Of a stretch of DNA of 5,489 nucleotides, positions 1-5,489 are shown in pieces. The notes under the pieces were generated by a model. That model worked only from the letters and a program-made list of their open reading frames with translations. It had not been told where the DNA came from and did no database searches. Source of the stretch: Escherichia phage EMCL318; sequence record MG563770.1. One strand, given 5' to 3'. Positions within the stretch are counted from its first letter, which is position 1; every line of letters begins with the position of its first letter. The translations under genes and the position numbers were made by a program.

Positions 1-3
1 TGC

Positions 4-33
4 TTGACTAAAATCTATCTCTTCACTTAACAT
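4..33 (+). promoter_or_regulatory. Candidate sigma70 promoter for gene A (PA-like): -35 TTGACT at 4-9, 18-nt spacer, -10 TAACAT at 28-33
   Basis: Read directly from the sequence: 5/6 match to TTGACA and 4/6 match to TATAAT with the invariant A2 and T6 present. The position just upstream of A matches where phiX174-type phages place PA. The -10 overlaps the ATG at 32. Confidence 0.35.
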
Positions 34-61
34 GCCTCCAAACCAACGGAGGCTTTTCTAC

Positions 62-1732
62 ATGCAACAACACTTAACCGCTTCGGACTTCTACCGCAAA
101 CCAATAATCGACGCTATCAAACCTCTTGTCGAAACTGCTGGAATGTCTGTGCTTACTCAATCTCCTAACCTCCGTATCTGGAAACAGTGCAATACTCGCG
201 TAAAACTGCTGGAAGAAATTCTAAATCACTACACTAACGGTATTCGCCGTGATGATAATGGTGACTTCTTTCTCAACCCTGAATGCCAACTCGCTACTAC
301 AATTGCTTATCGTGCTCACAAAAAGGGCCATAACCCTCGCTTTAAACAATACCCTGAATCGTTCACTCTGGACGATATTATTACTGGCAAGCCAATCCCT
401 CAGACTGCTCCTTCTGAACTTCAACTTACTGATGAAATCGGTGAGGATTACCGCCTTACTGTACTCTCCATAATCGAAGAGTTAGACGAATGCTACAACG
501 TGCTCGGACAACTTGATATTAATAACACTATAGACCACAAACCTATCGGTAACGCCAAATGGGACTTAATGTATGAAAAACCTGTCTATAAACACTGGTA
601 TGAACTGGTATCAAAACGACCCCTTAAATCAATCAGAGAGGACTACAACTATGCAAAGGCTAAGGGTACTAAAGATGAGTGCTCGAAAATCCTTGAGGAA
701 TCCACCATGAAATCCCGGCGCGGCTTTACCGTACAAAGATTAATGAATGCTATGCGCACCGCTCACACTGATGGATGGTACGTTGTATTCGATACTCTTA
801 CCTTAGCTGATGACCGTATTAAGGACTTCTATGCTAACCCCAATGCTCTTCGTGACTATTTCCGTGATATTGGTCGTATGGTCCTCACTGCCGAGGGTCG
901 TTCGGTCCATGATTCATCTACGGACTGCTATCAGTACTTTTGTGTGCCTGAGTATGGCACCCAGCATGGCCGTTTACACTTTCACGCAGTGCATCTTATG
1001 CGCACACTTCCTTTGGGTTCTCTCGACCCTAACTTTGGTAAGCTGGTGCGTACTAATCGGCAAATAAATAGCTTGCAAAACACATGGCCTTATGGTTACT
1101 CTATGCCCATCGCAGTCCGGTACTCTCAAGATGCTTTCTCTCGCGCTGGATGGCTCTGGCCTGTTGATACAAAGGGTGAACCCCTTAAATCCACCTCGTA
1201 TATGGCTGTAGGCTTCTACGTTGCTAAATACGTTAATAAAAAATCTGATGTTGACATAGCCGCAAAAGGCTTAGGGAATCAAAAATGGAACGCTACATTA
1301 AAAACGCAGATGGCTCTTTTACCAAAGAAACTATTCCGAATCCGAATGAGCCGCAACTTCGGGATGAAACTACTCCCAATGACGACGCTCACCGCGGAGT
1401 GCTTAATCCAACTGACCCAAGTGGGTTACGACGTGACCCCGTTCAACAACATCTTGAAGCAGAACGCCAAGAAAGAGCTACGATTGAGGCTGGCAAAGCA
1501 ATCTGTAGCCGACGTTTTGGAGGCGCAACCTGTGACGACCAATCTGCTAAAATTCATGCGCAATTTGACCCGCAAAATCGGAGCGTCCAGCCTACAGAGT
1601 TTTATCGCTTCAATGACGCAGAAATTAGCAAGTACGGATATTTCTGATGAAACCAAAAACTACGTTACTAATGCAGGAATTGCTGTTGCTGACTTACGAC
1701 TTAAATCGAAGTGGACTGCTGGTGGAAAATGA
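62..1732 (+). CDS. A: Replication initiation protein A (HUH rolling-circle endonuclease), 556 aa from ATG 62; the ORF is open from an upstream ATG at 32 (566 aa)
   Basis: The translation matches recalled phiX174 protein A over long stretches ([17 protein letters not shown], MKSRRGF, [16 protein letters not shown], [90 protein letters not shown]). GGAGG at 48-52 sits 9 nt before ATG 62; no Shine-Dalgarno precedes ATG 32. The TGA stop at 1730-1732 overlaps the C start. Confidence 0.9.
509..538 (+). other. Viral (+) strand origin of rolling-circle replication: 30-nt conserved origin CAACTTGATATTAATAACACTATAGACCAC, expected nick between G515 and A516
   Basis: Exact 30/30 match to the recalled phiX174 origin 30-mer that protein A nicks. 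It lies inside gene A and encodes [12 protein letters not shown], as in phiX174 and G4. Confidence 0.85.
707..1732 (+). CDS. A*: A* protein: in-frame internal start within A, 341 aa, begins MKSRRGF
   Basis: ATG at 707 is in the A frame and corresponds to the phiX174 A* start (residue 173 of phiX A, MKSRRGF). GAGGA at 692-696 lies 10 nt upstream. The predicted length equals phiX174 A* (341 aa). Confidence 0.5.
1285..1647 (+). CDS. B: Internal scaffolding protein B, 120 aa, overprinted within gene A in a different frame
   Basis: The translation ([57 protein letters not shown]) matches recalled phiX174 protein B and has the same length. The TGA stop at 1645-1647 overlaps the K start (TGATG). 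Confidence 0.9.
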
Positions 1733-1817
1733 AGAACTTCAATCTCAACTTAAAGAACTCGAGGGCGTCTTACTTCGCAACCTTTCGCCATCATCTAAAC
1801 GTGGTGGCAAAGACTGA
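1647..1817 (+). CDS. K: Protein K, 56 aa, overlapping the 3' end of A and the 5' end of C in the third frame
   Basis: Not in the supplied ORF track (too short). My translation from ATG 1647 is [56 protein letters not shown] with TGA at 1815-1817. It matches recalled phiX174 K (…KQELLLLVYELNRSGLLAENEKI…CDLSPS…) and has the same 56-aa length. Confidence 0.8.
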
Positions 1818-1998
1818 CGCACTTGATGAGGAAAAATGGCTCAACATGATGGGCGCTCTTCTCAAGGACTGGTTCCGCTATGAACAACATTTCGTACATG
1901 GCAAAGAATCAATGCTTGACATTCTAAATGAACGTGGCCTATTATCCACCTTGCCAAATGGCTTAACTTGCAAAGGAATCAAAAATGAAAGCAAATGA
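1729..1998 (+). CDS. C: Protein C (ssDNA synthesis and packaging switch), 89 aa
   Basis: From ATG 1729 the translation is [40 protein letters not shown]…, matching recalled phiX174 C (SSYFATFRH…[13 protein letters not shown]…KDWFRYE.HFVHG). The ATG overlaps the A stop as ATGA (1729-1732). The ORF-track start at 1711 is a GTG extension. Confidence 0.85.
1916..1945 (+). promoter_or_regulatory. Candidate sigma70 promoter for the late genes (PD-like): -35 TTGACA at 1916-1921, 18-nt spacer, -10 TATTAT at 1940-1945
   Basis: 6/6 match at -35 and 5/6 at -10, read directly from the sequence. It lies inside gene C about 40 nt upstream of the D start, where phiX174-type phages place PD. Confidence 0.4.
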
Positions 1999-2446
1999 GA
2001 ACGCAGTAGCCTTTCAAACCGCTATTGCCTCCATCAAACTTATTCGGTCATCTTCTGTTCTTGACCTGACTGAGGACGATTTCGAATTCTTAACTCGTGA
2101 CCGTGTATGGATTGCAACTGACCGCTCCCGTGCTCGCCGCGCTATTGAGGCTTGCGTCTATGGAACACTGGACTTTGTCGGCTATCCTCGCTTTCCTGCT
2201 CCTATTGAGTTTATTGCTGCCGTCATTGCTTATTATGTTCATCCCGTTAACATTCAAACGGCATGTCTTATTATGGAAGGCGCTGAATTCACCGAAAACA
2301 TCATTAATGGTGTCGATGCCCCGGTTAAAGCCGCTGAACTCTTCGCGTTTACCCTGCGTGTACGCGCCGGAAACACTGAACTTATTACTTACGCAGAAAA
2401 CAACGCACGTGAAAAATTACGTGCTCAAGGAGTGATGGATGTCTAA
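1985..2446 (+). CDS. D: External scaffolding protein D, 153 aa
   Basis: Strong match to recalled phiX174 D (FQTAxASIKLI, VLDLTEDDF.FLT, VWIATDRSRARR, EACVYGTLDFVGYPRFPAP.EFIAAVIAYYVHPVNIQTACLIMEGAEFTENIINGV, PVKAAELFAFTLRVRAGNT). AAGGA at 1972-1976 lies 8 nt before the ATG. The start overlaps the C 3' end by 14 nt. Confidence 0.92.
   Translation: MKANENAVAFQTAIASIKLIRSSSVLDLTEDDFEFLTRDRVWIATDRSRARRAIEACVYGTLDFVGYPRFPAPIEFIAAVIAYYVHPVNIQTACLIMEGAEFTENIINGVDAPVKAAELFAFTLRVRAGNTELITYAENNAREKLRAQGVMDV
2160..2435 (+). CDS. E: Lysis protein E (MraY-inhibiting membrane protein), 91 aa, overprinted in the +1 frame of D
   Basis: From ATG 2160 the translation MEHWTLSAILAFLLLLSLLLPSLLIMFIPLTFKR…LPCVYA.ETL…LLTQK…VKNYV.KE matches recalled phiX174 E, including the N-terminal transmembrane segment with Pro21, and has the same 91-aa length. 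GAGG at 2147-2150 is upstream. The ORF-track start at 2097 is a GTG extension. Confidence 0.85.
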   Translation: MEHWTLSAILAFLLLLSLLLPSLLIMFIPLTFKRHVLLWKALNSPKTSLMVSMPRLKPLNSSRLPCVYAPETLNLLLTQKTTHVKNYVLKE

Positions 2447-2519
2447 AAAATCTATTCGCCGTTCTGGCGGTAAATCTAAAGGTGCTCGCCTCTGGTATGT
2501 TGGCGGCACACAATTCTAA
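2439..2519 (+). CDS. J: Small basic DNA-binding/packaging protein J, 26 aa (MSKKSIRRSGGKSKGARLWYVGGTQF)
   Basis: My translation from ATG 2439 to TAA 2517-2519. It has 7 Lys/Arg and no acidic residues. AAGGAG at 2427-2432 lies 6 nt upstream. It is short like the G4-type J rather than the 38-aa phiX174 J. It overlaps the D 3' end by 8 nt. Confidence 0.85.
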   Translation: MSKKSIRRSGGKSKGARLWYVGGTQF

Positions 2520-2526
2520 TCTTTAA

Positions 2527-2540
2527 GGGGCTTCGGCCCC
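2527..2540 (+). terminator. J-F intergenic stem-loop GGGGC-TTCG-GCCCC (5-bp GC stem, UUCG-type tetraloop), followed by TCTATTT
   Basis: Perfect inverted repeat read from the sequence. It sits at the position of the post-J terminator/mRNA-stabilising hairpin of phiX174-type phages, immediately before the F ribosome-binding site. Confidence 0.5.
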
Positions 2541-2558
2541 TCTATTTAAGGATACAAA

Positions 2559-3839
2559 ATGTCTAACGTACAAACTTCCGCAGAACGTATTCCGCATGAC
2601 CTCTCACATCTGGTCTTCGAAGCTGGTAAAATCGGTCGCCTTAAAACTATCTCTTGGACTCCTGTTGTCGCTGGTGATTCTTACGAAACTGAAATGGTAG
2701 GCGCTATTCGCCTCTCCCCACTCCGTCGTGGTCTGGCTGTCGACTCTCGCGTCGACGTCTTTACTTTCTACATTCCTCATCGTCATGTCTACGGTCAACA
2801 ATGGATTGACTTTATGAAGACTGGCGTTAACGCTACTCCTTTGGCTCCCGTGACTTGTGCTTCTGGCTGGGACTCTGCTGCCTATCTTGGCACTATCCCG
2901 TCAACTAACTTGAAGGTTCCTAAATTCCTTCATCAATCTTATCTGAACATTTACAACAACTACTTTAAGCCGCCGTGGTCTAATGACCTCACTTACGCTA
3001 ACCCATCTAATATGCCTGCTGAGGATTACAAATGGGGCGTTCGTGTCGCTAACTTAAAATCTATCTGGACCGCGCCCCTTCCTCCTGATTCATTAACTAA
3101 GCAGGATATGACCACTGGCGCTACTACTATCGATATTATGGGCCTACAAGCTGCCTATGCTAAACTCCATACTGAACAGGAACGTGACTACTTCATGACT
3201 CGCTACCGCGATATTATGAAAGACTTTGGCGGTCACACCTCTTATGACGGTGATAACCGTCCTCTGCTCCTGATGCGCTCTGAATTTTGGGCCTCTGGCT
3301 ATGACGTCGACGGTACTGACCAAACTTCATTGGGTCAGTTCTCTGGTCGCGTCCAACAAACTTTTAATCATAAAGTGCCTCGCTTCTATGTTCCTGAGCA
3401 TGGCGTAATTATGACTTTATCTGTTACTCGCTTCCCTCCTACTCATGAAATGGAAATGCACTATCTCGTCGGTAAGGAATCTCTAACTTACACTGATATT
3501 GCCTGTGACCCTGCTCTTATGGCTAACCTGCCTCCACGTGAAATTGAGGTAAAAGACCTCTTCCACTCTGCTGGCACTGGTAAATTCAAAATTGCCGAAG
3601 GTCAATGGTATCGTACTCAACCTGACCGCGTTGCCTTCCCTTATAACGCTCTCGACGGCTTCCCTTTCTACTCTAAACTGCCGTCTAATGATATTCTCGA
3701 ACGTGTACTTGTTCACACTGATAACTACGATGAAATATTCCAGTCTATGCAACTTGTACACTGGAATATGCAAACTAAATTTAACACTACTGTATATCGT
3801 CATATGCCTACTACTCGCGATGGCATCATGACTTCTTAA
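2559..3839 (+). CDS. F: Major capsid protein F, 426 aa
   Basis: Extensive match to recalled phiX174 F (MSN.QT.AER.PHDLSHL, GRL.TIS.TPV.AGDS, RLSPLRRGLA.DS.VD.FTFY.PHRHVYG.QWI.FMK.GVNATPL, YLNIYNNYFK.PW, IWTAPLPP, IDIMGLQAAYA.LHT.QERDYFM.RY, DNRPLL.MRS, WASGYDVDGTDQTSLGQFSGRVQQT, FKIAEGQWYR, VYR..PTTRD.IMTS). AAGGA at 2548-2552 lies 6 nt before the ATG. Confidence 0.95.
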   Translation: MSNVQTSAERIPHDLSHLVFEAGKIGRLKTISWTPVVAGDSYETEMVGAIRLSPLRRGLAVDSRVDVFTFYIPHRHVYGQQWIDFMKTGVNATPLAPVTCASGWDSAAYLGTIPSTNLKVPKFLHQSYLNIYNNYFKPPWSNDLTYANPSNMPAEDYKWGVRVANLKSIWTAPLPPDSLTKQDMTTGATTIDIMGLQAAYAKLHTEQERDYFMTRYRDIMKDFGGHTSYDGDNRPLLLMRSEFWASGYDVDGTDQTSLGQFSGRVQQTFNHKVPRFYVPEHGVIMTLSVTRFPPTHEMEMHYLVGKESLTYTDIACDPALMANLPPREIEVKDLFHSAGTGKFKIAEGQWYRTQPDRVAFPYNALDGFPFYSKLPSNDILERVLVHTDNYDEIFQSMQLVHWNMQTKFNTTVYRHMPTTRDGIMTS

Positions 3840-3848
3840 AACAAAACG

Positions 3849-3913
3849 TTGAACGGGTACAAATTTTAATTTGTGCCTGTTCAAGGTTGAACAAGCGAAG
3901 CGCGTTAGCTAAC
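3849..3913 (+). other. F-G intergenic structured region: long imperfect hairpin (3849-3884), GCGAAGC mini-hairpin motif (3895-3901) and 10-bp palindrome GTTAGCTAAC (3904-3913); candidate complementary-strand origin and/or post-F terminator
   Basis: Inverted repeats read directly from the sequence: arms TTGAACGGGTACAAATT and AATTTGTGCCTGTTCAA give 15 Watson-Crick pairs plus 2 G:T pairs. In G4-type phages the primase-dependent complementary-strand origin lies in the F-G intergenic region. Confidence 0.45.
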
Positions 3914-3931
3914 TTACTTAAGGAAATTCTC

Positions 3932-4465
3932 ATGTTTCAAACTTATCTCTCTAAACATAATTCTCCGTTAACTTCTCAGTCTATTACTGCTACAAAAACA
4001 CCTGCGGCTGCTGCTCCGATTATTTCTACACCGGAGCTTAGCCGCTCTACTATTTTCGCTGGCTTAACTCTGACTGCTGCCACTGCTCATTCTGGTGTCG
4101 CTCATGTCGTTCGTATTGACGAAACCAATCCTACTGACAATCAGGTTTTATCGGTCGCCGCTTCTTTATCTGGCGTACCGTCTGATGCTATTGCTATTGC
4201 TATTCGCTTTGAAGTCGCTGACGGTACCGTCCCTACTGCTCTCCCTGCTCTCTACTCTGCTTATCCGGTGGAATTCTTCACTTCTGGCGCTGCTCTGTCT
4301 TGTAAGGATGCCGTATCTATTCCGACGCATCCTGTTACTGCTGGTAATGATGTATATGCTGGTATTCTTATCTGGTCCAAATCTTGGTCCGCTGGTGTCG
4401 TCTCCGGCCTCTTATCTGTTAATCAGGTAAATCGTGAAACTACCGTACTCCAACCTCTTAAATAA
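3932..4465 (+). CDS. G: Major spike protein G, 177 aa
   Basis: From ATG 3932 the translation MFQTYLSKHNSP… with C-terminus …LSVNQVNRETTVLQPLK matches recalled phiX174 G (MFQTFISRHNS…LVSLNQVIKEI.CLQPLK), and the central region keeps RFE, VPT.LP.AY and GN.VY.G motifs. AAGGA at 3920-3924 lies 7 nt upstream. The ORF-track start at 3887 is a TTG extension. Confidence 0.9.
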   Translation: MFQTYLSKHNSPLTSQSITATKTPAAAAPIISTPELSRSTIFAGLTLTAATAHSGVAHVVRIDETNPTDNQVLSVAASLSGVPSDAIAIAIRFEVADGTVPTALPALYSAYPVEFFTSGAALSCKDAVSIPTHPVTAGNDVYAGILIWSKSWSAGVVSGLLSVNQVNRETTVLQPLK

Positions 4466-4475
4466 GGTCTAATCT

Positions 4476-5489
4476 ATGTTCGGTGCAATCGCTGGCGGTA
4501 TCGCCTCCTCTCTCGCTGGTGGACTCCTGAACAAAGCATTCGGGGGCGGTTCTTCCGCTCCCCAATCTGGCGTTCAAGGTAATGTCCTCGCTACTGACAA
4601 TAATGTAATCGGTGCTAATGATGCTGGTATCAAATCCGCTATTCAGGGTTCTAATCCTCCCAATAGTCAACAAGCTGCTCCCAATGCTATATCGGGCGTT
4701 CTTGCCGATACTGGCAAAGACGCCCTATCTTCAATCACTGGCGCTGGCGTTAATAAACTTATGGAAAAAGTCGGGCTATCTAAAGATGCTGCTGCTAAAG
4801 GTAAGGATACAAAAGATTATCTTGCTTCTGCGTTCCCCGAACTCAACCCGTGGGAACGTGCTGGCGCTGGTGCTTCTTCTGCTGGAATGGTTGATGCGGG
4901 ATTCCAAAACCAAAAGGAATTAACTCGCATGCAGCTTGACAATCAAAAAGAAATCGCTAAGATGCAAAACGACACTCAAAAGGATATCGCTGGTATCCAG
5001 TCTCTTACTTCTCGGCAAAATACTAAGGACTCTGTGTATGCTCAAAACGAAATGCTCCAATACAACCAAAAAGAATCTATGTCACGTGTTGGCGCTATTC
5101 TCGAAAACACAAGCCTCACCAAACAACAACAAACTTCTGAAATTATGCGGCAAATGCTTACTCAAGCTCAGACCGCAGGTCAACATTTTACAAATGACCA
5201 AATCCAAGAACTTACTCGAAAGGTCGGCGCTGATATTGATGCTGTTCGTGCTAACACTGAACGTACACATGTAGAAACGGACCGCTCTAAGCAGGAGGTC
5301 CAAAACTCTCGTTACGCTTCCTCACAAGTCGGTAAAACCGCTAAGGATGTATCAAATGTCATTAGTGACGCATCTTCTGGTATTGTTGATTATTTTCGTG
5401 GCGTTGATAAAGCTGTCGCGGATACTTGGAACAATTATTTCAAAGATGGCAAATCGGATGGGATAAGCTCAAATCATCGTACCAAATAA
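4476..5489 (+). CDS. H: Minor spike / DNA pilot protein H, 337 aa
   Basis: Strong match to recalled phiX174 H ([151 protein letters not shown]). AAGG at 4464-4467 lies 8 nt upstream. The TAA stop is the last 3 nt of the window. Confidence 0.93.

Follow-up and report, generated by a model that had tools for sequence, protein, structure and literature searches.

The stretch of DNA analysed, hereafter the window, is 5,489 nucleotides long and carries eleven genes on the plus strand in canonical order, each starting with ATG, free of internal stops, intact and present in a single copy (Table 1). All ten distinct proteins (10/10) score above the curated Pfam thresholds for the microvirus families to which they belong, and only 202 nt (3.7%) of the 5489 are non-coding. 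A tRNA scan and an Rfam search (E <= 1) of the window found none.

The rolling-circle initiator A contains an HUH motif (HFHAVH, residues 306-311) and a two-tyrosine motif (YVAKYV, residues 386-391). Its start was placed at ATG 62, the annotated homologous start, while the mechanical list of open reading frames runs on to ATG 32. The gpA* entry of Escherichia phage EMCL318 (AUG88355.1) falls in the same cluster as A*/A of the window. The genes are tightly interlocked: the ATG of C overlaps the stop codon of A (ATGA), the 3' end of C overlaps D by 14 nt, and the first 8 nt of J lie within D. The E sequence has an N-terminal membrane helix with Pro21, and J contains seven Lys/Arg residues. Two further elements owe their labels to position only, namely the candidate P_D and the terminator-like hairpin in the J-F spacer.

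Table 1. Genes and other features of the window
Feature	Coordinates	Strand	Evidence and remarks
H-A intergenic spacer	1..61	+	promoter-like site, hairpin, ribosome-binding site of A
Promoter-like site TTGACT-18-TAACAT	4-33	+	position homologous to phiX174 P_A
GC hairpin then TTTTCT	34-53	+	H terminator-like
GGAGG, ribosome-binding site of A	48-52	+	nine bases upstream of ATG 62
A, rolling-circle replication initiator, 556 aa	62..1732	+	PF05840 2.6e-57; exact AUG88354.1
Viral-strand origin, 30 nt, CAACTTGATATTAATAACACTATAGACCAC	509..538	+	exact match inside A, none expected by chance
A*, in-frame internal start in A, 341 aa	707..1732	+	same position as annotated A* of WA14 and ID18
B, internal scaffolding, 120 aa	1285..1647	+	PF02304 1.3e-48; identical to WA14 B; other frame, nested in A
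K, 56 aa	1647..1817	+	PF12283 3.7e-15; identical to WA14 K; overlaps A and C
C, DNA-maturation switch protein, 89 aa	1729..1998	+	PF12025 2e-37; exact EMCL318 match
Candidate P_D, TTGACA-18-TATTAT	1916..1945	+	best sigma-70-like site in window, 11/12; 40 nt upstream of D
D, external scaffolding, 153 aa	1985..2446	+	PF02925 7.2e-82; exact AUG88359.1
E, lysis protein, 91 aa	2160..2435	+	PF04517 1.1e-16; identical to WA14 E; nested in D
J, small basic DNA-packaging protein, 26 codons	2439..2519	+	PF04726 2.3e-16; identical to WA14 J
Divergent J-F block	2462..3836	+	55/80 WA14 substitutions, nearly all synonymous
GC-rich hairpin AGGGGC-TTCG-GCCCCT, J-F spacer	2526..2541	+	spacer fold -14.1 kcal/mol; terminator-like
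F, major capsid, 426 aa	2559..3839	+	PF02305 2.3e-157; exact AUG88362.1
F-G intergenic region	3840..3931	+	long hairpin, then conserved box GGTTGAACAAGCGAAGCGCG
F-G long hairpin	3845-3888	+	main stem 3849-3864 with 3869-3884
G, major spike, 177 aa	3932..4465	+	PF02306 4.6e-33; exact AUG88363.1
H, DNA pilot/minor spike, 337 aa	4476..5489	+	PF04687 4.4e-137; exact AUG88364.1

The 30-mer of the viral-strand origin recurs unchanged in phiX174 (4299-4328, where rep_origin is annotated at 4306), and the other G4-like genomes that were fetched whole have it as well. The A protein is expected to nick it between G515 and A516.

The original prediction described all eleven canonical phiX174/G4 genes in order on one strand, without flanking non-phage sequence, in a window that ends on the H stop and begins about 60 nt before A, a spacer of about the phiX174 H-A size. 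Each element of this description is borne out. The last codon is the TAA of H (5487-5489), the ATG of A lies 61 nt from the window start (63 nt for the phiX174 spacer), and positions 1-5489 align collinearly from end to end with 1-5486 of WA14 and ID18, with no foreign flanks. The record thus begins at the first base past the H stop codon, as is usual for GenBank microvirus records. The internal H-A spacers of phiX174, PJNS002, lillemer and SECphi17 can be aligned with that of the window, whose length of 61 nt recurs in the assemblies L014 and L029-L031. Compared with WA14 and ID18, the window has three extra bases here (AAT, 12-14); because L014 and L029 share these bases with the window, the alignment indicates that the difference is a deletion in WA14 and ID18.

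The same prediction took the window for a whole circular genome cut at the H/A junction. Base 5489 adjoins base 1 in five independent assemblies that are cut elsewhere, all of them relatives at 92-97% identity from metagenomes or SRA data (L014 from IMG/VR, L029, L030, L031 and L032 from Logan), and two of these carry terminal repeats (79 nt in L014, 30 nt in L029). More distant records with other cut points are also contiguous across the junction. An IMG/VR search with the exact junction pattern gave no match, and the junction was found later via protein-anchored loci; exact-protein contig look-ups gave no match for H, F, A, G and E, and only one 1-kb contig for B. Because five assemblies cut elsewhere join 5489 to 1, two of them with terminal overlaps, the genome is, as judged from these contiguities, a circle that GenBank convention has opened at this point. 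A fragment, or a linear or integrated copy such as a prophage or a contig piece that has lost its flanks, would fit the lack of a terminal direct repeat of 8 to 199 bases in the window. Such a reading is exceedingly improbable, however, given that no gene is absent, truncated or duplicated, that the five assemblies link both window ends base to base, and that purified virions of the published isolate gave a single ~5.5 kb ssDNA band. Further, megablast against complete E. coli genomes (n=5,426) returned no match to the window, which makes a prophage or an assembly contaminant unlikely.

The circular genome can be assigned to a named phage. A, C, D, F, G and H match the NCBI proteins of EMCL318 exactly (AUG88354/58/59/62/63/64), and these entries belong to a contig of 5489 nt. 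EMCL318 was isolated, sequenced by Sanger primer walking and published in 2018 as a genome of 5,489 bases that differs from WA14 at 79 of them and encodes the same B, E, J and K proteins (Ghosh et al. 2018). The same authors obtained a single band of ~5.5 kb for ssDNA from purified virions, and reported amino-acid changes relative to WA14 in A (1), F (3) and G (1) (Ghosh et al. 2018). The present comparison with WA14 yields 80 substitutions and a 3-nt indel, the same four identical proteins, and amino-acid counts slightly above the published ones (A 2, F 4, G 2). These small discrepancies are what might be expected if the window were a second, unpublished member of the ID18/WA14 lineage, or a microvirus genome that had been engineered or generated by a model and had the same length by chance; phiX-like genomes generated by models do exist in the literature. 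Against this stand the six exact protein matches and a length of 5489 nt that is unique in the clade (WA14 and ID18, 5486; L029, 5497; L014, 5501), so that we regard this explanation as very improbable. Its model-generated variant is rejected because the EMCL318 protein matches are exact. Phage vB_SEC_3, whose description cites EMCL318, was likewise rejected as the identity of the window, being alpha3-like and 6085 nt long. From the six exact proteins, the length and the published description, the window is thus, with near certainty, the circular (+)-strand genome, in full, of Escherichia phage EMCL318 (MG563770), a G4-like microvirus of the genus Gequatrovirus and of the ID18/WA14 branch. The EMCL318 genome is an ordinary, already known object, in agreement with the early view that this was a known system and not a new one.

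The placement among microviruses is consistent at several levels. The external scaffolding protein D and the major spike G separate the phiX174/G4/alpha3-type group (Bullavirinae; Eubullaviridae in the 2026 taxonomy dump) from gokushoviruses, and both are present (PF02925, 7e-82; PF02306, 5e-33). The window further shares with this group eleven collinear genes, nested and overlapping as in WA14, ID18 and G4, and a 30-nt origin inside an A gene that encodes an HUH/two-tyrosine initiator. Its circular genome lies in the ~5.4-6.1 kb range, the single-strandedness being taken from Ghosh et al. 2018. The similarity search against Microviridae genomes that had been proposed as a check placed WA14 and ID18 nearest (98.5% and 97.5% end-to-end identity); all records with at least 80% identity to the window are G4-like, and the nearest relatives are all Gequatrovirus. 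Phage species are usually delimited by ICTV at 95% or more genome-wide nucleotide identity, and at this level the window clusters with ID18/WA14. Protein identities are 64-88% to G4, 39-80% to phiX174 and 28-66% to alpha3. Every one of the ten proteins is nearer to G4 than to alpha3, and nine are also nearer to G4 than to phiX174, the exception being E (76% to phiX174 vs 64% to G4). A value of 67% identity between A and its L014 counterpart is an artefact, as the L014 contig is cut inside A. At both the genome and the protein level, the window is thus closer to G4-like than to phiX174-like or alpha3-like phages. The short J (26 codons) and long A (556 aa) had pointed to the G4 lineage (38 codons and 513 aa in phiX174). 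This holds for phylogenetic closeness, the ID18/WA14 branch being ~78-83% identical to G4, but not for replication type, as the primase-dependent complementary-strand origin of G4 is absent.

Divergence from WA14 is unevenly distributed. The J-F block differs by 4.0%, compared with ~0.6% elsewhere, and is the maximum chi-square block, a value reached by 0/300 permutations. Similarly, dS relative to WA14 is 0.18 for F and 0.015-0.03 for A, G and H. The block is 4% different from both WA14 and ID18, and no closer donor of the F block was found among GenBank phages, nor in L014 (IMG/VR) or L029 (Logan). As it concentrates 55 of the 80 substitutions relative to WA14, the block is probably a recombination tract. 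Sanger primer walking on a mixed lysate could also give a composite sequence, and a chimera that arose from such a mixed phage stock during sequencing or assembly would then mimic natural recombination. This is improbable: the F gene is unbroken and shows only 4 amino-acid changes (dN/dS ~0.03), and L014, an independent metagenome genome, has the same state as the window at 36 of the 55 sites in the block. Further, a reciprocal mosaic separates WA14 from ID18, which diverge in gene A (dS 0.125) more than in F (0.028), and this makes mosaicism a property of the clade.

The F-G spacer concerns the priming of the complementary strand. Its hairpin has a DNA fold of -16.7 kcal/mol (z = -3.9), and the same fold is predicted in phiX174. 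Pairing is kept in 94% of cells over its 19 pairs (40-60% in slide controls), and 8 of the 19 show compensatory change. WA14, ID18 and L029 share the F-G region with 100% identity, and the spacer is 78-80% identical over 64 nt to phiX174 2308-2371 among the phiX174-clade records listed. Both the ID18 and the ID2 branch have the phiX-type element, and the 177 records matched by the spacer include neither G4 nor ID11. Position 2305 of phiX174 lies inside the primosome binding site (PMC3606162). By sequence and modelled fold, the hairpin is homologous to the primosome-assembly (PriA/n') site of phiX174, and it is predicted to serve as the complementary-strand origin; it probably acts as the F terminator too. 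The G4 record, in contrast, places an RNA primer at 3970-3997 in its F-G spacer. With this G4 spacer as the query, matches were obtained in WA3 (96%), L016 (95%) and even alpha3 (77%, E 8e-22), but none in the window, WA14, ID2, L014 or phiX174. EMCL318 thus lacks the DnaG-only complementary-strand origin of the G4 replication type, and PriA-dependent priming of its complementary strand is predicted purely from homology in sequence and structure. It is conceivable, though we put it forward tentatively and consider it somewhat doubtful, that within this single genus of G4-like phages ID18/WA14/EMCL318 and ID2 carry a phiX174-type PriA hairpin where G4 has a DnaG-only origin; if so, the two textbook modes of complementary-strand priming would be exchangeable modules, swapped between microvirus lineages by recombination. 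No discussion of such a swap of F-G priming elements was found in the searchable literature; Rokyta et al. 2006 may already note it.

The sequence features, the phage's identity and the circular junction are established here; beyond them, a life cycle can be proposed in which the biochemistry is taken over by homology with phiX174 and G4. The pilot protein H would accompany entry of the ssDNA, after which host enzymes would synthesise the complementary strand, with predicted priming at the F-G hairpin by the PriA primosome (phiX174 mode) rather than by primase alone (G4 mode). Nicking of the 30-nt origin by A at G515/A516 would start rolling-circle replication. C would then switch replication to the packaging of ssDNA, along with J, into procapsids, in which F, G and H are presumed to be assembled on the scaffolds B and D. 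Finally, E would block MraY and cause cell lysis.

In itself the finding matters little, as EMCL318 is a published isolate; what it does establish is that raw sequence alone was enough to recognise correctly both a complete microvirus genome and the point at which it had been linearised. Those who use wild microviruses as evolution models may derive modest value from the probable recombination tract over the capsid gene and from the observation on priming: in the ID18 and ID2 branches, being "G4-like" does not imply G4-like complementary-strand priming.

Among known systems, phiX174 (NC_001422) shares with the window the identical 30-nt origin, an E of 91 aa, an H-A spacer of similar size with a homologous terminator hairpin, and an F-G hairpin homologous to 2308-2371, the region of the primosome binding site. 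It differs in genus (Sinsheimervirus), in proteins only 39-80% identical, and in the J of 38 codons and A of 513 aa. G4 (NC_001420 / AF454431) shares the genus, the 11-gene plan, the short J, the long A (554 aa, 556 in the window), an H of 337 aa and a G of 177 aa, with 84-88% protein identity for A, D, F, H, J and K. Nucleotide identity to G4 is only ~78-83%, however, and the window is 88 nt shorter, has overlapping D and J instead of a D-J spacer, encodes a C of 89 aa (84 in G4) and an E of 91 aa (96), and lacks the primase-dependent F-G origin. WA14 (DQ079909) and ID18 (DQ079908 / NC_007856) resemble the window in gene order, coordinates (offset 3 nt), overlaps, origin and F-G spacer.

The window is the published genome of Escherichia phage EMCL318, an object already known. 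The phage came from Kamloops sewage, was plated on multidrug-resistant E. coli 15-318, corresponds to GenBank MG563770 (5,489 bases) and was characterised by cryo-EM and MS (Ghosh et al. 2018, PMC6316680). The published isolate, together with exact-sequence matches of the A, C, D, F, G and H proteins to NCBI "Escherichia phage EMCL318" entries, all six listed with a 5489-nt contig, bears out the original prediction of a known rather than a new system. Megablast against GenBank phages placed the coliphages WA14 (98.5%, window 1-5489 against 1-5486) and ID18 (97.5%) nearest, both full-length and collinear, followed by ID2-like and G4-like genomes at ~82-86% across 89-95% of the window; in global alignments, identity was 82% to ID2 and 78% to G4. 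WA14 differs by 80 substitutions and one 3-nt indel, the B, E, J and K proteins being identical. The published comparison likewise found these four proteins identical, with 79 base differences (Ghosh et al. 2018, PMC6316680).

The phiX174/G4 gene set, noticed on one strand at the outset, was found on the plus strand by a six-frame ORF list, direct reading and annotation transferred from WA14/ID18. Every gene starts with ATG and none has an internal stop, while 10/10 distinct proteins exceed the curated Pfam threshold for the corresponding microvirus family. Only 202 nt are non-coding, in four short stretches (1-61, 2520-2558, 3840-3931 and 4466-4475).

Genes and signals of the EMCL318 genome (window coordinates)
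Feature	Coordinates	Strand	Basis or remark	NCBI protein
A	62-1732	+	WA14/ID18 annotation transferred, offset +3 nt; Pfam Phage_GPA	AUG88354.1
A*	707-1732	+	WA14/ID18 annotation transferred, offset +3 nt	
B	1285-1647	+	transferred annotation; Pfam Phage_B	
K	1647-1817	+	transferred annotation; Pfam Protein_K	
C	1729-1998	+	transferred annotation; Pfam Phage_C	AUG88358.1
D	1985-2446	+	transferred annotation; Pfam gpD	AUG88359.1
E	2160-2435	+	transferred annotation; Pfam Microvir_lysis	
J	2439-2519	+	transferred annotation; Pfam Microvir_J	
F	2559-3839	+	transferred annotation; Pfam Phage_F	AUG88362.1
G	3932-4465	+	transferred annotation; Pfam Phage_G	AUG88363.1
H	4476-5489	+	transferred annotation; Pfam Microvir_H	AUG88364.1
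Viral-strand origin	509-538		30 nt, exact	
Promoter-like site	4-33		at P_A position	
Promoter-like site	1916-1945		11/12 score, 40 nt upstream of D	
Hairpin, T-rich tail	34-53		after H	
Hairpin, T-rich tail	2526-2541		after J	

The ORF finder places the start of A further upstream, at an in-frame ATG at 32 that would add 10 codons and sits at the base of the 34-53 hairpin. The start annotated in homologues corresponds to the ATG at 62, with GGAGG nine bases upstream. An equivalent in-frame ATG lies 9 codons upstream of the phiX174 A start, whereas PJNS002, lillemer and SECphi17 read ATAG and lack it. The ATG at 32 is probably not used as a start. The longest antisense ORF (3483-3884, minus strand, 133 aa, TTG start), opposite the end of F, has no coding evidence.

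The 30-nt viral-strand origin is the same in phiX174 and the other G4-like genomes fetched whole, and from its sequence the A protein is predicted to nick between G515 and A516. A carries an HUH motif (HFHAVH, residues 306-311) and a two-tyrosine motif (YVAKYV, residues 386-391), E has an N-terminal membrane helix that includes Pro21, and J is a 26-residue peptide with seven basic residues. By homology with phiX174/G4, whose biology is established, entry would be piloted by H, replication would be rolling-circle with C mediating the replication switch, packaging would proceed with J into F/G/H procapsids on B and D scaffolds, and E would lyse the cell by inhibiting MraY.

The last codon of the window is the H stop, and at its other end 61 nt precede the A start codon, close to the 63-nt H-A spacer of phiX174, as had been noticed at the outset. 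It has no terminal repeat, and its start base, shared with GenBank G4-like records, is the first after the H stop; this is the look of a record rotated to convention. Independent assemblies cut elsewhere span the junction. L014, a 5580-nt IMG/VR contig of 92% overall identity, is cut inside gene A, has a 79-nt terminal direct repeat that implies a 5501-nt circle, and crosses the H/A junction without an indel. The Logan contig L029 (SRR21112064; 5527 nt, 95.5% identity) has a 30-nt terminal repeat implying a 5497-nt circle, and the same holds at the junction for L030-L032, three shorter Logan contigs assembled from other runs. By BLAST, window bases 5489 and 1 are adjacent in 4/4 of these Logan contigs, and the spacer is likewise 61 nt in L029-L031. 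The H stop, spacer and A start are also contiguous in the more distant PJNS002, lillemer, SECphi17 and phiX174, which are cut elsewhere, and a search of 5,426 complete E. coli genomes gave no match to the window. The EMCL318 genome is thus circular and complete at the cut; the original prediction of a circle linearised at H/A held. The AAT at 12-14 is present in L014 and L029 but missing in WA14 and ID18, indicating that the latter two carry a 3-nt spacer deletion, just downstream of a TTGACT hexamer.

EMCL318 belongs to the ID18/WA14 branch of Gequatrovirus. The G4 lineage, first suggested by a short J and a long A, was confirmed by lengths (A: 556 aa, against 554 in G4, 513 in phiX174 and 494 in alpha3; J: 26 codons, against 25, 38 and 24) and by per-protein identities, which are 99-100% to WA14, 90-100% to ID18, 64-88% to G4, 39-80% to phiX174 and 28-66% to alpha3. 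E is the sole protein with this affinity reversed: at 91 aa, the same as in phiX174, it is 76% identical to phiX174 E versus 64% to G4 E (96 aa). The branch is compacted relative to G4, with an 8-nt D/J overlap in place of a 42-nt spacer and an F-G spacer of 92 rather than 136 nt; C and D overlap by 14 nt. NCBI assigns WA14 and ID18 to the species Gequatrovirus G4. The window, near-identical to both, has ~78-83% nucleotide identity to G4, far under the usual 95% species criterion, and the ID18/WA14/EMCL318 cluster appears to form a species of its own. Its three cultured isolates were obtained in the Pacific Northwest and British Columbia. Uncultured relatives, 92-97% identical, are also present in several public sequencing runs (L029; L030-L032 in SRR26638142/132/148) and one JGI metagenome (L014, IMG/VR 3300045988), so the clade ranges beyond these isolates.

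Divergence from WA14 is unevenly distributed. A block from the 3' part of J through F (2462-3836) holds 55 of the 80 substitutions, nearly all synonymous; it is the maximum chi-square block, its value being reached in 0/300 permutations. Synonymous divergence (dS) is 0.18 in F, with only 4 amino-acid changes, versus 0.015-0.03 in A, G and H. Between WA14 and ID18 the pattern is reciprocal, with near identity in F (dS 0.028) and divergence in A (dS 0.125). L014 has the window state at 36/55 of the block sites, so the differences are natural variants rather than errors. Together, the block and the reciprocal mosaic in A suggest that such variants were exchanged by recombination inside the ID18/WA14/EMCL318 clade. 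No closer F donor was found among GenBank phages, and neither L014 nor L029, the two closest metagenomic relatives compared, is one.

The G4 record annotates a primer RNA and the complementary-strand origin inside its F-G spacer. The window spacer (3840-3931) aligns to phiX174 and not to G4 or WA3. As a control query, the G4 spacer matched WA3 (96%), locus L016 (95%) and the alpha3 G-H spacer (77%, E 8e-22), with no match in the window, WA14, ID2, L014 or phiX174. The window spacer matched 177 phage records, comprising ID18/WA14, ID2-like genomes, the lillemer/Lilleto group and the phiX174 clade (phiX174 2308-2371, 78-80% identity); G4 and ID11 were absent among them. The aligned phiX174 segment is the primosome binding site, in which PMC3606162, following Arai and Kornberg 1981, locates position 2305; PMC5778457 describes it as a fork-like hairpin where PriA, PriB, PriC and DnaT load DnaB. 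As ssDNA, the window and phiX174 spacers share a long hairpin fold, located after F (-16.7 kcal/mol, z = -3.9 for the window). Across eight sequences 94% of cells are paired, with compensatory changes in 8/19 pairs, and pairing falls to 40-60% in a slid-partner control. Spacer identity is 100% among the window, WA14, ID18 and L029, while the F and G genes on either side diverge from their L029 counterparts by 8.5% and 5.2%; at these rates full identity has a probability of ~0.001. On the strength of this homology, shared fold and conservation, complementary-strand priming in EMCL318 is predicted to be phiX174-type and PriA-dependent.

The phiX174-type hairpin, without the G4 primase origin, also occurs in WA14, ID18, ID2, ID204, L014 and L029; the spacers of lillemer and Lilleto align to it as well. 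The priming prediction extends equally to sequences public since 2006, and the sole mildly new angle is the presence of a phiX-type F-G element within part of the G4-like genus.

Follow-up and report, generated by a model that had tools for sequence, protein, structure and literature searches.

A phiX174-type viral-strand replication origin predicted within gene A of Escherichia phage EMCL318, a G4-like microvirus

Cleavage by the A protein of phage phiX174 requires a substrate that is either a supercoiled duplex or single-stranded. The description of the origin as three parts, with their names and limits, reportedly goes back to Baas, van Mansfeld, Heidekamp, Fluit and co-workers, and van Mansfeld is said to have found in 1980 that cleavage of ssDNA needs no more than the decamer. 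In the phiX174 record J02482, nt 4306 is annotated as a rep_origin with the label "origin of viral strand synthesis". A 2026 preprint on the complete mutagenesis of phiX174 placed the site of cleavage and religation at G4305/A4306, inside the 30-nt ori+, and treated Tyr343 and Tyr347 of A as catalytic. In the same preprint, synonymous changes at A codons Q107–D115 were detrimental and colocalised with ori+, and H116 was not among the detrimental synonymous codons listed. The Ff gene II origin, the pT181/pC194 double-strand origins (dso) and the nonanucleotide stem-loops of CRESS-DNA genomes share the same chemistry, in which a tyrosine of an HUH or Rep-type initiator makes a nick in one strand and remains bound at the 5' end, with priming from the 3' OH (PMC5714925). 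The phiX174-type initiator differs from these in having two alternating tyrosines, so that termination re-initiates the next round (PMC5714925).

The sequence analysed here is a stretch of 5489 nt from Escherichia phage EMCL318 (MG563770.1), which in its entirety is referred to as the window. It was 98.5% identical, over 100% coverage, to coliphage WA14 (DQ079909, circular, 5486 nt), 97.5% identical to ID18 and 82–86% identical to other G4-like phages. WA14 is a member of the Microviridae, Bullavirinae, Gequatrovirus, with genes A, A*, B, K, C, D, E, J, F, G and H on one strand. The ORFs of the window matched this gene set, and its full-length similarity, its gene order (A-A*-B-K-C-D-E-J-F-G-H) and its size as a circle of roughly 5.5 kb were those of a Gequatrovirus. 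Based on the end-to-end alignment with WA14 and the same ORFs, we consider the window to be a complete G4-like microvirus genome (Gequatrovirus), linearised just upstream of gene A. Judged by this alignment, the phage differs by 1.5% from WA14, a genome sequenced in 2005–2006. In length the window differed from WA14 and ID18 only by three extra bases at 12–14, because of which window coordinates are those of WA14 +3. An IMG/VR contig of 5580 nt (L008, IMGVR_UViG_3300045988_000056) was 92–95% identical to the window and had a 79-nt terminal direct repeat, which indicates a circular assembly; its similarity identifies it as a further member of the WA14/ID18 sub-clade.

Gene A occupies positions 62–1732 of the + strand and encodes an HUH rolling-circle initiator (Pfam Phage_GPA PF05840, E = 2.6e-57) predicted to act on the origin within the gene; the start at ATG 62 follows the annotation of WA14 and relatives. 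The protein was 99% identical to WA14 gpA. The surrounding gene A was only 70% identical in nucleotides, and 67% in amino acids, to that of phiX174, and the same HUH histidines and tyrosine pair were found in both initiators. By alignment, the HUH motif His306-Phe-His308 (977–985, + strand) corresponds to phiX174 His263/His265, and the catalytic tyrosine pair Tyr386 and Tyr390, in the Y-x-x-x-Y sequence YVAKY (1217–1231, + strand), corresponds to Tyr343/Tyr347. The columns of the HUH histidines were invariant in 21/21 genomes. Conserved counterparts were also found for phiX174 Glu254 (Glu297), Arg261 (Arg304) and Thr202/Thr204 (Thr245/Thr247), and four of the five residues proposed in the 2026 preprint to form a duplex-opening wedge were identical, the fifth being a change from Lys to Arg. 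The internal in-frame start of A* was assigned to position 707 (A* at 707–1732, + strand), as A* of WA14 lies at 704–1729 and the phiX174 A* Met173 aligns to the Met codon at nt 707.

The region upstream of gene A has several features of its own. A promoter-like site, TTGACT-18 nt-TAACAT (4–33), has the three extra bases at 12–14 within its spacer; G4 has the same length here as the window, and the spacers of WA14 and ID18 would be 15 nt. Between an in-frame ATG at 32 and ATG 62 there is a GC-rich hairpin, GCCTCC..GGAGGC (34–53), followed by TTTTCT, and the GGAGG of its 3' arm is well placed to serve ATG 62 as a ribosome-binding site. In phiX174 and G4, too, the upstream "MPPN" reading is open.

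An exact-match search located the 30-mer CAACTTGATATTAATAACACTATAGACCAC as a single copy at 509–538 of the + strand. Allowing up to 3 mismatches gave no further match in the window, and none of 200 dinucleotide-preserving shuffles contained a match. Alignment of this segment with nt 4299–4328 of J02482 gave identity at 30/30 bases, and the identical 30-mer was present at the homologous place in gene A of both phiX174 and G4; thus, the phiX174 sequence that the initial annotation had given, and had reported as exactly present, was the right one. The rep_origin at J02482 nt 4306 falls on base 8 of the 30-mer and maps to A516 of the window, so the homologous nick would fall between G515 and A516, the position that had been proposed from the letters alone. 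Since the element is inside gene A, its bases also encode ten residues of A. Nucleotide 509 is codon position 1, and the origin codons specify A residues 150–159, which align with phiX174 A Q107–H116; the same ten codons are in frame in both phages, and their higher numbers here are explained by an N-terminal part of A that is 43 residues longer. The translation of 503–538 (12 residues) was also as first stated. With A* starting at 707, 198 nt downstream of the origin, the element belongs to the N-terminal part of A that is missing from A*.

The layout of the element agrees with the classical three-part prediction of a recognition and cleavage part, an AT-rich spacer and a binding part. The first corresponds to CAACTTG/ATA (509–518, + strand), with the predicted nick at G515/A516 homologous to phiX174 G4305/A4306. 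The AT-rich spacer (origin nt 11–17; 519–525, + strand) has most of the natural variation within the element, and the binding or "key" part is CACTATAGAC(CAC) (526–538, + strand), of which origin nt 18–27 were invariant in 8 lineages. The A+T content was 83% in the core at 516–533 and 55% genome-wide. When the 8 lineages were aligned, origin nt 1, 3–10, 12–13, 18–27 and 29 were unchanging and variation was confined to nt 2, 11, 14–17, 28 and 30, with the variants coming from alpha3-type phages, Pectobacterium phage Mimer and two GC-rich relatives.

The exact 30-mer was found by BLAST in 565 phage records of the phiX174-like and G4-like groups. The independent G4-like isolates G4, WA14, ID18, ID2, ID204, WA3, NC10 and Lilleput had the identical 30-mer at the same place, and the viral-strand origins of G4, WA14, ID18 and ID2 (Gequatrovirus) did not differ from that of the window. 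With a 301-nt query around the origin, the only blastn match to phiX174 was 471–538, ending exactly at 538. The Alphatrevirus group (alpha3, St-1, ID21, WA13) shared 28/30 bases at the same in-frame position with identical recognition and binding parts; the differences were in the spacer (T11A and A14G), both of them non-synonymous (I to N, N to S), in phages whose gpA was only 43% identical. The origin of phage Mimer differed only in its last three bases, AAG in place of CAC. Two IMG/VR microvirus contigs of 53–56% G+C, L062 (191–262) and L063 (625–696), were found by a protein-based scan and encode A proteins 32–34% identical to that of the window. They have the variant origin CGACTTGATAATACATGCACTATAGACCAT at the aligned position, in frame as RLDNTCTIDH, in which ACTTGATA and CACTATAGACCA are kept at the same in-frame place, the spacer is ATACATG and the last three bases are CAT. 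By this comparison theirs is the most divergent natural version among the sequences examined. A further contig, L061, gave no usable origin, the 5' part of its gene A being missing at the contig cut.

Searching IMG/VR with the degenerate pattern CTTGATANNANNAACACTATAG also returned a 437-kb contig (L030/L039) and a giant-virus MAG contig (L035), neither of which had an A-like neighbouring ORF, and these were set aside as chance matches to 18 specified bases. The window had no second exact copy of the cleavage decamer, and further near-matches were found only at 2 mismatches (5 found, 5.9 expected by chance). A second exact decamer, CAACTTGATA, was observed on the viral strand far from the gene A origin in L010 (= L047), where a GC hairpin directly follows it, and in Mimer (L024); a 10-mer is expected about once per 100–200 such genomes per strand, such that two cases in about ten lineages is above expectation. 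In the Mimer record (ON872163; L003/L024) gene A is annotated as several CDS and the origin-containing frame is only 984 nt, which suggests either that the gene is truly split or that the record contains a frameshift or sequencing error.

To compare constraint on the DNA with constraint on the protein, the origin-containing open frame was taken from 21 genomes, the proteins were aligned and the codons threaded back; invariance was counted over ungapped codons in the 20 genomes whose gene A is intact. Third codon positions were invariant in 10/10 origin codons, as against 39 of the 403 others (Fisher p = 2.3e-10), a lack of synonymous variation that the initial annotation had named as something to look for. 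A sliding 10-codon window reached its peak of 10/10 starting exactly at 509, and non-overlapping windows did not exceed 5/10. The longest invariant nucleotide runs in gene A were 523–538 (16 nt) and then 509–518 (10 nt), the third being 8 nt. Because the genomes are related, and in some cases nearly duplicate, the p-values compare columns on one tree and not independent events; nevertheless, the third-position contrast is very large.

The same bases had initially been called doubly constrained. This is plausible, but sequence comparison by itself does not separate the protein-level half from the DNA-level half. In alpha3-type phages and more distant relatives, the spacer does encode different amino acids. 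We consider it rather unlikely either that the peptide LD..TIDH has no role at the protein level and is dictated purely by the origin DNA, or that the G4-like sub-clade uses extra DNA contacts upstream. Regarding the latter, the 12 G4-clade genomes had an invariant block of 40 nt at 500–539, and we considered extending the origin to these limits. However, the extension adds three invariant third positions at a background of 42%, or about 0.42^3 = 0.07, which is not significant, and the data thus give extra upstream contacts no support beyond chance (p about 0.07).

A reading in which the ten-residue peptide is essential to A, the DNA has no origin function and the origin lies elsewhere could draw on the conservation of the peptide in the phiX174 and G4 groups, and on the fact that any non-synonymous change also alters the DNA. 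However, protein constraint leaves synonymous sites free, and among amino-acid-invariant columns the codon was also kept in 8/8 within the origin but in only 20/125 elsewhere (p = 1.6e-6). Even the rare codon ATA, used for 8% of Ile in the genome, is retained for the Ile of the origin. In addition, it is the peptide that varies (QLDNSNTIDH in alpha3, RLDNTCTIDH in L062/L063) while the flanking DNA blocks stay identical, and synonymous changes at the homologous codons of phiX174 were detrimental in the 2026 preprint. The synonymous-site data largely refute a constraint on the peptide only, and we judge it to be very improbable.

Overlapping genes and intragenic promoters abound in microviruses, and conservation of the 30-mer could in principle come from some other feature that overlaps it, for example an additional reading frame, a promoter or a structure formed by RNA or ssDNA. 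None of the other frames, on either strand, had an ORF of at least 25 aa overlapping 509–538, no promoter-like or terminator-like site was found at 509–538, and an E-value search gave no Rfam match anywhere in the window. The ssDNA fold of 470–580 had an MFE of -3.2 kcal/mol, compared to -5.9 +/- 1.8 kcal/mol in shuffles (z = +1.5), with 195/200 shuffles folding at least as well. We regard an overlapping feature of this kind as extremely unlikely. The essentially unstructured fold of 470–580 as ssDNA also rules out an origin presented on a hairpin, and the lack of a hairpin at the nick site agrees with the substrate requirement of phiX174. Relative to the other HUH origins mentioned above, the locus therefore differs in having a nick site without a hairpin loop and in lying inside the coding sequence of its own initiator.

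Assemblies are often contaminated by phiX174 spike-in, but the assembly of phiX174 sequencing-control DNA into an unrelated phage contig is vanishingly improbable here, as both flanks are G4-like and not phiX174-like (gene A having 70% nucleotide identity to phiX174 and 99% to WA14), which on the sequence evidence excludes such contamination, and independently isolated G4-like phages carry the identical 30-mer at the same place.

Taken together, every sequence-checkable feature of a phiX174-type (Bullavirinae) origin was found at this locus: the 30-nt sequence at 30/30 bases (the alpha3-type two-base variant would also have qualified), its position on the viral strand at the homologous codons of gene A, within the A-specific stretch that precedes the A* start, a Phage_GPA initiator with HFH at 306–308 and the tyrosines of YVAKY at 386–390, a three-part layout with no hairpin presenting the nick, and DNA-level constraint with no synonymous variation across relatives. 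We therefore conclude with high confidence, from comparative sequence evidence, that 509–538 serves this G4-like microvirus as its viral-strand (+) replication origin and works as in phiX174. It is a textbook phiX174-type ori(+), and the finding of the initial annotation is correct and already known. A full-text literature search for the 30-mer string gave no match. The closest GenBank record, that of WA14, does not have the origin annotated, and the value of the assignment for annotation is that the viral-strand origin and its predicted nick site at G515/A516 are now placed in the genome.

The comparison suggests one refinement of the limits of the origin. Phage phiX174 Q107–D115 aligns exactly to window 509–535 and H116 to 536–538, and the absence of H116 from the list of detrimental codons fits the natural variation at origin nt 28 and 30. 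The last one to three bases (536–538) are thus less constrained than the rest of the origin. Since these bases vary in distant relatives and H116 is off the detrimental list, the functional element may be about 27–29 nt instead of exactly 30. For synthetic or codon-altered versions of the phage, 509–535 are the bases that should not be recoded. The comparison also revealed which origin changes are tolerated (nt 2, 11, 14–17, 28 and 30), even with initiators that are 32–34% identical, and these natural positions agree with the mutagenesis data for phiX174.

The basis for proposing a mechanism here is the sequence identity, the homologous position, the DNA-level purifying selection, the intact active site and the lack of hairpin structure; the steps of binding, melting, cleavage and ligation we infer by homology from phiX174 biochemistry. 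The A protein of the phage would bind the right-hand part of the origin (about 526–535) on the supercoiled double-stranded replicative form, and the AT-rich middle (519–525) would open. Either Tyr386 or Tyr390 would then cut the + strand between G515 and A516, becoming covalently linked to the 5' phosphate of A516, and the 3' OH of G515 would prime the host DNA polymerase III as Rep helicase unwinds the duplex. After one turn, the second tyrosine would cut the regenerated origin on the displaced single strand, and the first linkage would be resolved by ligation, releasing the old + strand as a circle and beginning the next round. As the regenerated origin would be cut again, the same bases would also serve as the signal for termination and re-initiation.

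Two hairpins were observed in intergenic regions elsewhere in the genome. Between J and F (2521–2548) there is a tight hairpin, GGGGC-TTCG-GCCCC, that a simple terminator scan did not list; phiX174-type phages are known to have a transcription terminator after J, and this hairpin is probably it. The F-G intergenic region (3840–3931) contains a long, near-perfect hairpin at 3849–3884, with an ssDNA MFE of -16.7 kcal/mol (z = -3.26; 0/200 shuffles as good). This hairpin is also present in WA14 and, in diverged form, at the corresponding place in ID204. The F-G regions of G4, WA3 and NC10 are longer, could not be aligned to that of the window and contain a GGACGGCGAAAGCCGCCGTCC hairpin, which we take to be part of the primase-dependent complementary-strand origin of G4. 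The (-) strand origin of the sub-clade to which the window belongs may differ from that of G4.

Follow-up and report, generated by a model that had tools for sequence, protein, structure and literature searches.

The DNA analysed here, referred to as the window, is the whole 5489-nt stretch of Escherichia phage EMCL318 held in sequence record MG563770.1. When the whole window was compared with GenBank phage records by megablast, full-length matches were obtained to coliphage WA14 (DQ079909, 98.5%) and ID18 (NC_007856, 97.5%), followed by G4-like phages at 82-86%, all of which belong to the genus Gequatrovirus (Microviridae, Bullavirinae). On the strength of these matches, the window is the complete genome of a natural G4-like microvirus from the ID18/WA14 lineage, opened into linear form between genes H and A. 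A total of 83 positions separate it from WA14, among them a 3-nt insertion at 12-14; most lie within gene F. The genome comparison gave zero differences from WA14 in 1580-1969, so the region discussed below is base for base that of WA14.

The coordinates of the genes and sequence elements at the locus are collected in Table 1. Gene A starts at a position that matches the WA14 annotation (59-1729) shifted by +3, and its product belongs to the Pfam family Phage_GPA (E 2.6e-57). A* shares the frame of gene A and begins at ATG 707. The open frame of gene A reaches upstream to an ATG at 32, which was rejected as a start because the homologous annotated start corresponds to ATG 62 and because SD pairing was +2.0 kcal/mol at 32 and -9.5 kcal/mol at 62. 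Gene B, which corresponds to 1282-1644 in the WA14 annotation, was recognised by Pfam as Phage_B (E 1.3e-48) and is terminated by tandem stops, TGA TGA (1645-1650). The first 27 codons of gene K lie over the 3' end of A, and codons 28-56 over the 5' end of C. Gene C, annotated at 1726-1995 in WA14, shares 14 nt at its 3' end with the start of D (1985). The first start found by the ORF lister in the frame of C was GTG 1711; it was rejected as the C start, having no SD (+0.1 kcal/mol), and the annotated relatives all begin at an ATG or GTG homologous to 1729.

Table 1. Genes and sequence elements at the A/B/K/C locus of the window (frame, start position modulo 3)
Feature	Coordinates	Strand	Frame	Details
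Gene A (replication initiator)	62..1732	+	2	Stop TGA 1730-1732; present in the ORF list
Gene B (internal scaffolding protein, 120 aa)	1285..1647	+	1	Nested in A
Gene K (56 aa)	1647..1817	+	0	56 codons plus TGA
Gene C (DNA maturation protein, 89 aa)	1729..1998	+	1	Pfam Phage_C, E 2e-37
TGATG, B stop/K start sharing base 1647	1645..1649	+		B stop TGA 1645-1647; K ATG 1647-1649
22-nt invariant block	1701..1722	+		Zero variation in 15 G4-like and phiX174 genomes
GGTGGA, sole SD-like element ahead of the C start	1721..1726	+		Anti-SD duplex -4.9 kcal/mol
ATGA, C start/A stop	1729..1732	+		C ATG 1729-1731; A TGA 1730-1732

Each of the two junctions is crossed by a further gene. At the B/K junction, gene A runs through in the third frame (TCT GAT GAA), and across the ATGA of the A/C junction gene K reads AAT GAA, with A, K and C in three different frames (start positions modulo 3 of 2, 0 and 1, respectively). 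Five bases of the genome are triple-covered, namely 1647 and 1729-1732. Base 1647 is part of an A sense codon (GAT), the B stop and the K start. Because 1730-1732 is the stop of A, base 1729 is the only one within sense codons of all three of A (AAA), K (AAT) and C (ATG). The 9-mer TTCTGATGA was found as a single occurrence at the homologous B/K site in 25 of 25 fetched loci from three genera, and GGTGGAAARTGA was present at the A/C junction in 14 of the 25. The distance from the K start to the A stop was 85 nt in every genome compared. The same overlaps, one base between B and K and four bases between A and C, are annotated in WA14, ID18, G4, WA3, WA6, NC19, ID2, FL76 and phiX174.

The original prediction, made from the sequence alone, had placed a 56-aa K protein matching that of phiX174 at 1647-1817 and had noted that it was missing from the ORF track, an absence explained by the default 60-aa cut-off, which omits a protein of 56 aa. 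Direct reading and translation confirmed this gene, as well as the proposed overlaps of the B stop with the K start and of the C start with the A stop, and the coverage of 1729-1732 by all three frames. Two statements needed adjustment. K had been said to read through both junctions, which is correct for A/C; at B/K it is K that begins and A that reads through. The arrangement had also been called the classic one of microviruses, a description that fits the G4-like and phiX174-like clades and fails for the alpha3 clade, in which A and C do not overlap.

The K protein had the same sequence as the gpK annotated in WA14 (100% identity) and was 95% identical to K of ID18 and 84% identical to K of G4. 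The predicted match to phiX174 K was obtained end to end, with 54% identity over all 56 residues, no gaps and an E of 1e-17; K of alpha3 was alignable by BLASTP over residues 1-21 only. Residues 1-51 matched Pfam PF12283 (Protein_K) with 56.3 bits against a gathering cut-off of 25 (E 3.7e-15), PHROG 1713 was matched with an E of 1.9e-30, and the tblastn matches in the phage records searched were enterobacterial microviruses throughout. The identity of the feature as gene K is essentially certain, and we are highly confident that, as in G4 and phiX174, it is a small gene overprinted on A (3' end) and C (5' end). A single-sequence AlphaFold2 model of K (mean pLDDT 86) contained a helix at 3-22, a turn and a second helix at 29-46, with low confidence for the tail (47-56). 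The product is accordingly predicted to fold into a hairpin of two helices followed by a floppy C-terminal tail. The low-confidence tail of the model is also the part of K that varies and is truncated among relatives.

What is known of K as a protein made in infected cells, non-essential and raising burst size, comes from the literature on phiX174 and G4, and phiX174 is the sole phage in which its function has been tested. In phiX174, K is non-essential, and an increase in burst size has been reported for it (Gillam 1985, as cited in bioRxiv 10.64898/2026.07.25.740675); RefSeq notes likewise carry a non-essential, burst-size role. Saturation mutagenesis of phiX174 revealed K nonsense and missense changes without laboratory fitness cost (bioRxiv 10.64898/2026.07.25.740675), and codon-usage analyses (Pavesi, cited in PMC8227390) class K as a de novo gene that arose by overprinting.

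The short junction motifs alone mean little, with 20 copies of TGATG in the window where 10.6 would be expected. Nor is an open frame of 56 codons remarkable, because off-frame stop-free runs of at least 56 codons are common on the plus strand of the window. As a chance control, the A and C proteins were held fixed and synonymous codons were resampled from the genome's own usage. The K frame was open over all 56 codons in 1.2% of these resamplings; codons 1-27 stayed open in 24% and codons 28-56 in 5%. The 22 relatives examined represent the G4-like, phiX174-like and alpha3-like clades; in every one the frame was open for at least 50 codons, with K lengths of 50, 53, 54 or 56. Stops in the K frame of related genomes, named in the original prediction as the observation that would speak against the gene, were confined to C-terminal truncations at codon 51 (ID204, 50 aa) and codon 55 (MG1 and SECphi17, 54 aa each); K of the alpha3 clade has 53 aa. 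Eight other off-frame runs of at least 56 codons, all unannotated, were each broken by a stop in at least one of G4, ID2, MG1 and phiX174. The K run, by contrast, had zero stops in ID18, G4, ID2 and phiX174 and one in MG1 (codon 55). K thus stands above chance through its position and conservation, not through its motifs. The diversity available for these comparisons came mainly from GenBank phage records, and a scan of IMG/VR with the K alignment gave six loci, several of which are apparently copies of reference genomes.

Selection in the two halves of K was assessed on a gapless alignment of 15 G4-like and phiX174 genomes, covering 963 nt ahead of the K start and 330 nt after it. In the A/K overlap, the third positions of A codons, which are the second positions of K codons, were variable at 10 of 27 sites (37%), compared with 133 of 199 (67%) where A alone is encoded (Fisher p=0.005). 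The pS of A dropped from 0.41 to 0.15 in the overlap (pooled Nei-Gojobori, 28 genome pairs), and the pN of the N-terminal half of K, 0.10 by the pooled Nei-Gojobori method, did not exceed the value for the A tail (0.12). Variation in this half of K was conservative at the amino-acid level (L/I/M, T/V/A, D/E), and the N-terminal helix and turn, QELLLLxYxLNRSGLL, were under a constraint at least that of the A tail. The invariant block within this stretch encodes LNRSGLL in K and (R)LKSKWTAG in A, and sits immediately before the C start. For the overlap of K with C, third codon positions of C varied at 20 of 27 sites (74%) inside and 35 of 45 (78%) outside (p=0.78), and the pN of K inside it was 0.23. 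Conservation of synonymous sites, proposed as a check on the overlap, was therefore seen in the A/K half, with no such signal in the K/C half. These results support probable purifying selection on the N-terminal half of K, where it overlaps A. They also indicate that detectable purifying selection may be limited to the part of K encoded within A, its first helix and turn, and that the second half of K is likely dominated by C. With 27 codons in each half and phylogenetically related genomes, the synonymous-site tests indicate rather than prove such selection.

The initiation signals of the two downstream genes differ in strength. Among all gene starts, that of K pairs most weakly with the anti-SD (-3.3 kcal/mol), at background level (27th percentile of genome positions). 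The GGTGGA ahead of C is moderate (15th percentile of genome positions) and unusually near the ATG, with pairing that ends at -3. When both junctions and 1620-1760 were folded as RNA, the stabilities fell within the shuffled range (z +0.42, +0.89 and -0.31), and a search of the whole window with Rfam at gathering thresholds gave zero matches. C protein was lower in a decompressed phiX174 with the A/C junction separated, a construct in which the 5' UTR was also changed (bioRxiv 10.1101/2020.06.10.143693). From the weak anti-SD pairing of K, the moderate and cramped element of C, junctions no more structured than shuffles, and the lower C protein after separation in phiX174, we infer with about an even chance of being right that both stop/start overlaps act as termination-reinitiation sites. 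A ribosome ending the abundant B at UGA 1645-1647 would restart on AUG 1647-1649 and translate K, and C would be translated by ribosomes that end A or A* at UGA 1730-1732 and then resume on AUG 1729-1731. The output of K would thereby be linked to that of B, and the output of C to that of A/A*. In the alpha3 clade, C is started from a separate ATG with an AGGAG, so coupling to A would not be obligatory for C. MG1 keeps the A/C overlap with GTG as the C start, which was likewise counted against obligatory coupling.

The overlaps could instead be mere genome compaction, with K and C initiated independently and the shared bases having no regulatory role. We regard this as a serious contender, with a little less than an even chance of being correct. 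It accords well with the recognisable GGTGGA element of C, with start regions that are both unstructured and therefore accessible, with the alpha3 clade, whose C starts at an ATG behind AGGAG, 27 nt beyond the A stop, and with the GTG of MG1, which implies that the start codon itself can drift within the overlap. It accords less well with K, whose anti-SD pairing is at background and yet whose TGATG junction is invariant in 25 loci, or with the phiX174 decompression, which ties removal of the A/C junction to less C protein, although the 5' UTR was altered as well (bioRxiv 10.1101/2020.06.10.143693).

Only K codons 1-28, for the N-terminal helix and turn, might be functional, the rest being kept open mainly so that B-derived ribosomes cross the C start and tune C; or 1701-1722 might carry a cis signal beyond dual coding. 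We consider this very unlikely. If either were true, the B/K/A/C knot would be a regulatory device, beyond compact coding.

It is very improbable that the low variation in 1647-1728, and especially in 1701-1722, reflects a cis-acting nucleic-acid element and not K coding. Candidates for such an element would be the C initiation region, a DNA signal, or a site of Rho utilisation or termination resembling T_C of phiX174. The invariant block does lie directly upstream of the C start, and a Rho-dependent terminator that lowers K transcripts has been proposed near the 3' end of B in phiX174 (bioRxiv 10.1101/2020.03.05.979765), but RNA structure was no greater than in shuffles, Rfam gave zero matches, and variation in the N-terminal half of K follows conservative amino-acid exchanges. 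Moreover, both peptides of the dual-coded block are invariant, LKSKWTAG in A and LNRSGLL in K, so every base is already fixed and a cis element is not needed. That the K frame is non-functional, open as a by-product of A/C constraints and T-rich codon usage and with its reduced variation unrelated, is hardly credible: long off-frame open runs are frequent in the genome, the first 27 codons stay open in 24% of resamplings, phiX174 tolerates K nonsense mutants and the C-terminal half of K is without constraint, but all 22 relatives, from three genera, keep at least 50 codons of the frame open while every control run is broken in at least one relative, the probability of joint openness is 0.012 in one genome, neither the start codon nor the junction varies, the suppression of A-synonymous sites falls exactly on K second positions, a burst-size phenotype has been published for phiX174, and protein data from 1978 reportedly match the G4 frame.

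Gene K as a small coding gene overprinted on A and C is thus the reading that we retain, and its overlap with both genes is already known: accounts of it in G4 and phiX174 date back to 1978, and the nearest relatives carry it in their annotation. Shaw and colleagues are said to have matched the K reading frame of G4 to protein sequence data, and their 1978 account of G4 reportedly described four bases read in three phases. Reference lists give Shaw et al. (1978, Nature 272:510) as the G4 K paper, and discovery of the gene through comparison of G4 with phiX174 is credited to Tessman (1980, cited in bioRxiv 10.1101/2020.03.05.979765). Nothing at the locus is biologically new, and its value lies in annotation and benchmarking. 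The GenBank records of MG1, Lilleven and SECphi17 omit K although the frame is present, and in the genome of EMCL318 gene K should be annotated at 1647-1817. The locus also provides a clean positive control for overlapping-gene detection methods. At the same time it exposes a limit of these methods, with a synonymous-site signal coming from the A/K half only.

Stop/start overlaps of the UGAUG and AUGA type are associated with translational coupling in bacterial operons, such as the trp operon. The junctions described here share the same sequences and, in the case of K, the weak SD on the downstream gene. They differ from the bacterial ones in that a third frame crosses each junction, and in that coupling is here something we infer. 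Among phages, the alpha3/St-1/WA13 clade (Alphatrevirus) shares the conserved N-terminal K motif LLMQEL.LL, an A/K overlap of 85 nt and, where B meets K, TTCTGATGA. It departs from EMCL318 in its A stop, which reads GTGA, and in its annotated C start, which is 27 nt further on and preceded by AGGAG; as a result, no base at that junction is common to A, K and C. In phiX174 (NC_001422), K also has 56 aa, with B ending and K starting at base 51, A ending at 136 and C starting at 133, whereas residues 2-9 and the C-terminal half have diverged from the K described here. K of G4 (AF454431) has 56 aa, the same TGATG and ATGA junctions and the same 85-nt spacing; C of G4 has 84 aa and does not overlap D, in contrast to the 89-aa C of EMCL318 with its 14-nt overlap. 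In WA14 and ID18, the coordinates of the B/K junction, the A/C junction and K are the same as here once the 3-nt upstream insertion is taken into account, and in WA14 the whole K region is nucleotide-identical to that of this phage. The closest match to the K of EMCL318 is that of G4 and WA14, not that of phiX174.

The A/C overlap of the window (ATGA) was compared with the homologous sequence in related phages. In the alpha3-like phages (loci L005 at 2240-2272, L010, L011 and L022), the A stop reads GTGA, and no stop interrupts the C frame between this GTG and the annotated ATG 30 nt downstream. The homologous C start codon of MG1 (about 1632 in locus L009) is likewise GTG, within GTGA. Because GTGA is found in MG1 and in the alpha3 clade, where the C frame is open, the position of the overlap must be older than the ATG.

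Gene K is not annotated in the public records of MG1 (OR702609), Lilleven (MK629527) and SECphi17 (LT960607), even though the K frame is intact in all three, with 54, 53 and 54 codons, respectively. The MG1 and Lilleven records additionally lack B and C or other genes, and the SECphi17 record carries no annotation at all. The window itself contains eight unannotated stop-free off-frame runs of 57-118 codons, located within A, F, G and H or across the J-F and F-G gene boundaries. These look like by-products of codon usage, since each contains stops in one or more of the relatives G4, ID2, MG1 and phiX174.

Features located in the window, with coordinates in nucleotides
Feature	Position	Strand	Location or relation	Basis
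Off-frame stop-free runs	225-470, 807-1064, 2527-2697, 3553-3828	+		
Off-frame stop-free runs, continued	4074-4427, 4609-4920, 4924-5271, 5275-5463	+		
Promoter-like TTGACT-18-TAACAT	4-33			
Hairpin and T-run	34-53		Downstream of the promoter-like match; 3' arm GGAGGC is the Shine-Dalgarno sequence (SD) of ATG 62	
Sigma-70-like TTGACA-18-TATTAT	1916-1945		Inside C	11/12 match
GC-rich hairpin GGGGCTTCGGCCCC	2521-2550		J-F intergenic region	Spotted by eye
GC-rich hairpin GTTGAACGGGTAC...GTGCCTGTTCAA	3849-3885		F-G intergenic region	Spotted by eye

Gene F (2559-3839) holds 51 of the 83 differences between the window and WA14, only four of the 51 altering the amino-acid sequence. Its divergence from WA14 is 4.0%, compared with 3.7% for J and 0-1.1% for the remaining genes, and its identity is 96.0% to both WA14 and ID18. 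This pattern suggests that the capsid gene was either acquired by recombination from a lineage absent from the database or has an unusual synonymous rate. The terminator scan of the window did not flag the hairpins in the intergenic regions on either side of F, as the T-run is missing.

In the ID18/WA14 lineage, including the window, C encodes 89 amino acids and overlaps the D start by 14 nt (1985-1998 in the window). This overlap is only 4 nt in phiX174 and ID2, and is absent in G4. The best sigma-70-like match of the whole genome lies ~40 nt upstream of D, the place where a pD promoter would be expected.

The H-A intergenic region carries a 3-nt insertion (AAT at 12-14) relative to WA14 and ID18, which accounts for the length of 5489 vs 5486 nt and for the +3 offset in the coordinates of every gene. 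In the A frame, the earliest ATG, at 32, lacks an SD; the strongest SD of the genome (anti-SD pairing energy of -9.5 kcal/mol) belongs to ATG 62, where A is annotated to start in relatives. The promoter-like match followed by the hairpin and T-run recalls the pA-then-T_H order of phiX174.

What the first reader, a model, noticed from the sequence alone, without database searches (positions are those of the whole stretch)
2160..2435. Lysis gene E overprinted in D with conserved Pro21 transmembrane segment
The +1 frame of D encodes a 91-aa protein with N-terminus MEHWTLSAILAFLLLLSLLLPSLLIMFIP. Pro21 within the transmembrane helix is the residue known to be critical for phiX174 E inhibition of MraY. 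This is the single-gene lysis system of the phage; the true start is ATG 2160, not the GTG at 2097 reported by the ORF track.
Basis: partly seen in the sequence, partly recalled or inferred. Interest (0 to 1): 0.45.

Follow-up and report, generated by a model that had tools for sequence, protein, structure and literature searches.

The report
Known microvirus lysis gene E
This is the well-known lysis gene E of a G4-like microvirus, written in a second reading frame inside scaffolding gene D; the protein is identical to one already annotated in coliphage WA14, so the finding is correct but ordinary.

Summary
Window 2160-2435 (+) is a 91-codon ATG ORF in the +1 frame of gene D (1985-2446). It starts MEHWTLSAILAFLLLLSLLLPSLLIMFIP, with Pro at residue 21.

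The window is a complete G4-like microvirus genome, 98.5% identical to coliphage WA14. The E protein is 100% identical to WA14 gpE, which is annotated "cell lysis protein". It passes the Pfam Microvir_lysis threshold, matches PHROG 1472 end to end, and matches the phiX174 and ID21 E chains of the solved MraY-E-SlyD complex (8G02, 8G01).

Residues 10-16, 18 and 20-29, including Pro21, are invariant in 15 E sequences from three genera. D's third codon positions vary at only 32% of sites over E residues 1-35, against 93% outside the overlap. That shows selection on the E frame.

ATG 2160 is the start, not GTG 2097. The ATG and a GAGG nine bases upstream are invariant. The GTG is missing in five relatives, and NC41 has a stop four codons upstream of the ATG.

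Lysis, MraY inhibition and SlyD dependence are inferred from homologues, not shown here. One caveat: residue 3 is His, the same residue as the phiX174 slyD-bypass allele R3H.

Verdict: already known, low interest.

The parts
2160..2435 (+). Gene E (lysis protein), 91 codons plus TGA stop, in the +1 frame of gene D
   Evidence: Translation. 100% identical to WA14 gpE AAZ49385.1, annotated at the equivalent 2157-2432. Pfam PF04517, 60.9 bits against a cut-off of 25. PHROG 1472 'lysis', E = 7.9e-46, covering 1-91 of 91. PDB 8G02_B E = 4.9e-33 and 8G01_B E = 5.1e-25.
2147..2150 (+). Shine-Dalgarno-like GAGG, with 9 nt between it and ATG 2160
   Evidence: GAGGC(T/C)TG(C/T)GT(N)T-ATG is present upstream of E in all 11 genomes compared. 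No comparable purine-rich motif lies in the 22 nt upstream of GTG 2097 (GACGATTTCGAATTCTTAACTC).
2181..2249 (+). Coding region for the single N-terminal transmembrane helix (about residues 8-30, AILAFLLLLSLLLPSLLIMFIPL)
   Evidence: Kyte-Doolittle 19-residue mean peaks at 2.79 for residues 9-28. The summed Hessa scale is negative for windows 4-22 to 14-32. The AF2 model has a helix at 3-43, with block-mean pLDDT 83-92 over residues 1-40. Residues 10-16, 18 and 20-29 are invariant in 15 E sequences.
2220..2222 (+). Pro21 codon (CCG)
   Evidence: Read directly from the sequence. Invariant in 15 E sequences from Sinsheimervirus, Gequatrovirus and Alphatrevirus. P21 is required for lysis in phiX174 E and ID52 E according to PMC11126076.
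2265..2432 (+). Basic, variable C-terminal (cytoplasmic) domain of E, residues 36-91
   Evidence: Residues 31-91 hold 10 K/R against 2 D/E, which implies an N-out/C-in topology by the positive-inside rule. The Pfam Microvir_lysis C-terminal model matches residues 35-73. Identity to other E proteins in this part is only 45-73% outside the WA14/ID18 cluster.
1985..2446 (+). Gene D (external scaffolding protein), the host frame that E overprints
   Evidence: Pfam PF02925 gpD, E = 7.2e-82. WA14 annotates it at the equivalent 1982-2443.
1916..1945 (+). Sigma-70-type promoter-like site inside gene C, a candidate for the PD promoter that drives the D/E transcript
   Evidence: TTGACA-18-TATTAT, 11 of 12 matches. 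Equating it with phiX174 PD is an inference from its position about 40 nt upstream of D. No test was done.

Best explanation
Window 2160-2435 is gene E, the single-gene lysis ('protein antibiotic') gene of a G4-like Bullavirinae microvirus, WA14/EMCL318 type. It is translated from ATG 2160, in the +1 frame of scaffolding gene D, on the D mRNA.

The 91-aa product is a small membrane protein. It has a short periplasmic N-terminus, one transmembrane helix (about residues 8-30) bent at the invariant Pro21, and a basic cytoplasmic tail.

By homology, the transmembrane helix binds the host lipid I synthase MraY in the groove beside its helix 9 and blocks its activity. The host chaperone SlyD binds and stabilises the cytoplasmic tail. 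Peptidoglycan precursor synthesis then stops and growing cells burst, releasing the phage.

Shown here: the ORF, its frame, its start, its homology, the transmembrane segment and purifying selection on the E frame. Inferred from homologues: lysis, the MraY target, the topology and SlyD involvement.
For: Genome context:
- The window is a whole microvirus genome, 98.5% identical to WA14. It has the same A, A*, B, K, C, D, E, J, F, G and H gene order.

Homology:
- The E protein is 100% identical to WA14 gpE 'cell lysis protein'.
- There are no nucleotide differences across the 276-nt overlap, against 80 substitutions genome-wide.
- Pfam PF04517 scores 60.9 bits against a cut-off of 25. PHROG 1472 (lysis) gives E = 7.9e-46 over the full length.
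- The phiX174 E and ID21 E chains of the solved MraY-E-SlyD complexes match at 4.9e-33 and 5.1e-25. Residues 1-32 differ from ID21 E at only two positions.

Conservation:
- 22 of the first 29 positions are invariant across 15 E proteins of three genera, including W4, F12 and P21.
- Variable sites at D's third codon position (which is E's second position): 93% in the non-overlapping part of D, 32% over E residues 1-35, and 82% over E residues 36-91.
- The 2160-2264 segment is 92-94% identical in nucleotides to G4, ID2 and phiX174, while the whole genes compared are 60-89% identical.

Start codon:
- The ATG and the GAGG are invariant. The GTG at -63 is absent in phiX174, G4, WA3, WA6 and NC41. 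NC41 has an in-frame TAG four codons upstream of the ATG.

Transmembrane helix and topology:
-.

Mechanism from the literature:
- PMC12506998, PMC10914600, PMC11812184, PMC11126076, PMC3324380.
Against: Nothing in the sequence argues against it. The limits are as follows.
- No functional assay exists for this exact protein in anything I could read.
[quoted passage not shown] That proposed contact is therefore not conserved.
- The C-terminal tail is only 73% identical to phiX174 E and 50% identical to G4 E. SlyD binding is therefore extrapolated.
- Hydrophobicity alone is weak evidence in this genome.
Confidence: 0.95

Rival explanations
1. The real product is the 112-aa protein started at GTG 2097, as the mechanical ORF list shows, or that longer protein is made alongside the 91-aa form.
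For: The frame is open for 22 codons upstream of ATG 2160 in 10 of the 11 genomes compared. GTG 2097 exists in the window, WA14, ID18, ID2, ID204 and St-1.
Against: - The GTG is absent in phiX174, G4, WA3, WA6 and NC41.
- NC41 has a TAG stop four codons before the ATG.
- There is no Shine-Dalgarno-like motif upstream of 2097, whereas GAGG precedes the invariant ATG.
- All public annotations start E at the ATG.
- PHROG 1472 aligns positions 1-91 of 91 to the ATG-started protein.
- The upstream open frame is likely a by-product of the conserved D sequence.
Confidence: 0.03
2. E is a genuine lysis protein but kills by forming an oligomeric transmembrane tunnel that fuses the inner and outer membranes (the older 'bacterial ghost' model), not by inhibiting MraY.
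For: The tunnel model is still used in the bacterial-ghost literature, and tunnels are seen by electron microscopy after E expression (PMC11126076; PMC8622331 abstract).
Against: - Solved MraY-E-SlyD complexes exist for two homologues that match this protein strongly.
- E is described as occupying the MraY active site (PMC12506998).
- mraY overexpression abolished lysis by the G4-like ID52 E.
- mraY F288L confers resistance to E (PMC11812184).
- The holes can be explained as the site of rupture after wall synthesis stops. That last point is an inference.
Confidence: 0.03
3. The ORF is a chance out-of-frame ORF with a leucine-rich stretch, produced by the base composition of gene D, and has no function in this phage.
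For: Several other out-of-frame segments of at least 60 codons in the window are also hydrophobic, with 19-residue Kyte-Doolittle means of 2.0-2.6.
Against: - D's third-position variability falls from 93% to 32% exactly over E residues 1-35.
- The start codon, the GAGG and 22 of the first 29 residues are invariant across three genera.
- Family-level and structure-level matches are strong.
Confidence: 0.01

Closest known systems
gpE of coliphage WA14 (AAZ49385.1, DQ079909) and of ID18 (YP_512794.1, NC_007856)
   Same: WA14 gpE is identical at all 91 residues, and the 276-nt gene is identical in nucleotides. It has the same position inside D and the same stop 3 nt before the J start. ID18 gpE is 82/91 identical.
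   Different: Nothing differs within E. The two bases at -5 and -2 relative to the ATG differ from WA14 (C in the window, T in WA14, at 2155 and 2158; both silent in D). The genome carries 80 substitutions and a 3-nt indel elsewhere.
phiX174 lysis protein E (AAA32576.1; PDB 8G02 chain B)
   Same: Both are 91 aa and sit in the +1 frame of D with the stop inside D. The core LAFLLLLSLLLPSLLIMFIP, including Pro21, is identical. Both have a basic C-terminal tail. Identity is 28/35 in residues 1-35 and 41/56 in residues 36-91.
   Different: Residues 2-3 and 7-9 differ (EH and SAI here; VR and WDT in phiX174). The RWxxW motif is therefore absent, and residue 3 is His, as in the phiX174 slyD-bypass mutant R3H.
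G4 E (AAL51014.1) and ID21 E (PDB 8G01 chain B)
   Same: Same N-terminal signature, M(E/G)HWTLS(A/G)ILAFLLLLSL. ID21 E differs at only 2 of the first 32 residues.
   Different: G4 E is 96 aa, runs past the end of D, has Phe19, and shares only 28/56 residues in the tail. The tail coding region here is closer in nucleotides to phiX174 (85.4%) than to G4 (77.8%).
Other single-gene lysis proteins of small phages (Qbeta A2 targeting MurA, phage M LysM targeting MurJ, MS2 L)
   Same: The strategy is the same: one small phage protein blocks a step of peptidoglycan precursor synthesis or export instead of degrading the wall (PMC12506998).
   Different: They are unrelated in sequence, have different targets and belong to RNA phages. 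No homology test was needed or run.

Membership tests
Microvirus lysis protein E (Pfam PF04517 / PHROG 1472) | Significant sequence match to the family models and to experimentally characterised members | tested here: met
   PF04517 scores 60.9 bits against a curated cut-off of 25. PHROG 1472 gives E = 7.9e-46 over positions 1-91 of 91. phiX174 E (8G02_B) matches at 4.9e-33 and ID21 E (8G01_B) at 5.1e-25. The protein is 100% identical to annotated WA14 gpE.
Microvirus lysis protein E (Pfam PF04517 / PHROG 1472) | Encoded in the +1 frame inside external scaffolding gene D of a Bullavirinae genome | tested here: met
   (2160-1985) mod 3 = 1. D is confirmed by Pfam gpD at 7.2e-82. The gene order is that of G4 and WA14.
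Microvirus lysis protein E (Pfam PF04517 / PHROG 1472) | Single N-terminal transmembrane helix with the conserved core LAFLLLLSLLLPSLLIMFIP, including Pro21 | tested here: met
   The core is present at residues 10-29 with Pro at 21. Residues 10-16, 18 and 20-29 are invariant in 15 sequences. The Kyte-Doolittle peak is 2.79. The AF2 model has a helix at 3-43.
Microvirus lysis protein E (Pfam PF04517 / PHROG 1472) | Basic C-terminal tail consistent with N-out/C-in topology | tested here: met
   All 10 K/R residues lie C-terminal of the helix, against 2 D/E in residues 31-91. The topology itself is inferred.
Microvirus lysis protein E (Pfam PF04517 / PHROG 1472) | Evidence that the overprinted frame is under selection and is not a by-product of D | tested here: met
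   Variable sites at D's third codon position are 32% over E residues 1-35, 93% outside the overlap and 82% over the E tail. The ATG and the GAGG are invariant.
Microvirus lysis protein E (Pfam PF04517 / PHROG 1472) | Causes host lysis by inhibiting MraY | not testable with these tools
   Known for phiX174 E and supported for ID52 E (PMC12506998; PMC11126076). For this protein it rests on homology only.
Microvirus lysis protein E (Pfam PF04517 / PHROG 1472) | Requires the host chaperone SlyD for stability or activity (a phiX174 property; not necessarily family-wide) | not testable with these tools
   phiX174 needs slyD (PMC3324380). This E carries His3, the same residue as the bypass allele R3H. 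ID52 E was reported to lyse a slyD knockout when expressed from a plasmid.

The most novel reading that the evidence does not exclude
G4-like E proteins, including this one, carry His at residue 3. In phiX174 that residue (R3H, an 'Epos' allele) lets the phage lyse slyD-defective hosts. This E might therefore be naturally less dependent on SlyD, or independent of it. If so, SlyD dependence would be a phiX174-lineage peculiarity and not a family trait. The evidence here does not exclude this and does not test it. The Epos effect is attributed to faster E synthesis, which depends on nucleotide context.
Probability: 0.25. Interest if true: 0.25.

Novelty: already known. Interest (0 to 1): 0.08.

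Why it matters
It matters mainly as a correct annotation. E is the phage's only lysis gene and a textbook case of overprinting, and automatic gene callers often miss it. The GR8 record (PQ551090), for example, has an intact 91-aa E ORF with no annotation. The mechanical ORF list here also starts E 21 codons too early.

E proteins are of applied interest as MraY-targeting 'protein antibiotics' and for making bacterial ghosts. This particular sequence adds nothing new, because the identical protein has been in GenBank since the WA14 deposit.

Tried and rejected
- Foldseek of the single-sequence AF2 model against the PDB gave no hits. That is expected for one long helix plus a low-confidence tail. 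The sequence search had already found 8G01 and 8G02.
- The Rfam gathering scan of the whole window found nothing.
- I could not read Orta et al. 2023 (Science; PMC12747129) or Tanaka & Clemons 2012 (PMC3429702). Neither is held. Residue-level contacts of E with MraY and SlyD are therefore taken only from papers that cite them.
- I considered ORF length and hydrophobicity as evidence on their own and rejected them, because other non-coding frames in this window reach similar values.
- I considered the GTG 2097 start and rejected it.
- I considered recombination as the reason the E tail region is closer to phiX174 than to G4, but did not pursue it. ID2 is equally close, so divergence specific to the G4 lineage is the simpler reading.
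- Identity to an annotated protein made them unnecessary.
- The exact record of the window is not in the phage collection; the best match is 98.5%. The window's length of 5,489 nt and its closeness to WA14 fit the published description of phage EMCL318, MG563770 (PMC6316680). My per-gene counts of amino-acid changes differ slightly from that paper: A 2, F 4 and G 2, against 1, 3 and 1.

Full report
**What the window is**

The 5,489-nt window is a complete genome of a G4-like microvirus (Microviridae, Bullavirinae, Gequatrovirus).
- It aligns end to end with coliphage WA14 (DQ079909) at 98.5% identity and with ID18 at 97.5%.
- A direct alignment gives 80 substitutions and one 3-nt indel at window 12-14.
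- All eleven WA14 genes (A, A*, B, K, C, D, E, J, F, G, H) are intact at WA14 coordinates plus 3.
- Length and relationship fit the published description of phage EMCL318: 5,489 bases, closest to WA14, E identical (PMC6316680). That record is not in the collection I could search, and my per-gene change counts differ slightly from the paper.

**Checking the observation**

- Window 2160-2435 is ATG...TGA, 91 codons. The translation is MEHWTLSAILAFLLLLSLLLPSLLIMFIPLTFKRHV...KNYVLKE.
- D runs from 1985 to 2446 (Pfam gpD, E = 7.2e-82). E starts 175 nt into D, so it is in the +1 frame.
- Codon 21 (CCG, 2220-2222) is proline.

Every sequence-level statement is therefore correct.

**Is it more than chance?**

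Length and hydrophobicity are not enough in this genome. There are 26 stop-to-stop segments of at least 60 codons. Five other out-of-frame segments reach 19-residue Kyte-Doolittle means of 2.07-2.56, compared with 2.79 for E.

The real evidence is of three kinds.
- *Homology.* The protein is 100% identical to WA14 gpE, annotated as cell lysis protein. It passes Pfam Microvir_lysis at 60.9 bits against a cut-off of 25 and matches PHROG 1472 (lysis) over its full length at 7.9e-46. It also matches the E chains of the solved MraY-E-SlyD complexes: phiX174 E (8G02_B) at 4.9e-33 and ID21 E (8G01_B) at 5.1e-25.
- *Residue conservation.* I aligned 15 E sequences from Sinsheimervirus, Gequatrovirus and Alphatrevirus. 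Positions 1, 4-6, 10-16, 18 and 20-29 are invariant, including Pro21. The tail is much more variable.
- *Constraint on D's silent sites.* D's third codon position is E's second position, so any silent change in D alters E. The fraction of variable D third positions is 93% in D codons 1-58 (no overlap). It falls to 32% in the codons that overlap E residues 1-35, and is 82% over E residues 36-91. In line with this, 2160-2264 is 92-94% identical in nucleotides to G4, ID2 and phiX174, while the whole genes compared are 60-89% identical.

This is the signature of purifying selection on the E transmembrane domain on top of selection on D.

**Start codon**

- ATG 2160 and a GAGG with a nine-base spacer (2147-2150) are present in all 11 genomes examined.
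- The GTG at -63 is missing in phiX174, G4, WA3, WA6 and NC41. NC41 has an in-frame TAG four codons upstream of the ATG.
- No Shine-Dalgarno-like motif precedes 2097.
- All deposited annotations start E at the ATG.

**Anatomy of the protein**

- The hydropathy peak covers residues 9-28. The summed Hessa scale is negative for 19-residue windows from 4-22 to 14-32.
- All ten Lys/Arg residues lie C-terminal of this segment, against two acidic residues there. By the positive-inside rule this predicts a periplasmic N-terminus and a cytoplasmic tail. The topology is an inference.
- A single-sequence AlphaFold2 model gives one helix over residues 3-43, with block-mean pLDDT 83-92 over residues 1-40, and a low-confidence tail.

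**How it most likely works**

This section rests on homologues, not on anything shown here.
- E of phiX174 is the phage's only lysis protein, and it inhibits MraY, the lipid I synthase. [quoted passage not shown]
- The bent transmembrane helix of E lies in the hydrophobic groove next to MraY helix 9, and mraY F288L confers resistance (PMC11812184).
- P21 is required for phiX174 E function (Witte et al. 1997, cited in PMC11126076). P21A abolishes lysis by the G4-like ID52 E, and mraY overexpression blocks that lysis.
- phiX174 needs host slyD. Mutations R3H and L19F in E bypass that need by raising E synthesis (PMC4825663; PMC3324380).

Residues 1-32 of this protein differ from the structurally characterised ID21 E at only two positions. 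The same mode of MraY binding is therefore very likely.

**Differences worth recording**

- This E has His at residue 3 and Ser at residue 7. [quoted passage not shown]
- Residue 3 is the same as in the phiX174 slyD-bypass allele R3H. G4 E has both His3 and Phe19.
- Whether G4-like E proteins depend on SlyD less than phiX174 E does is open. One paper reports ID52 E lysing a slyD knockout when expressed from a plasmid, but overexpression could mask a dependence.

**Surroundings**

- A strong sigma-70-like site, TTGACA-18-TATTAT, lies at 1916-1945 inside gene C, about 40 nt upstream of D. Its position suggests the D promoter.
- E's TGA (2433-2435) is followed by the J start at 2439, and D ends at 2446. 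All three frames are therefore in use within 14 nt.
- A stable GGGGC-UUCG-GCCCC hairpin sits between J and F.
- No Rfam family is present.
- Minus-strand ORFs under E (2090-2257 and 2254-2376) are mechanical. Every annotated gene in the related records examined lies on the plus strand.

**Comparison and verdict**

This is a member of the microvirus E family. Every sequence-testable defining feature was met. The functional features (lysis, MraY, SlyD) could not be tested with these tools. The exact protein and the exact 276-nt gene are already deposited and annotated, so nothing here is new.

Noticed in passing
window 2166-2168 and 2178-2180 (E codons 3 and 7): E has His3 and Ser7. His3 is the same residue as the phiX174 slyD-bypass ('Epos') allele R3H. 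[quoted passage not shown] G4 E has both His3 and Phe19, the two Epos residues.
   Followed up: partly
window 2265-2435: The 3' part of D/E (the E tail) is closer in nucleotides to phiX174 (85.4%) and ID2 (84.8%) than to G4 (77.8%). For every other gene compared, phiX174 (60-75%) is more distant than G4 (67-87%). The cause is either G4-lineage-specific divergence of this segment or an old exchange.
   Followed up: partly
window 1-5489; indel at 12-14: The window is a complete circular microvirus genome, with 80 substitutions and a 3-nt AAT insertion relative to WA14. Its length and relationships fit the published phage EMCL318 (MG563770), which is not in the searchable phage collection. My per-gene amino-acid change counts (A 2, C 1, D 2, F 4, G 2, H 1) differ slightly from the paper's.
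   Followed up: partly
window 2433-2446: D in this clade ends ...GVMDV, two residues longer than in phiX174 and G4. D therefore overlaps the J start (2439) by 8 nt, and E stops at 2433-2435. All three forward frames are coding within 14 nt.
   Followed up: no
window 2527-2540: The J-F intergenic region holds a GGGGC-UUCG-GCCCC hairpin inside a longer stem (-15.6 kcal/mol, z = -3.5, and none of 200 shuffles folds as well). It may be a transcription attenuator or an mRNA-stabilising hairpin. The simple terminator scan did not flag it.
   Followed up: partly
window 1916-1945 and 2247-2274: There is a near-consensus promoter-like site (11/12) inside gene C upstream of D. A second promoter-like site (TTAACA-16-TATTAT, 10/12) lies inside the D/E overlap, just after the E transmembrane coding region.
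   Followed up: no
L011 (PQ551090.1, phage GR8) 4845-5120: This phiX174-like record annotates D but not E, although an intact 91-aa E ORF with the conserved N-terminus is present. It is an example of E being missed by automated annotation.
   Followed up: partly
window 32, 1711 and 3887 (ORF-list starts of A, C and G): The mechanical ORF list starts A at 32, C at GTG 1711 and G at TTG 3887. The WA14 annotation corresponds to ATG 62, ATG 1729 and ATG 3932. This is the same over-extension artefact as for E.
   Followed up: partly
window 5275-5466, 3553-3831 and 4074-4430 (+ strand, out-of-frame with H, F and G): Other out-of-frame open segments contain leucine-rich stretches with 19-residue hydropathy of 2.15-2.56. 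Nothing known is annotated there in related records. I treated them as composition by-products but did not test their conservation.
   Followed up: no

Follow-up and report, generated by a model that had tools for sequence, protein, structure and literature searches.

A probable phiX174-type primosome assembly site as the complementary-strand start signal in the F–G spacer of a G4-like microvirus

The 92-nt spacer between genes F and G of the 5489-nt window (the whole stretch of DNA analysed here) is, by sequence comparison, homologous to the phiX174 F–G spacer that holds the n′/PriA primosome assembly site (PAS). It probably acts as a PAS of the phiX174 type (n′/PriA-dependent) on the packaged plus strand, a reading to which we give a probability of about 0.7. 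The spacer contains a hairpin that is maintained by selection and is specific to the plus strand, and the genome has no G4-type origin. The initial annotation, which had proposed an origin served by host primase as in G4, was most likely right in kind, namely a start signal for the complementary strand, and wrong in type. The feature would join the known class of phiX174-type PAS, within a G4-like genome and with an ordinary mechanism. The recurrence of a 19-nt core of the spacer in other replicons weighs more than this single-phage result.

The window is a complete circular microvirus genome of the G4-like group (Bullavirinae, genus Gequatrovirus). Over its full length it is 98.5% identical to WA14, 97.5% to ID18 and about 83% to G4. 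Its gene order (A, A*, B, K, C, D, E, J, F, G, H) is as in the WA14/ID18 annotation, with which the boundaries of gene F (2559–3839) and gene G (3932–4465) also agree. Genes F and A are 84–85% identical to those of ID2 and 81–85% to those of G4 (81% for F, 85% for A); phiX174 is much further away (68% for F). The initial annotation had regarded the spacer as less constrained by protein coding than any other part of the genome. Instead, the spacer is 100% identical in WA14 and ID18 despite 1.5–2.5% genome divergence, although identity of 92 nt across these three genomes is not significant alone. The features of the spacer are as follows.

3840–3931, + (viral) strand: F–G intergenic spacer, 92 nt, which holds the whole element and is 100% identical in ID18 and WA14
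3845–3888, + strand: 44-nt hairpin with a 16-bp core (3849–3884), a TTTA loop and an outer AAC/GTT helix; homologue of phiX174 2308–2351
3861–3872, + strand: apex AAATTTTAATTT, made up of the TTTA loop and four A-T pairs, identical in six of six distinct Bullavirinae hairpin types
3885–3909, + strand: single-stranded, near-invariant block GGTTGAACAAGCGAAGCGCGTTAGC, conserved between phiX174 and the lineages of ID2 and ID18
3891–3909, + strand: 19-nt core, which fits MCAAGCGAAGCGCGKTAGS and is found again in other Microviridae, in plasmids and in IS elements, next to hairpins of unrelated sequence
3895–3901, + strand: mini-hairpin sequence GCGAAGC of the GCGNAGC class, present once in the window genome
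3902–3909, + strand: second mini-hairpin sequence, GCGTTAGC, of the GCGNNAGC class (direct reading; class definition from PMC13037366)
3904–3913, + strand: palindrome GTTAGCTAAC, lineage-specific and of doubtful significance
3920–3924, + strand: gene G Shine–Dalgarno sequence AAGGA, 7 nt 5′ of the ATG at 3932 (direct reading)

The spacer thus also carries the ribosome-binding site of gene G, as read from its sequence, and AAGGA or TAGGAG is present at the equivalent place in every compared spacer. The positions first given for the hairpin (3849–3884), for GCGAAGC (3895–3901) and for the palindrome (3904–3913) are all exact, and the count of 15 Watson–Crick plus 2 G:T pairs in 3849–3884 holds formally. 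Pairing of T3865 with A3868, the innermost pair in that count, would leave a 2-nt loop, so the actual structure is a 16-bp stem closed by a TTTA loop. Folding of 3840–3931 as single-stranded DNA, which the initial annotation had suggested, gave −16.7 kcal/mol for the plus strand versus −8.4 ± 2.1 kcal/mol for shuffled sequences (z = −3.9), and none of 200 dinucleotide shuffles was as good. The complementary strand of the spacer reached −10.0 kcal/mol (z = −0.95), no better than chance, because the G:T pairs turn into A·C mismatches. The structure of the spacer is real, non-random and specific to the plus strand. Directly 3′ of GCGAAGC stands GCGTTAGC, which had been absent from the earlier description; mini-hairpins of the GCGNAGC and GCGNNAGC classes have unusual stability and are poorly bound by SSB (Hirao review, PMC13037366). 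By sequence, the palindrome is kept among close relatives only: it appears with a 4-nt insert as GTTAG-N4-CTAAC in ID2, Lilledu, Lilleput and SECphi17, has one mismatch in ID204 and is absent from the PJNS002 and phiX174 spacers in the spacer comparison. The Rfam 15 covariance models gave no match in the window at E ≤ 1.

Sensitive blastn with the 92 nt returned ID18 and WA14 at 100%, ID2, ID204, FL68/76, Lilledu, Lilleput, Lilleto, SECphi17, MG1 and Salmonella phage PJNS002 at about 78–80%, and phiX174 2308–2371, in the phiX174 F–G spacer, at about 80% over 64–66 nt (E 9e-7). A profile of phiX-type spacers matched ID18, ID2, Lilledu, PJNS002 and phiX174 with E values of 1e-23 to 1e-26 (4e-24 for ID18 and 9e-24 for phiX174) and had no match in G4, WA3, WA6 or alpha3. 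The spacers share one architecture, consisting of AACG, a variable stem, the apex AAATTTTAATTT, the returning stem, the block and the gene G Shine–Dalgarno sequence. Across the compared spacers the block after the hairpin reads GGTTGA(A/C)CAAGCG(C)AAGCGCG(G/T)TAG(C/G). Resemblance to the phiX174 n′ site covers map position, strand, the 44-nt hairpin, its apex, the near-invariant block GGTTGAMCAAGCGAAGCGCGKTAG that follows and the gene G ribosome-binding site downstream. phiX174 2308–2351 folds into a 44-nt hairpin of the same length as window 3845–3888, in agreement with the one that Shlomai and Kornberg are said to have described in 1980 within a 55-nt F–G fragment, the effector of protein n′ (PriA). 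We assume here the coordinates of the phiX174 n′ site and the membership of the 3′ block in the functional site.

The two spacers also differ. The window spacer has 92 nt versus 110 nt in phiX174 and lacks the first ~17–20 nt; many stem pairs are swapped with compensation, two internal mismatches of phiX174 are Watson–Crick pairs in the window, and the surrounding genes of the window are G4-like. The 5′ arm contains GAACGGG in the window at the place of GAAGCGG in phiX174. The hexamer AAGCGG is presumably the n′-site consensus of the 1980s literature, and the 3′ block of the window has AAGCGA and AAGCGC. Laboratory-evolved phiX174 lines have deleted the first ~20 nt of the spacer and retained the hairpin and the block; the same ~18 nt are missing from the window spacer.

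Six distinct hairpin types could be aligned: window/ID18, phiX174, PJNS002, a Clostridia MAG contig (L227), ID2 and Lilleto. In the resulting 19-pair hairpin, 96.5% of the alignment cells are paired. Compensatory changes on both sides were found at 11 of the 19 stem pairs, the remaining 8 being invariant, and none of 500 shuffles matched any of the observed measures of pairing or covariation. Sliding the 3′ partner by 1–3 columns lowered pairing to 36–58%. Compensation at more than half of the pairs, in what is a small sample of related sequences, is strong evidence that the structure of the hairpin is under selection. Seven alignment cells are G:T pairs, which are workable on the plus strand only; together with the weak fold of the minus strand, they point to function on the plus strand. 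Phage mRNA has plus-strand sense too, and the strand argument applies equally to a function in DNA or in RNA.

How the spacer would work can be outlined by analogy with phiX174, for which reviews describe PriA as binding the hairpin PAS and nucleating a PriA–PriB–DnaT–DnaB/C–DnaG primosome for SS-to-RF conversion. On entry into the cell the single strand would be coated by SSB, and the hairpin at 3845–3888 and the block formed by GCGAAGC and GCGTTAGC (3895–3909) would remain structured or free of SSB. PriA would bind the hairpin and the block, PriB and DnaT would then join, and DnaB would be loaded after them. From the moving primosome DnaG would lay primers, and Pol III would turn the single strand into the replicative form. 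PriA binding and primosome dependence of the spacer are what we infer. Recognition of a PAS by PriA is usually described as structure-specific, so homology in sequence is no proof that the function has been retained.

At a G4-type origin DnaG alone recognises stem-loops in SSB-coated DNA and lays a single primer at a fixed site, and we regard it as very improbable that the window spacer is of this kind. It does resemble the G4 origin in map position, an intergenic stretch of the viral strand that separates F from G in a phage with G4-like genes, and in being structured as single-stranded DNA with a GCGNAGC/GCGNNAGC mini-hairpin sequence. A sequence of this class also tips hairpin I of G4, St-1 and alpha3, and the octamer GCGTTAGC is the hairpin I tip of St-1 and alpha3 (PMC13037366). 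However, MAFFT produced no meaningful alignment between the spacer and the F–G spacer of G4, the outcome that the initial annotation itself had named as counting against its reading. Similarity between G4 and the window ends at the stop codon of F and restarts at the ribosome-binding site of gene G. The G4 spacer (L001 3884–4019, 136 nt) has three stem-loops followed by CCCTACTG, whereas the window spacer has one long hairpin and lacks CCCTACTG, and nothing in it could be aligned with the G–H relatives of the G4 origin in alpha3, St-1 and phiK either. The last stem-loop of G4, GGACGGCGAAAGCCGCCGTCC, is followed by CTACTG. At this CTACTG the G4 primer reportedly starts, the start site and primer sequence being attributed to Fiddes et al. 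and Bouche et al. in 1978. By direct reading, the sole CTG of 3840–3931 is at 3877–3879, within the 3′ arm of the hairpin, and no CTG stands in single-stranded context 3′ of the hairpin in the spacer. We built an nhmmer profile from the origins of G4, WA3 and WA6 and the alpha3 G–H origin; it recovered its own genomes (G4, WA3, WA6 and alpha3) at E values of 1e-36 to 1e-45, and its best E value against the circularised window was 2. Judged by these searches, there is no G4-type origin anywhere in the window genome. The homologue of the spacer, moreover, belongs to phiX174, the classic example of a phage for which primase alone does not suffice for priming. What survives of the earlier reading is a conserved, structured plus-strand element at the position where Bullavirinae start the complementary strand; the assignment to the G4 type does not.

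Gequatrovirus uses the same spacer for either of two unrelated origin cassettes, a swap of the replication module with the flanking genes unchanged. The phiX-type site is found in ID18, WA14 and the window and in the group of ID2, ID204, FL and the Lille phages. The G4-type origin was verified in G4, WA3 and WA6 and, judging from the length of their genomes, is probably also present in ID8, ID11, ID12, NC2, NC10, NC13 and WA5. Among the genomes searched, the two profiles were mutually exclusive. WA3 and WA6 share the spacer of G4, and a sequence of 135 nt that is clearly related is found in the G–H spacer of alpha3. The F–G spacer of alpha3 has only 33 nt. Since phiX174 carries this site at the equivalent map position, whereas the relative of the G4-type origin lies elsewhere (G–H in alpha3), the sequences are most simply read as an ancestral phiX-type site that gave way to the other cassette in the G4 sublineage. 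The predicted host needs of the window phage are PriA, PriB, DnaT, DnaB and DnaC, as for phiX174, versus primase alone for G4.

The phiX174 spacer also has an exact match of 24 of 24 nt in a Microviridae genome of 4.6 kb from Ciona gut. This genome is unrelated, and the match lies in its non-coding region, where the motif occurs twice as a tandem duplication. Following this match, public collections were scanned for the core MCAAGCGAAGCGCGKTAGS. In IMG/VR 24 contigs matched, four Bullavirinae genomes included. Thirteen of the matching contigs are 4.1–4.7 kb long with unrelated flanks, and all four of these that were checked encode Phage_F capsids. In 13 of 13 of these contigs, as in the Ciona genome, the motif lies between genes and on the strand bearing essentially every gene (the packaged strand). 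A looser IMG/VR pattern, AATTTTAATT...GGTTGAMC, retrieved almost only chance matches and was discarded.

The bacterial scan covered a 596-Gb collection with one representative genome per species, for which about 35 chance matches were calculated assuming uniform base composition. Among the bacterial matches listed (the first 120 loci) were 67 phiX174 contaminant contigs and 54 other sites. About a dozen of these 54 look like chance, being inside genes and lacking a hairpin, and the others show the hairpin–motif architecture. In 50 non-redundant motif contexts, the 60 nt upstream of the motif folded to a mean of −12.9 kcal/mol versus −5.2 kcal/mol for 60-mers drawn at random from those loci (p = 4e-10, paired t), while the 60 nt downstream, at −4.4 kcal/mol, were no better than random. 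The hairpin ended 2–3 nt before the motif in 28 of the 50 contexts. The hairpins that precede the core are unrelated in sequence. Many bacterial sites lie 20–100 nt past a transposase gene on the same strand, and the mobile elements concerned are listed here by locus.

L200, L245 and L277: IS256 (Transposase_mut), motif 3′ of the transposase, same strand
L167, L202 and L236: ISL3, motif 3′ of the transposase, same strand
L171: IS30-like, motif 3′ of the transposase, same strand
L184: IS3, motif 3′ of the transposase, same strand
L256: ISLre2/UPF0236, motif 3′ of the transposase, same strand, one copy
L174: P4-type integrase, motif 3′ of the integrase gene
L193: Mob_Pre gene on a small plasmid contig, motif upstream of the gene

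Multiple copies were seen, among the matches listed, in Geobacillus, Parageobacillus, Sporosarcina, Alteribacillus, Peribacillus and Nitrosomonas. Searches of 12 + 5 + 2 related loci with Rfam at gathering thresholds returned no family for the element, the only hits being RNAI, one tRNA and EFASI elsewhere in the loci. Inspection of the 19-nt motif against attC, Chi, the DnaA box, CS-6 of the ssoA of RCR plasmids, the group IIC intron target and the tRNA-like CCA minihelix gave no fit.

Enterobacterial plasmids carry the variants GTTGGACAAGCGAAGCGCGTCAG or GGTTGAACAAGCGCAGCGCGTTAG directly after a hairpin in about 1460 records, including IncX3, Col156 (ColE2-like) and ColRNAI plasmids. Like the window, these three plasmid groups have a hairpin followed by (G)GTTGRACAAGCG(A/C)AGCGCGTYAG, and their hairpins are unrelated in sequence. 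The exact 19-mer is present in a Lactococcus plasmid. Two plasmids, one of the IncX3 group (L283) and the Col156 plasmid pChi7122-4 (L280), have the annotated neighbouring genes on the strand opposite to the motif; in a second Col156 plasmid (L285) one small upstream gene is on the motif strand. The ssiA region of pMB1/ColE1, 90–160 nt past the origin on the displaced strand (oriented with RNAI), contains a degenerate copy, CCGAGCGCAGCGAGTCAG, that agrees at 12 of 16 core positions; this similarity is weak but consistent with the PAS reading. We take the pMB1/ColE1 site to be the sole experimentally defined PAS among the compared plasmid sites. In one ColRNAI plasmid, oriented by RNAI, the motif is found on the other strand from the RNAII promoter and upstream of it, a placement that differs from that of ssiA.

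The element might instead be mainly transcriptional, a counterpart of phiX174 T_F that stabilises the 3′ ends of F mRNAs and sets the F:G:H ratio, with a replication role that is secondary or lost. T_F is a weak intrinsic terminator in the phiX174 F–G spacer that stops 20–40% of transcription. It occupies the same spacer as the window element and likely the same hairpin region, from which weak, read-through termination would be expected in the window. The hairpin lies 9 nt past the stop codon of F, mRNA has the sense of the viral strand, and the bacterial IS copies have their hairpin and motif just past the transposase stop codon on the same strand. Unlike an intrinsic terminator, however, the F–G hairpin has no T-run after it (no U-run in the transcript), and a consensus scan for terminators and promoters over the whole window called the H–A hairpin at 34–53 and not this one. 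The A/T-only apex and the 25-nt invariant unpaired block are not features of terminators, and the phiX174 homologue is an experimentally defined PriA site. In L283 and pChi7122-4 the motif is antisense to its annotated neighbours, which argues for a signal at the level of DNA rather than mRNA. A mainly transcriptional element is for these reasons unlikely in our judgement. The two functions are not mutually exclusive: the spacer may also be a weak terminator after gene F, as in phiX174, and the hairpin may have been conserved partly for transcription, given that T_F lies in the phiX174 spacer.

Still less probable, though a little more likely than the G4-type origin, is that the conserved 19-nt block, and not the hairpin, is the key signal and is read by a host factor other than PriA, such as primase or RNA polymerase working on an SSB-excluding structure, which would make it a third kind of single-strand origin. 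The hairpins are unrelated, yet elements from Gammaproteobacteria, Betaproteobacteria, Bacillaceae, Lactococcus and uncultured Microviridae have an identical block, an invariance that would be unexpected if PriA binding were structure-specific. The 55-nt n′ effector fragment of phiX174, moreover, is said to end possibly before the block, and a fragment that stopped short of it would suit this alternative. Against it, we know of no candidate factor; the block is always accompanied by a hairpin, as in known PAS, and a degenerate copy sits in the ssiA region of ColE1.

Returning to the PriA-dependent site, the recurrence suggests a broader possibility, which we put forward tentatively and at somewhat less than even odds. 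The unit 'variable hairpin, 2–3 nt, (M)CAAGCGAAGCGCGKTAG(S)' may be a portable, sequence-specific signal for single-strand initiation, in which the invariant part, the tandem mini-hairpins (GCGAAGC plus GCGNNAGC), would exclude SSB and land PriA or another universal factor. Its range takes in Gokushovirinae-like Microviridae far outside the phiX174 group, plasmids of the mobilisable, conjugative and Mob_Pre kinds, an element with a P4-type integrase, and IS256, ISL3, IS30 and IS3 elements and one ISLre2 copy, at their right ends, in Proteobacteria, Bacillaceae and Lactococcus. In all these contexts of the motif, DNA synthesis has to begin on a strand that is displaced or single. To our knowledge, it has long been held that primosome assembly sites have no consensus. 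If the portable signal is real, that view needs revision, and complementary-strand origins in uncultured ssDNA phages (Microviridae among them), in plasmids and in insertion sequences could be annotated from sequence; if upheld, it would also supply a concrete consensus for asking what PriA recognises in a primosome assembly site.

That the 19-nt core recurs beside hairpins in Microviridae, in plasmids and in insertion sequences may be a new finding. We found no paper that describes the hairpin–motif unit, although the older ssi literature may hold part of the consensus. A literature search for the string AAGCGAAGCGCG returned only vectors and an unrelated human promoter study, with no phage, plasmid or IS paper, and nothing relevant was found on PriA with insertion sequences or on G4-like phages with intergenic origins. 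IS3, IS30, IS256 and ISL3 use copy-out-paste-in transposition, in which the element has to be replicated by the host, and one may speculate that a module borne by such an IS would recruit the primosome. One IS256 copy could be delimited by its two terminal inverted repeats and a target duplication of 8 bp, and its motif is located just within the right repeat.

The F-G spacer of Gequatrovirus is occupied by one of two mutually exclusive cassettes, either the phiX174-type hairpin with its block homologous to the PriA primosome assembly site or the G4-type three-stem-loop origin. The breakpoints of the cassettes fall at the F stop codon and at the ribosome-binding site of gene G. The G4-type spacers, to be set against 3840-3931 in the window, are as follows.

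3884-4019, G4 (L001)
3847-3982, Gequatrovirus locus L007
3836-3971, Gequatrovirus locus L008

A relative of the G4-type cassette is present in alpha3, where it lies in the G-H spacer (L011, 4960-5094). Two laboratory-evolved phiX174 lines, AF299303 (5339 nt) and AF299306 (5368 nt), are missing the first 20-21 nt of the F-G spacer while retaining the hairpin and the conserved block; the part lost from them is the same part that is absent from the window spacer relative to phiX174. On its minus strand (~940-1020), a 2.6-kb Clostridia MAG contig (SAAW01000050.1) also carries a hairpin and block resembling those of phiX174, the stem having compensatory changes of its own; this suggests either a transferred cassette or a phage, as yet undescribed, that is related to the phiX174 group.

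The 19-nt core of the conserved block, MCAAGCGAAGCGCGKTAGS (window 3891-3909), occurs exactly in 13 unrelated IMG/VR contigs of Microviridae size (4.1-4.7 kb), and Phage_F capsids are encoded in all four of these that were checked. GenBank matches (with IMG/VR, loci L137-L159) come from Gokushovirinae sp., bajarodmic virus and Ciona-gut Microviridae records, the exact core being present in the Ciona-gut genome MH572435. In every case the Microviridae copy is intergenic and on the coding (packaged) strand, and an unrelated hairpin usually ends 2-3 nt 5' of it. The gokushovirus-like MH572435.1 has a large non-coding region with a ~127-nt tandem duplication, in which the following repeats were located.

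2769-2792, 24 nt identical to phiX174 2350-2373 (TTGACCAAGCGAAGCGCGGTAGGT), first duplication copy
2896-2919, the same 24 nt, second duplication copy
~3055-3070, further AAGCGAAGCG-like repeats

The combination of hairpin and motif extends to bacterial mobile elements. In bacterial genomes the two lie on the sense strand of the element, past the stop codon of its transposase or integrase gene and ahead of its right inverted repeat. For the IS256 element L200, an 8-bp target duplication was located along with both repeats. Loci with this arrangement are listed by the enzyme that precedes the hairpin.

IS256 transposase: L200, L245, L277
ISL3 transposase: L167, L202, L236
IS30-like transposase: L171
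IS3 transposase: L184, L219, L273
ISLre2 transposase: L256
P4-type integrase: L174

Unlike in L256, the motif in other ISLre2 copies (L189, L211, L249) precedes the transposase gene, at a distance of ~100-140 nt. Motif-bearing elements occur in more than one copy in Geobacillus, Parageobacillus, Sporosarcina, Alteribacillus, Peribacillus and Nitrosomonas.

Among plasmids, ~1460, mostly enterobacterial, have sequences that vary only slightly from the motif. The plasmid loci considered are these.

L280, L285: Col156/MOBQ plasmids
L283: IncX3 plasmid
L281: ColRNAI plasmid
L284: Lactococcus pJM4J
L193: Pseudomonas contig with Mob_Pre

A hairpin stands immediately 5' of the motif in five of the five plasmids examined (L280, L281, L283, L285 and L193); pJM4J carries the exact 19-mer but has no clear hairpin upstream. 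In pChi7122-4 (Col156, L280) and the IncX3 plasmid, the genes annotated next to the motif run antisense to it; in the second Col156 plasmid, a small upstream gene is on the same strand as the motif.

Seven further IMG/VR contigs of 5-15 kb (L142, L143, L145, L148, L149, L151 and L153) contain the exact motif preceded by GGCGCGCAAGCGCC. Its distance to the contig end is constant in this family, ~200-340 nt from one end, a position that may mark where a phage genome ends or where a repeat in it has its boundary.

By identity, the window agrees with the published account of phage EMCL318, given there as 99% identical to WA14 and 98% to ID18 (PMC6316680). A 5580-nt IMG/VR contig (L018) is a further match to the window; two positions of its spacer differ, both outside the hairpin. 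Features were also noted in two other spacers of the window.

34-53, H-A spacer: canonical terminator hairpin GCCTCC...GGAGGC, then TTTT
2526-2539, J-F spacer: GGGGCTTCGGCCCC, conserved with phiX174

The H-A terminator hairpin overlaps a long ORF beginning at 32, and the annotated start of gene A, set by analogy to WA14, is at 62.
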